Shown in pieces: positions 1 through 64,000 of a stretch of DNA of 64,000 nt. This DNA is from Clostridia bacterium (GTDB lineage: Bacteria; Bacillota; Clostridia; Oscillospirales; Acutalibacteraceae): positions 15,367 through 79,366 of the forward strand of contig JAFURT010000009.1 of the NCBI GenBank assembly GCA_017471765.1, written 5' to 3'. Each line of letters begins with the position of its first letter. Positions within the stretch are counted from its first letter, which is position 1. The notes under the pieces were generated by a model. It had not been told where the DNA came from. It searched no databases and was given only the letters and a program-made list of their open reading frames with translations. A program made the translations under genes and the position numbers.

Positions 1-1
1 C

Positions 2-1090
2 ATCGAGCTCCGCCGTACGGTGTCCGGCAAGGAGGCGCTGTCTATTGTTATCGAAAACGATGGGCAGTATACCCCCATGCCCGGGGTGGGGGAGCGCCGG
101 GATTACACAGCGCTGTCCGGCCAGCAGATTCTGGACATCATCCGGGATGCCGGCATTGTGGGACAGGGCGGCGCCGGCTTCCCCACCCATGTGAAGCTGA
201 CCATGAAGGAGGGCGTCCAGCCGGAAACCATCATACTCAACGCCGCCGAGTGCGAGCCGTATCTGACCTCGGACTACCGCCTGCTGATAGAAAAGACCGA
301 CCGGGTGCTGGAGGGCTTGCAGGTCGTCCTGCAGATATTCCCCCAGGCGCAGGCGGTCATCGGCATCGAGGCCAACAAGCCGGAGGCCATCCGTCTGCTG
401 ACAGAGAAAACAGCGGCCCTGCCCCACATTTCGGTGCAGGTGCTGAAAACCAAATATCCCCAGGGCGGCGAGCGTATGCTGATTCATGCCGTCACCGGCC
501 GGGATATCCATTCCGGCAAGTTGCCCATTGACGCCGGCTGTGTGGTGCTGAATGTGTCCACCGTCATGTCCATCCGGGCGGCGGTGTGCCGGGGCATCCC
601 CCAGATTGCCGCCATCATGACGGTAACCGGCGAGGGCGCCGCCTCTCCCTGTAATGTCTCGGTGCCGGTGGGCACCAGCCATCGTGAACTGCTGGCGTTC
701 GCCGGCGGCCTCAAGGGCGAGCCGGAGAAGCTGATTTCCGGCGGCCCGCTGATGGGCGTAGCGATGGTGTCTCTGGACGTGCCGGTGCTCAAGACCAGCT
801 CTGCCATTCTGGCGATGCCGGAGGATGAGGTGGCCCGGTGGGAACCGACCGCCTGCATCCGGTGCGGCCGGTGCTTGCGTGCCTGCCCGGAGTTTTTGGT
901 GCCCCCCATGATGGCTCATGCCGCAGATAATGGGGATTTGGGTGCTTTTGAGAAGGTCAACGGCATGGAGTGTATCGAGTGTGGCTGTTGCACCTATGTC
1001 TGCCCGGCGAAGCGGCGACTGACCCAGTCCTTCCGCACCGCCAAGACCGCCGTGAACGCCAAGCGGCGTGCCGCGGCGGCGAAGAAATAA
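2..1090 (+). CDS. rnfC: Rnf complex subunit C (RnfC), 5'-partial at the window edge
   Basis: The frame is open to position 2. GQGGAGFPTHVKL NADH/FMN-type motif and two 4Fe-4S motifs (CIRCGRCLRACP, CIECGCCTYVCP). First gene of the rnfCDGEAB order. Confidence 0.9.
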   Translation: MELRRTVSGKEALSIVIENDGQYTPMPGVGERRDYTALSGQQILDIIRDAGIVGQGGAGFPTHVKLTMKEGVQPETIILNAAECEPYLTSDYRLLIEKTDRVLEGLQVVLQIFPQAQAVIGIEANKPEAIRLLTEKTAALPHISVQVLKTKYPQGGERMLIHAVTGRDIHSGKLPIDAGCVVLNVSTVMSIRAAVCRGIPQIAAIMTVTGEGAASPCNVSVPVGTSHRELLAFAGGLKGEPEKLISGGPLMGVAMVSLDVPVLKTSSAILAMPEDEVARWEPTACIRCGRCLRACPEFLVPPMMAHAADNGDLGAFEKVNGMECIECGCCTYVCPAKRRLTQSFRTAKTAVNAKRRAAAAKK

Positions 1091-1120
1091 GGCACCGCCT
1101 CAAGAAAGGATGGAAAAACC

Positions 1121-2122
1121 ATGGTGAATATTTCAACCTCCCCCCACATACGCAGTGGGCTGAGCACCGCCACGGTGATGCAGGATGTGGCCATCGCCCT
1201 GATGCCGGCTCTGCTCATGGGCGTGTTTGTGTTCGGCCTGCGTGCGTTGCTGGTCATCCTGCTGTGTGCGGTGTGCTGTACGTTGACAGAATACCTGTAC
1301 CGGCGGCTAATGAAGCTGCCCCAGACCGTGTCCGACGGCAGTGCCCTGGTCACCGGTCTGATTTTGGCCATGAACCTGCCGGCCTCGGTGCCCCTGTGGA
1401 TTCCGGTGTTCGGCGCGGTGATTGCCATTTTGGTGGTCAAGCAGCTGTTCGGCGGCCTTGGCCAGAATATTATGAACCCGGCCCTGGCGGCCCGTTGCTT
1501 CCTGCTCATTTCTTTCCCGGCCCTGATGGGTGCGGGGATGCCGGCGGTGGGCAACCTGCTGGGTCCGGATGCCCTGGCGGCCTTTGGCCAGCGCATGACC
1601 ACCCTGGCGGTGGACGCCACCACCGGCGCTACCCCCCTGCAGATGCTGAAGGACGGCCAGTCGGTTGATTTGTTGCAGGCCTTCTTCGGCTTCCATTCCG
1701 GCTGTATCGGCGAGACCTCCACTGTGGCTATTCTGGTGGGGGCGGCCTATATGCTGTTGCGTGGGGTCATCAGCCCCCGCATCCCCGGCATCTACCTGGC
1801 GGCAACGGTGGCGTTTGTGGCGCTGTTCCGGGCTGTCACCGGCGAGCCGCTGACCGGCAACTATCTGCTGGGTCAGCTGTGCACCGGCGGTTTGATGGCG
1901 GGTGCGGTATTTATGGCCACCGACTATGTGACCAGCCCCATTACCCCTTGGGGACAGGTCATCTACGCTCTGCTGCTGGGTCTGCTGACCGCCCTGTTCC
2001 GGGTGTTCGGTTCTTCGGCGGAGGGTGTATCTTACGCCATTATCATCGGCAATACCTTGGTGCCGCTGATGGAAAAGGTCACCATCCCTCGTGCGTTCGG
2101 AAAGCGAGGTGTGGCCCGATGA
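1121..2122 (+). CDS. rnfD: Rnf complex subunit D (RnfD), polytopic membrane protein
   Basis: ATG follows an AAGGA RBS. Hydrophobic NqrB/RnfD-like sequence with TGATPL and FMATDYVTSP motifs. Operon position fits. Confidence 0.9.
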   Translation: MVNISTSPHIRSGLSTATVMQDVAIALMPALLMGVFVFGLRALLVILLCAVCCTLTEYLYRRLMKLPQTVSDGSALVTGLILAMNLPASVPLWIPVFGAVIAILVVKQLFGGLGQNIMNPALAARCFLLISFPALMGAGMPAVGNLLGPDALAAFGQRMTTLAVDATTGATPLQMLKDGQSVDLLQAFFGFHSGCIGETSTVAILVGAAYMLLRGVISPRIPGIYLAATVAFVALFRAVTGEPLTGNYLLGQLCTGGLMAGAVFMATDYVTSPITPWGQVIYALLLGLLTALFRVFGSSAEGVSYAIIIGNTLVPLMEKVTIPRAFGKRGVAR

Positions 2123-2685
2123 AATCCATTCTGAAAAACGCCGCCATTCTCTTGGCCATCACCCTGGTGGCGGCAGTGGCTCTGGCCTTTGTATATGACC
2201 TGACCAAAGAGCCCATCGCTCGAGCAGAACAGCAGAAAAAGGTGGAAGCCTACCAGGCTGTGTACACCGAGGCGGCTTCCTTTGGGGATGTGCCGGATGT
2301 TGTCTCCATTCTGAAGGAGTACAACGCCACCCTCACCGGCGGCACCGCCGTGGAGGAAATCTATACCGCCGATGCGGCTGACGGCACCCGGTTGGGCTAT
2401 GTGCTGTCGGTGATGGCCAAAGGGTACGGCGGCGATGTGAAGATTGCGCTGGGCATCGACACCACCGGCAAGGTGGTGGGGTACAGCGTGCTCAGCCACA
2501 GCGAGACCCCCGGCTTCGGTGCCAATATGGAGAACGGCGACGTCGCCGCCCAGTTTATCGGCATCACGTCGGCTGACCAGCTGGACGGCATTACCGGGGC
2601 GACCTATACCACCAATGCGCTGAAGGCGGAGACCCAGGCGGCCATCGACCTGGTGGGGCAACTGGAAGGGGGAAGCGGAACATGA
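2119..2685 (+). CDS. rnfG: Rnf complex subunit G (RnfG), FMN-binding
   Basis: Internal ATG at 2119 overlaps the rnfD stop. N-terminal TM anchor and FMN_bind motif DGITGATYTT (flavinylation-type SGAT/TGAT). Confidence 0.9.
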   Translation: MKSILKNAAILLAITLVAAVALAFVYDLTKEPIARAEQQKKVEAYQAVYTEAASFGDVPDVVSILKEYNATLTGGTAVEEIYTADAADGTRLGYVLSVMAKGYGGDVKIALGIDTTGKVVGYSVLSHSETPGFGANMENGDVAAQFIGITSADQLDGITGATYTTNALKAETQAAIDLVGQLEGGSGT

Positions 2686-3479
2686 TGAAAAAAGCGATAG
2701 AACGCATCCTCAACGGCCTGTTCCGGGAAAACCCCATCTTTGTGCTGATGCTGGGTATGTGTGCCACCCTGGCGGTGACGGTCAATGCCGTCAACGGCCT
2801 GGGCATGGGCCTGTCCACGGCGGCGGTGCTGGTGCTGTCCAACGCCATGATCTCCCTGTTGCGGAAGATTATCCCCGACGGGGTGCGTATGCCGGCGTAT
2901 ATTGTGGTGATCGCCACCTTTGTCACCATCGTGCAACTGATTTTGCAGGCTTATGTGCCCTCGCTGTATGAATCGCTGGGCATTTTCATCCCGCTGATTG
3001 TGGTCAACTGCATTATTTTGGGCCGTGCGGAGGCCTACGCCTCCAAGAACAATGTGTTTCTGTCGGTCTGCGACGGTATCGGCATGGGCTTGGGCTTTAC
3101 GGTGGCGCTGACGATCATCGGCCTGGTCCGGGAGCTGTTTGGCACCGGTTGCGTGTTTGGTGTAAAGATCATGCCGGAGTTCTATGAGCCGGTGGCTATC
3201 CTGGTGATGGCACCGGGCGCCTTCTTCGTGCTGGCTATCCTGACAGCCCTGCAAAACAAGCTCCGGGCCCCCAGCGCCTCGAACACCCAGCACAGCGAGC
3301 TGGCCTGCGGCGGCGATTGCTCCCGTTGCGGCGGTTGCGCCGGGGCGGCCAACCATCTGCAGATTGCCGAGGAGACGGAGCGTAAGGCCCGTCAGCTGGC
3401 GGAGGAGCGGAAAGCGGCGGCAGAGGCCAAAAAGTCCGCCGAGCAAGCGAAAAAACAGGAAGGCGGTGAGCAGGCATGA
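2682..3479 (+). CDS. rnfE: Rnf complex subunit E (RnfE) with an unusual ~60-aa C-terminal tail
   Basis: ATGA overlap with rnfG. NqrD/RnfE-like hydrophobic core (about 205 aa), then a Cys-rich and Lys/Glu/Ala-rich extension. Confidence 0.85.
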   Translation: MMKKAIERILNGLFRENPIFVLMLGMCATLAVTVNAVNGLGMGLSTAAVLVLSNAMISLLRKIIPDGVRMPAYIVVIATFVTIVQLILQAYVPSLYESLGIFIPLIVVNCIILGRAEAYASKNNVFLSVCDGIGMGLGFTVALTIIGLVRELFGTGCVFGVKIMPEFYEPVAILVMAPGAFFVLAILTALQNKLRAPSASNTQHSELACGGDCSRCGGCAGAANHLQIAEETERKARQLAEERKAAAEAKKSAEQAKKQEGGEQA

Positions 3480-4060
3480 GTATCGGCACCCTGTTTCTGA
3501 CCCTGCTGACCACCGCCCTTATCAATAACGTGGTGCTCAGCCAGTTCCTGGGCCTGTGTCCCTTCCTGGGTGTGTCCAAGAACGTCAACACCGCCGCCGG
3601 CATGGGCGGTGCGGTGATTTTCGTCATCACGGTGGCTTCGGCGCTGACCAACCTGCTGTACACCTATGTGCTGGTGCCGCTGGAGCTTCTGTATATGGAG
3701 ACCATCGTGTTCATCCTGGTCATTGCCGCCTTGGTACAGCTGGTGGAGATGGCACTTAAGAAGCTGAGCCACGGTCTGTATGCGGCGCTGGGCGTGTATC
3801 TGCCCCTCATCACCACCAACTGTGCGGTGCTGGGCGTGGCGCTGACCAATGTGCAGAACGACTACGGCTTTTTAGCCAGTGTGGTAGCCGGCTTCGGCAC
3901 CGCCGGCGGCTTCGCCATAGCGATTCTGATTCTCGCCGGTATCCGGGAGAAGATGGCGCATAACGACGTGCCGAAAGCCTTTCAGGGTATGCCTATCGTG
4001 CTGGTGACCGCCGGCCTGATGGCTATTGCCTTTTCCGGCTTTTCCGGCCTGCAGTTTTAA
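3476..4060 (+). CDS. rnfA: Rnf complex subunit A (RnfA)
   Basis: ATGA overlap with rnfE. 194-aa NqrE/RnfA-like six-TM protein (LPLITTNCAVLG motif). Confidence 0.9.
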   Translation: MSIGTLFLTLLTTALINNVVLSQFLGLCPFLGVSKNVNTAAGMGGAVIFVITVASALTNLLYTYVLVPLELLYMETIVFILVIAALVQLVEMALKKLSHGLYAALGVYLPLITTNCAVLGVALTNVQNDYGFLASVVAGFGTAGGFAIAILILAGIREKMAHNDVPKAFQGMPIVLVTAGLMAIAFSGFSGLQF

Positions 4061-4075
4061 GGAGGTGGCGGAGAT

Positions 4076-4876
4076 ATGGTAGAAATCGGTATTGCCGCCG
4101 CCGTTGTAGGCGGAGTCGGTCTGGTTATTGGCCTGCTGTTGGGTTTGGCAGGCCGGGCCTTCCACGTGGAGGTAGACGAGCGTGAGGTGGCGGTGCGAGA
4201 GCTGCTGCCGGGTAGCAACTGCGGCGGTTGCGGCTATGCCGGCTGTGACAGCCTGGCAGAAGCCATCGCCAAGGGCGAAGCCAAGCCCAATACCTGCCCC
4301 GTCGGGGGACAGGATACCGCCCACGCCATCGCCGCCGTCATGGGGGTGGAGGCCGGCGACGTGGTGCAGGAGGTGGCCTTTGTCCACTGCTCCGGCACCT
4401 GCGATAAGGTAAAATTTGAAGCCAACTATTATGGGATTAAGGATTGCCGTCAGGCGGCGCTGGCCCCCGGTTATGCCGGAAAAGCCTGCCCCACCGCCTG
4501 TTTTGGCCTGGGTACCTGCGCCGCCGTCTGTCCCACCGGCGCCATCCGGGTCAAGGACGGTGTGGCCGCTGTGGACCGGGAGAAGTGCATCCACTGTGGC
4601 GCCTGTGTGAACTCCTGCCCCCAGCGCATCATCACCATGCGGCCGAAAAACGGCCAGGTGGCGGTGGCCTGTTCCTCCCACAAGGCCGGCAAGGCGGTGA
4701 AGGCCGTCTGCGATGCCGGCTGTATCGCCTGTGGCATCTGCCAGAAGGTGTGTCCCCACGATGCCATTCATGTGGTGGATAACCTGGCCGTGGTGGACTA
4801 CGAAAAGTGCACCGGTTGCGGCGCCTGTGTGGCCAAGTGCCCGGTGAAGGTCATCCACACCACGATAAACCGATAA
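4076..4876 (+). CDS. rnfB: Rnf complex subunit B (RnfB), poly-ferredoxin
   Basis: N-terminal TM anchor, CGGCGYAGC cluster motif, and several CxxCxxCxxxCP 4Fe-4S motifs. Confidence 0.9.
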   Translation: MVEIGIAAAVVGGVGLVIGLLLGLAGRAFHVEVDEREVAVRELLPGSNCGGCGYAGCDSLAEAIAKGEAKPNTCPVGGQDTAHAIAAVMGVEAGDVVQEVAFVHCSGTCDKVKFEANYYGIKDCRQAALAPGYAGKACPTACFGLGTCAAVCPTGAIRVKDGVAAVDREKCIHCGACVNSCPQRIITMRPKNGQVAVACSSHKAGKAVKAVCDAGCIACGICQKVCPHDAIHVVDNLAVVDYEKCTGCGACVAKCPVKVIHTTINR

Positions 4877-4878
4877 AG

Positions 4879-4900
4879 ATAGCCGCCTTCGGGCGGCTAT
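4879..4900 (+). terminator. Hairpin after rnfB (atagccgcc-ttcg-ggcggctat) with a weak U-tail
   Basis: 9-bp GC-rich stem with a tetraloop immediately after the rnfB stop. Confidence 0.4.
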
Positions 4901-4996
4901 GCTTGTAAAAACCGGATTTTTCCCGTATACTTTGCGGTTTTCTCCATATAGTAAGGGTGTGTTTTTCACACAAACTGAAGAATGGAGGAAGAACAG

Positions 4997-5974
4997 ATGA
5001 AACGATATGGTGCATGGCTGGGCGTTGTGGCGATGATGCTCACGCTGACAGCCTGTTCCGCCTGCGGTATGGCAGAGGAGCCCCCCACCTCCGACGGAGG
5101 AGCTACGGCGGTAGGGCACAAGCTGGGCATGGGCAGTGTCAGTGCCGTGTCTATGGAGGGCACGGAACAGGCGCACGTAAAGGTGACCGCCGCCGCCCTG
5201 GTGCTGGACACCAGTGGCAAGATTGCCAGCTGTGAGATTGATGAACTGGCATTTACCGTGGCGATGAAGGACGGTCTGCCCCAGGCGGCAGAAAATCTGC
5301 TGTCCATGCTGGACATGGGGGATGACGACCTTCCGGATACCGGTTCGGCCGACACGGCCACCAAGCCTTGGCACGAGCAGGCGGAGGCCTTCTGCGACTA
5401 CGCCGAGGGCAAAACCCCTGACCAAATCACCGGGCTGGCCACCACCGACGGGAAAAGTGAGGAAATTGAAGGGTGCGACCTGATTCTCACGGATATTATC
5501 CAGGCGGTGGGCCGGGCGGCCAAGGCCGCCAGAGCCCAGTCTGTGAAGGCCGGGGACGACCTGGAGCTGGCGATGACCGCCACCAAGGCGGAGGGGTCTA
5601 CCAACGAAAAGCCCCAATATGATGTAGAGCTGGCGGCGGTGACCGTCGGTTCCGGTGACCGCATCACCGGATGCATCACCGACACCCTGCAGGCTAAACT
5701 GACGGTGGCGGAGGGGGTGTTTTCCACCCTGTCCGGCGGCATGGAGACCAAGCGGCAGATGGGGGACGGCTATGGCATGAAGGCGGCCTCCTCCATCAAC
5801 CGGGAGTGGTATGAGCAGGCGAATGCCTTTGATACCTTCGCGGTGGGCAAGACCGCCGAGGAGCTGGCCGGCACAAAGCTGAACAGCGAGGGCAAGACGG
5901 ACGCCGTCACCGGCTGTACCATGGCGGTGACCGGCATGCTGAAAAATGCGGTAAAAGCCGCTGACAAAGAGTAA
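4997..5974 (+). CDS. Lipoprotein with an internally duplicated FMN_bind-like domain carrying G-C-(T/D) in place of G-A-T
   Basis: GGAGGAAG RBS 5 nt before ATG 4997. Signal peptide plus lipobox LTLTAC. Two repeats of the pattern W.EQA.AF...GKT....(E/T)GC(D/T). Confidence 0.6.
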   Translation: MKRYGAWLGVVAMMLTLTACSACGMAEEPPTSDGGATAVGHKLGMGSVSAVSMEGTEQAHVKVTAAALVLDTSGKIASCEIDELAFTVAMKDGLPQAAENLLSMLDMGDDDLPDTGSADTATKPWHEQAEAFCDYAEGKTPDQITGLATTDGKSEEIEGCDLILTDIIQAVGRAAKAARAQSVKAGDDLELAMTATKAEGSTNEKPQYDVELAAVTVGSGDRITGCITDTLQAKLTVAEGVFSTLSGGMETKRQMGDGYGMKAASSINREWYEQANAFDTFAVGKTAEELAGTKLNSEGKTDAVTGCTMAVTGMLKNAVKAADKE

Positions 5975-5998
5975 ACGGATAAAAAGGGAGCGTAAACC

Positions 5999-7051
5999 AT
6001 GCTGAAACGGACAGGCTGTTTTGTCCTTTCCCTACTGCTGTTGGCGGTAGGGCTGGCCGGTTGCGCTTCTTTTTCCGCTGTCAGCCCCCATAAAACGGTA
6101 TGGCTGGACTTATTCGACACGGTATCCAGCCTGACGGTGTATGGGGTGGATAAGGCCGATTTTGAGGCTGGGGCAAAGGCGCTTCACACCCGGCTGACGG
6201 AATATCACCAGCTGTTTGACATCTACCATAGCTATGCCGGGGTGAACAACCTGAAAACGGTGAACGACAACGCCGGCCAGCCGGTGGCGGTGCCGTCGGA
6301 GGTGCTGGACCTGCTGGAATACGGCGTGTCTGCCTACCGGCGTACCGGTGGGCGGGTGAATATCCTGTTCGGGGCGGTGCTGGAGCTGTGGCATGATTGC
6401 CGGGTGACCGCCCTGGAGACCCCGGTGGCCGCCCTGCCGGAGCCGGCCGCCCTGCAGACGGCAGCGACCCATACCGACCCGGCGGCACTGGTCATCGACC
6501 GGGAGGCCGGCACTGCCTGCCTCACCGACCCCCTGGCCCGGCTGGATGTGGGGGCGGTAGCCAAGGGCTATGCCGCCGAGCTGGCCGCTACCTATATCCG
6601 GGAGGAGCTGGGCTGGACTTCCGCTCTGCTGGATATGGGGGGGAATGTCCGGGCGATAGGCGGCAAACCTACCATTGGAGGGCAGACCCCCTTTACCATC
6701 GGGGTGCAGAACCCCAATACCGACTCGGCCAATGCCTACCTGCTGACGGTGGGATTACAGGATATGGCCGCCGTTACCAGTGGGGATTATCAGCGGTTTT
6801 TCATGGTGGATGGCCGACAGTATGCCCATATTATCGACCCGGATACCCTGTACCCTGCCGCTTTTGTCCGGGCGGTAACGGTGGTGTGCCCCGATAGCGG
6901 GCTGGCGGATGTGCTGTCCACCGCCCTGTTTACCCTGCCGGTGGAGCAGGGGCTGGCGCTTCTGCGGCAGTTCCCGGAAGCCCAGGCGGTGTGGGTGCTG
7001 ACGGATGGCACGTTGCAGTATTCCGACGGCTTTAATGCGTACAAGAAATAG
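5999..7051 (+). CDS. apbE: FAD:protein FMN transferase (ApbE family), lipoprotein
   Basis: Lipobox LAGCAS and ApbE-like motifs (DVGAVAKGYA, TSGDYQRFF, HIIDP). Confidence 0.85.
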   Translation: MLKRTGCFVLSLLLLAVGLAGCASFSAVSPHKTVWLDLFDTVSSLTVYGVDKADFEAGAKALHTRLTEYHQLFDIYHSYAGVNNLKTVNDNAGQPVAVPSEVLDLLEYGVSAYRRTGGRVNILFGAVLELWHDCRVTALETPVAALPEPAALQTAATHTDPAALVIDREAGTACLTDPLARLDVGAVAKGYAAELAATYIREELGWTSALLDMGGNVRAIGGKPTIGGQTPFTIGVQNPNTDSANAYLLTVGLQDMAAVTSGDYQRFFMVDGRQYAHIIDPDTLYPAAFVRAVTVVCPDSGLADVLSTALFTLPVEQGLALLRQFPEAQAVWVLTDGTLQYSDGFNAYKK

Positions 7052-7061
7052 GAGTATAGCC

Positions 7062-7631
7062 ATGAAAAACAAGAAAAATGGTCTGCGCCATGGCCCCCGC
7101 CGCTGGCTGGCGGCTGTGGGGATGCTGGTATTGTCTGTGGGGCTGGTGGTGGCGTCCGGTTGGGGCTATACCGCCGCCAAACAGCCCTGGCTCACCGCCC
7201 ATTCCGTGGAGGTCTCCGTGACAAAAACGGCCACCCTGGAGGCGCCGCAGACGCTGATGGACACCTACGGGGTGCAGTCTGTCTCCCAAGCCTTGGCGGC
7301 GGAGGGGCAGACCACCGGCTACGTGGTGGTGGTAGCCCGGCAGGGGTATAAATCCCTGATTCGGCTGCAATGCACCTTTACCGCCGACGGCGGCACGCTG
7401 GCCGACATCCGGGTGCTCTCCCAAGACGAGACCGAGTATCTGGGCACCCGCATTATGGCAGAAAGCTTCACCGCCGGGTTTACCGGCCGGCTGTTGCCGG
7501 TGAAATTGTGGACCACCGCCGCCCCCGGCTCGCCGGTGGATGGGCTGACCGGTTCCACCATATCCGCCCAGGCGGTGGTGGATGGGGTGAACAACGCCCA
7601 TCGCTTTTTACAGGACTATTTGGCGGCCTAG
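7062..7631 (+). CDS. Membrane-anchored FMN-binding domain protein (likely ApbE substrate)
   Basis: ATG follows the GGAG at 7051-7054. N-terminal TM anchor. C-terminal FMN_bind motif VDGLTGSTISAQAV. Confidence 0.75.
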   Translation: MKNKKNGLRHGPRRWLAAVGMLVLSVGLVVASGWGYTAAKQPWLTAHSVEVSVTKTATLEAPQTLMDTYGVQSVSQALAAEGQTTGYVVVVARQGYKSLIRLQCTFTADGGTLADIRVLSQDETEYLGTRIMAESFTAGFTGRLLPVKLWTTAAPGSPVDGLTGSTISAQAVVDGVNNAHRFLQDYLAA

Positions 7632-7656
7632 CCGCTTTACATAAAAGGAGAACCGC

Positions 7657-8028
7657 ATGAAAACAGGCCGCAAAAAAGGGGATATCTGGTTGGTGACCGC
7701 CGTGCTGGCTGTCGCCCTTTGCCTGTTTTTGCTGTTATGGCTGTTGCCGGGGGACGGGGCGGCGGTGGAGGTGACGGTGGATGGCGCTGTGTATGCCACC
7801 CTGCCGCTGGATACCCCTACTACGCTGGACATCCCCGGAAAAAACGGCTGTGTGGGCACCCTGGTTATCGCTGATGGCCGGGCAACCGTCACCCACGCCA
7901 CCTGTCCCGACCGGCTGTGTGTGAGAATGGGGCCGGTGTCCCGGGCGGGGCAGAGCATCGTCTGCCTGCCCGGCCGGATCGTGGTGACGGTGGTGGGGGG
8001 GACCCCTGCCGTGGATGGGGAGGTGTAG
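7657..8028 (+). CDS. NusG domain II-containing small membrane-anchored protein
   Basis: AAAAGGAGA RBS and TM anchor. The CPDRLC...IVCLPGRIVV pattern is typical of NusG_II proteins paired with Gx transporters. Confidence 0.7.
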   Translation: MKTGRKKGDIWLVTAVLAVALCLFLLLWLLPGDGAAVEVTVDGAVYATLPLDTPTTLDIPGKNGCVGTLVIADGRATVTHATCPDRLCVRMGPVSRAGQSIVCLPGRIVVTVVGGTPAVDGEV

Positions 8029-8031
8029 CGG

Positions 8032-8520
8032 ATGAAGCGAAAAACCGCCCTGTATGGGCTTTTGGTGGCGCTGGCCTTTATTTTCAGCTATATTGAGGTG
8101 CTGGTGCCCATTCCGGTGGGCATCCCGGGGATTAAACTGGGGCTGGCCAATGGGGTGACGCTGACGGCGCTGTATTTACTGCGCCCGGCGGATGCCCTGG
8201 CGGTATCGGTGCTCCGCATCCTGCTGGCCGGGCTGACCTTCGGCTCGCCTATGACCATGCTGTACAGCCTGTGCGGCGGCCTGCTCAGCTTCGCTGTCAT
8301 GTGGCTGTGCCGCCGCAGTGACCGCTTCAGCGTGGTGGGGGTGAGCATCGCCGGCGGCGTCAGCCATAATATCGGACAGCTCGCCCTGGCGGCGGTGGTG
8401 CTGGCCACCCCGGCGGTGGCGTGGTACGCACCGGTTTTGCTGGTGACCGGTACCGTCACCGGCGCCCTCATCGGCCTGGTGTGCCGCTTGCTGTTGCCAA
8501 GGCTGGAAAAATTGAGATAA
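8032..8520 (+). CDS. Gx transporter family protein (Hpre_diP_synt_I-like membrane protein)
   Basis: 162-aa polytopic protein with an IPGIKLGLAN motif, adjacent to the NusG_II gene. Confidence 0.7.
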   Translation: MKRKTALYGLLVALAFIFSYIEVLVPIPVGIPGIKLGLANGVTLTALYLLRPADALAVSVLRILLAGLTFGSPMTMLYSLCGGLLSFAVMWLCRRSDRFSVVGVSIAGGVSHNIGQLALAAVVLATPAVAWYAPVLLVTGTVTGALIGLVCRLLLPRLEKLR

Positions 8521-8524
8521 TCTC

Positions 8525-8553
8525 TTGAAAAACCTACTTTTCTGTGGTATACT
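8525..8553 (+). promoter_or_regulatory. Putative sigma-A promoter of serS (TTGAAA-17-TATACT)
   Basis: Consensus-like hexamers with a 17-nt spacer, 35 nt upstream of the serS ATG. Confidence 0.45.
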
Positions 8554-8587
8554 GGTAAAATAATCAAACACGGAAGGATGTCGCCGT

Positions 8588-9883
8588 ATGCTGGATATCA
8601 AATTTATTCGGGAAAACCCCGAGCTGGTAAAAGAGAATATTCGCAAGAAGTTTAAGGATGCCAAACTGCCGCTGGTGGACGAGGTCATCGAGCTGGACGC
8701 CAAAAAGCGGGAGGTCAATACCCGGGCTAACGAGCTGCGAGCCAACCGCAACAAGGTGAGCAAGGAGATTGGCGCCCTCATGGCCCAGGGCAAACGGGAC
8801 GAGGCGGAGGAAAAGAAACAGCTGGTATCCCGGCAGGCCGCCGAGCTGGCGGAGCTGGAGGCCCAGGAGACCGAGCTGGCCGCCCAGCTGACCGAGCGCA
8901 TGATGAAGATTCCCAACATCATCGACCCCTCCGTGCCCATCGGCAAGAGCGATGAGGAAAACGTGGAGGTACAGCAGTACGGCGAAAAGACTGTGCCCAC
9001 CTTTGAGATTCCCTACCACACCGACATCATGGCGGCGTTTGCCGGCATCGACAAGGCGGCGGCCGGCAAGGTGGCCGGCGAGGGCTTCTATTACCTGATG
9101 GGGGACATCGCCCGTCTGCACAGTGCGGTGCTGTCCTACGCCCGTGACTTTATGATTGACAAGGGCTTCACCTACTGCATTCCGCCCTTTATGATTCGCT
9201 CCAACGTGGTCACCGGCGTGATGAGCTTTGAAGAGATGGATGCCATGATGTACAAGATCGAGGGGGAGGATCTCTACCTCATCGGTACCAGCGAGCATTC
9301 CATGATCGGTAAGTTTATCGACACCATCACCCCCGAGGAGCAGCTGCCCCTGACCCTGACCAGCTATTCTCCCTGCTTCCGCAAGGAGAAGGGCGCCCAC
9401 GGCATCGAGGAGCGTGGCATCTACCGCATCCACCAGTTCGAGAAGCAGGAGATGATCGTCATCTGCCGTCCCGAGGAGAGCATGGACTGGTTCAATAAGA
9501 TGTGGAGCTACTCCGTGGAGCTGTTCCGGTCGCTGGATATCCCGGTGCGTACGCTGGAGTGTTGCTCCGGCGACCTGGCCGACCTGAAGGTCAAGTCCTA
9601 CGACGTGGAGGCCTGGTCTCCCAAGCAGCAGAAGTATTTTGAGGTCTGCTCCTGCTCCAACCTGGGCGACGCCCAGGCCCGCCGTCTGGGCATCCGTGTC
9701 AAGGGCGCCGACGGGCAGAAGTACCTGGCCCACACCCTCAACAACACCGTGGTGGCGCCTCCCCGTATGCTGATTGCCCTGCTGGAGAACAATCTGGAGT
9801 ACGCCGACGGCAAGTACAGCCTGCGGATTCCTGCGGCGCTGCAGCCCTACATGGGCGGCAAGACCGTCATTCATCAGAAATAA
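8588..9883 (+). CDS. serS: Serine--tRNA ligase
   Basis: 431 aa with an N-terminal coiled-coil arm and class II aaRS motifs (FRKE..G.HGIERGIYRIHQFEK, GDLA...K.YDVEAW, NNTVVA). Confidence 0.95.
   Translation: MLDIKFIRENPELVKENIRKKFKDAKLPLVDEVIELDAKKREVNTRANELRANRNKVSKEIGALMAQGKRDEAEEKKQLVSRQAAELAELEAQETELAAQLTERMMKIPNIIDPSVPIGKSDEENVEVQQYGEKTVPTFEIPYHTDIMAAFAGIDKAAAGKVAGEGFYYLMGDIARLHSAVLSYARDFMIDKGFTYCIPPFMIRSNVVTGVMSFEEMDAMMYKIEGEDLYLIGTSEHSMIGKFIDTITPEEQLPLTLTSYSPCFRKEKGAHGIEERGIYRIHQFEKQEMIVICRPEESMDWFNKMWSYSVELFRSLDIPVRTLECCSGDLADLKVKSYDVEAWSPKQQKYFEVCSCSNLGDAQARRLGIRVKGADGQKYLAHTLNNTVVAPPRMLIALLENNLEYADGKYSLRIPAALQPYMGGKTVIHQK
9757..9883 (+). repeat. Direct repeat copy 1 (functional 3' end of serS)
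   Basis: About 126 bp, about 92% identical by eye to 11589-11714. Confidence 0.85.
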
Positions 9884-9885
9884 TG

Positions 9886-9926
9886 TCAAGAACGCCACGG
9901 CAAGCGCCATGGCGTTCTTGTTTTAG
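9886..9926 (+). terminator. Intrinsic terminator after serS
   Basis: Stem caagaacgcc/ggcgttcttg followed by tttt. Confidence 0.6.
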
Positions 9927-10072
9927 AGAGATAATACTCAACTGCGTCAAAAAAGGTGCATTTCAAGGTGAATGTATTATTTTGGATAAAAGCAACTTAA
10001 TTACGGATAAAAGTTTACGGTTGCTGCCCCGGATGCTCTGTGGTATAATAGCTGTAATAAGGAGGTGATACT

Positions 10073-10996
10073 ATGGAGCATGTGACGGTTGGAAGAATCT
10101 GCAATGAGAGAAAGGTCGCCCTTGTGGAATGTATGAAGGATAGTGATTTGCAGAATATTCACATTAAAGGCACCTGTTTTTTACTGATCTTTCTTTCGTC
10201 CGGTTTTCTGCAGTTTCAAATTGCAGAAAGAGTTGTGGAGGCATCTGCTCCATGCTTCTTTTGCTTTGATGAGTCGGAGGATCCCGTTTGTTTGACAAAT
10301 TGTCAAGCCAGCTACTTTTGTATCTTTTTTCATCCGCAGTTTTTAAACGTCAATATGACGTTTGCGTGTCTTCGCTCACCGTCGTTTGACAACATAGCAT
10401 CGATCCACGACATGATTTTGTTGAAACCGTTTATAGACGGAATTCACAGGTTATCCATTCGCGAGGATTGTGCCAATGCGATGGAGCTGGCGTGCGATTG
10501 TTTATTGAAGGAATTGCAGGAGCAGCAGGACGAGTACTGGTCTTGCCGTAGCCGTTCTTATCTTATAGAAATTATCATTGCCTTGGAGAGACAGTGCGGA
10601 TTGGTCAGGTATGATGGGGCGGTTGCGGGGACTGGATCCTTTCCGGTCGTACAAAGCTCTGCATTGCAAAATGCCGTTCTTTTTATGGAGAGCCATTATA
10701 TGGAGCACTTAACTCTTTCGGACATTGCCAATGCCGCTCATATGAACGTTGCGACATTGACACAAACAGCAAAAAAAGAATTGGGTATGACCGTTATGGC
10801 GTATTTGATGAGTTACCGCTTACGGATGGCGAAAAAGCAGTTGGCTTTTACTTCTGTTCCAATCAAAGAGGTCGCTTCCCGTTGCGGATTTCAGACAGTG
10901 CAGCATTTCAGCCGGGTGTTTAAAAAGCATATGGGTCAACCGCCGGCAGAATTCCGAATGACAGCGGTGCAAAAAAGGAAAGAAGCGTTCGCGTGA
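10073..10996 (+). CDS. AraC family transcriptional regulator
   Basis: GGAGGTG RBS. C-terminal double-HTH AraC signature (LTLSDIANAAHMN..., IKEVASRCGFQTVQHFSRVFKKHMGQPPAEFR). Visibly more AT-rich than its neighbours. Confidence 0.85.
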   Translation: MEHVTVGRICNERKVALVECMKDSDLQNIHIKGTCFLLIFLSSGFLQFQIAERVVEASAPCFFCFDESEDPVCLTNCQASYFCIFFHPQFLNVNMTFACLRSPSFDNIASIHDMILLKPFIDGIHRLSIREDCANAMELACDCLLKELQEQQDEYWSCRSRSYLIEIIIALERQCGLVRYDGAVAGTGSFPVVQSSALQNAVLFMESHYMEHLTLSDIANAAHMNVATLTQTAKKELGMTVMAYLMSYRLRMAKKQLAFTSVPIKEVASRCGFQTVQHFSRVFKKHMGQPPAEFRMTAVQKRKEAFA

Positions 10997-11055
10997 TGAT
11001 TAATCATGTTCCGGCAGAAAACGGGAGAACGAGAGAATGTGAGGAGGCACAGCTT

Positions 11056-11574
11056 ATGATAAAAACAGAATCCTTTGTTTATCGGGATGACGGGAAAATG
11101 CGTTTTATCGGCATTGACGCTTGGCGTACGGGTGATGATTGGGGCGGACTTTGGGAGCGCACTGCGGATTTTATGCCGGAATTGGAGAAACTCCGGAAAA
11201 CATATGCCGCCGGTTTTTCGGAGCCCTGCTCTTTGATGCATGCGGGCGGCAAAGAAGTGGGGGTTGAGGAGCATTTCCTTGCCGGATATTTCTTCAAAGC
11301 AGATACGCCTGTGCCTGAAGGCTATGACTATTTCGACGTGGAAACCACCTGTGTTGGATATGGGGTTTATGTTACGCAGGATATCGGGGAAGATATGGAG
11401 AATGCGTATAGTATGACCAGAGACAGAATTTTGGGAGATGGCTATCTTGTACCGTATCCACAAGGTTATTGGCATGCTGAAGTATATACCAATGGCCGTC
11501 CTCACGAAGGGGAGTACCGCTTTGGCTATGCGTTTCCTGTGTTTTGGGTAAGTGTTTCCGGGAGTGGAAGGTGA
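11056..11574 (+). CDS. GyrI-like / AraC-effector-binding-like small-molecule-binding protein (tentative)
   Basis: GAGGAGG RBS before ATG 11056. About 172 aa, translationally adjacent to the AraC gene. The call rests on general sequence pattern only. Confidence 0.5.
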   Translation: MIKTESFVYRDDGKMRFIGIDAWRTGDDWGGLWERTADFMPELEKLRKTYAAGFSEPCSLMHAGGKEVGVEEHFLAGYFFKADTPVPEGYDYFDVETTCVGYGVYVTQDIGEDMENAYSMTRDRILGDGYLVPYPQGYWHAEVYTNGRPHEGEYRFGYAFPVFWVSVSGSGR

Positions 11575-11588
11575 AATCCTACGATGCG

Positions 11589-11714
11589 GCGCCCCCGTAT
11601 GCGGGTTGCCCTGTTGGAGAACAACCTGGGGTACGCCGACGGCAAGTACAGCCTGCGGATTCCGGCGGCGCTGCAGCCCTACATGGGCGGCAAGACCGTC
11701 ATTCATCAGAAATA
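11589..11714 (+). repeat. Direct repeat copy 2: displaced, frameshifted serS 3'-end fragment
   Basis: Matches 9757-9883 including the TAA. It has a 1-nt deletion near its 5' end and no upstream serS body. Confidence 0.85.
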
Positions 11715-11719
11715 ATTTC

Positions 11720-11756
11720 CCAAAGCCGCTGTTTTTCGTAAACGGCGGCTTTGTCT
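11720..11756 (+). terminator. Hairpin after the serS fragment (caaagccgc...gcggctttg)
   Basis: 9-bp stem followed by gtctt; plausibly the ancestral serS terminator. Confidence 0.45.
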
Positions 11757-11812
11757 TGCGTAAACGGCAAAGGTGTGTTATAATGCCCCTATAAACTCCA
11801 CGGAGGTGCGTT

Positions 11813-12778
11813 ATGACGACGCTGTACTTGGTGATTCCCTGTTATAACGAAGAAGCGGTACTGCCCCACACGGCTCCCGCTTTTTTGGACAAACTGCGGC
11901 AGCTGCAGGCGGAGGGGCGGATTTCCCCTGCCAGCCGGGTGCTGTTTGTGGATGACGGCAGCCGGGACGGCACCTGGCGCCTCATCACCGGGCTGGCCGC
12001 CGACGAGACACTGGTGGAGGGTCTGCGTTTGTCCCGCAACCGGGGGCATCAGAATGCCCTGCTGGCCGGGCTGATGGCGGCCATGCCGCTGGCGGATGCT
12101 ACCGTCAGCCTGGATTGCGACGGCCAGGATGATATCGACGCCGTGGACGCTATGCTTACCGAATACGAGGCCGGCTGTGATGTGGTGTACGGCGTGCGGT
12201 CTGACCGGAGCTCCGACAGTGCCTTCAAGCGGCTCACCGCCCGGGGCTTTTACCGGCTGATGAGCTGGATGGGGGTGGAGAGCGTGTACGACCACGCCGA
12301 CTACCGGCTGATGAGCCGCCGGGCGTTGGAGGGGCTGGCCGCCTTTAAGGAGAAGAACCTGTACCTCCGGGGCATGGTGCCGCTGGTGGGCTACCGGAGC
12401 AGCAGCGTATACTACACCCGTAGCCCCCGGGTGGCCGGGGAGAGCCACTATCCCCTGGGCAAGATGCTGGCGCTGGCCGTTAATGGCATCACCAGCCTGT
12501 CGGTCAAGCCCCTGAAGCTGATTACCGCCCTGGGGCTGGGGGTGTCCTTCATCAGCCTTATCATGATTATCTGGAGCCTTATCCGGCATTTTACCGACGC
12601 TACCGTGTCCGGTTGGAGCAGCCTGATGTGCGTCATTCTGTTTCTGGGCGGCGTCCAGCTGCTGTGCGTGGGGGTGCTGGGGGAGTATATCGGCAAAATC
12701 TATCTTGAGGTGAAGGGCCGCCCCCGCTATCTGGTGGCGGAAAGCACCCTGGAAGCGAAGGAGATGGCGGAAGAATGA
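11813..12778 (+). CDS. Family 2 glycosyltransferase (bactoprenol/undecaprenyl-phosphate glycosyltransferase, GtrB/CsbB-like)
   Basis: N-terminal VIPCYNEE and DDGSRDGT GT-A motifs, with two C-terminal TM helices. Confidence 0.85.
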   Translation: MTTLYLVIPCYNEEAVLPHTAPAFLDKLRQLQAEGRISPASRVLFVDDGSRDGTWRLITGLAADETLVEGLRLSRNRGHQNALLAGLMAAMPLADATVSLDCDGQDDIDAVDAMLTEYEAGCDVVYGVRSDRSSDSAFKRLTARGFYRLMSWMGVESVYDHADYRLMSRRALEGLAAFKEKNLYLRGMVPLVGYRSSSVYYTRSPRVAGESHYPLGKMLALAVNGITSLSVKPLKLITALGLGVSFISLIMIIWSLIRHFTDATVSGWSSLMCVILFLGGVQLLCVGVLGEYIGKIYLEVKGRPRYLVAESTLEAKEMAEE

Positions 12779-13191
12779 AAAGACTGCTGTCTCTGCTTGA
12801 TGGGAAACTGCTGAAATTTCTGGTGGTGGGTGTCATCAATACGTTGGTGGGCACCGCCATCATGTTCGGGCTGTATAATCTGGCCGGATGCAGCTACTGG
12901 TTTTCCTCGGCGGCGAATTACCTGCTGACCAGCATCCTCAGCTATTTTCTGAATAAGTATTTCACCTTCAAAAACGCCGAAAAGGGCTGGCGGCCGATTG
13001 TGCGCTTTGCGGTGAATATCGCCGTCTGCTACCTGCTGGCCTACGGCATCGCCGAGCCGCTGGTGCGCTGGGCGTTGACCGGCGCCTCGCCTACGGTGCA
13101 GGATAATGTGGCGATGCTGGTGGGCATGTGCCTGTTCACCGGGTTCAATTACCTGGGTCAGCGGCTGTTTGCCTTCCGGGAAAAAAATTAA
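12775..13191 (+). CDS. GtrA family membrane protein
   Basis: 138 aa with four TM segments. KFLVVGVINTLVG N-terminus typical of GtrA. ATGA overlap with the GT2 gene. Confidence 0.8.
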   Translation: MKRLLSLLDGKLLKFLVVGVINTLVGTAIMFGLYNLAGCSYWFSSAANYLLTSILSYFLNKYFTFKNAEKGWRPIVRFAVNIAVCYLLAYGIAEPLVRWALTGASPTVQDNVAMLVGMCLFTGFNYLGQRLFAFREKN

Positions 13192-13222
13192 GAAATATTT
13201 AAACATTTTTCGCTTGTATCTT

Positions 13223-13272
13223 AAATCCCTCCTTGGTATCATACATCCGTATGATACCAAGGAGGGATTTTT
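13223..13272 (+). terminator. 21-bp perfect hairpin plus U-run; it also contains the amidase RBS
   Basis: aaatccctccttggtatcata-catccg-tatgataccaaggagggattt followed by tt, then ATG at 13273. Confidence 0.6.
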
Positions 13273-13962
13273 ATGGTGATACGGTGGAGAAGCCGCCGAG
13301 CCCGGTATCGTTGGCTTACACCGGTGTTGGCTATGGTGGTGTTGGGTCTGCTCACCGCTGGGGCGCTCAGCCTGCTTCTGCCGCCGGGGGACGAACCCGA
13401 AAGCGATGCCCCACCCCCGGAGAAACCGGCATTTTTCCTGTCAGCGGCAGAAAAACGGGTAGAAAAACTGAAAAATACCGCCATCCCCGACTGGATATCC
13501 CGGGAATATATCCCCACCCTGGTTACCGCCCGTAGCGGAGACCTGCTGGCGGACTATGCCGGGGTGGTGGTACACTATGTGGGCAACCCCGGCACCACCG
13601 CCGCCGGCAACCGGAATTATTTTGCCACCCCCGGCACAGAAGTGTGCTCCCACTTTATTGTGGGGCTGGAAGGGGAGATTATCCAGTGTATTCCCCTATG
13701 GGAGCGGTCGGTGGCCAGCAACCACCGCAACCGGGACACCGTTTCCATCGAGGTGTGCCACCCCGATGACAGCGGCGAATTTACGCCGGCAACCTATGCC
13801 GCCCTGGTAAAGCTCACCGCCTGGCTGTGTGATGTGGGGGCGCTGGAGGAGCAGCAGGTCATCCGCCACTACGATGTGACCGGCAAGGAATGTCCCCGGT
13901 ATTATGTGGAGAACCGGGAGGCATGGGAGCAATTTCTGGCAGATGTGGCTTCTGCACGATAG
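13273..13962 (+). CDS. N-acetylmuramoyl-L-alanine amidase (Amidase_2/PGRP type), membrane-anchored
   Basis: N-terminal TM anchor. HYVGNPGTTA, SHFIVG and SIEVCH motifs are typical of Amidase_2. Confidence 0.8.
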   Translation: MVIRWRSRRARYRWLTPVLAMVVLGLLTAGALSLLLPPGDEPESDAPPPEKPAFFLSAAEKRVEKLKNTAIPDWISREYIPTLVTARSGDLLADYAGVVVHYVGNPGTTAAGNRNYFATPGTEVCSHFIVGLEGEIIQCIPLWERSVASNHRNRDTVSIEVCHPDDSGEFTPATYAALVKLTAWLCDVGALEEQQVIRHYDVTGKECPRYYVENREAWEQFLADVASAR

Positions 13963-14035
13963 AATATGGCGAAAATTGTAGAAAACTCACAAATTCTAAC
14001 CGATTGTTTTGGAACAAGAATGGCGGCCGTCCTCA

Positions 14036-14064
14036 TTGACAAGGGCGGCCGCCGGTTGTATAAT
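14036..14064 (+). promoter_or_regulatory. Putative sigma-A promoter of xpt (TTGACA-17-TATAAT)
   Basis: Perfect consensus hexamers with a 17-nt spacer. Confidence 0.55.
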
Positions 14065-14109
14065 GGAGGTGTATTTTTTAAGGAATAATTAAGAGAGGGC
14101 GGACGGGCT

Positions 14110-14691
14110 ATGCAACTGTTAGAGGACCGTATTCGCCGGGACGGCAAGGTAGCCCCCGGGAACGTGTTGCGCGTGGACGGCTTTATCAACCACCAGATGG
14201 ATATGGAGCTGTTGGACAAGCTGGCGGCAGAGTTCCAGCGTCTGTTTGCGGACGCCGGGGTGGACAAGGTGCTGACCATCGAGGCCTCCGGCATCGCCAT
14301 TGCCGCCTTGGTGGCCCAGCGGTTTCGTGTGCCGTTGGTGTTTGCCAAAAAATCCAAGACCAGCAACATCCCCGATACGGTATATTCCTGCCCGGTGAAG
14401 TCCTATACCCATGGCAATGTGAACACCGTCATGGTTTCCCGGGAGTTTCTCCACGCCGGCGAGCGGGTGTTGCTCATCGATGACTTCCTGGCCCACGGCG
14501 AGGCGCTGGCCGGGCTCATTAATGTGGTAGACCAGGCGGGCGGCACCGTGGTGGGCGCCGGCATTTTGATTGAAAAGGCGTTCCAGGATGGAGGCAAGAA
14601 CATCCGTGCCCAGGGCTATCGGGTGGAATCTCTGGCCCGTGTGCAGTCCATGGATGCCGATACCGGCAGCGTGGAATTCGCCGCCGATTAA
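14110..14691 (+). CDS. xpt: Xanthine phosphoribosyltransferase
   Basis: MQLLEDRIRRDGKV...LRVDGFINHQMD N-terminus and a VLLIDDFLAHGEA PRPP-binding loop. Confidence 0.9.
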   Translation: MQLLEDRIRRDGKVAPGNVLRVDGFINHQMDMELLDKLAAEFQRLFADAGVDKVLTIEASGIAIAALVAQRFRVPLVFAKKSKTSNIPDTVYSCPVKSYTHGNVNTVMVSREFLHAGERVLLIDDFLAHGEALAGLINVVDQAGGTVVGAGILIEKAFQDGGKNIRAQGYRVESLARVQSMDADTGSVEFAAD

Positions 14692-14754
14692 CCTGTACCC
14701 AAGCCGTCGGAGGGCGGTAAAAAATAAATCATATGTTGTTTGGAGGAAAAGAAC

Positions 14755-15960
14755 ATGAAAAAGCTTTTGGCAATGCTCCTGGCTGCGGTAATGCTGTTCT
14801 CCCTGGCCGCCTGTGGCGGATTGGGTGGCAGCGCCATGACGGAGTCCCCCCTTCCCGAGTCCAAGCTGACTGTGGACTACGAGATCAAGGACGACTTCAA
14901 GATTGGTTACATCTGTCTGCATGATGAGCAGTCTACCTACGACCTGAACTTCCTCAACGCCGCCGATGCGGTGACCGAGGCCCTGGGTCTGAAGGATGAC
15001 CAGGTAATCATCAAGGCCAACGTCGAAGAGGGTAACGCCTGCTACGATGCGGCCGCTGACCTGGTGGATCAGGGTTGCGACATCGTTTTCGCCAACTCCT
15101 TCGGTCATGAGGATTTCATGATCAAGGCCGCCGAAGAGTTCCCGGACGTGCAGTTCTGCCACGCCACCGGCACCAAGGCGCACGAGAAGAAGCTGCCCAA
15201 CTATCACAATGCGTTCGCTTCCATCTACGAGGGCCGTTATCTGGCGGGTATCGCTGCCGGTATGAAGCTCAACGAGATGATCGAGGCCGGCGAGATCACC
15301 GCCGAGCAGGCCAAGATGGGCTACGTGGGTGCCTTCACCTACGCTGAGGTTATCTCCGGCTACTCTTCCTTCTATCTGGGTGCCAAGTCGGTTTGTCCCT
15401 CCGTCACTATGGAGGTGCAGTTCACCGGCTCCTGGTACGATGTAAACGAAGAGAAGAACGCCGCTGAGGCGCTCATCGCCCGTGATTGCGTGCTGATCTC
15501 TCAGCATGCGGACTCCATGGGTGCTCCCGGTGCCTGTGAGGCCGCCGGCGTACCCAATGTGTCCTACAACGGCTCCACCTATGAGTCCTGCCCCGAGACC
15601 TTCATCGTCTCCTCCCGCATCAACTGGGCTCCCTACTTCAACTACATCATCAAGTGCGTGAACACCGGTGCTGCGATCGACACCGACTGGTGCGGCGGCA
15701 TTGCCGAGGGTTCTGTGGTGCTGACCGGCATCAATGCCGATGCGGCTGCCGAGGGTACGCTGGATGCACTGAAGAAGGCTGTTGAGGATCTGAAGGCCGG
15801 CACTGTTAAGGTGTTCGACACCTCCAAGTTCACCGTGGACGGCGTTGCCTACACCGGTGACGCTGTGGTCGATGGCATCTTCGAGGAGTCCAAGGCCCAG
15901 TCCGCCCCCTATTTCGATCTGAAGATCGATGGCATCACCCGCCTGAACGAGAAGTTCTGA
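14755..15960 (+). CDS. BMP family ABC transporter substrate-binding lipoprotein (nucleoside/purine)
   Basis: Signal peptide plus lipobox LAACGG. Followed by a two-cassette ATPase and two permeases of the BMP/Nup type. Confidence 0.85.
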   Translation: MKKLLAMLLAAVMLFSLAACGGLGGSAMTESPLPESKLTVDYEIKDDFKIGYICLHDEQSTYDLNFLNAADAVTEALGLKDDQVIIKANVEEGNACYDAAADLVDQGCDIVFANSFGHEDFMIKAAEEFPDVQFCHATGTKAHEKKLPNYHNAFASIYEGRYLAGIAAGMKLNEMIEAGEITAEQAKMGYVGAFTYAEVISGYSSFYLGAKSVCPSVTMEVQFTGSWYDVNEEKNAAEALIARDCVLISQHADSMGAPGACEAAGVPNVSYNGSTYESCPETFIVSSRINWAPYFNYIIKCVNTGAAIDTDWCGGIAEGSVVLTGINADAAAEGTLDALKKAVEDLKAGTVKVFDTSKFTVDGVAYTGDAVVDGIFEESKAQSAPYFDLKIDGITRLNEKF

Positions 15961-15971
15961 TGTAGATCCTT

Positions 15972-16022
15972 CCGGCATAGGCGGAGCCGTATGGCTTCGC
16001 CTATGTCCGGTTTTGTTTTTTT
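15972..16022 (+). terminator. Intra-operon attenuator/terminator after the SBP gene
   Basis: Stem ccggcataggcg...cgcctatgtccgg followed by ttttgttttttt. Confidence 0.6.
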
Positions 16023-16027
16023 GTCCG

Positions 16028-16077
16028 TTTGGATCCGATAAGAGCAAAGAGGCTCTTTGGTTTTATCGGATCCAAAT
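16028..16077 (+). promoter_or_regulatory. Nested palindrome (14-bp perfect arms tttggatccgataa / ttatcggatccaaa around an inner hairpin)
   Basis: Read directly from the sequence; lies between the SBP and ATPase genes. Confidence 0.4.
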
Positions 16078-16105
16078 CAATCGGCACGGATCGGAGGAGT
16101 AGACT

Positions 16106-17656
16106 GTGGAGAGAGAGATCGCATTATCCTGTCGGGGAATTACCAAGACCTTCGGCAGAGTGGTAGCTAATAAGGCGTGCGACCTGGATGTATATAAGGG
16201 CGAGATTTTGGCTATCCTGGGTGAAAACGGCAGTGGAAAGACCACGCTGATGAACATGGTGGCGGGCATCTATTTCCCCGATGAGGGGCAGATCTATGTT
16301 AATGGCGAGGAGGTCACCATTGCCTCCCCGAAGGACGCCTTCCGGTATAAGATCGGGATGATCCATCAGCATTTCAAGCTGGTGGATGTGTTCACCGCCT
16401 GTGAGAACATCGCTCTGGGCGTGGAGGATGAGGGGAAATACCGGCTGGCAGAGGTCAAAAAGAAGGTCATCGAGATCACCCAGCGGTACGGCTTTATCAT
16501 CGACCCGGACAAGCGCATCAGCGACATGGCGGTGTCGGAAAAGCAAACGGTGGAGATTCTGAAGGTGCTGTACCGCGGGGCGGACATCCTGATTTTAGAT
16601 GAGCCCACGGCGGTGCTGACTCCGCAGGAAACGGAAAAGCTGTTTGCGGTGCTGCGCCGTATGCGGGAGGACGGAAAATCCATCATCATCATCACCCATA
16701 AGATGCATGAGGTGCTGAGCATCTCCGACCGGGTGGCGGTGTTGCGCCGTGGCGAGCACGCAGATACCGTCAATACGGCAGATACCTCGGAGGCCCAGCT
16801 CACCGAGCTGATGATGGGTAAGAAGGTGGATCTGAACATCCAGCGCAGCGAGCCCAAGGACTCGGTGGATCGGCTGGTGGTTTCCGGTCTGTCCAGCAAG
16901 AACGCAGAGGGACGTCCGGTGCTGTCGGATGTGTCTTTTACCGCCCGTTCCGGGGAGATACTGGGCATTGCGGGCATCGCCGGCTCCGGCCAGCGGGAGC
17001 TGCTGGAGGCCATTGCCGGTCTGTATCATCTGGATGCAGGGGAGATCACCTATCTGGACCCCACCGACGGACACCCGGAGAATCTGCGGGATAAGACCCC
17101 GGTTCAGATCCGGGATCTGGGCGTGCGCCTGTCCTTTGTTCCGGAGGATCGTCTGGGCATGGGGCTGGTGGCCAACATGGACATCGTGGACAATATGATG
17201 CTGCGCAGCTACCGCAAAGGGCGTGGCATGTTCCTCCACCGTAAGGAGCCCAAGGATCTGGCGGAGCAAATCATTGAGGAACTGGAGGTGGTCACCCCCG
17301 GTGCCACCACGCCGGTGCGTCAGCTGTCCGGCGGCAATGTGCAGAAGGTTCTGGTGGGCCGTGAGATCGCAGCCGCCCCGTCGGTGCTGATGGCCGCCTA
17401 TCCGGTGCGCGGATTGGATGTCAACGCCTCCTACACCATCTACAATCTGCTTAACCGGCAGAAGGAGCGGGGCGTTGCGGTGATTTTTGTGGGCGAGGAT
17501 CTGGACGTGCTACTGGAATTGTGTGACCGCATCATGGTGATCAATTCCGGTTGTGTGACCGGCATTGTGGACGGCCGCACCGCCCAGAAGGATGAATTGG
17601 GTCTGTTGATGACCAAGTCAGCCGACCGGGAAGAAGCAACAGAGGAGGGCGCATAA
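16106..17656 (+). CDS. ABC transporter ATP-binding protein with two fused cassettes (sugar/nucleoside type)
   Basis: GTG start. Walker A GENGSGKTT, signatures LSGG.Q in both halves, and a Walker B ILILDEPT. Confidence 0.9.
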   Translation: MEREIALSCRGITKTFGRVVANKACDLDVYKGEILAILGENGSGKTTLMNMVAGIYFPDEGQIYVNGEEVTIASPKDAFRYKIGMIHQHFKLVDVFTACENIALGVEDEGKYRLAEVKKKVIEITQRYGFIIDPDKRISDMAVSEKQTVEILKVLYRGADILILDEPTAVLTPQETEKLFAVLRRMREDGKSIIIITHKMHEVLSISDRVAVLRRGEHADTVNTADTSEAQLTELMMGKKVDLNIQRSEPKDSVDRLVVSGLSSKNAEGRPVLSDVSFTARSGEILGIAGIAGSGQRELLEAIAGLYHLDAGEITYLDPTDGHPENLRDKTPVQIRDLGVRLSFVPEDRLGMGLVANMDIVDNMMLRSYRKGRGMFLHRKEPKDLAEQIIEELEVVTPGATTPVRQLSGGNVQKVLVGREIAAAPSVLMAAYPVRGLDVNASYTIYNLLNRQKERGVAVIFVGEDLDVLLELCDRIMVINSGCVTGIVDGRTAQKDELGLLMTKSADREEATEEGA

Positions 17657-18757
17657 ATGGCAAAAAAAGAAACAAAAAAGCGGGCACCTCTGTTTCATAT
17701 AATCAAGCGGGGGCGGGATGCCCTGCCCTGGTATTTCGGCATGCTGGTGCGGGCGATCGCCGTAGTGGCGGCGCTGCTGGTGTGCGGAGTGCTGATCACG
17801 TTGCTGACGGGTAAGAACCCGCTGCAGGTGTACGGCTCCATGATCGATGGCGTATTTGGCTCCTCCCGGCGTATCTGGAATATGCTGCAGAGCCTGTCTA
17901 TGCTGCTGTGCGTGTCGCTGGCGGTGACTCCGGCCTTTAAGATGCGCTTCTGGAACATCGGTGCTGAAGGCCAGGTGTTGATTGGTGGTCTGGCCTGTAC
18001 GGCCACCATGATGTTCCTGGGGGATAAGCTCCCCCTGTGGCTGTTGCTGACGGTCATGACGGTGGCCAGCATGGCGGCGGCCATGGTGTGGGCTCTGCTC
18101 CCCGCCGTGTGCAAGGCGTACTGGAACACCAATGAAACGCTGTTCACCCTGATGATGAACTATGTGGCTACCCAGCTGGTGGCGTATTTCCTCAAGGTGT
18201 TTGTGAAGGACGGCTCCGGCGTGCTGTCGCCCATGCCGCAGTACGGTCTGCCGGTTATCGGCGGCCACGCCTATTTGCTGAATGTGCTGGTGGTGGTGCT
18301 GCTGACGGTGGCGGTGTATATTTACCTGCGATACAGCAAGCAGGGCTACGAGATCTCGGTGGTGGGCGAGAGCGAAAACACCGCCCGCTATATCGGCATC
18401 AATGTGAAAAAGGTTATCATCCGCACCTTGCTGGTGTCGGGTGCGATCTGTGGATTGGCGGGGCTTTTGCTGGTGGGCGGCACCAACCACACCATCAATA
18501 CCAGCACCGCCGGTGGCCGCGGCTTTACCGCCATCATGGTGTCTTGGTTAGGCAAATTCAATCCGCTTTACATGATCCTCACGGCGTTCCTGGTGGTATT
18601 TCTGGAGCGGGGCGCCCAGCAGGTGTCCACGGATTTTCGCATTCCCAGCGCTATCTCGGACATCGTGACCGGCATCATCCTGCTGTTCATTATCGGGTGC
18701 GAATTTTTCCTGCAGTACCGTGTGGTCATGCGTAAGAACGGAAAGGAGGGGGCCTGA
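17657..18757 (+). CDS. ABC transporter permease (BMP/nucleoside system)
   Basis: 366-aa polytopic protein, abutting the ATPase stop. Confidence 0.85.
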   Translation: MAKKETKKRAPLFHIIKRGRDALPWYFGMLVRAIAVVAALLVCGVLITLLTGKNPLQVYGSMIDGVFGSSRRIWNMLQSLSMLLCVSLAVTPAFKMRFWNIGAEGQVLIGGLACTATMMFLGDKLPLWLLLTVMTVASMAAAMVWALLPAVCKAYWNTNETLFTLMMNYVATQLVAYFLKVFVKDGSGVLSPMPQYGLPVIGGHAYLLNVLVVVLLTVAVYIYLRYSKQGYEISVVGESENTARYIGINVKKVIIRTLLVSGAICGLAGLLLVGGTNHTINTSTAGGRGFTAIMVSWLGKFNPLYMILTAFLVVFLERGAQQVSTDFRIPSAISDIVTGIILLFIIGCEFFLQYRVVMRKNGKEGA

Positions 18758-19701
18758 TGTTAGCCTTTCTGGTAAGTGCGATCCGGCTGGGTATGACCTT
18801 CCTGCTGGGCTCTACCGGTGAGACCATCACCGAAAAATCCGGCCACCTGAACCTGGGTATACCCGGCGTGATGTGTGTGGGTGCGGCCTGCGGCTGCTAT
18901 GCGGAGTATATCTACCTGTCTGTTGCCGGCCGGGCGGCGATTCCGGTGCTGGCGGTGCTTATCCCCATTCTGGCCGCCCTGATCGGGGCGGGTGTGATGG
19001 GACTGCTGTTCAGTTTCCTCACCGTTACCCTGCGAGCCAATCAGAATGTGACAGGTTTAGCGCTGACCACCTTGGGCGTGGGCATTTCCGATTTCATGAT
19101 CGACAAGACCGGCAGCATCTTTAGCAAGGGCAGCAAGTACTTTACCGCCTCTTTGCCCTTCGCAGAGGATCTGGGCTGGTTCGGCGAGCTGTTCCTGTCC
19201 CACGGTGTGTTTGTGTATCTGGCCATTGTCATTGCGCTGGCTACCTCCTTTGTGTTCAACCGCACCCGGGTGGGTCTGCACCTGCGGGCGGTGGGAGAGA
19301 ACCCGGCCACCGCCGACGCCGCCGGCATCAATGTCTCCCTTTATCGGTATGCGGCCACTTGCATCGGTTGCGGCATTGCCGGCCTGGGCGGCCTGTCCTT
19401 TATCATGGACTATCTGAACGGCAACTGGGAATACTGCATCGATGCCATCGGCTGGCTGGCGATCGCCCTGGTCATCTTCACGGTGTGGAAGCCCAATCTG
19501 GCGATTTTGGGCTCGATTGTGTTCGGCGCATTGTATATTGCCAGCAGCTACATTGTGGGTGTCAGCTTTGCCGGCAAGGAGCTGTTCAAAATGCTGCCGT
19601 ATTTGGTCACCATCCTGGTGCTGGTGATCACCAGCATGCGCAGCAAGAAAAATCAGCCTCCCCAGAGCTTGGGCTTGCCCTATTTCCGGGAAGAACGGTA
19701 A
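18757..19701 (+). CDS. ABC transporter permease (BMP/nucleoside system)
   Basis: 314-aa polytopic protein; ATGA-type overlap with the previous permease. Confidence 0.85.
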   Translation: MLAFLVSAIRLGMTFLLGSTGETITEKSGHLNLGIPGVMCVGAACGCYAEYIYLSVAGRAAIPVLAVLIPILAALIGAGVMGLLFSFLTVTLRANQNVTGLALTTLGVGISDFMIDKTGSIFSKGSKYFTASLPFAEDLGWFGELFLSHGVFVYLAIVIALATSFVFNRTRVGLHLRAVGENPATADAAGINVSLYRYAATCIGCGIAGLGGLSFIMDYLNGNWEYCIDAIGWLAIALVIFTVWKPNLAILGSIVFGALYIASSYIVGVSFAGKELFKMLPYLVTILVLVITSMRSKKNQPPQSLGLPYFREER

Positions 19702-19715
19702 AGACACACAAGGAA

Positions 19716-19752
19716 GCGACCCTCCGGCAATCGCCGGAGGGTCGCTCTTTCT
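19716..19752. terminator. Bidirectional terminator between the convergent permease and beta-galactosidase genes
   Basis: 13-bp stem gcgaccctccggc/gccggagggtcgc followed by a T-rich tail. Confidence 0.7.
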
Positions 19753-22758
<3,006 letters not shown>

Positions 22759-22804
22759 CTATACAGCCATTTGCCTTGTATATACACAAATCGGTACGTT
22801 TGTG

Positions 22805-22833
22805 TTGACAAACCAGGGACTTTTATGTATATT
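22805..22833 (+). promoter_or_regulatory. Putative promoter of the AraC gene (TTGACA-17-TATATT)
   Basis: Hexamers read directly from the sequence, in the lacZ/araC divergent region. Confidence 0.45.
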
Positions 22834-22857
22834 TTTTCATGTAAGGAGGGGATAGGG

Positions 22858-23709
22858 ATGTATATGGATGCCGGTTATCAGGTGGCGGATGATGCCCCCA
22901 TTCCACCGGGGGCGCTAACGGTGCTCAGTGCCGGGCATTACCGCCTGCTCACCGCTACCCGGTTTCGTACCGCCCGGATGAATGGTCGTCCGGATTTTCA
23001 GCTTTTGTATATTGCCGCCGGGCGAGCCCGATTTTGGCTGGAGCATCGCTGGGTATGGGTCGCCGCCGGTCAGCTGGTGCTGTACCGGCCGGGGGAGCAA
23101 CAGGAATACACCTATTATCTGGCTGACCGGCCGGAGGTGTACTGGGTACACTTCGCCGGTGACGAGGCCGCCGCCCTGCTGGAAGCTTGGGGGCAGACGG
23201 CACCGCTGACGGCAGTGGGCACCTCGCCGGAATACGCCCGGCTGTTCGGGGAGTTGATTTGCGAGTTACAGCACGACCGCCTCTACGCCGGGGAAATGAG
23301 TGCCCTGCTTTTGCGTCAGCTTGTGGTAGCATTTTCCCGTGGCCGGCAAGGGGCAGAGACTGCCCGGCGTTCCCCCTTGGTGGAGCAGGCGGTGGCGGAT
23401 TTCCACGCCGGGTACGCCTCGCCGCTGTGTCTGTCTGCCTATGCCCGTGAACGGGGGGTGGAGCTGTGTTGGTTTTCCCGGCTGTTCCGGCGGCAGATGG
23501 GGATGTCACCCCAGCAGTATCTTATCCAGCTACGGCTGTCCCGGGCGAAGGAACTGCTCTGCTCCACCGATTGCCCGGTGGAGGAGGTTGCCCGGCTAGT
23601 TGGATACGACAACCCCTTATATTTTTCCCGGCTTTTTTCCCGGCGTGTGGGCATGCCGCCCCGGGAGTACCGCAAAAGCTGTGTTGACTTTTCGGGGATT
23701 TTGCGGTAA
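22858..23709 (+). CDS. AraC family transcriptional regulator (cupin-like N-domain plus HTH)
   Basis: AAGGAGGGG RBS before ATG 22858. C-terminal AraC HTH (GYDNPLYFSRLFSRRVGMPPREYR). The longer upstream ORF extension was rejected. Confidence 0.8.
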   Translation: MYMDAGYQVADDAPIPPGALTVLSAGHYRLLTATRFRTARMNGRPDFQLLYIAAGRARFWLEHRWVWVAAGQLVLYRPGEQQEYTYYLADRPEVYWVHFAGDEAAALLEAWGQTAPLTAVGTSPEYARLFGELICELQHDRLYAGEMSALLLRQLVVAFSRGRQGAETARRSPLVEQAVADFHAGYASPLCLSAYARERGVELCWFSRLFRRQMGMSPQQYLIQLRLSRAKELLCSTDCPVEEVARLVGYDNPLYFSRLFSRRVGMPPREYRKSCVDFSGILR

Positions 23710-23754
23710 AATACCTTTGGCAATTTTTTCACAAGAAAGGAGCTGGTGTTTCCC

Positions 23755-25824
23755 ATGGATAAACTGGACCCGAAATACGAAGCCCTGTTTACCCCCTGGA
23801 AAATCGGCAATGTAGAAATCAAGAACCGTATCGTGCTGTGCCCTATGGGCGGCACGTCCCTGTTTGGCTGGATGGAGCATACCGGCAACCATTTTGATAA
23901 AGAGGCGGCCAAGTTCTTTCTAGAGAAGGCGCAGAATAATGTGGGTCTGATTATCCCCGGTATCGCGCCCATTAAGAGCACCTTTATGGGGCAGTGGCTG
24001 TACCAGAACAAGGCCATGTTCCGCCAGCTCAAGAGCTTTATGGAGGAGATCCATAAGACCGGTGCCAAGCTGTTTGTGCAGATCACTGCCGGTATGGGAC
24101 GCTCCTGGGCCATTCCCACCCCTCTGGTGATGCTACATAATATGCCGGTGGTGCGGGATCTCATCAAGCCGATCATTAACATCCCTTACCAGTCCGCCAG
24201 CCCCAGCGAGCTACCTTCCCGCTGGTCGGACAAGGTGACCACCCGGGCCATCACGGTGAAGGAGATTGAGGAGATCGTGGACGCCTTTGCCAAGACTGCC
24301 GCCCTGTGCAAGTGGGCCGGTGTGGACGGCGTGGAGGTGCATGCGGTGCACGAGGGGTATCTGCTGGATCAGTTCACGCTGGCATACACCAACCACCGCA
24401 CCGACGAGTACGGCGGCTCCTTTGAGAATCGCTACCGCTTCGCCACCGACATCGTCAAGGCCATCAAAGGCGCCTGTGGCGAGGACTATCCCGTGTCACT
24501 GCGGTATTCCGTCCGTTCCTATGTCAAGGATTTCTGCGTGGGCGCCGTCCCGGGCGAGGAATTCACTGAGATTGGCCGGGATATGGAGGAGAGCGAAAAG
24601 GCCGCCCGCTATCTGCAGGAGGCCGGCTACGATATGCTCAATGCCGATAACGGCACCTATGACTCCTGGTACTGGGCGCATCCGCCCATGTATATGCCCC
24701 AGAACTGCAACCTGGAGGATGTGGCCCACATCAAGAAGTGTGTGGACATCCCGGTGGTGTGCGCCGGCCGTATGGAGCCGGATGTGGGTGCACAGGCGGT
24801 GGCCGAGGGCCGTATCGACGCCGTGGGCGTGGCCCGGCAGTTCCTGGCGGATGCGCAGTGGGTGACTAAGCTGATTGAAAACCGGCTGGAGGACATCCGC
24901 CCCTGCATCTGTTGTCACAACGCCTGCTTCAACATGGCGCACTACAAGGGGGTGGCCAACGCCCAGTCTATCTATGACGCCAGCCATATTGCCCGTTGCG
25001 CTCTTGACCCCACGGTGATGCAGTCGGATAAGTATAAAATCAAGCCTGCCAAGGAGAAAAAGGTGGTCGCCGTCATCGGCGGCGGTATCGGTGGCATGGA
25101 GGCGGCTATCGTCTGCGCCAAGCGCGGGCATAATGTCACCCTGTACGAAAAGAGCGGGGAGTTGGGCGGTGTGTTCATCGCCGCTGCCGCCCCCTCCTTC
25201 AAGGAGAAGGACAAGGCGCTCATCGCCTGGTATCGCCGGGAGATTACCCGGCACAACATCCAGGTGCGGCTGAACACCGAGATTACGGACATCAAGTCCC
25301 TGGCCGCCGACGAGGTGATTGTGGCCACCGGCGCTACCGCCCGGAAACTGCCTGTCCCCGGGGCTGAAAAGGCCGTGGAAGCGGTAGACTACCTGCTGGG
25401 CAACAAGCCGGTGGGCGACAAGGTGGTTATCGTGGGCGGCGGTCTGACCGGCTGTGAGATTGCCTATGACCTGTTCCTGCAGGGCAAGCTGCCCACCATC
25501 GTGGAGATGCAGCACGACCTGATTGTGTCCGACAAGATTTGTTTGGCTAATACCAGCTATCTGCGGGATTTCTTTGCCGCCAACAACCTGTCCGTCCATC
25601 TGGAGGCCCGGCTGGACGAGGTGCTGGATGACGGCGTGATGATTACCGAAAAGGACGGCAAGCAGATGAAGATTGAGGCAGACTCCGTCATCTTCTCGGT
25701 GGGCTACAAGCCTGCCCCGGTGGCCAAAAAGCGGGCGCACGTCCACGTCATCGGCGATGCCTGCAAGGTGGGCAGTTTGCGCACCGTCATCTGGCAGGCC
25801 TGGGATGTGGCGATGAAGCTGTAA
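23755..25824 (+). CDS. Two-domain flavoenzyme: OYE-like NADH:flavin oxidoreductase fused to an FAD/NAD(P)-binding domain (2,4-dienoyl-CoA / enoate reductase family)
   Basis: OYE motifs (VLCPMGG, GVEVHAVHEGYLLDQF), the Fe-S motif CICCHNAC, and Rossmann motifs GGGIGGME and VGGGLTGCE. Confidence 0.85.
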   Translation: MDKLDPKYEALFTPWKIGNVEIKNRIVLCPMGGTSLFGWMEHTGNHFDKEAAKFFLEKAQNNVGLIIPGIAPIKSTFMGQWLYQNKAMFRQLKSFMEEIHKTGAKLFVQITAGMGRSWAIPTPLVMLHNMPVVRDLIKPIINIPYQSASPSELPSRWSDKVTTRAITVKEIEEIVDAFAKTAALCKWAGVDGVEVHAVHEGYLLDQFTLAYTNHRTDEYGGSFENRYRFATDIVKAIKGACGEDYPVSLRYSVRSYVKDFCVGAVPGEEFTEIGRDMEESEKAARYLQEAGYDMLNADNGTYDSWYWAHPPMYMPQNCNLEDVAHIKKCVDIPVVCAGRMEPDVGAQAVAEGRIDAVGVARQFLADAQWVTKLIENRLEDIRPCICCHNACFNMAHYKGVANAQSIYDASHIARCALDPTVMQSDKYKIKPAKEKKVVAVIGGGIGGMEAAIVCAKRGHNVTLYEKSGELGGVFIAAAAPSFKEKDKALIAWYRREITRHNIQVRLNTEITDIKSLAADEVIVATGATARKLPVPGAEKAVEAVDYLLGNKPVGDKVVIVGGGLTGCEIAYDLFLQGKLPTIVEMQHDLIVSDKICLANTSYLRDFFAANNLSVHLEARLDEVLDDGVMITEKDGKQMKIEADSVIFSVGYKPAPVAKKRAHVHVIGDACKVGSLRTVIWQAWDVAMKL

Positions 25825-25887
25825 CCTTCGCCTGCGGCGGTTTGCGGTCTGTGAAACAGAGTAACTATGTATGTGGAGGGAAAACCT

Positions 25888-27162
25888 ATGTACTTAACGG
25901 ATGAACAACAGGCGATGCTCAACGGCGAGCAGGGGGAAGTCATGGCCAAGGTCATGGAGACCCTGGTGCGCTACGGCGAGCTGTTTGGCGCAGAGCGCCT
26001 TGTGCCGGTGACCGGCAAGCACAATCATCTGGTCACCTCCTTCGGCCTCAAGATGATGACCCCGGTTTTCGACCTGATGCAGAAAATTCTGGATGCCGGT
26101 GTGGCCTCCGGGCAGACCTTTTCGGTGGACCCTCGCCCGGTGGATAAGGCTGTCCCGGCCAATTTCCTGCAGAATTTTATCTTCAATAAAATCATGTACG
26201 CCACCCAGGATTTCTACGAGGGGCAGCTGGAGAAGCTGGGCTTGATGGGCAAGGACGCCTTCACCTGCACCTGCTACATGGACGAGGTGGGCAACAAGCC
26301 GGAAAAGGGCGATATCCTGTCCTGGGCGGAATCCTCCGCCGTGGTGTATGCCAACTCCGTGTTGGGCGCCCGGTGCAACCGCAACAGCGGTATCATCGAC
26401 CTGATGGGCTCCATCGCCGGCTATGTGCCGGAGTTCGGCCTGCTCACCGACGAGGGCCGCAAGGCCACCTGGGTGGTGGAGGTGCGCACCAGCAAGAAGC
26501 CGGAGGCGCAGCTATTGGGCTCCGCCATCGGCATGAAGGTGATGGAGGCCGTCCCCTACATCAAGGGCATGGAGCCGTGGCTGGGCACCGAGCTTAACGA
26601 TGCCGCCTGCACCTATCTCAAGGATTTCGGCGCCGCCACCGCCTCCAACGGGGCGGTGGGTCTGTACCACATCGCCGGGCTTACCCCCGAGGCCAAGGAG
26701 CAGGGAGAGGCGCTCATCGCTGACAATGCGCAGGTATATGTCATTGACGATGCGGAATTACAGCGTGTGTATGACAGCTACCCGGTCATTTGGAAGAATA
26801 AGGACGCCAAGCCGAAGCTGTGCTTTATGGGCTGTCCCCACATGAGTCTGGAACAGCTCAAGAGCTGGACGGATAAGGTGGAGGCCGCTCTCAAGGCCGC
26901 CGGCAACAGCAAGGTGGTCATCCCCACCGTGTTCACCGCCGCCCCGGCGGTGCTGGCGAAGTTCGAGAAGACGGAGTACGCCCCCCGGCTGAAGGCTACC
27001 GGCGTCATCACCTCCTATATCTGCCCGCTGATGTATATGAACAACCCCCTGTGCGGCTCCATGCCGGTGATCACCTCCAGCAACAAGCTGCGCACCTACA
27101 CCACCGCCCGGTATTATACCGACGATGAGATTCTTATGCAAATCACGAAAGGGGGCAAATAA
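25888..27162 (+). CDS. Aconitase X large/catalytic subunit (DUF521)
   Basis: MYLTDEQQAMLNGEQGE N-terminus typical of DUF521. GGAGGGA RBS. Followed by a DUF126 gene. Confidence 0.8.
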   Translation: MYLTDEQQAMLNGEQGEVMAKVMETLVRYGELFGAERLVPVTGKHNHLVTSFGLKMMTPVFDLMQKILDAGVASGQTFSVDPRPVDKAVPANFLQNFIFNKIMYATQDFYEGQLEKLGLMGKDAFTCTCYMDEVGNKPEKGDILSWAESSAVVYANSVLGARCNRNSGIIDLMGSIAGYVPEFGLLTDEGRKATWVVEVRTSKKPEAQLLGSAIGMKVMEAVPYIKGMEPWLGTELNDAACTYLKDFGAATASNGAVGLYHIAGLTPEAKEQGEALIADNAQVYVIDDAELQRVYDSYPVIWKNKDAKPKLCFMGCPHMSLEQLKSWTDKVEAALKAAGNSKVVIPTVFTAAPAVLAKFEKTEYAPRLKATGVITSYICPLMYMNNPLCGSMPVITSSNKLRTYTTARYYTDDEILMQITKGGK

Positions 27163-27164
27163 TC

Positions 27165-27608
27165 ATGAAAACATTTAAGGGACGTGTGGTTGCCCCCGGC
27201 ACGGTCACGGCGGAGGCGCTGGTCTCCCACGGTGGCCTGAACACCCTGGCCTCCTTCCAGAAGGCGTTGCAGTTCGGGGATAAAAAAGCCACCTGCGGCG
27301 ACCAGAACAACCCCGACCTGTACGGCCGGCAGATGCTGGGCAAGGCGCTGTGCTTGCCCATGACCATCGGCTCTACTACCGGCGGTCTGGTGCTGTACTG
27401 CGCCCGGGCCATGGAGCGCACGCCGGCCTGCATGCTGTTCTCCCGCCCCATTGATTCGCTGGCCGCCGCCGGCGCCATTCTGGCGGATGTGTGGCTGGAG
27501 GGTACCCCCATGCCGGTGGTGGATAGCCTCGGCGACGAGTTTCTGGAGTACGTCAAGACCGGCATGACCGTCACCGTCAAAGAGGACGGCGTGGTCGAGG
27601 TCGGCTAA
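27165..27608 (+). CDS. Aconitase X small/swivel subunit (DUF126)
   Basis: 147 aa. GRVVAPG...AEALV and LPMTIGSTTG pattern. Starts 2 nt after the large-subunit stop. Confidence 0.75.
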   Translation: MKTFKGRVVAPGTVTAEALVSHGGLNTLASFQKALQFGDKKATCGDQNNPDLYGRQMLGKALCLPMTIGSTTGGLVLYCARAMERTPACMLFSRPIDSLAAAGAILADVWLEGTPMPVVDSLGDEFLEYVKTGMTVTVKEDGVVEVG

Positions 27609-27613
27609 CCGAA

Positions 27614-27652
27614 CAAAAAAACAAGCGATGGCATGCCATCGCTTGTTTTTTT
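27614..27652. terminator. Perfect bidirectional terminator (aaaaaaacaagcgatggc/gccatcgcttgttttttt)
   Basis: Palindrome flanked by A- and T-runs, between convergent genes. Confidence 0.8.
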
Positions 27653-29333
27653 ATGTATGGGCGATTACAATCTCATCCAACATGGCCCGTACTGCTTCCA
27701 TCACAGGAGCGTCCGAAATAAACATTTCGAAGGAAAGCTCCCCGCAGATGGCCTCCATTTTGGCCACCAGCTCCTCCTTGGGAACAAACTGCTCGCACAG
27801 CCGCAGTACCCGGATGTCCTCCAGCCCTTGCCGCAAGTTGATCAGCCGCATACTTTCCAGCGGCTGGCCCTTGCGCCCCGGATAAACGCAGAAGGCATCA
27901 CCTCCGCCAACCCAGTCGCCTCCATTGGCGTTGAGGAACGGGTTGACCATATCCACGGAATGACAGCTGTTGTAGAAGTTGTAACCCCAGTGGAGGAATC
28001 CCTTTACCCCATACTTGTACATCTGGATGCCGATACAGCGGTTGCGGGCGGAGGGCATGGACAAATACCGGTTGGAGGTGCCAAGCCAAGGGCCACAGCA
28101 ATAGTATACCCAGCGCTCGTCGATGTCCTCTTTGAGAAAGTCCTTCATTTTATCGGTAATCGGCACCGGCACCGGGCACAGCCCTTGCTGATAGTATTCC
28201 ACGTGGCTCAGGGCATCCAACTGCTTGAAGCCCTCGATATACGGGCGCACGTTGGCGGCGTTGGTTTTATACTGTTCCAGATGGGTCTCGTTGGGCTCGT
28301 CGGAGATGTGAAAATACACCCGGTCCTGGTAGCCGCCGGCTCGCAGATGGGCGGTCAGGGCGGTGAGCATCTGCTGCAGGAAGGAAACATATTCCTCGCC
28401 CGAGGCATCCGTCTCCCAGCCGAAAATACGGCGGTACTCGCCGTCGACGGTGGCCATCACTTTGGGCGCATGAGCCGCCCCCCACTGCGTGAACAGGTGA
28501 GACATCTCAAAATACCGGATGCCGCACGCCTCGCACATGGTCATCCACCGGTCAAGCAGGGAGAAGTCGAAGGTGTACGCCCCGTCGGTCACCGTCACGC
28601 CAATCAGCTGTGTGGTGGTGCGCTCGCCGCCCACAGCGGTATCCAGAGGCGGCGTAAAAATGGGGGTTAAAATCATATTCATCCCGTTGGCCACAGCCGT
28701 CTTTATGAAATTGCGGCAGATTTCAAAATGCCGGTCGCTGAACGCCTCCACCTCATAATAATTCGCCAGACAGTCGGTATAGAACCACTGGGTAACGATG
28801 GTGTCCGCCTCCGGCAGTTCTGCGTTGATAACCTCCACCGTCAGCGTGGCACTGGCCACCACGGCCTCCTTATCCTCCGCCGCCGGGTCGGTAAGCGAGA
28901 TGGTCAAGACGTGCTCGCCGGGTGCAAGGGTGCCATCACCCACAATATCCACCCAAATCGACCGCAACGACTGGTAGGTTACACCAACCTTGCCCTCATA
29001 CAGCATGGGGGACAGCAGATCCGGGTACAATCCCGGAGCGACGCGAACCAGCTTGGGATCCGCCGCCCATGCACGGTCGGCGGTAACGGGAACCGGTATG
29101 TAGTTGGGGATAAAGTCCACCTTACGCATCTGCACATACGGCGCCGGAGCTCCCGTCCACGCAGGCTGAAGCCACTTTTGGATCTGATAGGATTCATCTC
29201 CATCATATACCAGCAACTGGCAGGAGGCGGTAGAGTTTTTGTACAGCCGCACTCGATCCATCGGGGCAAAATCTGCCGGGGTTTGGTCTAAAAAACACTT
29301 CTCCAGCGAGGAAACAAATTTCAGTTCCAGCAT
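27651..29333 (-). CDS. DUF4091 domain protein (GH123-like putative glycoside hydrolase)
   Basis: 560 aa. The MLELKFVSSLEKCF N-terminus and overall pattern resemble DUF4091 proteins. Assigned from memory only. Confidence 0.6.
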   Translation of the reverse strand: MLELKFVSSLEKCFLDQTPADFAPMDRVRLYKNSTASCQLLVYDGDESYQIQKWLQPAWTGAPAPYVQMRKVDFIPNYIPVPVTADRAWAADPKLVRVAPGLYPDLLSPMLYEGKVGVTYQSLRSIWVDIVGDGTLAPGEHVLTISLTDPAAEDKEAVVASATLTVEVINAELPEADTIVTQWFYTDCLANYYEVEAFSDRHFEICRNFIKTAVANGMNMILTPIFTPPLDTAVGGERTTTQLIGVTVTDGAYTFDFSLLDRWMTMCEACGIRYFEMSHLFTQWGAAHAPKVMATVDGEYRRIFGWETDASGEEYVSFLQQMLTALTAHLRAGGYQDRVYFHISDEPNETHLEQYKTNAANVRPYIEGFKQLDALSHVEYYQQGLCPVPVPITDKMKDFLKEDIDERWVYYCCGPWLGTSNRYLSMPSARNRCIGIQMYKYGVKGFLHWGYNFYNSCHSVDMVNPFLNANGGDWVGGGDAFCVYPGRKGQPLESMRLINLRQGLEDIRVLRLCEQFVPKEELVAKMEAICGELSFEMFISDAPVMEAVRAMLDEIVIAHT

Positions 29334-29348
29334 AAAGTGTGCGCTCCT

Positions 29349-30152
29349 TTACCGTTCGTTAAATCGGGCGAGAAATTCCCGGGTACGGGAGTTTTGGGGG
29401 TTGCCGATGACCTGCTCCGGCGAGCCGATCTCTGCCACCACGCCGCCGTCCATGAACATCACCGTGTCGGAGACGTCCCGGGCGAATTCAATCTCGTGGG
29501 TGACGATGATCATGGTGCGTCCGGCGGCTTTCAGCTCCCGGATGACCCGGAGCACCTCGCCGGTCAGTTCCGGATCCAAGGCGCTGGTGGGCTCGTCAAA
29601 GCACAGCACATCCGGCTCCATGGACAGCGCCCGGGCGATAGCCACACGCTGTTGCTGGCCGCCGGATAGCTGACAGGGGAAACTATCCTGCTTGTCGGAC
29701 AGCCCCACCTCCGCCAGCAGGCGTTCAGCCTTCTGGTCGATGGCCGCCAGCGCCTCCCGGTAGTCGGTGTAGCCGTTGTAGCTTCCCTCTTTTTTGATGC
29801 GTTCCTTCGCCAGCAGACCTTCTGCCAGGGTGATATTCCGCTTCACCGTGTACTGGGGGAAGAGATTAAACTGCTGGAATACCAGCCCGAAGTGCAGGCG
29901 GTTTAGCCGGATAGCGGCGTCGCTGAGAGTGTGACTGTCAGCGGCGTCGAACAGAGTCTCGCCGTTTACCGTGATGCGTCCCTCCTGCGGGGTTTCCAGA
30001 AAATTCAGACACCGCAGCAGGGTGGTCTTGCCGGAGCCGGAGGAGCCGATGATGGACAGCACCTCCCCCTTCTCCACGGCAAAGTCGATGCCTTTGAGCA
30101 CCTCCACCTTGCCGAAATTCTTTTGGATATTTTCAACTTGTAACACAGCCAT
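29349..30152 (-). CDS. Amino acid ABC transporter ATP-binding protein
   Basis: Walker A GSSGSGKTT, signature LSGGQQQRVAIARAL, and Walker B VLCFDEPTSALD. Confidence 0.9.
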   Translation of the reverse strand: MAVLQVENIQKNFGKVEVLKGIDFAVEKGEVLSIIGSSGSGKTTLLRCLNFLETPQEGRITVNGETLFDAADSHTLSDAAIRLNRLHFGLVFQQFNLFPQYTVKRNITLAEGLLAKERIKKEGSYNGYTDYREALAAIDQKAERLLAEVGLSDKQDSFPCQLSGGQQQRVAIARALSMEPDVLCFDEPTSALDPELTGEVLRVIRELKAAGRTMIIVTHEIEFARDVSDTVMFMDGGVVAEIGSPEQVIGNPQNSRTREFLARFNER

Positions 30153-30156
30153 GATC

Positions 30157-30825
30157 TCACCCCCCGAAGTAGCGCATTTTCTTTTCAATGCGGGCGAAAA
30201 GCAACGTCAGCAGTCCGGTGAAGGCCAAATAATACACACCGGTGAAGAACAGCGGCCAGATCAGCCCGGAATAGCCGTGGGAGCCTTTGAGGAAGGCGTA
30301 GCCGGCGTAAATCAGCTCCTGCAGGGAGATGATACGGGCGATGGAGGTGTCCTTGACCAGGGTGATGATCTCGTTGGACATGGGAGGGACGATGCGCTTG
30401 ATCATCTGCAGCAGGGTGACCTTGAAGAAAATTTGGCTTTTTGTCATGCCCAGCACCTGTCCGGCCTCCTGCTGTCCCTTGGGCACCCCTTCTATGCCAC
30501 CCCGGTAGATCTCCGAGAAATAGCAGGCATAGTTGATGATGAAGGCAACAGCGGCAGCCCAAAAGCGGCCGCCGGAAATGGCCCAGGGGTTTTGGGGCAG
30601 GACGAAGCCGGGTACATAGAAGATGATGATAAGCTGTAGCATCAGCGGCGTGCCCCGGAACACCCACACGACAAAACGGCTCAGCCACCGCAGGGGAGTA
30701 AAACGGCTCATGGAGCCGAAGGAAATGACAAGCCCCAGCGGCAGAGCGCCCACCAGTGTGACGGCGAACAGCTTGAGGGTCTCCAGGAACCCTTCTGACA
30801 GAGCCTGTATGACGGTAATAAACAT
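30157..30825 (-). CDS. Amino acid ABC transporter permease (HisM/GlnP type)
   Basis: Polytopic protein with the EAA-like loop typical of polar amino acid permeases (GIEGVPKGQQEAGQVLGMT). Confidence 0.85.
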   Translation of the reverse strand: MFITVIQALSEGFLETLKLFAVTLVGALPLGLVISFGSMSRFTPLRWLSRFVVWVFRGTPLMLQLIIIFYVPGFVLPQNPWAISGGRFWAAAVAFIINYACYFSEIYRGGIEGVPKGQQEAGQVLGMTKSQIFFKVTLLQMIKRIVPPMSNEIITLVKDTSIARIISLQELIYAGYAFLKGSHGYSGLIWPLFFTGVYYLAFTGLLTLLFARIEKKMRYFGG

Positions 30826-30921
30826 AATACGTACCTCGTAAATGGGCTTTACACAGGTCAAGCAGAGAGTCCTGGCGGGCTCTCTGCCTGATCCGTTTTT
30901 GCCTGATTGTTGCGCAGACGC

Positions 30922-31707
30922 TTACTTCTGCTCGATGATGGAGGCCTGCACGCCATACTTTTCGGCCAGCTCCATCATGGTGCCGTCAGCATAGGTTTCC
31001 TTGAAGAATTTGTTTAGCTCGGCTACCAGGTCGGAGCCCTTGCGGAAGCCTACGCCGTACTCTTCGTCATTCAGACCAACGGTGTACATCAGGTCGGCAT
31101 AGCCGGTGCCCTCGCCTACCATGGCGCCAGCCATCAGGCTGTCGATGACGGCGGCATCGCTGGTGCCGGCCTTTACCTCGGACAGGGCGGTGGCCTGGTC
31201 GGCAACCTCAACAAACTGGGCGCCCAGAGCCTCTACCTGCTTCTTACCGGCAGAACCGGCCTCTACGGCGAACTTCAGGCCCTTGACGCTGTCCACCGTC
31301 TTGTACTGGTCGGCAACATCCTTCTTCACGATCACGATCTGCTGGTTGTTGCAGTAGGCGTTGGAGCAGGCCATAGCGGCCTTTACCTCGTCGGTCAGGG
31401 TCATGCCGTTCCACACCACGTCGATGGTCTTGCCTTCCAGCTCGAAGGCCTTGTTATCCCATTCGATAATCTGGAATTCTGCTTTTACGCCCAGCTTTTC
31501 GGCAAACAGGGCGGCCATTTCCGCATCAAAGCCGATCCAGTTGCCATCGGCATCCTGATAGTCCATGGGCTCGAACACGGTGATACCGACCACGAGGGTG
31601 CCCTTCTCCTTGACGTAGGCTACGTCGCCGGCGCCGGGAGCGCTACAGGCGGCCAGACAGCCTACCAGCATCAAAACAGCGGTCAATAAGGATAAAAACT
31701 TTTTCAT
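30922..31707 (-). CDS. Amino acid ABC transporter substrate-binding lipoprotein
   Basis: Signal peptide plus lipobox LAACS. SBP_bac_3-like (WNGMT, DAAVID). Confidence 0.85.
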   Translation of the reverse strand: MKKFLSLLTAVLMLVGCLAACSAPGAGDVAYVKEKGTLVVGITVFEPMDYQDADGNWIGFDAEMAALFAEKLGVKAEFQIIEWDNKAFELEGKTIDVVWNGMTLTDEVKAAMACSNAYCNNQQIVIVKKDVADQYKTVDSVKGLKFAVEAGSAGKKQVEALGAQFVEVADQATALSEVKAGTSDAAVIDSLMAGAMVGEGTGYADLMYTVGLNDEEYGVGFRKGSDLVAELNKFFKETYADGTMMELAEKYGVQASIIEQK

Positions 31708-31916
31708 AATCAATCGTCCTTTCATTCCTTGGGATGTGCCCTTATTATACAGTATCATTTTACCAAAGTAAAGTGTTAATTTGTAAAAATCTTATATTTT
31801 TTTAATTTTCTTGCTAAAAAGTGGAATTTTCTTGTCTTTCAGGGTGTTTATTTTCGGCAGTTCATGCTATAATGGAAGAAATTGAGACGATTTCTGTGAA
31901 AAAGGGGAGAGTGTGT

Positions 31917-32669
31917 ATGTATAACCGTGCAGGAATAAAGGAATGGGCCAAGCGACGCCTGGCGGAAAACCGTTGGCTCTTGGTGCTGGTGACCTTTTTG
32001 GGCGGCCTGCTGGGGGCGCTGGAGGGCGGCGGCACCAGCTTTAACTTCAACACCGACACGCAGGTAGAGTTGCCTGTCGACGGCCTTGCCCCGGTACTGA
32101 TGGTGGCGGTGGTGGTCATGCTGTTGTTTGCCATCGGTTACGGTGTTTTTGTGGGCAATGTGGTGCATGTGGGCTACCACGGCTGGATGCTGCGCTACGC
32201 CCGGGGAGAGCAGCCCCCTGTGGGGGAGATGTTTGCCTCCTTTCGCATCTACCTGCCTGCCATGAAGACCATGCTACTGCATGATGTGTATATTTTCCTG
32301 TGGACGCTTCTGTTCATCATTCCGGGTATTGTCAAGACCTACGCCTACAGCATGACGCGGTACATTATCTATGAAAACCCCAACCTGACCCCCGACCAGG
32401 CCATCACCCTGAGCCGTAAGATGACCGACGGGTACAAGGGGGAGCTGTTTGTCCTGGGTCTGAGCTTTGTGGGTTGGAATCTGCTGTCCGGTCTGACACT
32501 GGGGCTTTTGGGTGTTCTGTATGTCAACCCATATATGTATCTGACGCAGGCAGGCACGTATGAATGGCTTAAGCACAACGCCCTGCAAAGCGGCCGGGTG
32601 ACCTGGGCAGATTTCGGGGGGACCATGCCGGTGTGGCCGGAGCAGCCCCCTGTACAGGAGGAAGGATAA
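31917..32669 (+). CDS. DUF975 family membrane protein
   Basis: The AKRRL..NRW N-terminus and TM pattern are typical of DUF975. AAAGGGGAGA RBS before ATG 31917. Confidence 0.6.
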   Translation: MYNRAGIKEWAKRRLAENRWLLVLVTFLGGLLGALEGGGTSFNFNTDTQVELPVDGLAPVLMVAVVVMLLFAIGYGVFVGNVVHVGYHGWMLRYARGEQPPVGEMFASFRIYLPAMKTMLLHDVYIFLWTLLFIIPGIVKTYAYSMTRYIIYENPNLTPDQAITLSRKMTDGYKGELFVLGLSFVGWNLLSGLTLGLLGVLYVNPYMYLTQAGTYEWLKHNALQSGRVTWADFGGTMPVWPEQPPVQEEG

Positions 32670-32672
32670 CCG

Positions 32673-33608
32673 ATGGTCGATAGTTTTCTCACGGTGGCAC
32701 AGAATGTGCTCACGCTGTTTATTCTGATTGGTGTCGGCGCAGTGTGCGGCAAGGCAAAACTGCTCAACGACACCGCAGTCAAGGCCTGTGCCAACCTGGT
32801 GCTGTATATCGCTACTCCCTGTGTGCTCATCAAGTCCTGTATCCGGGAGTTCGACCCGGCTATGCTACGCGGGTTTCTTCTTGTGATTGCGGCGGCGGCG
32901 GTGAATCACGCCCTGCTCATTCTGGTGGCCCGGCTGTGCTTCCGGGACAAGGAGGAGGGGCGGCGCCGAGTATTGCGGTGTGCCACCATTTTTTCCAACG
33001 CCGGGTATATGGCTATTCCTCTGCAGCAGGCCATCCTGGGAGAGGACGGGGTGTTCTATTGCGCCGCCTATGTGATCGTATTCAATGTATTCCTGTGGAC
33101 CTACGGTGTGTGGGAGATGAGTGGTGACCGGCGGGCGCTGTCCCTGCGGGGCATCCTCCTTAACCCCGGGGTCATCAGCGTGGCGGTGGGGCTGTTCCTG
33201 TTCCTGCTGTCGGTGCCGGTGCCGGCGCTGGTGACGGATGCTATCGGGCATATGGGCAACCTGAACACGCCGGTGCCCATGCTCATTGTGGGGTATTATC
33301 TGGGGCAGACGGATCTGGCGGCGGCACTGAAGGACAGACGGAGCTACCTCTGCCTGGCCTTGCGCCTGGTGGCGATGCCCTTGCTGGCACTGGCCGGCCT
33401 TCTGTTGTGTGGGGTGCGTGGTACCCTGCTGGTATCGCTGATGATCTGCATCAGCACCCCGGTGGCCACCGCCTGCACCATGTTCGCCACCCGGTATGAC
33501 CGGCAGCCTCTGCTGTCGGTCAACTTGGTATCCCTCAGCACGCTGTTGTCGGTAATCACTATGCCTCTTATCATCACCCTGGCTCAATATCTGGGTGCGG
33601 CAATGTAA
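32673..33608 (+). CDS. AEC (auxin efflux carrier) family transporter
   Basis: 311 aa with about 10 TM segments. N-terminal pattern LFILIGVGAVCGK and FSNAGYMAIPL are typical of the family. Confidence 0.75.
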   Translation: MVDSFLTVAQNVLTLFILIGVGAVCGKAKLLNDTAVKACANLVLYIATPCVLIKSCIREFDPAMLRGFLLVIAAAAVNHALLILVARLCFRDKEEGRRRVLRCATIFSNAGYMAIPLQQAILGEDGVFYCAAYVIVFNVFLWTYGVWEMSGDRRALSLRGILLNPGVISVAVGLFLFLLSVPVPALVTDAIGHMGNLNTPVPMLIVGYYLGQTDLAAALKDRRSYLCLALRLVAMPLLALAGLLLCGVRGTLLVSLMICISTPVATACTMFATRYDRQPLLSVNLVSLSTLLSVITMPLIITLAQYLGAAM

Positions 33609-33637
33609 CAAAAAGCAAAAATTCTACTAGATTAGAC

Positions 33638-33666
33638 TTGACAGCCGCCGGGCCGTGTGGTATGCT
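33638..33666 (+). promoter_or_regulatory. Putative promoter of the SPFH gene (TTGACA-17-TATGCT)
   Basis: Hexamers read directly from the sequence. Confidence 0.45.
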
Positions 33667-33727
33667 GTTATTGTACGGCAGAGGGACTGCCGACGGTTAG
33701 TTTAGCAGAGAAAAAGGAGAGAGTTGT

Positions 33728-34675
33728 ATGCCGTTTTTGATTGGTTTCGCTGTGCTGGTGCTGGTTATCATTCTGGCTAATATCAAGATCGTGCCCCAGG
33801 CACACGAGTACGTGCTGGAGCTGTTGGGTAAATACCGCACCACCTGGTCGGCCGGTATTCACGTCAAGATTCCGCTGATTGAGAAGATTTCCAAAAAGGT
33901 TACCCTGAAGGAGCAGGTGCTGGATTCTCCTCCCCAGCCGGTCATTACCAAGGATAACGTCACCATGCAGATTGACACGGTGATCTATTATGCTATCTAT
34001 GACGCCAAGCTATACGCCTATGGTGCGGTGAACCCCATTTCCGCCCTGGCCAATTTGGCCGCTACCACCCTGCGTAACCTGGTGGGTGAGCTAGAACTGG
34101 ACGGCACCTTAACCTCCCGTGATACCATCAACGCCAAGATGACAGCGATTCTGGACGAGGCTACCGACAAGTGGGGCATTAAGGTGCACCGGGTGGAGCT
34201 GCGGAACATCATTCCCCCGGCGGAAATTCAGAACGCCATGGAGAAGCAGATGAAGGCGGAGCGCGACCGCCGTGAGACGCTGTTGCAGGCCGAGGGCCAC
34301 AAGGCCGCCGCCATCACCCGTGCCGAGGGCGAAAAGCAGGCCATGATCCTGGCCGCCGAGGGTGAACGGGATGCCCGTATCGCCCGTGCAGAGGGTGAGG
34401 CCCGGGCCATCTACCTGTCTAAGAAGGCGGAGGCCGACGGCCTGCGTGCGCTGAAGGAGGCCGGTGCGGATGCGGCCATCCTGGAGCTGAAAAAGTACGA
34501 GGCGCTGGTGGCTATGTCCAACGGCAAGGCTTCCAAGATCATCGTGCCCACCGATGCGGTGCAGATGACCAAGGCCAATGTGCTGTTTTCCGAGACCACC
34601 GGCCTGGGGGATGTGACCCCGGAGGCTCCCGAGGAGCCCAAGCCGGTAAAGCCCGACCCCTGTTGCGATGACTGA
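33728..34675 (+). CDS. SPFH/band 7 (stomatin/prohibitin-like) membrane protein
   Basis: N-terminal TM anchor, an SPFH core (ITKDNV...VIYY), and a C-terminal AEGE-repeat coiled coil. Confidence 0.85.
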   Translation: MPFLIGFAVLVLVIILANIKIVPQAHEYVLELLGKYRTTWSAGIHVKIPLIEKISKKVTLKEQVLDSPPQPVITKDNVTMQIDTVIYYAIYDAKLYAYGAVNPISALANLAATTLRNLVGELELDGTLTSRDTINAKMTAILDEATDKWGIKVHRVELRNIIPPAEIQNAMEKQMKAERDRRETLLQAEGHKAAAITRAEGEKQAMILAAEGERDARIARAEGEARAIYLSKKAEADGLRALKEAGADAAILELKKYEALVAMSNGKASKIIVPTDAVQMTKANVLFSETTGLGDVTPEAPEEPKPVKPDPCCDD

Positions 34676-34689
34676 TAAAAATGCCATTT

Positions 34690-34725
34690 CCCCGGCACAC
34701 TGCCCGTGTGCCGGGGTACAATTTT
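34690..34725 (+). terminator. Intrinsic terminator after the SPFH gene
   Basis: Stem ccccggcacac/gtgtgccgggg followed by a T-containing tail. Confidence 0.55.
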
Positions 34726-34818
34726 GTGCGGAGAAACCCATTGCAAAAGGCAAAACGGTGTGATATACTGAAACAGATAAGAAAAATCCCTGTTTGTCCT
34801 ATTACTTGACAAGAGGCG

Positions 34819-36282
34819 ATGGCTATGAACGAAAAAAAGAACCAATATTGGCCGGGTCTGCTGGTTGCCGGCTTTTTGGCCGTGGTCGAAGGACTGTTCC
34901 TGCTGGGGCTGGCGAAAACCGGCCTGTTGCCGGTGGCGTATCTGCTTATCGGCGTGGGCGGATTACTTGTACTGGTGGGGGCAGTATACCTGCTGGTGCG
35001 CCGCTTCGACCGTAAGGGGCGGTTTGCCGTGGGTTGTGTGGTGACAGCGGTACTGGTGGCCTTTACCGGTGTGGCGTATTATTATGTGGGGCATGGCGTT
35101 GGTGCCCTAGGGCTGATTACCCAGCCGGAAAGTCAGGTGGCCGGTGTGGGCGTGTATGTGGCGGCCGAGGACGCCGCAGACAGCATCCAGGCCACCAAGG
35201 GCTATACTTTCGGCGTGCTGGCGACGCTGGACAGGAGCAATACCGATGCGGCGGCTGACCAACTGGCTACCCTTCTGGGCGAAAAGCTGGAAATCCGGGA
35301 ATATGCCGGCTTGAGCGGCCTTGTGGATGGCCTGTTAACAGCCGGAGAGGTGGATGCCCTCCTGCTGAATGTGGCCTTTTTGGATTTGCTGGAGGATATG
35401 GAGGGGTACGAGACGGTAGCCGACCGGTTGCGGCAGGTGTTTATGGTGCAGGTGACCGAAACCACCACCACAACCCAGCCCACTCAACCGGAGCCGGAGG
35501 TGGAGGATACCGTTTTCACCATGTACATCAGCGGCATCGATGCCACCGGTGGCATCAGCGTGAAAAGTCGCAGTGACGTGAACATTCTGGCTACGGTGAA
35601 TACCGAGACGGGACAGGTGTTGCTCATTTCCACCCCCCGGGACTATTATGTGCCGCTGTCCATCTCCCATGGCATCCCGGATAAGCTCACCCACGCCGGC
35701 ATCTATGGCATTGATGTGAGCGTGGACACCTTGGAGATGTTGTATGATACCCAGATTGACTACTATTTCCGGGTGAATTTCACCGGGTTTGAGAAAATCA
35801 TCGATGCCCTGGGCGGCATTACGGTACACTCCCAGTACGCCTTTACCAGCAAAAAGCAAAAATTTGTCCAGGGGGCAAACCAGCTCAACGGCGCCCAGGC
35901 GCTCATTTTCTCCCGGGCCCGGTATACCGTGCCGGGAGGCGACCGGCAGCGTGGCCGCAACCAGATGGCGGTGATTAAAGGCGTTATCGATAAGATGACC
36001 AGCCCCGCCCTGCTCGGCAACTTTACCGCCATTATGGATGGGGTTGCCAACAGCTTTGAAACCAGTGTGCCCTATGAGGAGATTACCGCCATTGTGCGGC
36101 AACAGCTAAGTCGGGGCACCAAATGGAATGTCACCACCTACAGTGTGGACGGCACCGGGGCGACACGGGCGGTGTATTCTCTTGGCTCCAAGGCCTATGT
36201 GATGCTCCCGGACGAGGAAACAGTAGCCCATGCAAAAGAACTGATTAAACAGGTGGAGAATGGCGAGATTCCCACACCGTAA
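34819..36282 (+). CDS. LCP (LytR-CpsA-Psr) family cell-wall glycopolymer ligase
   Basis: TM N-terminus and the LCP core (SRSDVNILATVN, LISTPRDYYV, RARY...GDRQRGRNQ). Confidence 0.8.
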   Translation: MAMNEKKNQYWPGLLVAGFLAVVEGLFLLGLAKTGLLPVAYLLIGVGGLLVLVGAVYLLVRRFDRKGRFAVGCVVTAVLVAFTGVAYYYVGHGVGALGLITQPESQVAGVGVYVAAEDAADSIQATKGYTFGVLATLDRSNTDAAADQLATLLGEKLEIREYAGLSGLVDGLLTAGEVDALLLNVAFLDLLEDMEGYETVADRLRQVFMVQVTETTTTTQPTQPEPEVEDTVFTMYISGIDATGGISVKSRSDVNILATVNTETGQVLLISTPRDYYVPLSISHGIPDKLTHAGIYGIDVSVDTLEMLYDTQIDYYFRVNFTGFEKIIDALGGITVHSQYAFTSKKQKFVQGANQLNGAQALIFSRARYTVPGGDRQRGRNQMAVIKGVIDKMTSPALLGNFTAIMDGVANSFETSVPYEEITAIVRQQLSRGTKWNVTTYSVDGTGATRAVYSLGSKAYVMLPDEETVAHAKELIKQVENGEIPTP

Positions 36283-36327
36283 ACAGCACCGCCCCGGTCG
36301 ACAGCAACGTCGGCCGGGGCGGCTATG

Positions 36328-36816
36328 TTATACCGGTTTTCTTGTTGAGCGGATGATGCCGCAGGCCATTTTCTCCCCGGCGTTGCCGGCGGGCTGGGTG
36401 GTGAAATCATCCGGCATTGCGTGGAGGATGACCGCCCGGCCGAGAATGTCCGGCAAAGCAAACCGGTCGGTCAGCACGATGGAAAACGCCCGCCCTTTTA
36501 CGCCGAACAGCGGCGGCAGGTCTCCGGCGTGATAGGGGTGGGGGCAGTTTTGGGGGTTGTAATGGCTCCCCACCTCCCGGAATGGGTCGTCCGGGTCGCC
36601 GGCACAGGTGGTGCCACTGTGGATGTGGAAGGCGAACACCGGGCTATGACAGAGGCCCTTCCCCTTCGGCAGACCGGTGACCTCCGTCCGTACCAGCACC
36701 CCGTCTCTTGTGGGGAAGAATAGCACCCGGCCTCGGATGCCCGGGTATTTGTCGCTCCCTTTCAGGATAGCCTCTGCCAGCGGCTGTGGGCGGTGGGTTG
36801 GGTTTCTGTCTTGCAT
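36328..36816 (-). CDS. sodC: Cu/Zn superoxide dismutase family protein with no recognisable signal peptide
   Basis: FHIHSGTTC, GSHYNP, HAGDLPPL and ILHAMPDD metal-ligand pattern. Start chosen at the second ATG, behind an AAAGGAG RBS. Confidence 0.7.
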   Translation of the reverse strand: MQDRNPTHRPQPLAEAILKGSDKYPGIRGRVLFFPTRDGVLVRTEVTGLPKGKGLCHSPVFAFHIHSGTTCAGDPDDPFREVGSHYNPQNCPHPYHAGDLPPLFGVKGRAFSIVLTDRFALPDILGRAVILHAMPDDFTTQPAGNAGEKMACGIIRSTRKPV

Positions 36817-36870
36817 AGCTGCCACTCCTTTCCCCACAGTATATGCAGGAGGAGGCTGTCCGGTGAGTGA

Positions 36871-36902
36871 AAAAGCGGCAGACCGATTGGTCTGCCGCTT
36901 TT
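36871..36902 (-). terminator. Perfect 14-bp hairpin terminator after the SGNH triplet
   Basis: aaaagcggcagacc-gatt-ggtctgccgctttt. Confidence 0.7.
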
Positions 36903-36915
36903 CACCTGGTCTCTT

Positions 36916-37575
36916 TTACAGTGTCCGCAGGAAGCCTGCCAAGCGGCTGGCAATACGGGCGTGGCCGGCATCGCTGGGGTGCAGGCCGTCGGGCATAAAG
37001 CCCTCCCGGATAATCGGAACCTCCGGCTGGATGCCGCCCATGGCGTACAGGTTCAGCACCGGCAGGCCGTAATATTCCGCCACCTCCCGGATGGCCTCCA
37101 CATACCGTTTCAGGCAGGCGGCGGTGCGGATGCCCAGAGCGTTGACAGGTGCATCCTCCTCGCACCGGTGGGTGGGGGTCATCACCACGATTTCTGCAGT
37201 GGGGTATTTCTCCAACAGTGCCCGGTACAGGCAGTGGAGCGCCCCATAGAAGGTGGCAGGCTTCCGGTCGGCCATGGTGCCCAGTGGGGCGTCGCTGAAG
37301 TTAAAGTCGTTGGTGCCGCCGAACACCACCACCGCATCGGCCTTATCCGGCATATCCGGCACACGGGAAGCAAAATACCGGGATAAATGCTCAAACCCCG
37401 GTGCTTCCGGTGCCTGATTGGCGGCAATGCGGGTGCCGCTGATGCCGTCCGCCCATACGTGGGCGCCGGTGTTGCGGCCGAACACCTGCCAGTAGATATT
37501 CTCCGGGCAGGAGGCCTCGCCACCTTGCGTAATGCTGTCACCCAGGAAGAGGACGGTTTTTCCCTTTAGTTCCAT
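36916..37575 (-). CDS. SGNH/GDSL hydrolase, paralog 3 of 3
   Basis: 219 aa with the GDSIT, GGTND and DGLHP catalytic blocks. Confidence 0.8.
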   Translation of the reverse strand: MELKGKTVLFLGDSITQGGEASCPENIYWQVFGRNTGAHVWADGISGTRIAANQAPEAPGFEHLSRYFASRVPDMPDKADAVVVFGGTNDFNFSDAPLGTMADRKPATFYGALHCLYRALLEKYPTAEIVVMTPTHRCEEDAPVNALGIRTAACLKRYVEAIREVAEYYGLPVLNLYAMGGIQPEVPIIREGFMPDGLHPSDAGHARIASRLAGFLRTL

Positions 37576-37595
37576 ATAGGTACCTCTTTACAACT

Positions 37596-38255
37596 TTATA
37601 GTGTCCGCAGGAAGCCCTCCAAGCGGCTGGCAACACGGGCGTGGCCGGCATCGTTCGGGTGTAGGCCGTCGGGCATAAAGTTTTCCCGGATAACCGGAAC
37701 CTCCGGCTGGATGCCGCTGATGGCGTACAGGTTCAGCACCGGCAGGCCGTAATACTCCGCTACCTCCCGGATAGCCTCCACATACCCTTTCAGGTTGGTC
37801 ACATTCCGAACGCCCCGCCCGTTGATGGGGTCGTTTTCGTTGCACCGGTGCAGAGGGGTCATGAGGACAATCTCGGCATGAGGGTATTTTTCCAGCAGCT
37901 TGACGCACAGGCAGTGGCATGCTCCGTAGAAGGTGGTTTCCTCCCGGTCGGCCAGGGTGCCCAGCGGCGCATCGCCGTGGCCATAGTCGTTGGTGCCGCC
38001 GAAGACAACCACCACATCGGCCTCGTCCGGCATGGCCGCCACACGGGAGCCGAAATACCGGGCAAAGCTCTCGAACCCCTCCGGCTCGGGCGTGTACTGA
38101 GGCGCAATGCGGGTGCCGGCGATGCCGTCTGCCCATACCCGGGCGCCGGTGTTGCGGCCGAACACATTCCAGTAGGCATTTTCCAGACAGGAAGCGCCCC
38201 ACCCCTCGGTGATGCTGTCGCCGAGGAACAGGAAGGTCTTGTTTTTCAGTTCCAT
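37596..38255 (-). CDS. SGNH/GDSL hydrolase, paralog 2 of 3
   Basis: 219 aa with the same blocks. Start taken at MELKNK (the upstream ORF extension was rejected). Confidence 0.8.
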   Translation of the reverse strand: MELKNKTFLFLGDSITEGWGASCLENAYWNVFGRNTGARVWADGIAGTRIAPQYTPEPEGFESFARYFGSRVAAMPDEADVVVVFGGTNDYGHGDAPLGTLADREETTFYGACHCLCVKLLEKYPHAEIVLMTPLHRCNENDPINGRGVRNVTNLKGYVEAIREVAEYYGLPVLNLYAISGIQPEVPVIRENFMPDGLHPNDAGHARVASRLEGFLRTL

Positions 38256-38268
38256 GATGTATTCCTCC

Positions 38269-38928
38269 TCACAGTGTGCGCAGGAAGCCCTCCAGCCGTT
38301 TAGCCATGCGGGCGTAGCCGGCATCGTTGGGGTGCAGGCCGTCGGGCATGTACATCTCCCGGATGATCGGCACTTCGGGGTTGAGACCGCTTGTGCGGAA
38401 GAGATCCAGCACAGGCAGACCGTAATACTCCGCTACCTCCCGGATGGCCTGAGCGTAGCCGCCCAGACTGGCTACCATACGGATATGGGTCTCGTGATAG
38501 TTGGTATAAACCTCCTCGTTGCCGCAGTGCAGAGGGGTCATTAGTACGATTTCGGAGGTGGGGTAGCGCTCCAACAGCTTGAGGCACAGGCTGTGTACTG
38601 CGCCGTAGAAGGTGGTGGGGTCCCGATCGGACATCTTGCCCAGCGGGGCGTTGCCGTGGACGAAGTCGTTGACGCCGCCCAGCACTACAATGACGTCTGC
38701 ATCCGGATCCAGCTCGTCCACCCGCAGCTCAAAGTATTTCTCGCCCCAGGTGAATTCGGTTACGCCGGGCTGTTTGGCATAGCGTGTGCCGCCGATGCCG
38801 TTGCCGGAGACGATAGCGCCGGTGTTGCGGCCGAACACCTGCCAGTAGACATTCTCCGGGCAGGAGGCGCCCACGCCCTGGGTGATGCTGTCCCCCAGGA
38901 AGGCAATGCGTTTTCCCTTCAGTTCCAT
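38269..38928 (-). CDS. SGNH/GDSL hydrolase, paralog 1 of 3
   Basis: 219 aa with GDSIT, GGVND and DGLHP. Start taken at MELKGK. Confidence 0.8.
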   Translation of the reverse strand: MELKGKRIAFLGDSITQGVGASCPENVYWQVFGRNTGAIVSGNGIGGTRYAKQPGVTEFTWGEKYFELRVDELDPDADVIVVLGGVNDFVHGNAPLGKMSDRDPTTFYGAVHSLCLKLLERYPTSEIVLMTPLHCGNEEVYTNYHETHIRMVASLGGYAQAIREVAEYYGLPVLDLFRTSGLNPEVPIIREMYMPDGLHPNDAGYARMAKRLEGFLRTL

Positions 38929-38944
38929 TTGTGTCAGCTCCTTT

Positions 38945-39226
38945 TTAGTCGTCGAAGGTGAGGATATCCTTAAATTTTTCCTTAAAGATAGCGTATACCG
39001 TCTGCAGAGTCTCGTTGTCCTCCACAGGCACATAATTTTCCTCATCCTCGCTTACAGGCTGGATGAGCAGAATAATCACTTCGTTGTTGTCCTCGTCCAG
39101 GGGCAGGAGCACCAGGTATTCTTCCCCCTCGTATTCGACGACATCCAAAAACTCGAACTGCACCTCGTTGCCATCCTCGTCGGTGAGGGTGAGGATGCTG
39201 GAGGCTTCTTCTTCCGGGATACTCAT
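38945..39226 (-). CDS. DUF1292 family small acidic protein
   Basis: 93 aa. The pattern DEDGNEVQFEFLDVVEYEGEEYLVLLP is characteristic of DUF1292. Confidence 0.7.
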   Translation of the reverse strand: MSIPEEEASSILTLTDEDGNEVQFEFLDVVEYEGEEYLVLLPLDEDNNEVIILLIQPVSEDEENYVPVEDNETLQTVYAIFKEKFKDILTFDD

Positions 39227-39257
39227 GTTGCAAGGCTCCTTTCTGTTGTTGGCCGAA

Positions 39258-40739
39258 TCAGTACAGGACGTTTTTCCCCGGGAACTCCGGCTCGCAGGTG
39301 ACGTTCATCCGCATCTTCCGCAGGATGGACTCGTCGCCGGAGTGGAGGATCTGGGTGGAGTGAAGGTCACACCCACGCAGGCGGGGCAGCATGGCTACCG
39401 CCCGGGCGGCCACCTCGTCGGTGGCGGCGCAGATGTACAGGGCGGTCAGGGCGTCGTCCAGCTTGAGGGCGCTGGAGCGGCTGGCCAGCAGGTTTACCTT
39501 CAGGTCAATGACAGGCTCCAGCACCGCCCGGCTCATCAGCAGGGTGGATTTGGGGATGTCTGCCATCACCTTGATGGCGTTAAGCACCGCCGCCGAGCAG
39601 GCGCTGAGCAGGGAGGTGCCCTTACCGGTGATGATGCGGCCGTCGGGGAGCTGAATAGCCGCCGCCGGGGCTTGTACACGCTGGCTTTTTTCCAGCGCCG
39701 GCTGGACCACCGCCCGGTCGGAGGGCTTCAGTCCCAGCTGTTGCATGATCATTTTCAGTTTTTCCACCGTTTCCTGCTTCTCCCGGCCCATCCGCAGGTC
39801 GGTGACACCCTTGTAGTACCGACGGAGGATCTCCTGCCGACTGGCCTCACAGCAGGCCTCGTCATCCACGATGGCGTAGCCGGCCATGTTGACCCCCATA
39901 TCGGTGGGACTGCAGTAGAACTTATCGTTGCCGGTGATACGGGTGAGGATAGTCCGCACGATGGGGAATGCCTCCACATCCCGGTTGTAGTTGACGGTGG
40001 TGATGCCGTAAGCCTCCAGGTGGAAGGGGTCGATCATGTTCACATCCTGCAGGTCGGCGGTGGCGGCCTCATAGGCCAGGTTGACCGGGTGCTTGAGGGG
40101 CAGGTTCCAGATGGGGAAGGTCTCGTATTTGCCGTAGCCGGCCAGGTTGCCCCGGCGGTTTTCGTGATACACCTGAGACAGGCAGGTGGCCAGCTTGCCA
40201 CTGCCGGGGCCGGGGGCGGTAACCACCACCAGAGGCTTGGTGGTCTCAATATAGGGGTTAGCACCGTAGCCGGCATCGCTGACGATGTGATCCACATCCG
40301 CCGGATAGCCGGCGATGGGGTGGTGGACATAGTTGCAGATGCCCAGGGCATCCAGCTTGCATTTGAACTGGTCGGCGGCGGATTGGCCGGTGTACCGGGT
40401 GATGACCACGCTGTTGACGGCGATGCCCATACCCCGCACCATGTCAATCTGCCGCAGCAGATCCTGGTCGTAGCTCAGCCCCAGATCGGCCCGCACCTTG
40501 TTTTTTTCGATATTATCGGCACTGATGCAGAAGATGATCTCTGCCTGGTCGGCCATGGAGCGCAGCAACCGGATCTTGGCATCCGGCGCAAAACCGGGCA
40601 ACACCCGGGCGGCGTGGTAGTCGTCAAACAGCTTGCCGCCGAACTCCAGATACAGCTTGCCGTTGAACTGGGAGATACGCTCCAGGATGTGCTCCTTCTG
40701 CTTTTGCATATACAGCTCGTTATCAAACCCGATTTTCAT
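39258..40739 (-). CDS. DUF1846 (UPF0371) family protein
   Basis: MKIGFDNELYMQKQ...LYLEFGGKLFDD N-terminus typical of UPF0371. Start taken at the internal ATG. Confidence 0.7.
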   Translation of the reverse strand: MKIGFDNELYMQKQKEHILERISQFNGKLYLEFGGKLFDDYHAARVLPGFAPDAKIRLLRSMADQAEIIFCISADNIEKNKVRADLGLSYDQDLLRQIDMVRGMGIAVNSVVITRYTGQSAADQFKCKLDALGICNYVHHPIAGYPADVDHIVSDAGYGANPYIETTKPLVVVTAPGPGSGKLATCLSQVYHENRRGNLAGYGKYETFPIWNLPLKHPVNLAYEAATADLQDVNMIDPFHLEAYGITTVNYNRDVEAFPIVRTILTRITGNDKFYCSPTDMGVNMAGYAIVDDEACCEASRQEILRRYYKGVTDLRMGREKQETVEKLKMIMQQLGLKPSDRAVVQPALEKSQRVQAPAAAIQLPDGRIITGKGTSLLSACSAAVLNAIKVMADIPKSTLLMSRAVLEPVIDLKVNLLASRSSALKLDDALTALYICAATDEVAARAVAMLPRLRGCDLHSTQILHSGDESILRKMRMNVTCEPEFPGKNVLY

Positions 40740-40940
40740 CTCAAATAACACCCCTATACAAACATACATCATTAGGATAGCACATTTCCTCTCCCGGCAC
40801 AAGTTAAAAGTGTGATTTTTCCCGGAAAATTTTACAGAAGGTGGTAGAATTTATCCCTTTGCAAAAAACACTTGTCACCGGGCGTGGTTTCGTGTATAAT
40901 AGTTTCTGTGTCTGCAACAGACACGTAAGGAGGTGGCAGC

Positions 40941-41915
40941 ATGAATGTGGGACAGCTTGTCGGCAATGCGTCGGTCAAGCAACGGCTGGCGGCAGAGATT
41001 GATGCCGGGCGGTTTCCCCATGCGCTGCTCATCGAGGGGGCGCCGGGTAGCGGCCGCCGTACGTTGGCGGGCATCGTTGCCCGGGCGGCGGTGTGCCGGG
41101 GCGTGGGCGACAAGCCCTGCGGTGCCTGTGCCGCCTGTGTCAAGACGGTGCACCCGGACATTACGCTTCTGGGCGGCGATGGAGAGGCTCTGACGGTGGA
41201 TACCATCCGCCGTCTGCGTGACGAGGCCTTTGTCCTGCCTAACGAGGCGCCCTACCGGGTGATGATTCTGGCCGAGGCCCAGACCATGACCCCCCAGGCA
41301 CAGAATGCGCTGCTGAAAATTTTGGAGGAGCCCCCGGCCCACGTGCTGTTTATCCTCACCTGCAACAACCGCACCGCCCTGCTGGAGACCATCCGGTCCC
41401 GGTGTGTGTGTCTGACCCTGACGGCGGTGCCGTGGGAGGAGGCCGCCCCGGTGCTGGCAGAGCGTTTGCCTCAGATGGCGGAGGAGGAGCGCAAGCGAGC
41501 CCACAGCCTGTTCGGCGGCTATATCGGCCAGGTGATTGATGGGGTATCCGACGGCACCTTCCGGCAGGTGCTGGAGCTGGTGCCGACGATGGCCACCGCC
41601 ATCATCGCCCTGTCGGAGCTTCCCCTCCTACAGGCCACTGCCCGGCTGGAAAAAGATAAACCCCTGTCGCTGGGGGTGCTGGCAGGGCTGGCTTTGGTGT
41701 TCCGGGACGCCCTGACGGTGCAGTACGGCGGGCAGATGATGCTCTCCACCGCCCCCGATGAGGCTCGCCAGCTGGCCGCCGTCCTGCCGGGAGAACGGCT
41801 GATGGCTTTGCTCCGGCAGACGGAGACCTTGCAGACGGCCCTGCAACGCAACATGAACAATACGCTGTTTGTCACCCGGTTCTGCGCCTGCCTGCGGCAG
41901 GCCGCCGGCCGCTGA
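40941..41915 (+). CDS. holB: DNA polymerase III subunit delta'
   Basis: HALLIEGAPGSGR, a CGACAAC zinc module, and QNALLKILEEPP. Confidence 0.85.
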   Translation: MNVGQLVGNASVKQRLAAEIDAGRFPHALLIEGAPGSGRRTLAGIVARAAVCRGVGDKPCGACAACVKTVHPDITLLGGDGEALTVDTIRRLRDEAFVLPNEAPYRVMILAEAQTMTPQAQNALLKILEEPPAHVLFILTCNNRTALLETIRSRCVCLTLTAVPWEEAAPVLAERLPQMAEEERKRAHSLFGGYIGQVIDGVSDGTFRQVLELVPTMATAIIALSELPLLQATARLEKDKPLSLGVLAGLALVFRDALTVQYGGQMMLSTAPDEARQLAAVLPGERLMALLRQTETLQTALQRNMNNTLFVTRFCACLRQAAGR

Positions 41916-41934
41916 CAGGAAAGGATTATGCAAT

Positions 41935-42924
41935 ATGGCAATGACAGTAGGCATCCGTTTCCGCCCCGGCGGAAAGGTGTATGATTTTGACCCCGGTGAG
42001 ATGATTCTGCTCCCCGGCGAAAAAGTGGTGGTGGAGACCGCCCGGGGCCTGGAGTGCGGCGAGGTAGCCCGGGCCAACCGGGAAACCGCCACGAATGGCC
42101 AGCCCCTTAAGCCGGTTATCCGTCGGGCTAATGCCGAGGACCGCCGCCGGGCGGAGGAAAACGCCGCCAAGGCACGGCAGGCCATGCAGGTGTGTCAGGA
42201 GCGTATCGCCGCCCATGGGCTGGATATGAAGCTGGTGGACGCCGAGTATGCGTTTGACGATTCCAAGATTACCTTCGATTTCACGGCCGAGGGCCGGGTG
42301 GATTTCCGCAATCTGGTCAAGGATTTGGCCGGGGTGTTCCATACCCGGATCGAACTGCACCAGATTGGTGTCCGGGACGAGGCGAAAAAGCTGGGTGGCG
42401 TGGGCATCTGCGGTCAACCCTTCTGCTGTTCCCGCTTTCTGCGGGATTTCCAGCCGGTGTCCATCAAGATGGCCAAGGAGCAGGGTCTGTCCCTCAACCC
42501 CACCAAAATCTCCGGCTCCTGCGGGCGGCTGATGTGCTGTCTCAAGTACGAGCAGGACACCTATGAGGAGCTGCTGAAGCTCAGCCCCAAGGTAGGAGCC
42601 GTGGTGATGACCCCCGAGGGCCGCGGTGTGGTCACCGAGAGCAATGTGCTCACCGGCAAGTTGAAGGTGCGGCTGGATAAGGCGCCGGATTCGCCGGCGG
42701 TGGATATGATGCGTGAGGATGTGTCGGTGGTTATCCGGGATAAAGCCCCCGGCGGCAAGCCGAAGGCGGCTGAGGTGGCCGAGGCTGACGGAAAGCTCGA
42801 ACAGCCCCCGGCAAAGCCTGCGCCCAAGGCGGAACAGGCCCCGCCGGCCACCGGTGAACAGAAGGCCCAAAAGAGCGACCACCGTCCCCGCAACCGCCGT
42901 CCCCGGAATAAGCGGCAAGGGTAA
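41935..42924 (+). CDS. ricT: PSP1 domain protein / stage 0 sporulation protein YaaT (RicT)
   Basis: VGIRFRPGGKVYDFD N-terminus and the Cys motifs CGQPFCCSRFL and SGSCGRLMCCLKYE. Confidence 0.85.
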   Translation: MAMTVGIRFRPGGKVYDFDPGEMILLPGEKVVVETARGLECGEVARANRETATNGQPLKPVIRRANAEDRRRAEENAAKARQAMQVCQERIAAHGLDMKLVDAEYAFDDSKITFDFTAEGRVDFRNLVKDLAGVFHTRIELHQIGVRDEAKKLGGVGICGQPFCCSRFLRDFQPVSIKMAKEQGLSLNPTKISGSCGRLMCCLKYEQDTYEELLKLSPKVGAVVMTPEGRGVVTESNVLTGKLKVRLDKAPDSPAVDMMREDVSVVIRDKAPGGKPKAAEVAEADGKLEQPPAKPAPKAEQAPPATGEQKAQKSDHRPRNRRPRNKRQG

Positions 42925-42947
42925 ATTTTGAAAAACAAGAAAAAGTC

Positions 42948-42976
42948 TTGCATTTTTTCTCCGGTAGTGGTATGAT
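42948..42976 (+). promoter_or_regulatory. Putative promoter of the ferredoxin gene (TTGCAT-17-TATGAT)
   Basis: Hexamers read directly from the sequence. Confidence 0.45.
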
Positions 42977-43010
42977 AAAGCCACAATTTCAAGAAGGAGG
43001 CGTAAATATC

Positions 43011-43181
43011 ATGGCTTACGTTATCTCTGATGCGTGCATCGCTTGCGGCGCTTGCGCCGAGGGCTGCCCCGTAGAGGCGATCGCCGAGGGCGACGGCAAG
43101 TACGAGATCAATGCGGATGCTTGCATTGATTGCGGTGCTTGCGCTGACACCTGCCCGGTGGGTGCTATCGCTGCGGAATAA
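43011..43181 (+). CDS. fdx: Clostridial-type 2x[4Fe-4S] ferredoxin (56 aa)
   Basis: CIACGACAEGCP and CIDCGACADTCP motifs. AAGGAGG RBS. Confidence 0.85.
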   Translation: MAYVISDACIACGACAEGCPVEAIAEGDGKYEINADACIDCGACADTCPVGAIAAE

Positions 43182-43195
43182 TCGCAAACTGCAAG

Positions 43196-43227
43196 GCCGG
43201 ACAGCACTGCTGTCCGGCTTTGTTGTT
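43196..43227 (+). terminator. Intrinsic terminator after the ferredoxin gene
   Basis: gccggacagc-act-gctgtccggc followed by tttgttgtt. Confidence 0.65.
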
Positions 43228-43253
43228 ATGTTATGAAAAAGGAGGGACAGTGT

Positions 43254-43994
43254 ATGGAATGGCTACCGGTATACGATGACATCCGGGTGGCGGTATCGGC
43301 CGACCACCGGTTTGGCACCGATGCCATCCTGCTGTCCCATTTTGCCACCCCGGCGCCGGGGGAGACGGTGTGCGAGCTGGGCACCGGCTGTGGGGCAATT
43401 GCCCTGCGGCTGGCGGCCACCGGCCGGCCGTCGGCGGTGCATGGGGTGGATATACAGCCGGAAGCGATTGGGCTGGCGCAGGCCGGGGCAGAGGCCTTCC
43501 CCGGCACGCCCCGGCCCACCTTTGCGGTGGGGGATTGGCGGAATTTCCGGGAGATTGCTCCGGCCGGCAGTTTTCGGCGGGTGGTGTGCAACCCTCCCTA
43601 TTTTCCCCCGGACAGTGGAGAAAAGAGCCGGGAGGCGGCGGTGCGGCTGGCCCGGCATGAACAGCTGGACACGCTGGACACCCTGTGTGGGGCGGCCTCC
43701 TGGCTGGTGCAGAGCGGGGGGAGCTTTTGCCTGTGTCATCGGCCGGAACGCTTGGCGGCGGTGCTGGCCGCCCTCACCCGGCACAAGCTGGAGCCAAAAC
43801 GTCTCCAGCCGGTGCAGAAGCGAGGGGACACCGCCCCCTGGCTGTTTTTGCTGGAGGCACGGCGTGACGGGAAGCCGGGGCTTACCTGGTTGCCGCCGCT
43901 GGTGCTGTATACCGACACCGGGGAGCCCTCCCCGGCCATGCGAGAGATCTACCGGGAACTACCCCCGGAGAAAGGGGATAAGAACCATGCCTGA
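43254..43994 (+). CDS. N6-adenine tRNA methyltransferase (YabB/YfiC/TrmN6-like)
   Basis: LGTGCGAI SAM motif and an NPPYF catalytic motif. Lies in the conserved yabB position before rsmI. Confidence 0.7.
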   Translation: MEWLPVYDDIRVAVSADHRFGTDAILLSHFATPAPGETVCELGTGCGAIALRLAATGRPSAVHGVDIQPEAIGLAQAGAEAFPGTPRPTFAVGDWRNFREIAPAGSFRRVVCNPPYFPPDSGEKSREAAVRLARHEQLDTLDTLCGAASWLVQSGGSFCLCHRPERLAAVLAALTRHKLEPKRLQPVQKRGDTAPWLFLLEARRDGKPGLTWLPPLVLYTDTGEPSPAMREIYRELPPEKGDKNHA

Positions 43995-44829
43995 TACGAT
44001 TTGCGGCACCCTGACGCTGGTGGGTACCCCCATCGGCAATCTGGGGGATTTTTCGCCCCGGGCGGTAGCGGCGCTGGAGGAATGTGATTTCATTGCCGCC
44101 GAGGATACCCGGGTGACGCTGAAGCTGCTCAATCATTTTGGTATCAACAAGCCGCTGGTCAGCTACCATGAGCACAATAAACGGGAGCGAGGGGAGCAGG
44201 TATGCGCCCGTCTGCTGGCCGGAGAGAATGGCGTGCTGGTCAGCGATGCCGGCATGCCGGCCATCTCCGACCCCGGAGAGAATCTGGTGGCCCTCTGCCG
44301 GCAGAAGGGCATCCCGGTGGGGGTGGTCCCCGGTCCCACGGCGGTCACCACCGCCCTGGCCCTGGCTGGTCTGCCTACCGGGCGATTTACCTTCGAGGGC
44401 TTCCTCAGCGTGAGCAAAAAGGAGCGTCGGGAGCATCTGGCAGAGCTGACCGAGGAGCGCCGCACCATGGTGTTTTATGAGGCGCCGCACAAGCTGGTGG
44501 CTACCCTGTCCGACCTGTTGGCCGCCTTGGGCGACCGGGAGGTGGCGCTGGTACGGGAGCTGACGAAAATTCACGAAGAGGTAGTTTCCACCACCCTGGC
44601 GGCCGCTGTGGAAAAATACACCGCAGAAGCACCCCGTGGGGAGTTTGTGCTGATTGTCCGGGGCGCCGCTCCGGCGCCGGTGGAGGCCGCCGACCCGGAT
44701 ACGGCCGCCACGCTGGCCCGGGGGTATATGGCCGAGGGGCTGTCTGCCTCCGAAGCGGCCAAAAAAGCTGCTGCCGCCACCGGACTCAAGAAAGGTGACG
44801 TATACAGATTGTTGATTAATAAGGAATAA
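43987..44829 (+). CDS. rsmI: 16S rRNA (cytidine1402-2'-O)-methyltransferase
   Basis: LTLVGTPIGNLGDFSPRA, AAEDTR, DAGMPAISDPG and FYEAPHK motifs. Only the 3' part of the long track ORF is real. Confidence 0.9.
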   Translation: MPDTICGTLTLVGTPIGNLGDFSPRAVAALEECDFIAAEDTRVTLKLLNHFGINKPLVSYHEHNKRERGEQVCARLLAGENGVLVSDAGMPAISDPGENLVALCRQKGIPVGVVPGPTAVTTALALAGLPTGRFTFEGFLSVSKKERREHLAELTEERRTMVFYEAPHKLVATLSDLLAALGDREVALVRELTKIHEEVVSTTLAAAVEKYTAEAPRGEFVLIVRGAAPAPVEAADPDTAATLARGYMAEGLSASEAAKKAAAATGLKKGDVYRLLINKE

Positions 44830-44848
44830 ATACAGGGAGGATAAGAAA

Positions 44849-45406
44849 ATGGACCCAAAAGAGTTGATTGTTTTGGTGGTGCTGGCAGTTATCGTGCTGG
44901 CCCTGCTGGTGTTCACCCGTAAGAAGAACGAGGGCGGCCGTGCCGCCCAGCTGATGAAGAAATATGCCGCCCTGCCCCCGGAGCAGTTAGCCACAGTGCC
45001 GGAGGAGGAGCTGGTGGAGGCGGTGGTCAGCCATGTGCTGGCCTGTGCGGCTGACAGCCGCCGTCCCGACCCGGTAAAGGTGCTGGCCGGCAAACCCCAG
45101 GGCTTTACGGTGGTATATGCCGTGTGGGCGGTGTGCAAGGAGATGGCCGCCGGGGATTACCGAGGGCTGTTGCATACGGCTACCCGTGAGCTGACCGAGC
45201 AGGCCGGGGCCGGCTTTACCGCCATAGGTGCCACCCAGACCGCCGCCGCCTGGCAGACCCTGTGCGAGACCGAGGGGGATACCGCCGAGGCAGAAAAAGC
45301 CTTCCATCTGGCGGTGGAGAGCGAGTGCCCCCTGACCCTGTGTGTGGCCTATATCCGGGACAACCCGGAGCAGTTCGGCGGCGAGCCGACGGAGGCCGCA
45401 GAATGA
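44849..45406 (+). CDS. Hypothetical membrane-anchored protein
   Basis: GGGAGGA RBS and an N-terminal TM helix. No family was recognised with confidence. Confidence 0.45.
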   Translation: MDPKELIVLVVLAVIVLALLVFTRKKNEGGRAAQLMKKYAALPPEQLATVPEEELVEAVVSHVLACAADSRRPDPVKVLAGKPQGFTVVYAVWAVCKEMAAGDYRGLLHTATRELTEQAGAGFTAIGATQTAAAWQTLCETEGDTAEAEKAFHLAVESECPLTLCVAYIRDNPEQFGGEPTEAAE

Positions 45407-45981
45407 GCCAGTCGGCATACCCCCTGAATGCCCTGGGGCTGGCTCATCGGTTTATGGCCGCCCATATTCGCCCCGGCGATACCTGCATCGATGCCACCGC
45501 CGGCCGGGGACGGGATACCCTGTTCCTCTGCCGTCTGGTGGGGGAAACCGGCCGTGTGCTGGCGCTGGATATCCAGCCGGCGGCGGTGGAGGCCACCCGG
45601 GCGCTGTTAGCCGCCGAGGGGGTGGCAGACCGGGCGCAGGTGCTGGCGTGCTGTCACAGCCGTTTGGCAGAGCTGGCCGCCCCGGAGACGGTGGACGGCA
45701 TTATGTTCAATTTCGGCTGGTTGCCTGGCGGAGACCATACCGTATTTTCTCAGCCGGAAACCAGTATCCCGGCGGTGGAGGCGGCGCTGTCCCTGCTCCG
45801 TCCCGGCGGGGTGATGAGCCTGTGCCTGTACTACGGCCGGGAGAACGGCACCGCTGAACGGGACGCCCTGCTCCGCTACCTGTCTACGGTGGATAACCGG
45901 CAGTATACGGTGATCGTGGGGGATTTCCTCAACCGCACCGGGGATTATCCCATCCCGGTGTGCATAGTCAAAGAAAGATAA
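45403..45981 (+). CDS. Class I SAM-dependent methyltransferase, YtqB/MnmM-like
   Basis: The pattern DATAGRGRDTLFLCRLVGETGRVLALDIQ matches YtqB-type methylases. ATGA overlap with the previous ORF. Confidence 0.65.
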   Translation: MSQSAYPLNALGLAHRFMAAHIRPGDTCIDATAGRGRDTLFLCRLVGETGRVLALDIQPAAVEATRALLAAEGVADRAQVLACCHSRLAELAAPETVDGIMFNFGWLPGGDHTVFSQPETSIPAVEAALSLLRPGGVMSLCLYYGRENGTAERDALLRYLSTVDNRQYTVIVGDFLNRTGDYPIPVCIVKER

Positions 45982-45986
45982 AAAGT

Positions 45987-46022
45987 TGCGCTCCGGACGG
46001 CTTGTCCGGAGCGCAGTTTTTA
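45987..46022. terminator. Bidirectional terminator between the methyltransferase and the TIR operon
   Basis: 11-bp stem tgcgctccgga/tccggagcgca followed by gttttta. Confidence 0.7.
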
Positions 46023-46025
46023 TTG

Positions 46026-48707
46026 TTACAGGGATTTCACTGCCCCTTCATACATCGTCACGAAGTCCGAATCCTCCGGGTAAGCCTGGCGGAGCTTCTC
46101 CAGCAGTGGCAACGCCTGATAGCGTATCACATCCTGCCAACCGTTCCCCCACACCAGAGCCAGACACAGATAGCAACGGGCTAGCTTTTTGCCATAGGTA
46201 GGCTGACTGCATAGACGGTAGAGCCTATCATAAGCGGCGATCGCTCGTTCATACTGTTCTTTTGCCTCCGGTCGGTTTCCCTGCTCGCGGCAGGCATCTC
46301 CCAGGCGCTGTGCACAGTCGCCCTGCCGTCGACAGGCTTTTTCCAACCCCTCCCGGTAGCGGGCAGAATCCGGCTTTTTGTCGACGCAGAGCTGCCGCAG
46401 TCGCACGCATTTCTCCAGCCACTTTTGCGCCATCTGGGGGTTCTCCCCCTCCTCATACAGTGTGCCGATGGCATACTGGAGAACCGACAGACCATACACA
46501 TCTGCAATCTTGGAGGCGGTTTTCACCTGCTCCTGCCAATAGGGCAACGCTTTTCCATACCAGTCGAGGGCGATGCTCCGGCTACCCAATTTTCGGTACA
46601 GAGACCCCAGTTCATAACAGGTATCGGCGTATTTTCTTTTGTTTGGCCACGATTTCTGCAGATCGGCACACTCCAAGTACCATCGGATGGCAGTTTGGCT
46701 GTCGCCCCGCTCCCGATACAGCTTGCTCAATCGACTGCAGGCCTTTTCCAGTTGGAAACTGTCACTATGCTTTTGGAGCGGACCTAACTCCCGTCTCAGC
46801 ATCCAATACAAGGTGGCCGCACGCTCATAATGGGTCAGCGCCTCCGGCTGTTGGCCAGCTTCTTCATACCGCTCTGCCGTATAAACGTGGGCATAGACCA
46901 GTACCGGATAAACCGCTGAACCCGTGGGTGCCTGCTGTATGCGCTCCATATCGGCCAGATGTTCCTCCAGCGCCTGACGGTATTCCGGCCTGTCGCTCTC
47001 GCTGACCAATGTCCGGCGCAGCGGCAATCCCCATTTGTACCATTTCAGGGCAAGCGTCGGGTCGCCGGCTGAGTAGCAGACCTCCCCCAGCCCCGCATAA
47101 GCCTTGGCCAGCAGATCCTGCAGGGGGGCGGCCACCTCTTCCTCGGCCAGCCGCTTCTGCAGATATGCCAGCCCTTTTATGTACCGATCAAGCGCCTCCT
47201 CCAGCCGACCGGTGCGGCGGCGGATATCTCCCATACAAAGGCACAGCTGAATCTGGCACATGCACCCTTGCGTGACCCAAGAACCACGGGCAAACCCGAG
47301 CCAGGTGTCGGCCGCATTAAAAAGTTGCTCCGCTTTCTCATGATCCCCGGCCAAATACCGCATGTATCCCAGCTTAAACGACGATAGGCCTATTAAGAAA
47401 AACACGTTCCAGTTATCTTTACCGTTGAGCGTTTTTACAACCACCTCCAGCCGTAGGAACACTGCCTCCGCTTCATCCAAACGGGAGGCCGCCGTCAAAA
47501 GGTCGCCCAGTGAACACAGAGCCTCCACCAATTCGTAGCCCGAGGGGGCGTTTTCTTTGTTCTCTGCCTCGGCATAGTCTGCCTCCCAGGCGTCCGCCAG
47601 CCGCTTTTGCCAGTGGATTGCCCGGTCGTAATCGCGGGCCACGCCCATGCCCTCCCGGTACATGGACGCCAGCTTTTTCATGGCATCCTTCAGTCCTGCC
47701 TCGGCGGCACCGGCGATCAGTTTCTCTGCCCGGGCGTGGTCTACCTCCACGTCGATACCGCTGAGATAGGCCAGACCGATAAAAAAGTTGTGCTGAGGCT
47801 CGTTATCGTTCCCCCGAATGGCTAATTGCCGCAAAGTAGCGGCCAAAGCGGCAGACAGAGCCAGGGGGTCGTGTGCATCTGCACAGGGCGGAATGCCCGC
47901 ATACCGGCTCGCCAGCGCCAGCCGGTCGGTGGGGATCATTTCCGCAGGCAGAATGAGCTTGCCCTGCTCTACCGCCATGGGATACTCAATGGCTTGGATA
48001 TAGTTGGGTTCGTTCACCAGGTTGGGAGTCACTGCCAACACGAACAGGCCGCTTTTTTCTAACGCCTGGCGAATGGCGTCGCTCCAATCCTCTCCGGGAA
48101 TTAAAAACTCGTCGTACCAGATGGCGATATCCCGACAGAATTCATTTGCATGAATGAGCCGCATCAGCTCCTGGGCATGGCGACGATCTTTTTTCCGGTA
48201 ACTGAGGAAAATATAGGCATCAAAAGCGGCACGCACCTGTGCTGCCAGCTCGTCCCCCACCAGCACACTGTCCAGGTAGAGGGTGAGCTTTTCTTCGTAA
48301 GGGATGGCGGTGGGGTCGCTGTCCAGCCGATCCAGGTATTGCAAGTTGCCGAACGTTTTGTCAAACAGGGCCGCTAGCCCCGGCTCCTGTATCAGAGGCA
48401 GCACGGGGAGGTGATGGGCCAGAGCAAAGGGAACAAGGACATCCTTTGCCGGGTTTTCCGTGGTGAGCAGCCGGGTGGTGACCGGCATGACGAACAGCTG
48501 CATGCCGGCCAAGTCTGCTAAAAGATCTTCTGTTACTGTAACGGCGCCGGCTGTATGATAGAAGAGGGCACAGCTCTGTCTGGAAAGGAGCTCCTCAGCC
48601 ACTCCCTCGAAATACAGCGAAAAATCTGCAGGATGGCAACAGAAATACACCCGCGGTTTTCCCTGCGGGCTGGTGTTTCCACGGGTTTTGCAGCCCAAGG
48701 TAGCCAT
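46026..48707 (-). CDS. TIR domain / Sel1 / TPR repeat protein, paralog B (893 aa)
   Basis: The first ~330 aa align without gaps to the upstream gene. TIR_2-type motifs FLSYRKKD, IAIWYDEFLIPGE, LFVLAVTPN and NYIQAIEYP. Sel1-like FFIGLAYLSG...MYREGMGV. Irregular TPR C-terminus. No Walker A. Confidence 0.75.
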   Translation of the reverse strand: MATLGCKTRGNTSPQGKPRVYFCCHPADFSLYFEGVAEELLSRQSCALFYHTAGAVTVTEDLLADLAGMQLFVMPVTTRLLTTENPAKDVLVPFALAHHLPVLPLIQEPGLAALFDKTFGNLQYLDRLDSDPTAIPYEEKLTLYLDSVLVGDELAAQVRAAFDAYIFLSYRKKDRRHAQELMRLIHANEFCRDIAIWYDEFLIPGEDWSDAIRQALEKSGLFVLAVTPNLVNEPNYIQAIEYPMAVEQGKLILPAEMIPTDRLALASRYAGIPPCADAHDPLALSAALAATLRQLAIRGNDNEPQHNFFIGLAYLSGIDVEVDHARAEKLIAGAAEAGLKDAMKKLASMYREGMGVARDYDRAIHWQKRLADAWEADYAEAENKENAPSGYELVEALCSLGDLLTAASRLDEAEAVFLRLEVVVKTLNGKDNWNVFFLIGLSSFKLGYMRYLAGDHEKAEQLFNAADTWLGFARGSWVTQGCMCQIQLCLCMGDIRRRTGRLEEALDRYIKGLAYLQKRLAEEEVAAPLQDLLAKAYAGLGEVCYSAGDPTLALKWYKWGLPLRRTLVSESDRPEYRQALEEHLADMERIQQAPTGSAVYPVLVYAHVYTAERYEEAGQQPEALTHYERAATLYWMLRRELGPLQKHSDSFQLEKACSRLSKLYRERGDSQTAIRWYLECADLQKSWPNKRKYADTCYELGSLYRKLGSRSIALDWYGKALPYWQEQVKTASKIADVYGLSVLQYAIGTLYEEGENPQMAQKWLEKCVRLRQLCVDKKPDSARYREGLEKACRRQGDCAQRLGDACREQGNRPEAKEQYERAIAAYDRLYRLCSQPTYGKKLARCYLCLALVWGNGWQDVIRYQALPLLEKLRQAYPEDSDFVTMYEGAVKSL

Positions 48708-48728
48708 GCACGTCCTCCTTATCGGGTT

Positions 48729-51700
48729 TTACTCCATCTCCGCTAAAGCGTCGTCACACCGCTGCTTGCGCACGGGGTAGTCCGGGTTGCTGGGATAATC
48801 TTGCATAAGGGCGGCCCAGATGGCTTGCGCCTTCTCCAGATACTGCCGTTTTTCCTCGGCGGATTCCACCACCATAGAGAGCCGGCGGTAGATGGCGGCC
48901 AGATCATTTCTGTCGTCCGTGGCCTTGGCATTGGCCACCAAGACCTCGCGCAGGGCGGCGGCCTGCCGGAAATACGCATCGGCTTGCCGAAGATTGTCCT
49001 GAAGCCGGGCCAGTTCCCCTAAGCAATAGTATATTTTGGCCAGATCCCGGCGTGCCGAGGTGGTGTCGGTTTCTTCCAGCAACCGTTGCCGGATGGGGAG
49101 GGATTTTTCGTACCACGCCTGCGCACCGGCATAATCCTTGCGTGCCTTGCAGATGGAGCCAAGGTTGTTGTAGCTGGTGGAAATATCCCGACGGGTTTCG
49201 AGGGTGTCGCTTTCCTCCGCCAACTGCAGGCGGAGGGCCAGCGCCTTTTCATGGTGCTCCCATGCGGCGTCGTAGGCCTTGGTGGCGTCGTAGAGCGCCC
49301 CCAGGTTGTTGTAGCCTGCGGCCAGGTCCCGGCGGTGCTGGTGGGTGTTGGCCCGTTCCACCAGTTGCAGACGGATGGTCAGGCTTTTTTGGTACCATTC
49401 TGCGGCGACATCGTAGTTCTTTCGAGTCTTTTCCAGAATTCCCAGGCTGTTGTAGACAGTACATACATCCCGCATGGCCTCCACGGTGCCGGTTTCCTCC
49501 AGCAAGGCTTCCCGGAGGGCCAGGCATTTTTTGTACCATTGCAGGGCGTCGTCGTATTGCTTTGCATCCTCACAGATGTTGCCCATGTGGCTGTAACAGA
49601 CAGCCGCATCCCGGCGCGCCTCCACGGTGCCGGTTTCTTCCAGCAGGGTTTCCCGGATGGCCAGCGCCTTTTCAAACCACGCCTTTGCCTTGGCGTATTG
49701 GCACTCCGCTTTATACAGCTTGCCAAGGCGGTTGCACGCAACCGTCAGGTTGCGGCGTGCTTCTACCGTGCCGGTTTCGTCGGCTACCTGCTGGCTGATG
49801 GCCAGGTTCATTTCGTACCACTGTCCGGCTTTGTCCAAAGCGCCTTGCTGTTCATAGATATTGCCGATACGGCCAAAGCAGCTGGCCAGGTCTTTACGAG
49901 CCTCCACGGTGCCGGTTTCCTCCGCCAGCCGTTGCCGGATAACCCGGGCGCTTTCGTACCACGTCAAGGCATCTGTGAGGCGGCGGTTTTGTTTGTCGAT
50001 GTCTCCCAGATTGACGTAAGCTACTGTCAGGGTGCGGTACATGGGGATGGAGTCGGTTTCCTCCGCCAATTGCTTGGCAATGGTCATGGAGCGGAAATAC
50101 CACTCCCGTGCGGCAGCCAGATTGGCATAGTCCTTTTCCAAAGCACCCATTTTCATACAGCTGATGCTTAAGCTGCGGCGCTCTCTGGCGGTGCCCAGCT
50201 CCTCTGCCAGCTGTTCATCAATAGCCAGCTCCTTTTGGTACCATTCCCGTGCGGCGGCCAGATTACCGCATTTTCGCTCGATATCTCCCAGCTTTTCGTA
50301 GCAGATAGACAGGCTGTGCCGGGAGCGGTTGTCGTTTTCGCTCCTGGCCAGCTGTTCATCAATGTCCAGCTTCTTTTGGTACCATTCCCGTGCGGCGGTC
50401 AGGTTGCCGCATTCCCGTTCGATGTTCCCCAGGCGCTCATAGGCGATGGCCATATCCCGGCAAGCCAGCACCGTGTTCCGTTCCTCGGCCAATGCCTGCC
50501 GCAGAGGCAGGGATTTCGTCATCCATTCCCGTGCGTCAGCCAGCTGTCCCTTGGCCCGGTGCAGGTCACTCAGGTGGAGATAGCACACCGCCAAAAGCCG
50601 CTGTATCTGCCGGCAGTAGCCGTTTTGGGCGAGATAGGCGGTACATAGGGCCTCCATGCGCTCAAACACCGAGATTGCCTCATCGATGCGGCGCAGGTCG
50701 TGCAGGTCGTTGCCCAAGTCCCACAGCGTTTCGGCCAGAGAAGCCGCTGTTTCCTCGTTGGGGTCAGCCTCGTAGATGGACTGCCGCTTTTCCACCAGCT
50801 TTCTCTGCCAGTCAACCGCTACCCCATAGTTTCGTGCGGTGCCTACGCCGCTCTGATACATGGATACCAGCTTTTCGATGGCTTCCTCCAGCCCGGCATT
50901 GGCGGCGGAGGTAATCAGCTCCAGCGCCCGGTCCAGGTCCACCTCCACGTCCACGCCGCCCAGATAGGCCAGGCCGATGAAGAAATTGTGCTCCGGCGAG
51001 CCGTCGTTCTCCCGGATGGCCAACTGCTGGATAGCGGCCAGCAGGGCCGCCGACAAAGCCCCTTCGTTATGGGCGTCGGTGCTGGGGGGGATGTTCTTGT
51101 ACTTCCTGGCCAGCTTTTTGGGGTCGGTGGGCACCATTTCTGCGGCGATAACAGGCTTTTTCTGCTTTCTCGCCATGGGGTACTCGATTTCCTGGATATA
51201 ATTAGGCTCGTTGATCAGGTTGGGGGTCACCGCCAGCACGAACAGACCGCTTTTTTCCAGCGCCTCCCGGATGGCGTTGTTAAAGTTCTCGCCGGGGGTG
51301 AGGAATTCATCGTACCAGATGGCGATGTCCCGGCAGAAGGGATTTTTGTGGATAAGGCGCATCAGCTCCTGGGCGTATTGCCGGTCTTTCTTACGGTAGC
51401 TGAGGAATACATAGGCATCAAAAGCTGCCCGGATCTTGTCTGCCAGCTCATCTCCGATGAGTACCGCGCCCAGGAACTTTTCCAGCTTTTCTTCATAGGA
51501 GATGGCGGTGCTGTCGGCGGCGTGCTTGTCCAGATATTGCAGGTCACCGCATTTCTTGTTGAACAGCTTGTCCAGCCCGGCCTCCTGCATCAGCGGCAGA
51601 ACCGGGATGTGGTGGGATACGGCAAAGGGGAACAACGTATCCAGTGCCGGATTTTTGGTGGTAAGCAGACGCTCGGTCACCGGCATGAGCACCAACTGCA

Positions 51701-51905
51701 TCTGGGCCAGGTCGGCCAGCAGGTCGGCATCCACTTCTATGCGGCCTTCTGCCGGGAAGAAGACGGCGCAGTTTTGCAGGGCTAGCACCTCGTTGGTGAT
51801 TACGTCAAAATACGTGGAGAAATCTGCCGGGTGACAGCAGAAGAACACCCGGGGTTTGCCTTGGGGGCTGGTGTTCCCTCGGGTCTTGAAAAGCAGGTGA
51901 GCCAT
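48729..51905 (-). CDS. TIR domain / Sel1 / TPR repeat protein, paralog A (1058 aa)
   Basis: TAAGGAGGA RBS. The same N-domain, TIR and Sel1 architecture, then at least 12 regular 47-aa TPR-like units. No Walker A. Confidence 0.75.
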   Translation of the reverse strand: MAHLLFKTRGNTSPQGKPRVFFCCHPADFSTYFDVITNEVLALQNCAVFFPAEGRIEVDADLLADLAQMQLVLMPVTERLLTTKNPALDTLFPFAVSHHIPVLPLMQEAGLDKLFNKKCGDLQYLDKHAADSTAISYEEKLEKFLGAVLIGDELADKIRAAFDAYVFLSYRKKDRQYAQELMRLIHKNPFCRDIAIWYDEFLTPGENFNNAIREALEKSGLFVLAVTPNLINEPNYIQEIEYPMARKQKKPVIAAEMVPTDPKKLARKYKNIPPSTDAHNEGALSAALLAAIQQLAIRENDGSPEHNFFIGLAYLGGVDVEVDLDRALELITSAANAGLEEAIEKLVSMYQSGVGTARNYGVAVDWQRKLVEKRQSIYEADPNEETAASLAETLWDLGNDLHDLRRIDEAISVFERMEALCTAYLAQNGYCRQIQRLLAVCYLHLSDLHRAKGQLADAREWMTKSLPLRQALAEERNTVLACRDMAIAYERLGNIERECGNLTAAREWYQKKLDIDEQLARSENDNRSRHSLSICYEKLGDIERKCGNLAAAREWYQKELAIDEQLAEELGTARERRSLSISCMKMGALEKDYANLAAAREWYFRSMTIAKQLAEETDSIPMYRTLTVAYVNLGDIDKQNRRLTDALTWYESARVIRQRLAEETGTVEARKDLASCFGRIGNIYEQQGALDKAGQWYEMNLAISQQVADETGTVEARRNLTVACNRLGKLYKAECQYAKAKAWFEKALAIRETLLEETGTVEARRDAAVCYSHMGNICEDAKQYDDALQWYKKCLALREALLEETGTVEAMRDVCTVYNSLGILEKTRKNYDVAAEWYQKSLTIRLQLVERANTHQHRRDLAAGYNNLGALYDATKAYDAAWEHHEKALALRLQLAEESDTLETRRDISTSYNNLGSICKARKDYAGAQAWYEKSLPIRQRLLEETDTTSARRDLAKIYYCLGELARLQDNLRQADAYFRQAAALREVLVANAKATDDRNDLAAIYRRLSMVVESAEEKRQYLEKAQAIWAALMQDYPSNPDYPVRKQRCDDALAEME
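48786..50603 (-). repeat. In-frame 141-bp tandem repeat array (47-aa TPR-like units) inside paralog A
   Basis: ccacggtgcc recurs at 49481, 49622, 49763 (as ctaccgtgcc) and 49904. cttttggtacc recurs at 50232 and 50373. W/F positions in the protein step by 47. Confidence 0.8.
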
Positions 51906-51939
51906 GGTGTATCCTCCTTAGCGCGTGTTTATGATACAG

Positions 51940-51967
51940 ATTATAGCATATCCGGGTGAAAAGTCAA
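51940..51967 (-). promoter_or_regulatory. Putative dedicated promoter of the TIR operon (TTGACT-16-TATAAT on the minus strand)
   Basis: Read from the reverse complement of 51940-51967. It lies directly after the kinase terminator, and its -10 hexamer (TATAAT) ends 34 nt before the ATG at 51905. Confidence 0.5.
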
Positions 51968-51968
51968 G

Positions 51969-52008
51969 AAACCCAGCCGACACACCGGCTGGTGTGCAGA
52001 CTGGGTTT
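51969..52008 (-). terminator. Hairpin terminator after the histidine kinase gene
   Basis: aaacccag...cacacc-agcc-ggtgtg...ctgggttt, read on the minus strand. Confidence 0.55.
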
Positions 52009-52010
52009 GG

Positions 52011-53459
52011 TTAGGCTGTGGGTTCTTCCGGCGCGGTGGTCAGCTCGGCATAGAAAGCTACGCCGCCCTCCCGGTTCTCCACCCCGTAGGGGAAACCGTG
52101 GGCCTTGAGGATGGCCGCCACCACCGACAGCCCGATGCCGGAGCCACCGTAGGCCCGGGTGCGAGCTTTATCCACCTTGTAGAAGCTGTCCCAGATGCGG
52201 GGCAGGTCTTCGTGGGGGATGTGGGGGCCGGTGTTGTATACCGTCACCCGCACTTTTTCCTCCATGGGGGCGACAGACAGGCGGATGACGCCGCCTTCGG
52301 TGACGTGGTTGAGGGCGTTGGACAGGTAGTTCTGCAGGACATTTTCCATCAGATACACATCCGCCATCACCTGTGCAGGCACGGTGTCCAGCTGGAGATG
52401 TACCTGTTTTTCCGCTATGGCCGGGCTGTGCTTCTCTACCAGCCCCATCAGTAGCTCGGTGATGTCGAACGCCTCCGGCTCCAGCTGTTCACGGCCGCTT
52501 TCCAGTTGCATCAGGGTGGTCATGCGGCGCAGGAGCTGGTTGACCTTCCGGGCTTCATCCTCGATGACCTCGCAGTAGTACTGCCGGTTTTCGCCCCCGT
52601 CGGCGATATCCTCCCGCAGCCCCTCAGCATAGGTGCCGATGAGCGCCAGTGGAGTCTTCAGTTCATGGGAGACGTTGGCGATAAAGGCCCGACGGGTTCG
52701 GTCCTGCTGTTCCTTTTGGGCAATGTCCTCCTGAAGCTGGGTAATGGTGTTTTCCAGCGCAACGGACATGGTGCGGATGCTGTGCTCCAGATGGGCCAGC
52801 TCGTCCTTGCCCCGGATGGGCTGACGCCCGCTGAAATCCAGCCGGGCAACCCGGTCTGCCTCGGAGGCCAGCCGCCGGATGGGTTGCGTAAACCGCCGGG
52901 CCAACAGCAGGGACACCAGCAGACTCAGCACCAGCGCCGCACCGCCGGAAATCAGCAGAAAGCGGTTGGTCACCGCCACGCTTTCCTCGATGGCGGCCAC
53001 CGGGGTGCGCAGGTGGATGTTCCAGCCGTTGTTCAGCGTGCCTACCAGCCGGATGGCCTGCCCCTGCCCGGTGTGGCCGGAGAGCATATTTTCCTCCTCC
53101 GTGACGGTTATGGTGTAACTGCCCGGCGGCTCGGTTACATAGGCCGGCAGCAGTACCCGGTCGCTGTTCTGGCTGGAATACAGCAGTTGCCTCCCGGTCC
53201 ACAGCACCACATCCACGGTGCCGTTATCCTGCAGGTTGATGAGCCGTTCCTGTAGCCGGGCGGAGTCCTCACACACGCTGTTGATGCTGGAAAAGGTGGC
53301 CGACACGGTGTCCTGCTTCTCCCGGATGTAGTACTCTTTCAGCACCAAGGTGTTCAGCAGATAGACGGCGACCAGCAGTAACAGCACACAGCCGGCTATG
53401 ACCGCAAACAGGCGCAGGGCGATGGAGTGCAGAGGGGCGGTACGTGGGTGGTTGGTCAT
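52011..53459 (-). CDS. Sensor histidine kinase (two TM segments, HAMP, HisKA, HATPase)
   Basis: H-box SHELKTPL and G-box GGSGIGLSVV. Confidence 0.9.
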   Translation of the reverse strand: MTNHPRTAPLHSIALRLFAVIAGCVLLLLVAVYLLNTLVLKEYYIREKQDTVSATFSSINSVCEDSARLQERLINLQDNGTVDVVLWTGRQLLYSSQNSDRVLLPAYVTEPPGSYTITVTEEENMLSGHTGQGQAIRLVGTLNNGWNIHLRTPVAAIEESVAVTNRFLLISGGAALVLSLLVSLLLARRFTQPIRRLASEADRVARLDFSGRQPIRGKDELAHLEHSIRTMSVALENTITQLQEDIAQKEQQDRTRRAFIANVSHELKTPLALIGTYAEGLREDIADGGENRQYYCEVIEDEARKVNQLLRRMTTLMQLESGREQLEPEAFDITELLMGLVEKHSPAIAEKQVHLQLDTVPAQVMADVYLMENVLQNYLSNALNHVTEGGVIRLSVAPMEEKVRVTVYNTGPHIPHEDLPRIWDSFYKVDKARTRAYGGSGIGLSVVAAILKAHGFPYGVENREGGVAFYAELTTAPEEPTA

Positions 53460-54148
53460 GCATCCGCCCCCTTTGGCTCGTATTTATAGCCGATGCCCCG
53501 GATGGTGCGGATGCAGGCACCCTTTTCCCCCAGCTTACTGCGGAGCTTCTTGATGTGGGTGTCCACCGTCCGGGCGTCGCCGTCATAGTCAAACCGCCAT
53601 ACGCTGTTCAGGATTTGGTCCCGGGACAGAGCGATGCCGGTGTTATTGATGAGGTAAATAAGCAGTTCGTATTCCGTATAGGTCAGCTCGATGGGGCGGC
53701 CGTCAATGCGCACCTCCCGGCCGGCCGTATCCACCGTGAGTCCCTCTGCCGCCGTGGGGGCGGGGGTGGGTTGCGGCGTATGCCGCCGGAGCACCGCCTC
53801 GATGCGTGCCAGCAGAATCTTCAGGCTGAAGGGCTTGGTGATGTATTCGTCCGCTCCCAGCGTAAAGCCCTGGAGCTCATCTTCTTCCTGGGTGCGGGCG
53901 GTGAGCATGATGACCGGCACGGTACTGTTCTGCCGGATGCGGCGGCACACCTCCCAGCCGTCCATGTAGGGCATCATCACGTCCAACAGCACCAGGTCTA
54001 CCGGTTTTTCCCGCAGTACCGCCAACGCCTGCAGGCCGTCGGCGGCCTCCAGTACGGCATAGCCTTTGATGGTCAGGTAGTCACAGATTATGCGCCGCAT
54101 CCGCATCTCGTCGTCGGCGATGAGGATGGTCGTGGGTGTATCCGGCAT
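53456..54148 (-). CDS. OmpR-family response regulator
   Basis: ILIADDE...LLDVMMP receiver domain and a winged-helix RTVDTHIKKLRSKL. 4-nt overlap with the kinase gene. Confidence 0.9.
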   Translation of the reverse strand: MPDTPTTILIADDEMRMRRIICDYLTIKGYAVLEAADGLQALAVLREKPVDLVLLDVMMPYMDGWEVCRRIRQNSTVPVIMLTARTQEEDELQGFTLGADEYITKPFSLKILLARIEAVLRRHTPQPTPAPTAAEGLTVDTAGREVRIDGRPIELTYTEYELLIYLINNTGIALSRDQILNSVWRFDYDGDARTVDTHIKKLRSKLGEKGACIRTIRGIGYKYEPKGADA

Positions 54149-54377
54149 GGTGTCCCCTCCTTTTTCTCTACATTATGGGGCAGGAATGTGTTGACTGTGT
54201 GAACACCCCGTGTCTTTTTATCCGCGTTCCTGACAGGAGAATACCACATTTTGCCGTATTTTGCAAGCCTCTGTAACCGGAGGGAAAGGTTTACAATTCG
54301 TTCATTTTTTTCCAACCCAATCCCCAAACAGCCGGGCTATACTGGGGAGGAACTTTGACAGAAAAGGAAGGAACGCT

Positions 54378-56090
54378 ATGTACATTATCAAAAACGCCCT
54401 GCGCTGTATCGGTCGTGGCAAGGGGCGCAACATCCTGATTGGCATCATCGTGCTGGTGATAGCCGTGTCGGCCTGTCTGGGCCTGTCCATCCGGCAGGCG
54501 GCGGTGACGGCCAAGGAGGAGACCCTCAGCACCCTGTCGGTGACTGCCACCATTTCTTTTGACCGGCAGTCCGCCATGCAGGGGATGCGTCCTCCGTCCG
54601 GCGGCGAGGGAGGCGACCGGGGCAGCTTTGACAAGGACAGCTTCGCCCAGATGATGGGGCAGTCCTCTTCTCTGACGCTGGAGCAGTACGAAACCTATGC
54701 TGCCGCCGATAGCGTCAGCGGCTTCTACTACACCCTGACCGCCTCCTTTAACGGCGGCGAGGGGCTGGACCCGGTGAGCAACGAGTCTGTATCGGACACC
54801 GACGCCACCGATTCTGACACCTCCGGGTCTTCGGGCAGACCCTCCGGCGGCTTCCCCGGTGGTATGGGCGGCTTTGGCGGCTTCAGCCAGATTATGGGCA
54901 GCCAGAGCGACTTCTCGGTGGTGGGGTACAGCACCCAGGCGGCCATGACCGCCTTTGTGGACGGCACCGCCTCCATCGCACAGGATGAGAACGGAGCTTC
55001 CATGGGACGGGTGTTTGCCGAAGGCACCGACCAGATGGAGTGTATCATTACGCAGGAGCTGGCTACCTACAACGACGTGGCGGTGGGGGATACCATCCTG
55101 CTGGCCAACCCCAACAGCGAGGAAGAAACCTACACCTTGACGGTGGTGGGTATTTATACCGATTCCTCCGCCAACGAGAACAGCTTCTCCATGATGGGCT
55201 CCACCTCCGGCGACCCGGCCAACCAGATTTACATGAGCGCCGCCGCCCTGCAGAAGGTGCTGGACGCCTCGGCGGAGGTGTCCGAGACGGTGACTGATGA
55301 GGACACCGGCCGGGAGTTTGAGACCAAGCTGAATTCTACGTTGTCCGGCACCTACGTGTTTGCCACGGCAGACGACTACTATCTGTTTGAGAACGAGGTG
55401 CGTGAGCTGGGTCTGGAGGAGACCTATACCGTGTCCTCCCCCGACCTGACCGCCTTCGAGAACAGCCTGGCCCCCCTCAATACCTTGAGCACCACGGCCG
55501 GCACCTTCCTGACGGTGATTCTGATTATCGGCGGCATCATTCTGGTGGTGCTGAACATCTTTAACGTCCGTGAACGGAAGTACGAGATTGGCGTGCTCAC
55601 CGCCATGGGCATGAAAAAGGGCAAGGTAGCCGCCCAGTTTATGACGGAAATTTTTGTGATTACGCTGGTGGCGGTGGTGCTGGGCGTGGTGCTGGGCGGC
55701 GTGTCCGCCGTGCCGGTGACGAATGCCCTGCTGGAAGGCCAGTCCACCTCCTCGCAGGCACAGAGCGACCGGATTGACGCCGCTTTCGGCGAGGGCGGCT
55801 TTGGCGGCGGAGATTTCAGTGGTTTCGGCGGTGGCGGCTTCGGTGGCATGCCGGGCGGCGGTATGCCGGGCGGCGACAGACCCTCCGGTGGCTTTGGCGG
55901 CGATATGTTTGCCGACATTTTCGGGCAGGGTGCCGCCGACTACATCACCGAGATTGACTCGGCGATGAATCTGACGGTGGTATGGCAGATGCTGGGCATC
56001 GCCATCCTGCTGACCCTGCTTTCGGGTGCGGTGTCCATGCTGTTTATCATGCGGTATGAGCCACTCCGCATTCTGTCCAACCGAGACTGA
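54378..56090 (+). CDS. FtsX/MacB-type ABC transporter permease with Gly-rich low-complexity inserts
   Basis: N-terminal TM, a large extracytoplasmic domain, and three C-terminal TM segments (FtsX). Contains GGFGG tracts. Confidence 0.8.
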   Translation: MYIIKNALRCIGRGKGRNILIGIIVLVIAVSACLGLSIRQAAVTAKEETLSTLSVTATISFDRQSAMQGMRPPSGGEGGDRGSFDKDSFAQMMGQSSSLTLEQYETYAAADSVSGFYYTLTASFNGGEGLDPVSNESVSDTDATDSDTSGSSGRPSGGFPGGMGGFGGFSQIMGSQSDFSVVGYSTQAAMTAFVDGTASIAQDENGASMGRVFAEGTDQMECIITQELATYNDVAVGDTILLANPNSEEETYTLTVVGIYTDSSANENSFSMMGSTSGDPANQIYMSAAALQKVLDASAEVSETVTDEDTGREFETKLNSTLSGTYVFATADDYYLFENEVRELGLEETYTVSSPDLTAFENSLAPLNTLSTTAGTFLTVILIIGGIILVVLNIFNVRERKYEIGVLTAMGMKKGKVAAQFMTEIFVITLVAVVLGVVLGGVSAVPVTNALLEGQSTSSQAQSDRIDAAFGEGGFGGGDFSGFGGGGFGGMPGGGMPGGDRPSGGFGGDMFADIFGQGAADYITEIDSAMNLTVVWQMLGIAILLTLLSGAVSMLFIMRYEPLRILSNRD

Positions 56091-56103
56091 GGAGGTGCCG
56101 AAT

Positions 56104-56751
56104 ATGTCTGTTTTAACACTGGAAAATATCTGTTTCTCTTACGGCAAGACCGTGGTGCTGAACAATGTGTCCTTCAACTTTGAAAAGGGCATGATTTACT
56201 GCATCACCGGCAAATCGGGTGCCGGTAAAACCACCCTTCTGTCCATTCTGTCGGGGCTGGCCGCTCCGGACAGCGGCCGCATCCTCTACGAAGGGGAGGA
56301 CATCGCCAAGCTGGATAAGTACAAATTCCGCAGTAAGTATATCGGCGTGATTTTTCAGAGCTTCAACCTGATTACCAAGTTTACGGCGCTGGAAAACGTG
56401 CGGCTGTCCATGGACATCGCCGGCGTGAAGGGGTCGGGCAAGAGCAAGGACAAAAAGGCGCTGGAGCTTCTGCGCAGTGTGGGGCTGAGCGAAGAAGAGG
56501 CCAACCGCCGGGTGCTGTTGCTCTCCGGCGGCCAACAACAGCGTGTGGCCATCGCCCGTGCGCTGTCTTATGAGGCGGAGGTGTTGCTGGCGGATGAGCC
56601 TACCGGCAATCTGGACGGTGAAACACAGGATGAGATTATGGCCATCTTCCGGGAACTGGCCGACCGGGGCAAGTGCGTGATTCTGGTCAGCCACTCCCCC
56701 GAGGTGGCGCGTCAGTGCGATACCTGTTATCAGCTTCTCAAGCATAAATAA
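56104..56751 (+). CDS. ABC transporter ATP-binding protein (MacB/LolD-like)
   Basis: Walker A GKSGAGKTT, signature LSGGQQQRVAIARAL, and Walker B LLADEPTGNLD. Confidence 0.9.
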   Translation: MSVLTLENICFSYGKTVVLNNVSFNFEKGMIYCITGKSGAGKTTLLSILSGLAAPDSGRILYEGEDIAKLDKYKFRSKYIGVIFQSFNLITKFTALENVRLSMDIAGVKGSGKSKDKKALELLRSVGLSEEEANRRVLLLSGGQQQRVAIARALSYEAEVLLADEPTGNLDGETQDEIMAIFRELADRGKCVILVSHSPEVARQCDTCYQLLKHK

Positions 56752-56756
56752 GCCGG

Positions 56757-56788
56757 AAAGCCACCCTTGTTTAGTGGGTGGCTTTTCG
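56757..56788. terminator. Bidirectional terminator between the ABC ATPase and gpr
   Basis: aaagccaccc...gggtggcttt hairpin. Confidence 0.6.
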
Positions 56789-56794
56789 CCGTGT

Positions 56795-57658
56795 TCACAT
56801 CTCTCTGGCCACAGCCATCAGGTCACTGGGAGAATACGCCGGCTGGAGGGCTACATGGATGCTCATGGCCAGCAGGCGGGCGGCCCGGCTGATGACCAGG
56901 TCGATCTCCCGGGGGGTGACCATCATGGGGGTGTGCTGATCCGCCGGCAGGCCGTGACCGGTCATTTCTTCCACCAGGGTGGCGGCGTCCACCACCGTGG
57001 GCACCCCCATGCCGATGACCGGTACGCCCAGCACCTCCCGGTTGAGGGGCTGGCGGTCATTGCCCACCCCACTGCCGGGAGCGATGCCGCAGTCGCACAG
57101 CTGTACCGTCCGGCCCAGCCGTTCCACGCTCCGGGCAGCCAAAGCGTCGATGACGATGACGGCCACTGGGTGGATCTCCCGGCATACCCCCCGGACCAGC
57201 TCACTGCTTTCGGTGCCGGTCTGCCCCAGCACCCCCGGAGTTACCACGGCGGTAGGGCGCAGGTCATCCAGCCCGGTGGAACGGGCAAATTCCCCTCGGA
57301 TGTGCCGGGTGGCCAGCACCATGGAGGCGGTGGTGGGCCCCAGGGCATCGGGGGTGACGGTGCGGTTGCCCAGCCCGGCCACCAGTACGGCACCTTCCGG
57401 CGGGAGCATTTTCTGCAGCTCCTGTCCGATGTGGGTGGCGTAGTCTACCAGGTGCCGCTCGTCATCCGATAGAGAGGGGAATTGGGCGGTAATATACCGC
57501 CCACGGGGTTTGCCCAGCAGTGACTCCCCGTGGGGGGAGAGAATCTGTAGCTGGGTAAGGGTCATATCCCCGATTTGTCGCTGCCGTTGGAGCACATCCT
57601 CGTCGGTCAAATGGTGGGGTTCGGCGGCCTCAATGGCCAGATCTGTGCGAAAATTCAT
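56795..57658 (-). CDS. gpr: Germination protease (GPR endopeptidase)
   Basis: MNFRTDLAIEA N-terminus and GLGN..VTPDALGP motif. The upstream ORF extension was rejected. Confidence 0.8.
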   Translation of the reverse strand: MNFRTDLAIEAAEPHHLTDEDVLQRQRQIGDMTLTQLQILSPHGESLLGKPRGRYITAQFPSLSDDERHLVDYATHIGQELQKMLPPEGAVLVAGLGNRTVTPDALGPTTASMVLATRHIRGEFARSTGLDDLRPTAVVTPGVLGQTGTESSELVRGVCREIHPVAVIVIDALAARSVERLGRTVQLCDCGIAPGSGVGNDRQPLNREVLGVPVIGMGVPTVVDAATLVEEMTGHGLPADQHTPMMVTPREIDLVISRAARLLAMSIHVALQPAYSPSDLMAVAREM

Positions 57659-57821
57659 GGAAAATAGCCTCCTTTTGGGGTGTTTTCTCCGGTAAAACTG
57701 GGCAAAAATCGAAAAAACACCGATTTCTGAAAAATTTATGTTGCATTTTTGACAGAAAGGTGTTAATATATCATGTGCGTGATTTATCCGATTATTCGAT
57801 GTAAAGAGGAGGTGTGACCGA

Positions 57822-58073
57822 ATGCCCAACGTTAAATCCGCTAAGAAGCGTGTGAAGGTCATCGCGATCAAGACGGCGCGCAATAAGGCTAACCGTTCTG
57901 CCCTGAAGACTGAGATCAAGAAGGCTAACGCCGCCATTGCTTCCGGAGAGAACTCCGCCGAGGCCGTGCGTCTGGCTACCAAGAAGATCGATCAGGCTGT
58001 TGCTAAGGGACTGCTGCACAAGAATACTGCAGCCCGTAAAAAGTCCGCCCTCGCTAAGAAGGCCAACGGCTAA
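57822..58073 (+). CDS. rpsT: 30S ribosomal protein S20
   Basis: MPNVKSAKKRVKV... basic 83-aa protein. Confidence 0.95.
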   Translation: MPNVKSAKKRVKVIAIKTARNKANRSALKTEIKKANAAIASGENSAEAVRLATKKIDQAVAKGLLHKNTAARKKSALAKKANG

Positions 58074-58209
58074 TCATAGGGACTTCACCAAACCAAGGCT
58101 CTGCCCATCCGGGCGGAGCCTTTTGGTTTGTGCCAGCCCCTTGCAGAAGGCGTGCTTCCCGTCCCACTCCCCTCACAGCAAATTCCTTGCGCCAAACGAA
58201 AAATTCCGG

Positions 58210-58238
58210 TTGATTTTTCCGTATAGGTGGTGTATAAT
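58210..58238 (+). promoter_or_regulatory. Putative promoter of the SRP RNA (TTGATT-17-TATAAT)
   Basis: Hexamers read directly from the sequence. Confidence 0.5.
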
Positions 58239-58244
58239 ATAAAG

Positions 58245-58400
58245 TAAGGCCGTACGCTTTGGGGCATACGGGCAGGCGGGTCCTGTGCGACGGTGCGCCG
58301 TGAACCATGTCAGGCGGGGAACCGAGCAGCATTAAGCGGTCGATGTCCGTGTGCCGCAGTCAACCCACCTGTCCGTATGCCCGAGAGCGACCGGCTTTTT
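58245..58400 (+). ncRNA. ffs: Signal recognition particle RNA (small 4.5S/scRNA type); ends are approximate
   Basis: Domain IV core GUCAGG-CGG-GGAA-CCG-AGCAGC. Long closing helix ggcatacgggcaggcgggt / acccacctgtccgtatgcc. U-run at 58395-58407. The position immediately upstream of dnaX matches other Firmicutes. Confidence 0.8.
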
Positions 58401-58424
58401 ATTTTTTCGCAAGGAGATGAGCGT

Positions 58425-60044
58425 GTGTACCAGGCATTATACCGCAAGTGGCGTCCCCGCACCTTTTCCGACGTGTGCGGCCAGGATACCGTCACCACCG
58501 CCCTGAAAAATGAATTGCAGACCGGCCGCCTGTCCCATGCCTATCTGTTCACCGGTTGCCGGGGCACCGGCAAGACCACCTGCGCCAAGATTCTGGCCAA
58601 GGCGGTCAACTGCCAGAGCCCGGTGGAGGGTGACCCTTGTAACGAATGCGCCCTGTGCCGGGGCATCGATGACGGCTCGGTGCTGGACGTCACCGAGATT
58701 GACGCCGCCTCCAACAACGGCGTGGACAGCATCCGGGAGCTGCGGGACGAGGTGGCCTTTACCCCTGTTTCCGGCAAATACCGGGTGTACATCATCGATG
58801 AGGTGCATATGCTGTCTGCCGGAGCGTTCAACGCCCTGCTCAAGACGCTGGAGGAGCCTCCGGCTCACGTGATTTTCATCCTCGCCACCACCGAGGTGCA
58901 TAAACTGCCGGCCACCATCCTCTCCCGGTGCCAGCGGTTTGATTTCAACCGCATCCGCCCGGAGGCCATCGCCGCCCGGATTCAGTATGTGGCGGAGCAA
59001 GAGGGGCTGACGGTGACCGAGGAGGCCGCCATGCTGTTGGCTCGTCTGGCAGATGGCGCCCTGCGTGACGGCCTGTCCCTGCTGGACCAGTGTGCATCGG
59101 TGGCCCGGCATATCGACGCTGATACCGTGGCCGCCGTTACCGGCATGGCCAGCCAGGAGGTGCTGGCGGCGCTGACCGCCTGCGTGGCGGCCGGGGATGC
59201 CGCCGGGGCGCTGGAGCAGATCGACCGTCTGCACCGGTCAGCCAAGGATATGGAACGGCTGTGCGCTGAGTGGGTGACGTATATGCGGAACCTGATGGTG
59301 CTCCACAGCGTGAAGGAGCCGGGCGAGCTGGTGATTGCCGCCCCCCAGGAGCTGGAGCAGATGCGCAAGGCCGCCGCCGGGCTGGGCTTGCCTACGATCT
59401 TACACATCATGGAGGTACTGCAAAGCACCCTGGAACGGCTAAAAGGCGGGGTTTCCCGCCGGGTAGAGATGGAGATGGCGGTGTTGCGGCTGTGCGACCC
59501 CCGGCTGGATACCGGTACGGCGGCCCTCCTGCACCGCATAGAAACGCTGGAAAATCAGGTGCGTAGCGGCGTCCCGGTGGCACAGACAGCGCCGCCGGCT
59601 GTGCCGGCAACCCCGGTTTCGGCCACTGCCCCGGCCACAGAGGAGCCGCCTCTGCCGGAACCCCCGGATACTGCTAAACCGGAAGCGCCTACCGCCCCGG
59701 CGGCAAGTGCCCCCGGTGACGAACAGCCCTTCCCCCAGTGGGCGGCTGTGCTGGAGGTGCTGATGACCTCCTGCCCGCCTCTGTTCGGCGTGCTGGCCGA
59801 TTCCTCGGCTATCCTCAAGGACGGCAAGCTACTGATTTGCACTAATAATCCGCTGTTCTCGGAACTCATTAAGGACAGCGGTAACCAGAAGCTGCTCACC
59901 GAAGCGGTGCAGAAAGGCACCGGCAGTAGCTATCGTCTGGGCCTGCGCCGCACCCACGTGGTGGCGAAGCAGGAGGCAGACCCCCTCACCCAGCTGTTGG
60001 CGGCCGGCCGTGCCGCCGGTGTGCCGGTGACCGAAAAAGAGTAA
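58425..60044 (+). CDS. dnaX: DNA polymerase III subunits gamma/tau
   Basis: GTG start 8 nt after an AAGGAG RBS. YRKWRPRTF, GCRGTGKTT, a CNECALC zinc module, and NALLKTLEEPP. Confidence 0.9.
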   Translation: MYQALYRKWRPRTFSDVCGQDTVTTALKNELQTGRLSHAYLFTGCRGTGKTTCAKILAKAVNCQSPVEGDPCNECALCRGIDDGSVLDVTEIDAASNNGVDSIRELRDEVAFTPVSGKYRVYIIDEVHMLSAGAFNALLKTLEEPPAHVIFILATTEVHKLPATILSRCQRFDFNRIRPEAIAARIQYVAEQEGLTVTEEAAMLLARLADGALRDGLSLLDQCASVARHIDADTVAAVTGMASQEVLAALTACVAAGDAAGALEQIDRLHRSAKDMERLCAEWVTYMRNLMVLHSVKEPGELVIAAPQELEQMRKAAAGLGLPTILHIMEVLQSTLERLKGGVSRRVEMEMAVLRLCDPRLDTGTAALLHRIETLENQVRSGVPVAQTAPPAVPATPVSATAPATEEPPLPEPPDTAKPEAPTAPAASAPGDEQPFPQWAAVLEVLMTSCPPLFGVLADSSAILKDGKLLICTNNPLFSELIKDSGNQKLLTEAVQKGTGSSYRLGLRRTHVVAKQEADPLTQLLAAGRAAGVPVTEKE

Positions 60045-60067
60045 CAAAACGGAAAGGTTGATATACG

Positions 60068-60415
60068 ATGAAGGCAAACATTCCTAAGGGTATGGGCGGC
60101 GCCCCGGGCAACATGCAGGCCATGCTGCGGCAGGCGCAGAAGATGCAGGAGGATATGGCACGCACGCAGGAGGAGCTGGAGGGCCGGGAATATACGGCTA
60201 CTGCCGGCGGCGGTGCGGTGAGTGCCACCGTCAACGGTAAGCATCAGATGACCGCCCTGACCATCCAGCCGGAGGTCATCGATCCGGAGGACGCCGAGAT
60301 GCTGGCGGATCTGGTGATGGCGGCGGTGAACGAGGCCCAGCGCAAGGCGGTACAGGACGCCGAGCAGGAGATGGGCAAGATTTCCGGCGGCATGAATATG
60401 CCGGGGCTGTTCTGA
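60068..60415 (+). CDS. ybaB: YbaB/EbfC nucleoid-associated protein
   Basis: 115 aa, QAQKMQEDM...GGGAV pattern, and the dnaX-ybaB-recR synteny. Confidence 0.9.
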   Translation: MKANIPKGMGGAPGNMQAMLRQAQKMQEDMARTQEELEGREYTATAGGGAVSATVNGKHQMTALTIQPEVIDPEDAEMLADLVMAAVNEAQRKAVQDAEQEMGKISGGMNMPGLF

Positions 60416-61008
60416 TGAGCATCGTATCGCTGGACCGGCTGACCGAGCAGCTGGAGCGTCTGCCGGGAATCGGGCGAAAATCCGCCGCCCGGCTGGCCTT
60501 TCACCTGCTGTATATGCCGGATAAGGATGCGGATGCCTTTGTGGAGGCGCTGAAAAACGCCCGGGAGACCATCCACGAGTGCCCTATCTGCTGTGACCTG
60601 ACAGATGGGGAGCAGTGCCCGGTGTGCGGCGACCCTCGCCGTGACCGGAGGGTTATCTGCGTGGTGGAGGACCCCCGGGACGTGCTGGCCATCGAGCGCA
60701 CCCGGGAATATACCGGACTGTACCACGTGCTCCACGGCACCATCTCCCCCATGGACGGCCGGGGGCCGGAGCAGCTGCGGGTCAAGGAATTGCTCCGCCG
60801 CCTGTCGGATGAGGGCGTTACAGAGGTCATCATGGCCACCAACCCCACGGTGGAGGGGGATTATACCGCTATGTACCTGTCCCGGTTGCTCAAGCCCCTG
60901 GGGCTTAAGGTGACACGCCTGGCCTACGGCATCCCTGTGGGGGGTGACCTGGAATACGCCGACGAGGTCACGCTGTCCCGGTCGCTGGAAGGCCGTAGCG
61001 AGCTGTGA
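60415..61008 (+). CDS. recR: Recombination protein RecR
   Basis: LPGIGRKSA helix-hairpin-helix, a C4 zinc finger [16 protein letters not shown], and Toprim VVEDPRDV. Confidence 0.95.
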
Positions 61009-61033
61009 TTATAGAAAAAGGGGGTTTTCGCCA

Positions 61034-61510
61034 ATGGCTGAAACCAAAAAGACCGGCAATAAAACCATTGCCGAAAATCGCAAAGCCTTCCACGAATATT
61101 TTGTGGAGGAATCGCTGGAAGCCGGTATCGAGCTGTGCGGCACCGAGGTCAAATCCCTGCGCCAGGGCGGTGTCAATCTGAAGGACGCCTGGTGCTCGGT
61201 GGTGGAGGGGGAGATGTACATCAACGGGATGCACATCAGCCCCTATGACAAGGGCAATATTTTCAACCGTGACCCGATGCGTGTGCGGAAGCTGCTGTTG
61301 CACAAGCGGGAGATCATGCGGCTGTTCGGGTTGCTGAAACAGCAGGGCTATGCCCTCATTCCGCTGTCCCTGTATTTCAAGGGCAGTCGGGTGAAGGTGC
61401 AGGTAGGGCTGTGCCGGGGTAAAAAGCTGTACGACAAGCGGGAGGATGCCGCCCGTCGGGACATGAAACGGGAGGCAGAGCGTGCCCTTAAGGAGCACAA
61501 CGCCCGGTAA
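61034..61510 (+). CDS. smpB: SsrA-binding protein
   Basis: [12 protein letters not shown]..., GTEVKSLR and LLLHKREI motifs. Confidence 0.95.
61445..61510 (+). repeat. Direct repeat copy 1 (functional smpB 3' end)
   Basis: 66 bp, 63/66 identical to 62687-62752. Confidence 0.85.
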
Positions 61511-61549
61511 ATGGTGTTTTTTGTCGTTATTTGGCAGAGAATTTGTGTG

Positions 61550-61583
61550 AAAAGCCTCGGTTTTCCGAGGCTTTTCGGTTTTT
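61550..61583 (+). terminator. Intrinsic terminator after smpB
   Basis: aaaagcctcgg-tttt-ccgaggctttt followed by cggttttt. Confidence 0.7.
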
Positions 61584-61622
61584 AGGGCTTGATTTTTCTT
61601 CCGGACAATGATAGACTAATAG

Positions 61623-61736
61623 TTGCGAGGCAAACCGAATAAAACACCCACAAAGCATACGTTTTTACCATCCGGTAAAAATGCATGCTCCTTCATGTAT
61701 GCCTTTGTTGGGTGCTGAAGTTTGCCTCGCAAGCAG
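61623..61736 (+). repeat. About 115-nt imperfect long hairpin; its 3' arm is repeated at 62571-62630
   Basis: ttgcgaggcaaac pairs with gtttgcctcgcaa, cacccacaaagcatac pairs with gtatgcctttgttgggtg, and the apical hairpin is tttttacc-atcc-ggtaaaaa. Confidence 0.6.
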
Positions 61737-61800
61737 TGAGCTATGCGTTTTTCGGTGCGTGGCTTCGGCTGCGCACTTTTTTATTTTGAGGTGAACGGAT

Positions 61801-61965
61801 ATGAAAACAGCAGAAAGCGGATTTGTGTTTCGGCGAAAGCTGGATGAGGTGGGGCGGATTGTCGTCCCCAAGGACATCCGCAACGCTTTGGGCTGGCAGG
61901 CATAGGAGCGTTTGGTGCTGACCATTGTGGACGGTGCGCTGATGGTGAGCCGTCAGGAGGGATAA
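61801..61965 (+). pseudogene. AbrB/SpoVT/MazE-family gene interrupted by an in-frame TAG at 61903
   Basis: Translates as MKTAESGFVFRRKLDEVGRIVVPKDIRNALGWQA*ERLVLTIVDGALMVSRQEG. The stop sits in the middle of the swapped-hairpin domain. Confidence 0.6.
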
Positions 61966-62082
61966 AAGCCTTTTCGCAGGGGCGAACTGCATTCGCCCGT
62001 GGAAGCTCGCACAAACCACCCGGGCGACATTGTAGCATAGCTGTAGGGCAGGAGCTTGCTCCTGCCGCTTTTATTTATGTCG

Positions 62083-62202
62083 CTAACACAAAAACGGAAC
62101 GCCATTCACCGTGGCAACCAGACACACCAATCCACCCAGAGAAAACGAAACGAAGGCCACAATTACCAGCAAAATAAGCCGTTTTGCCCAAGGTTTGTTC
62201 AT
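62083..62202 (-). CDS. Small hydrophobic ORF (39 aa), not in the supplied track
   Basis: Hand translation gives MNKPWAKRLILLVIVAFVSFSLGGLVCLVATVNGVPFLC. A GGGAGGG RBS lies 7 nt upstream and the hairpin at 62046-62075 lies downstream. Confidence 0.35.
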   Translation of the reverse strand: MNKPWAKRLILLVIVAFVSFSLGGLVCLVATVNGVPFLC

Positions 62203-62263
62203 CTCTGTTCCCTCCCTGAAGCGAATAAGGAACAGCGTAGCATAATTTTCAAAATAACGCAAG

Positions 62264-62275
62264 TGCGTATACGCA
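62264..62275. promoter_or_regulatory. 12-bp perfect palindrome tgcgtatacgca (candidate XRE operator)
   Basis: Lies in the divergent region between the small ORF and the XRE gene. Confidence 0.3.
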
Positions 62276-62315
62276 GTTGCGCTGTTGAGGATACAATACC
62301 CTTGAGGTGAACGTC

Positions 62316-62558
62316 ATGAGCGTCAAGGATGTTGTTGTACAACGGTTTAAGCAGTTATGCGCACAACGGCAGATAAAAATCAATGAATTAGCCAACCTGT
62401 CCGGGGTTACTCCCTCTACGGCATATAGCATGATGGACGAGGGCCGCCGGGATATATCCATTCTCACCATCAAGAAATTTTGTGATGGGTTGGATATTAC
62501 ACTGGGAGAATTCTTCTCCACCCCGGAGTTTGACGGGCTGGAGCAGGAGATCCGGTAA
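62316..62558 (+). CDS. XRE family helix-turn-helix transcriptional regulator
   Basis: RFKQLCAQRQIKINELANLSGVTPSTAYSMM HTH_3-type motif. GAGGTGA RBS before ATG 62316. Confidence 0.75.
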   Translation: MSVKDVVVQRFKQLCAQRQIKINELANLSGVTPSTAYSMMDEGRRDISILTIKKFCDGLDITLGEFFSTPEFDGLEQEIR

Positions 62559-62570
62559 AGACCGTTTGGG

Positions 62571-62630
62571 GAAAAAGCATGCTCCTTTCTGTATGCCTTT
62601 GTTGGGCGCTGAAGTTTGCTTTGTAAGCGG
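62571..62630 (+). repeat. Second copy of the 55-60 nt element (same orientation as 61677-61736)
   Basis: gcatgctcctttctgtatgcctttgttgggcgctgaagtttgctttgtaagc versus gcatgctccttcatgtatgcctttgttgggtgctgaagtttgcctcgcaagc. Confidence 0.7.
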
Positions 62631-62686
62631 ATGGCTGTACCCAAGGATGTCCGGAGCATTTTGGACCGGCGCATGCAGAAGTGTTT

Positions 62687-62752
62687 GATGCCGCCCGTCG
62701 GGACATGAAACGGGAGGCAGAGCATGCCCTCAAGGAGCACAACGCCCGATAA
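62687..62752 (+). repeat. Direct repeat copy 2: orphan smpB 3'-end fragment
   Basis: Matches the last 66 nt of smpB including the stop codon, with no smpB body upstream. Confidence 0.85.
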
Positions 62753-62765
62753 CAAAAAGCAAACC

Positions 62766-62797
62766 GGAGGCAAGCGTATCGCTTGCCTCCTTTTATA
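62766..62797. terminator. Bidirectional terminator (ggaggcaagcg-tat-cgcttgcctcc plus tttt)
   Basis: 11-bp perfect stem. Probably the ancestral smpB terminator, and it also serves the convergent minus-strand gene. Confidence 0.7.
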
Positions 62798-62806
62798 TGT
62801 TTCCGG

Positions 62807-64000
62807 TTATATTTTCTTTTTCTTGGGCTTTTCTGCCAGCCGGTCGTACACATAGTTCTCCGCATACAGCTTTAGCGCCGCATAGGCCGCCGGGTGGTAG
62901 TTGTGGCCGATGGCCTTGTCCAGCTTGCGGCAAAGGGTAGCATAGGAACCGGTGCAGAAGATATGTACGGTTTCCATCGTGCATTTTTTCCGGACACTAC
63001 GGTTGCGCCAGATAATCCGGGCGGACAAGGTGCGCAGGGTGTTGATGATTGCCACCAGTGTCACCGGCACGGCAATGCAGACGGACAACCAGTCCGCCCA
63101 CCCGAATCGGGGGCTGTTGTCCCGGTCGAAGAGAGACAGCAGGATCACTGTCAGCAGAGAAAGGGATTCCACAACATCCTTCTTATCCGCGATGGCTTGC
63201 AGGGCGTGGAGCAGGCGCTGTACCAACCAATCGCCGACGCTTTTATAGCAAAATACCCGGATGCCTTTGAAAAAGGTGGTTTCAAAGGATTCAGATGCTT
63301 TTTCTTTATCCCGGTGGATGTCCTGAATCGTTTTGCCGTAGGTGCGTTCAAAGAGGATGTTAAAATGCAGGCGGCGTTTGGCACCGACGGCATTTTGCCG
63401 TGTCAGCGGCTCGTGGGGGAGCTGGCCTGACAGCGTCAGGCCGTAGCACTGCCAGTTGGAACCGCCATCCATGCGAATCTCGCCGTATGCTTCCCGGTCG
63501 ATTTCCCCGATAAAGTCGATGCGCTTGTCCTCCAGGCGGATGGTGGGGTCGTCCTCATACACGGAATAGGTATAAAAGGCTACCCGGTTGTCCCGAATCT
63601 CCGCATTGCCGTTGACACTGGGGTAGATGAAGCCTTCATCGATATTCTGGCTGTCCCGCAGGCCGAAAAGCACCGCCTTTTCTTTGGTGATGATGTTGGC
63701 GGTAACCACGATCTGGTTGACGTTGACACAGCACAGCAGGTATCGGTTGAGGCAATCCCACACGCCGTCCTCCTCAGCGGCGGCGTCTATCTGGGTGGCC
63801 AGCTCTTGCTTGCAGTCGTCGTCGTAGCGGAACAAGGCCAGCAGGTTGTCTGCGGAGGCAGCCAGCAGGGGATGGCAGATATGCACCTCGTCCAGCGCAC
63901 AGACGGTGGCGAAGCTGGAGCGCTCAAAGTCCAGGCACACATTCTTCATATGGAAGTTTTCAAACCGTTCCTCCGGGCGATGAATGCACAAGGGCTTTAT
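62807..64000 (-). CDS. Hypothetical protein with two C-terminal TM helices; the 5' end possibly lies beyond the window
   Basis: The frame stays open to position 64000, and the track start at 63991 is a TTG. No family was recognised. Confidence 0.4.
   Translation of the reverse strand: MKPLCIHRPEERFENFHMKNVCLDFERSSFATVCALDEVHICHPLLAASADNLLALFRYDDDCKQELATQIDAAAEEDGVWDCLNRYLLCCVNVNQIVVTANIITKEKAVLFGLRDSQNIDEGFIYPSVNGNAEIRDNRVAFYTYSVYEDDPTIRLEDKRIDFIGEIDREAYGEIRMDGGSNWQCYGLTLSGQLPHEPLTRQNAVGAKRRLHFNILFERTYGKTIQDIHRDKEKASESFETTFFKGIRVFCYKSVGDWLVQRLLHALQAIADKKDVVESLSLLTVILLSLFDRDNSPRFGWADWLSVCIAVPVTLVAIINTLRTLSARIIWRNRSVRKKCTMETVHIFCTGSYATLCRKLDKAIGHNYHPAAYAALKLYAENYVYDRLAEKPKKKKI

Follow-up and report, generated by a model that had tools for sequence, protein, structure and literature searches.

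Genes A and B are old tandem paralogues of a large, Clostridia-centred family of single-gene cytoplasmic proteins that join a tandem TIR module, a Sel1 linker, and a TPR solenoid on one polypeptide. This architecture resembles that of single-protein antiphage sensors, and A and B are likely to be ligand-triggered NADase sensors. The explanation that best accounts for the whole, to which we give an even chance of being right, is that each gene specifies a self-sufficient, NTPase-less TIR NADase that a protein or peptide ligand of its TPR array would switch on, the most plausible ligand being a phage protein. A preliminary description of this DNA had interpreted the two genes as a candidate undescribed immune operon, perhaps encoding a receptor pair or a heteromer. 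Its account of the anatomy, of the missing NTPase, and of the conservation pattern held up; the pairing, the claim that the module was undescribed, and the association with defence islands did not.

The two genes are co-directional on the minus strand of the window (the whole 64,000-nucleotide stretch of DNA that was analysed) and are separated by 21 nt (Table 1). In both cases the ribosome-binding site is 7 to 8 nt upstream of the ATG. The promoter, which is near-consensus and has a TG extension, was the best-scoring site of the region. The hairpin that ends the upstream histidine-kinase gene insulates the pair. The two open reading frames, the separate ribosome-binding site of gene B, and a dedicated promoter with terminators at both ends had all been described previously, and each was recovered. 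On one side of the pair is an rRNA-methylase/rsmI/holB block and on the other a two-component/ABC transporter module; gpr and rpsT are close by, and no mobile-element marks were found in the window. The flanks consist of housekeeping genes, the two-component system, and the ABC transporter, and, as described before, no ThsA/SIR2, CD-NTase, Argonaute, or RT genes were found near the pair. The exact protein A was present on eight metagenome contigs, all with the same gene arrangement. Exact-protein look-ups made in search of empty sites or of presence-absence differences between strains returned only contigs with this arrangement. The metagenomic relatives recovered for the flanking rRNA methylase were not close ones: some (58 to 72% identity) lay on short contigs, and the others were 48 to 54% identical and lacked shared synteny.

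Table 1. Features of the A-B locus, with positions numbered along the window
Feature	Position	Strand	Content or basis
Terminator-like hairpin at the end of the upstream histidine-kinase gene	51973..51992	-	Sequence reading
Promoter of the A-B transcription unit, sigma-70-type, TTGACT-16-(TG)TATAAT	51940..51967	-	11/12 positions match
Ribosome-binding site of gene A, AAGGAGG	51913..51919	-	Sequence reading
Gene A, 1058 aa	48729..51905	-	ORF; pseudo-TIR, TIR_2, two Sel1-like repeats, regular TPR-like array
A residues 1-160, N-terminal diverged TIR-like (pseudo-TIR) domain	51426..51905	-	hhalign, AF2
A residues 161-290, TIR_2 domain with AbTir-type WYDEF..PGE BB loop	51036..51425	-	Pfam TIR_2
E241 codon of gene A	51183..51185	-	Within TIR_2
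A residues 291-380, two Sel1-like helical repeats, linker	50766..51035	-	PDB Sel1 proteins; AF2 helices 304-379
A residues 381-1058, TPR-like solenoid, kinesin-light-chain-like	48732..50765	-	Pfam TPR_12, TPR_10
Ribosome-binding site of gene B, AAGGAGG	48714..48720	-	Within the 21-nt A-B gap
Gene B, 893 aa	46026..48707	-	Pseudo-TIR, TIR_2, and Sel1 module as in A, then irregular TPR solenoid
B pseudo-TIR	48228..48707	-	
B TIR_2	47838..48227	-	
B Sel1	47568..47837	-	
B irregular TPR solenoid	46029..47567	-	
Intrinsic terminator after gene B	45987..46015	-	12-bp stem, 9 GC pairs, T-run

Both proteins begin with two TIR-like domains. The second of these had already been recognised as TIR_2-type, and Pfam TIR_2 matched residues 166 to 259 of A (43.7 bits) and 166 to 255 of B (38.7 bits), above the gathering cutoff of 28. 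The AF2 model (pLDDT 90.6) placed strands at residues 164 to 169, 194 to 198, 221 to 226, and 252 to 256, a flavodoxin-like b-a-b TIR fold. The N-terminal 160-aa domain, which the preliminary description had left unassigned, is a second, diverged copy of the TIR domain: hhalign matched the two with a probability of 97.4% (E 1.4e-11), and AF2 gave a b-a-b-a-b-a-b topology across residues 19 to 119. At the position equivalent to the catalytic Glu, this pseudo-TIR has Leu91; 40 of 47 homologues have E or D in that column, and the Glu has been lost in both A and B. Foldseek matches to the model of residues 1 to 380 included TLR1/2, SPARTA TIR-APAZ, SARM1, and TIR-STING, in keeping with the TIR fold; overall they were a mixture of Sel1, TIR, and generic tandem alpha/beta proteins and singled out no characterised relative. 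With the PADLOC ThsB profile the pair gave E values of only 4e-5 and 2e-4 across some 85 residues, a generic TIR similarity.

Several observations point to the second TIR domain as a probable NAD-cleaving enzyme, with E241 as its likely catalytic Glu. The preliminary description had noted that this residue is conserved about where TIR NADases carry their catalytic Glu. Its conservation proved to be complete, in alignments of 50, 47, and 52 sequences, and it falls in a predicted helix (residues 236 to 247; AF2). The positional match is approximate. E241 aligned with a probability of 74% to what we take to be the catalytic E642 of SARM1, and HMMER alignments put the catalytic Glu of AbTir 4 residues and that of BtTir 2 residues upstream of E241. 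AbTir and BtTir, both NADases, are the solved TIRs closest to the TIR_2 domain of A and B. The BB-loop motif WYDEF.L.(P)G(D/E) of the AbTir/BtTir/PdTir group (PDB 7uwg, 8g83, 7uxr, 3h16) is identical to that of the A/B family, and both carry a Glu on alpha-C, in A and B by prediction; the alpha-C regions differ in length by 2 to 4 residues. Unlike A and B, the proteins of this group are short, with a coiled-coil N terminus and no TPR or Sel1 repeats.

The two Sel1-like repeats noted earlier were weak in Pfam and clear against solved Sel1 proteins (PDB, E 4e-14). Beyond them, Pfam TPR_12 and TPR_10 matches were strong in both proteins. A repeat HMM resolved the array of A into 12 regular units of about 47 aa (residues 436 to 975), and the TPR region of A matched a bacterial kinesin-light-chain-like structure, 5o01, at E 1e-12. 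Recent amplification of TPR units at the DNA level was rejected, the only such repeat being a lone 141-bp element present 2.1 times at 74% identity. The 824-aa 'Tetratricopeptide repeat protein' of PDB 9m0n/9umd was considered as a solved TIR-TPR relative and rejected: it gave only a weak N-terminal TIR-like match, it was not among the best 60 matches of the full-length family profile, and no paper on it was found. It is not a close relative.

A and B are 40% identical overall (BLASTP), and the identity is unevenly distributed. Over residues 1 to about 385 the alignment is gapless and identity is about 68%, in agreement with the earlier estimate of two-thirds. The tails had been said to diverge completely into unlike TPR arrays. 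They are indeed regular in A and irregular in B, but they can still be aligned as TPR at about 24% identity. The contrast between a conserved N-terminal half and a fast-evolving C-terminal half was confirmed: median identity was highest in the TIR (0.66) and lowest in the TPR region (0.28), and omega was 2 to 4 times higher in the TPR region. All regions of both genes are under purifying selection, and both copies have been retained since an old duplication (dS of at least 1). The dN/dS of the TPR half (NG86, region-averaged) was 0.16 to 0.47, below 1, so that relaxed constraint accounts for the divergence no less well than diversifying selection. With such region-averaged values, and with dS mostly saturated, no claim of positive selection can be made for the TPR half.

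The family to which A and B belong is very large. At E <= 1e-30, and with the module lying at residues 1 to 290, it comprises 1,633 clusters (50% identity), nearly all of which have the tandem-TIR–Sel1–TPR layout. Pfam detected TIR_2 in all 52 representatives, TPR_12 in 49, and Sel1 in 45. Family members occur in hundreds of commensal and rumen Clostridia, often in several copies per genome. Within individual loci the usual number is one, as in 72 of the 79 related loci; tandem arrays were found in only about 6. Synteny was conserved in none of the 79 loci. A conserved partner or effector gene was rejected, the commonest neighbour cluster, an ABC ATPase, occurring in only 7 of 80 loci, and no recurrent SIR2/SLOG, Macro, or TM effector was found next to family genes. 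Since most loci have a single copy and no neighbour is conserved, the unit is the single gene and the A-B pair is an old tandem duplication, rather than the operonic receptor pair proposed initially.

The genomic surroundings of the family, which the preliminary description had suggested surveying, showed no enrichment in defence genes. PADLOC matches were found among at most 11 of 148 nearest neighbours, versus about 12 to 14 of 148 for genes of the same loci that lie 4 or more positions off. Some family loci do adjoin TIR-NB-ARC-TPR or CARF-nuclease genes. As the preliminary description had expected, no named PADLOC system matched A or B. Carriage by phages or plasmids was also rejected: tblastn found the family in neither collection, and only 2 of 2.9 million IMG/VR contigs carry it. 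With defence-island support lacking and no phage or plasmid copies, the evidence for an immune role is mixed, and immune function is therefore something that we infer from architecture.

The order of domains, an N-terminal effector followed by a C-terminal TPR array, is that of TIR-NB-ARC-TPR proteins, one of which adjoins a family member (locus L001). This raises the question of whether A and B might be STAND/NLR-like proteins of the Avs type whose NTPase has diverged too far to be recognised. That reading is effectively refuted. The preliminary description had seen no P-loop, and motif scans found no Walker A or B motif in either protein; no NTPase family matched A or B in Pfam at E < 0.1 or appeared among the recurrent Pfam matches of the 52 representatives. 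The AF2 model of full-length B (pLDDT 83.3) has no beta-strand past about residue 276 and only helical repeats from 281 to 892, which leaves nowhere after the TIR module for an alpha/beta domain (about 250 aa) to fit. Foldseek with this model returned only generic TPR solenoids, and the NB-ARC protein of L001 shares only generic TIR/TPR similarity with A and B (BLASTP). An obligate A-B heteromer, in which one protein senses and the other executes or the two form a mixed TIR assembly, would fit their tight linkage, their common promoter and terminator, the retention of both under purifying selection, and the loss of the pseudo-TIR Glu from both. We consider it very unlikely, given the predominance of single-copy loci, the sporadic occurrence of arrays of 2 to 3 copies with paralogues of differing ages, and the fact that neither protein lacks any of the domains or the invariant E241.

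More weight attaches to a cellular role outside immunity, which we regard as a real possibility while doubting it. A and B might then be TPR/Sel1 scaffolds or NAD-linked regulators that respond to an endogenous signal, such as stress, sporulation or germination, or peptide quorum signals of the kind read by TPR-type RRNPP receptors, with the TIR serving as a regulated NAD+/nucleotide hydrolase or as an oligomerisation module. The housekeeping setting free of mobile-element marks, the lack of defence enrichment over the far-gene control, the exclusively chromosomal location of the family, purifying selection on all regions, and a strong, constitutive-looking promoter are all consistent with this possibility. 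However, the absence of conserved synteny would be unusual for a housekeeping regulator, and variable copy number, tandem arrays, more than 1,600 diverged clusters, and an invariant Glu and NADase-type BB loop also argue against it. As far as we know, those bacterial TIR enzymes that have been characterised act in conflict, either in antiphage defence or in host-directed virulence. A further alternative is that A and B are Tcp-like effectors, TIR proteins that gut bacteria would deliver to disturb host TLR/MyD88 signalling or host NAD+. The nearest TIRs, the AbTir/BtTir/PdTir group, are related to Tcp proteins, the family occurs in gut and rumen bacteria, and Sel1 repeats are common in host-interaction proteins. 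Yet A and B are very large, cytoplasmic-type TPR proteins in which no signal peptide or TM segment was found, no secretion-system genes were found nearby, and the family is spread, often in multiple copies, over hundreds of commensal and rumen Clostridia; host-directed activity seems highly improbable.

The preferred reading, a directly triggered single-protein NADase, has published precedents, so the module was not undescribed in principle: both an ATPase-less TIR+TPR antiphage protein and a directly activated TIR NADase were known beforehand. The first is TIR-II of E. coli, an experimentally validated single-protein TIR+TPR antiphage system that requires its TIR active-site residue, acts via cell death or growth arrest, and has an ATPase in only about 30% of homologues (PMC11350192, Nat Commun 2024). 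Compared by description alone, TIR-II is like A and B in combining TIR and TPR in one polypeptide with an optional ATPase; unlike them, it is described with one TIR domain and without a tandem pseudo-TIR or Sel1 linker, and its host phylum differs. TIR-II has also been reported in Caudoviricetes (PMC11350192) and is said to occur in phages and plasmids, whereas tblastn found the A/B family in neither collection; a close relationship is therefore less likely. The second precedent is SpbK of the Bacillus subtilis element ICEBs1, in which direct binding of the phage portal YonE clusters the TIRs and switches on NAD+ depletion (PMC12847820). SpbK is a stand-alone TIR NADase, as A and B are predicted to be, and like them it fuses the TIR to a sensor domain (a putative one in A and B) with no STAND NTPase. 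It differs in being ICE-borne, with a small N-terminal helical sensor and a C-terminal TIR and without TPR, Sel1, or pseudo-TIR.

Other comparisons are more distant. TIR-STAND-TPR proteins (Avs/bacterial NLR-like) share the N-terminal TIR effector and diversified C-terminal TPR array and differ in having a STAND NTPase (NB-ARC/NACHT, Walker A and B). In BcTir/Tpr, corresponding to Thoeris types VII/VIII, a small TIR protein works with a cADPR-sensing nucleosidase-TPR effector (10.1101/2023.05.26.542521; 10.64898/2025.12.03.692087). NAD-linked defence against phages there depends on TIR and TPR acting together as products of two genes, whereas in A and B the two are fused; no nucleosidase domain was found in A, B, or the family representatives, and no conserved nucleosidase or partner gene accompanies them. 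Thoeris places a ThsA-type effector gene beside the TIR gene, whereas the A/B family has no conserved adjacent effector.

If the preferred reading is correct, the AbTir/SARM1-like TIR would be an NAD+ glycohydrolase with E241 as its catalytic residue, and it would remain inactive until the fast-evolving TPR array bound its protein or peptide ligand, most plausibly from a phage. As happens in SpbK, SARM1, TIR-SAVED, and E. coli TIR-II, binding would cluster or rearrange the molecules so that TIR domains form an active site. The output would be direct NAD+ depletion, leading to growth arrest or abortive infection; because there is no conserved adjacent effector gene, this is likelier than a Thoeris-type signal to a partner. 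The rigidly packed pseudo-TIR would probably partner or regulate the catalytic TIR from within the same polypeptide, and A and B would represent two specificities rather than halves of an obligate heteromer. A more ambitious version, which we think rather unlikely, is that the family, with its more than 1,600 diverged clusters and often several copies per genome, equips gut Clostridia with a germline repertoire of pattern-recognition receptors that lack a STAND domain. In these the pseudo-TIR would supply the second half of a composite active site, and TPR ligand would free an intramolecular lock, permitting NAD+ cleavage without NTPase-driven oligomerisation. If so, TIR immunity would include a distinct, minimal activation logic, as against the higher-order oligomerisation in NLR/Avs proteins.

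An immune function would place these proteins among the largest uncharacterised TIR effector families of the human and ruminant gut microbiota, and would mean that the direct, STAND-less TPR-to-TIR coupling of E. coli TIR-II, and in principle of SpbK, is widespread in Firmicutes. The phage proteins that gut Clostridia recognise could then be revealed through the variable TPR arrays. If the function is not immune, the family would offer a rare case of a bacterial TIR enzyme in ordinary physiology. The tandem pseudo-TIR/TIR arrangement is itself a tractable model for TIR active-site gating.

Genes A and B, two neighboring minus-strand genes, encode proteins with the same order of modules: an N-terminal TIR-like domain (the pseudo-TIR, residues 1 to 160), a TIR_2 domain (161 to 290), a Sel1-like pair (291 to 380), and a TPR tail. 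The genes are 21 nt apart, and AAGGAGG precedes each as a ribosome-binding site. The two reading frames were exactly as in the preliminary description, and the spacing, ribosome-binding sites, promoter, and terminators were confirmed. Its ungapped, roughly two-thirds identical N-terminal part was also recovered with BLASTP (~68% identity without gaps over the first ~385 residues), with weak TPR-type similarity beyond. By region, identity was 0.64 in the N-terminal domain, 0.74 in the TIR, 0.56 in Sel1, and 0.24 in the tail. A second promoter-like site, oriented into the 3' end of an rRNA-methylase gene on the opposite strand, could be a true antisense promoter or could match by chance.

Features of the window and of loci carrying related genes
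Feature	Location	Strand	Details
Gene A	48729..51905	-	1058-aa ORF
Gene B	46026..48707	-	893-aa ORF
Extended -10 promoter	51967..51940	-	near-consensus TTGACT-16-TG-TATAAT, after hairpin ending upstream histidine-kinase gene
Strong terminator	46015..45987	-	3' of B
Leader region, A residues 1-27	51825..51905	-	same residues in B
Leu91 codon, A	51633..51635	-	pseudo-TIR position matching catalytic Glu
Leu91 codon, B	48435..48437	-	pseudo-TIR position matching catalytic Glu
Second promoter-like site	45944..45971	-	TTGACT-16-TG-GATAAT (10/12), just downstream of B's terminator
GDSL-lipase paralogues	~36916..39045	-	three consecutive in tandem, ~219 aa each
Small SRP RNA	58274..58373	+	Rfam RF00169, 60.9 bits
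dnaX-like ORF	58293..60044
Family copies, locus L037	5305-7923, 8078-10684, 10851-13286		three in tandem
TIR_2-NB-ARC-TPR gene, locus L001	7614-10106	+	~2 kb downstream of family member (match 4765-5901)
CARF nuclease gene, locus L015	8563-9804	-	immediately upstream of family gene
CARF nuclease gene, locus L027	8562-9803	-	immediately upstream of family gene
CARF nuclease gene, locus L028	8561-9802	-	immediately upstream of family gene

In Pfam searches, TIR_2 scored above gathering in both proteins, Sel1 was weak, and TPR_12 and TPR_10 matches were many; residues 300 to 375 matched solved Sel1 proteins (E 4e-14). An AlphaFold2 model of residues 1 to 380, built from a 50-sequence alignment, was confident (pLDDT 90.6, pTM 0.85) and comprised two successive b-a-b-a-b-a-b domains (19-119 and 164-268), after which come helical pairs of the Sel1 type. 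The first ~160 residues had been described as an unassigned domain. The domain is indeed present but no longer unassigned: profile-profile comparison with the family's own TIR domain (probability 97.4%, E 1.4e-11, 74 columns) identifies it as a diverged internal TIR duplicate. Its beta-A motif is TIR-like (RVYFCCHPxD versus FLSYRKKD in the canonical TIR), and its E-F-x-F-A motif mirrors E241-Y-P-M-A. Where the catalytic Glu would sit, 40/47 homologues have Glu or Asp, but both window proteins have Leu91. From these sequences, both TIR-like domains may be catalytic in most family members; in A and B, the second alone appears able to be. A near-invariant leader, KTRGxxSPQGKP (T8, P14, G16, K17), precedes YFCCHPxD (C23, C24, H25), found where canonical TIRs carry FxSYxxxD. 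The leader is not a Walker A motif.

AbTir, BtTir, and PdTir, all bacterial NADases, come closest to the canonical TIR and have the same BB-loop motif, WYDEF.L.PG(D/E). E241, the presumed catalytic Glu, was invariant in every alignment made and lies within the alpha-C helix predicted by AlphaFold2. With hhalign, E241 fell on SARM1 E642 and Y236 on W638, a lead rather than proof; in HMMER alignments the match to AbTir is off by 4 residues and that to BtTir by 2, depending on where gaps are placed.

The earlier claim that both proteins lack an NTPase was borne out. Motif scans of A and B found no Walker A/B motif, transmembrane segment, or signal peptide, and no NTPase family matched either at E < 0.1. 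The full-length B model (pLDDT 83.3) has no beta-strand past about residue 276 and is an unbroken helical-repeat solenoid from 281 to 892; together with the profile searches it effectively rules out a cryptic NTPase. The A tail carries 12 regular ~47-residue units of kinesin-light-chain type (436-975), and the B tail is irregular.

A and B belong to a real, very large, and uncharacterized family. Residues 1 to 290 matched 1,633 representative clusters (50% identity level, E <= 1e-30), nearly all with the module N-terminal in a protein of 650 to 1,400 aa. Among 52 sampled representatives, TIR_2 was found in 52, TPR_12 in 49, and Sel1 in 45, and no NTPase recurred. The 351 matches in species-representative genomes came mainly from gut and rumen MAGs, chiefly Oscillospiraceae, Acutalibacteraceae, Lachnospiraceae, and Ruminococcus, with a few Muribaculaceae and spirochaete bins. 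NCBI names members just "toll/interleukin-1 receptor domain-containing protein." Members in Muribaculaceae (L011), Treponema (L056), and Spirochaetaceae (L068, a 213-kb contig with three tandem copies) bins are 55 to 65% identical to Clostridia proteins, reflecting either cross-phylum transfer or binning error. Domain layouts also vary: P0121 (1903 aa), with two module copies, looks as if two tandem genes had fused; in P0206 the module lies at 186-474; and in P0102 (381 aa) the TIR_2 part is joined to an HD domain (PF01966). A solved 824-aa "Tetratricopeptide repeat protein" (PDB 9m0n / 9umd), for which a literature search found no paper, matched the family profile weakly at an N-terminal TIR-like region (E 0.25); the full-length family profile search rejected it as a close relative.

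The preliminary description proposed a two-gene immune module or receptor pair. Genomic context does not support that proposal: 72 of 79 fetched loci carry a single copy, and no neighbor is conserved, the commonest neighbor cluster (ABC ATPase) occurring in 7/80 loci. The pair in the window is therefore the product of a tandem duplication, rather than a conserved system of two genes. Tandem arrays of two or three copies occur in ~6 of the 79 loci, and copies lie on separate contigs in at least 4 MAGs. The A-B duplication is old (dS >= 1), with both genes under purifying selection (omega 0.12-0.47). Family-wide, median identity is highest in the TIR (0.66) and lowest in the TPR tail (0.28), in keeping with the contrast previously drawn between a conserved effector half and a diversified sensor half. 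Tail omega is 2 to 4 times higher yet below 1, a pattern compatible with a diversifying sensor and just as much with a repeat scaffold whose constraint has relaxed. In L037, copies 2 and 3 have a TIR dS of 0.23, much below that of flanking regions (0.65-0.96), which suggests gene conversion homogenizing the TIR.

Evidence that the family is an immune sensor-effector is mixed. In favor of this role are its architecture, in which a TIR competent for catalysis is joined to a repeat sensor that varies, together with variable copy number, lack of synteny, and the occasional adjacency of TIR-NB-ARC-TPR and CARF-nuclease genes. Against it, the enrichment in defense islands envisaged earlier was not seen: PADLOC matches within two positions (<= 11/148) were no commoner than those at least 4 positions away in the same loci (~12-14/148). 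The window neighbors are housekeeping genes (DUF1846, holB, PSP1, rsmI, and rRNA methylase, then an HK-RR pair, FtsX/ABC transporter, gpr, and rpsT) and show no signs of mobile elements. Phage and plasmid collections gave zero family matches, and just 2 of 2.9 million IMG/VR contigs carried a member. As anticipated, PADLOC assigned A and B to no named system, giving at most generic TIR/TPR similarity.

The L001 neighbor, in a Lawsonibacter sp. MAG, is a classical TIR_2-NB-ARC-TPR (STAND/NLR-like) protein with only generic similarity to A; related neighbors were found in 3 loci. The Card1-like CARF-PD-(D/E)xK nuclease of L015, L027, and L028, Oscillospiraceae and Acutalibacteraceae MAG loci with a common arrangement, may be a TIR-signal effector specific to that lineage, or its position may be coincidental.

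The concept is less novel than "undescribed" implied. TIR-II, from E. coli TIR proteins, combines TIR and TPR in a single protein, protects against phage dependent on the TIR active site, and reportedly is more widespread than any other of the new TIR systems, with an ATPase in only ~30% of homologues (PMC11350192). By description, not sequence, it resembles the family in its fused, mostly ATPase-less TIR and TPR. SpbK, a stand-alone TIR NADase, is activated when a phage portal protein binds directly and clusters the TIR domains (PMC12847820). BcTir/Tpr (now Thoeris VII/VIII), in contrast, is a two-gene arrangement (10.1101/2023.05.26.542521; 10.64898/2025.12.03.692087). TIR-TPR proteins from Actinobacteria that exceed 700 aa have been recorded as "group 6" TIRs (PMC7075850). 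A large Thoeris survey deliberately left out stand-alone TIR proteins, which partly explains why the family is unstudied. TIR-TPR coupling without an NTPase is not new; the novelty lies in the Sel1-linked tandem pseudo-TIR/TIR module and in how large the family is in gut Clostridia. Judged from architecture and precedent, and not from genomic context, the most likely function would be that of a ligand-gated NADase sensor-effector.

Elsewhere in the window, a bacterial small SRP RNA and the predicted start of a dnaX-like ORF overlap, and the GDSL-lipase paralogues are as annotated on the identical contig, L083.
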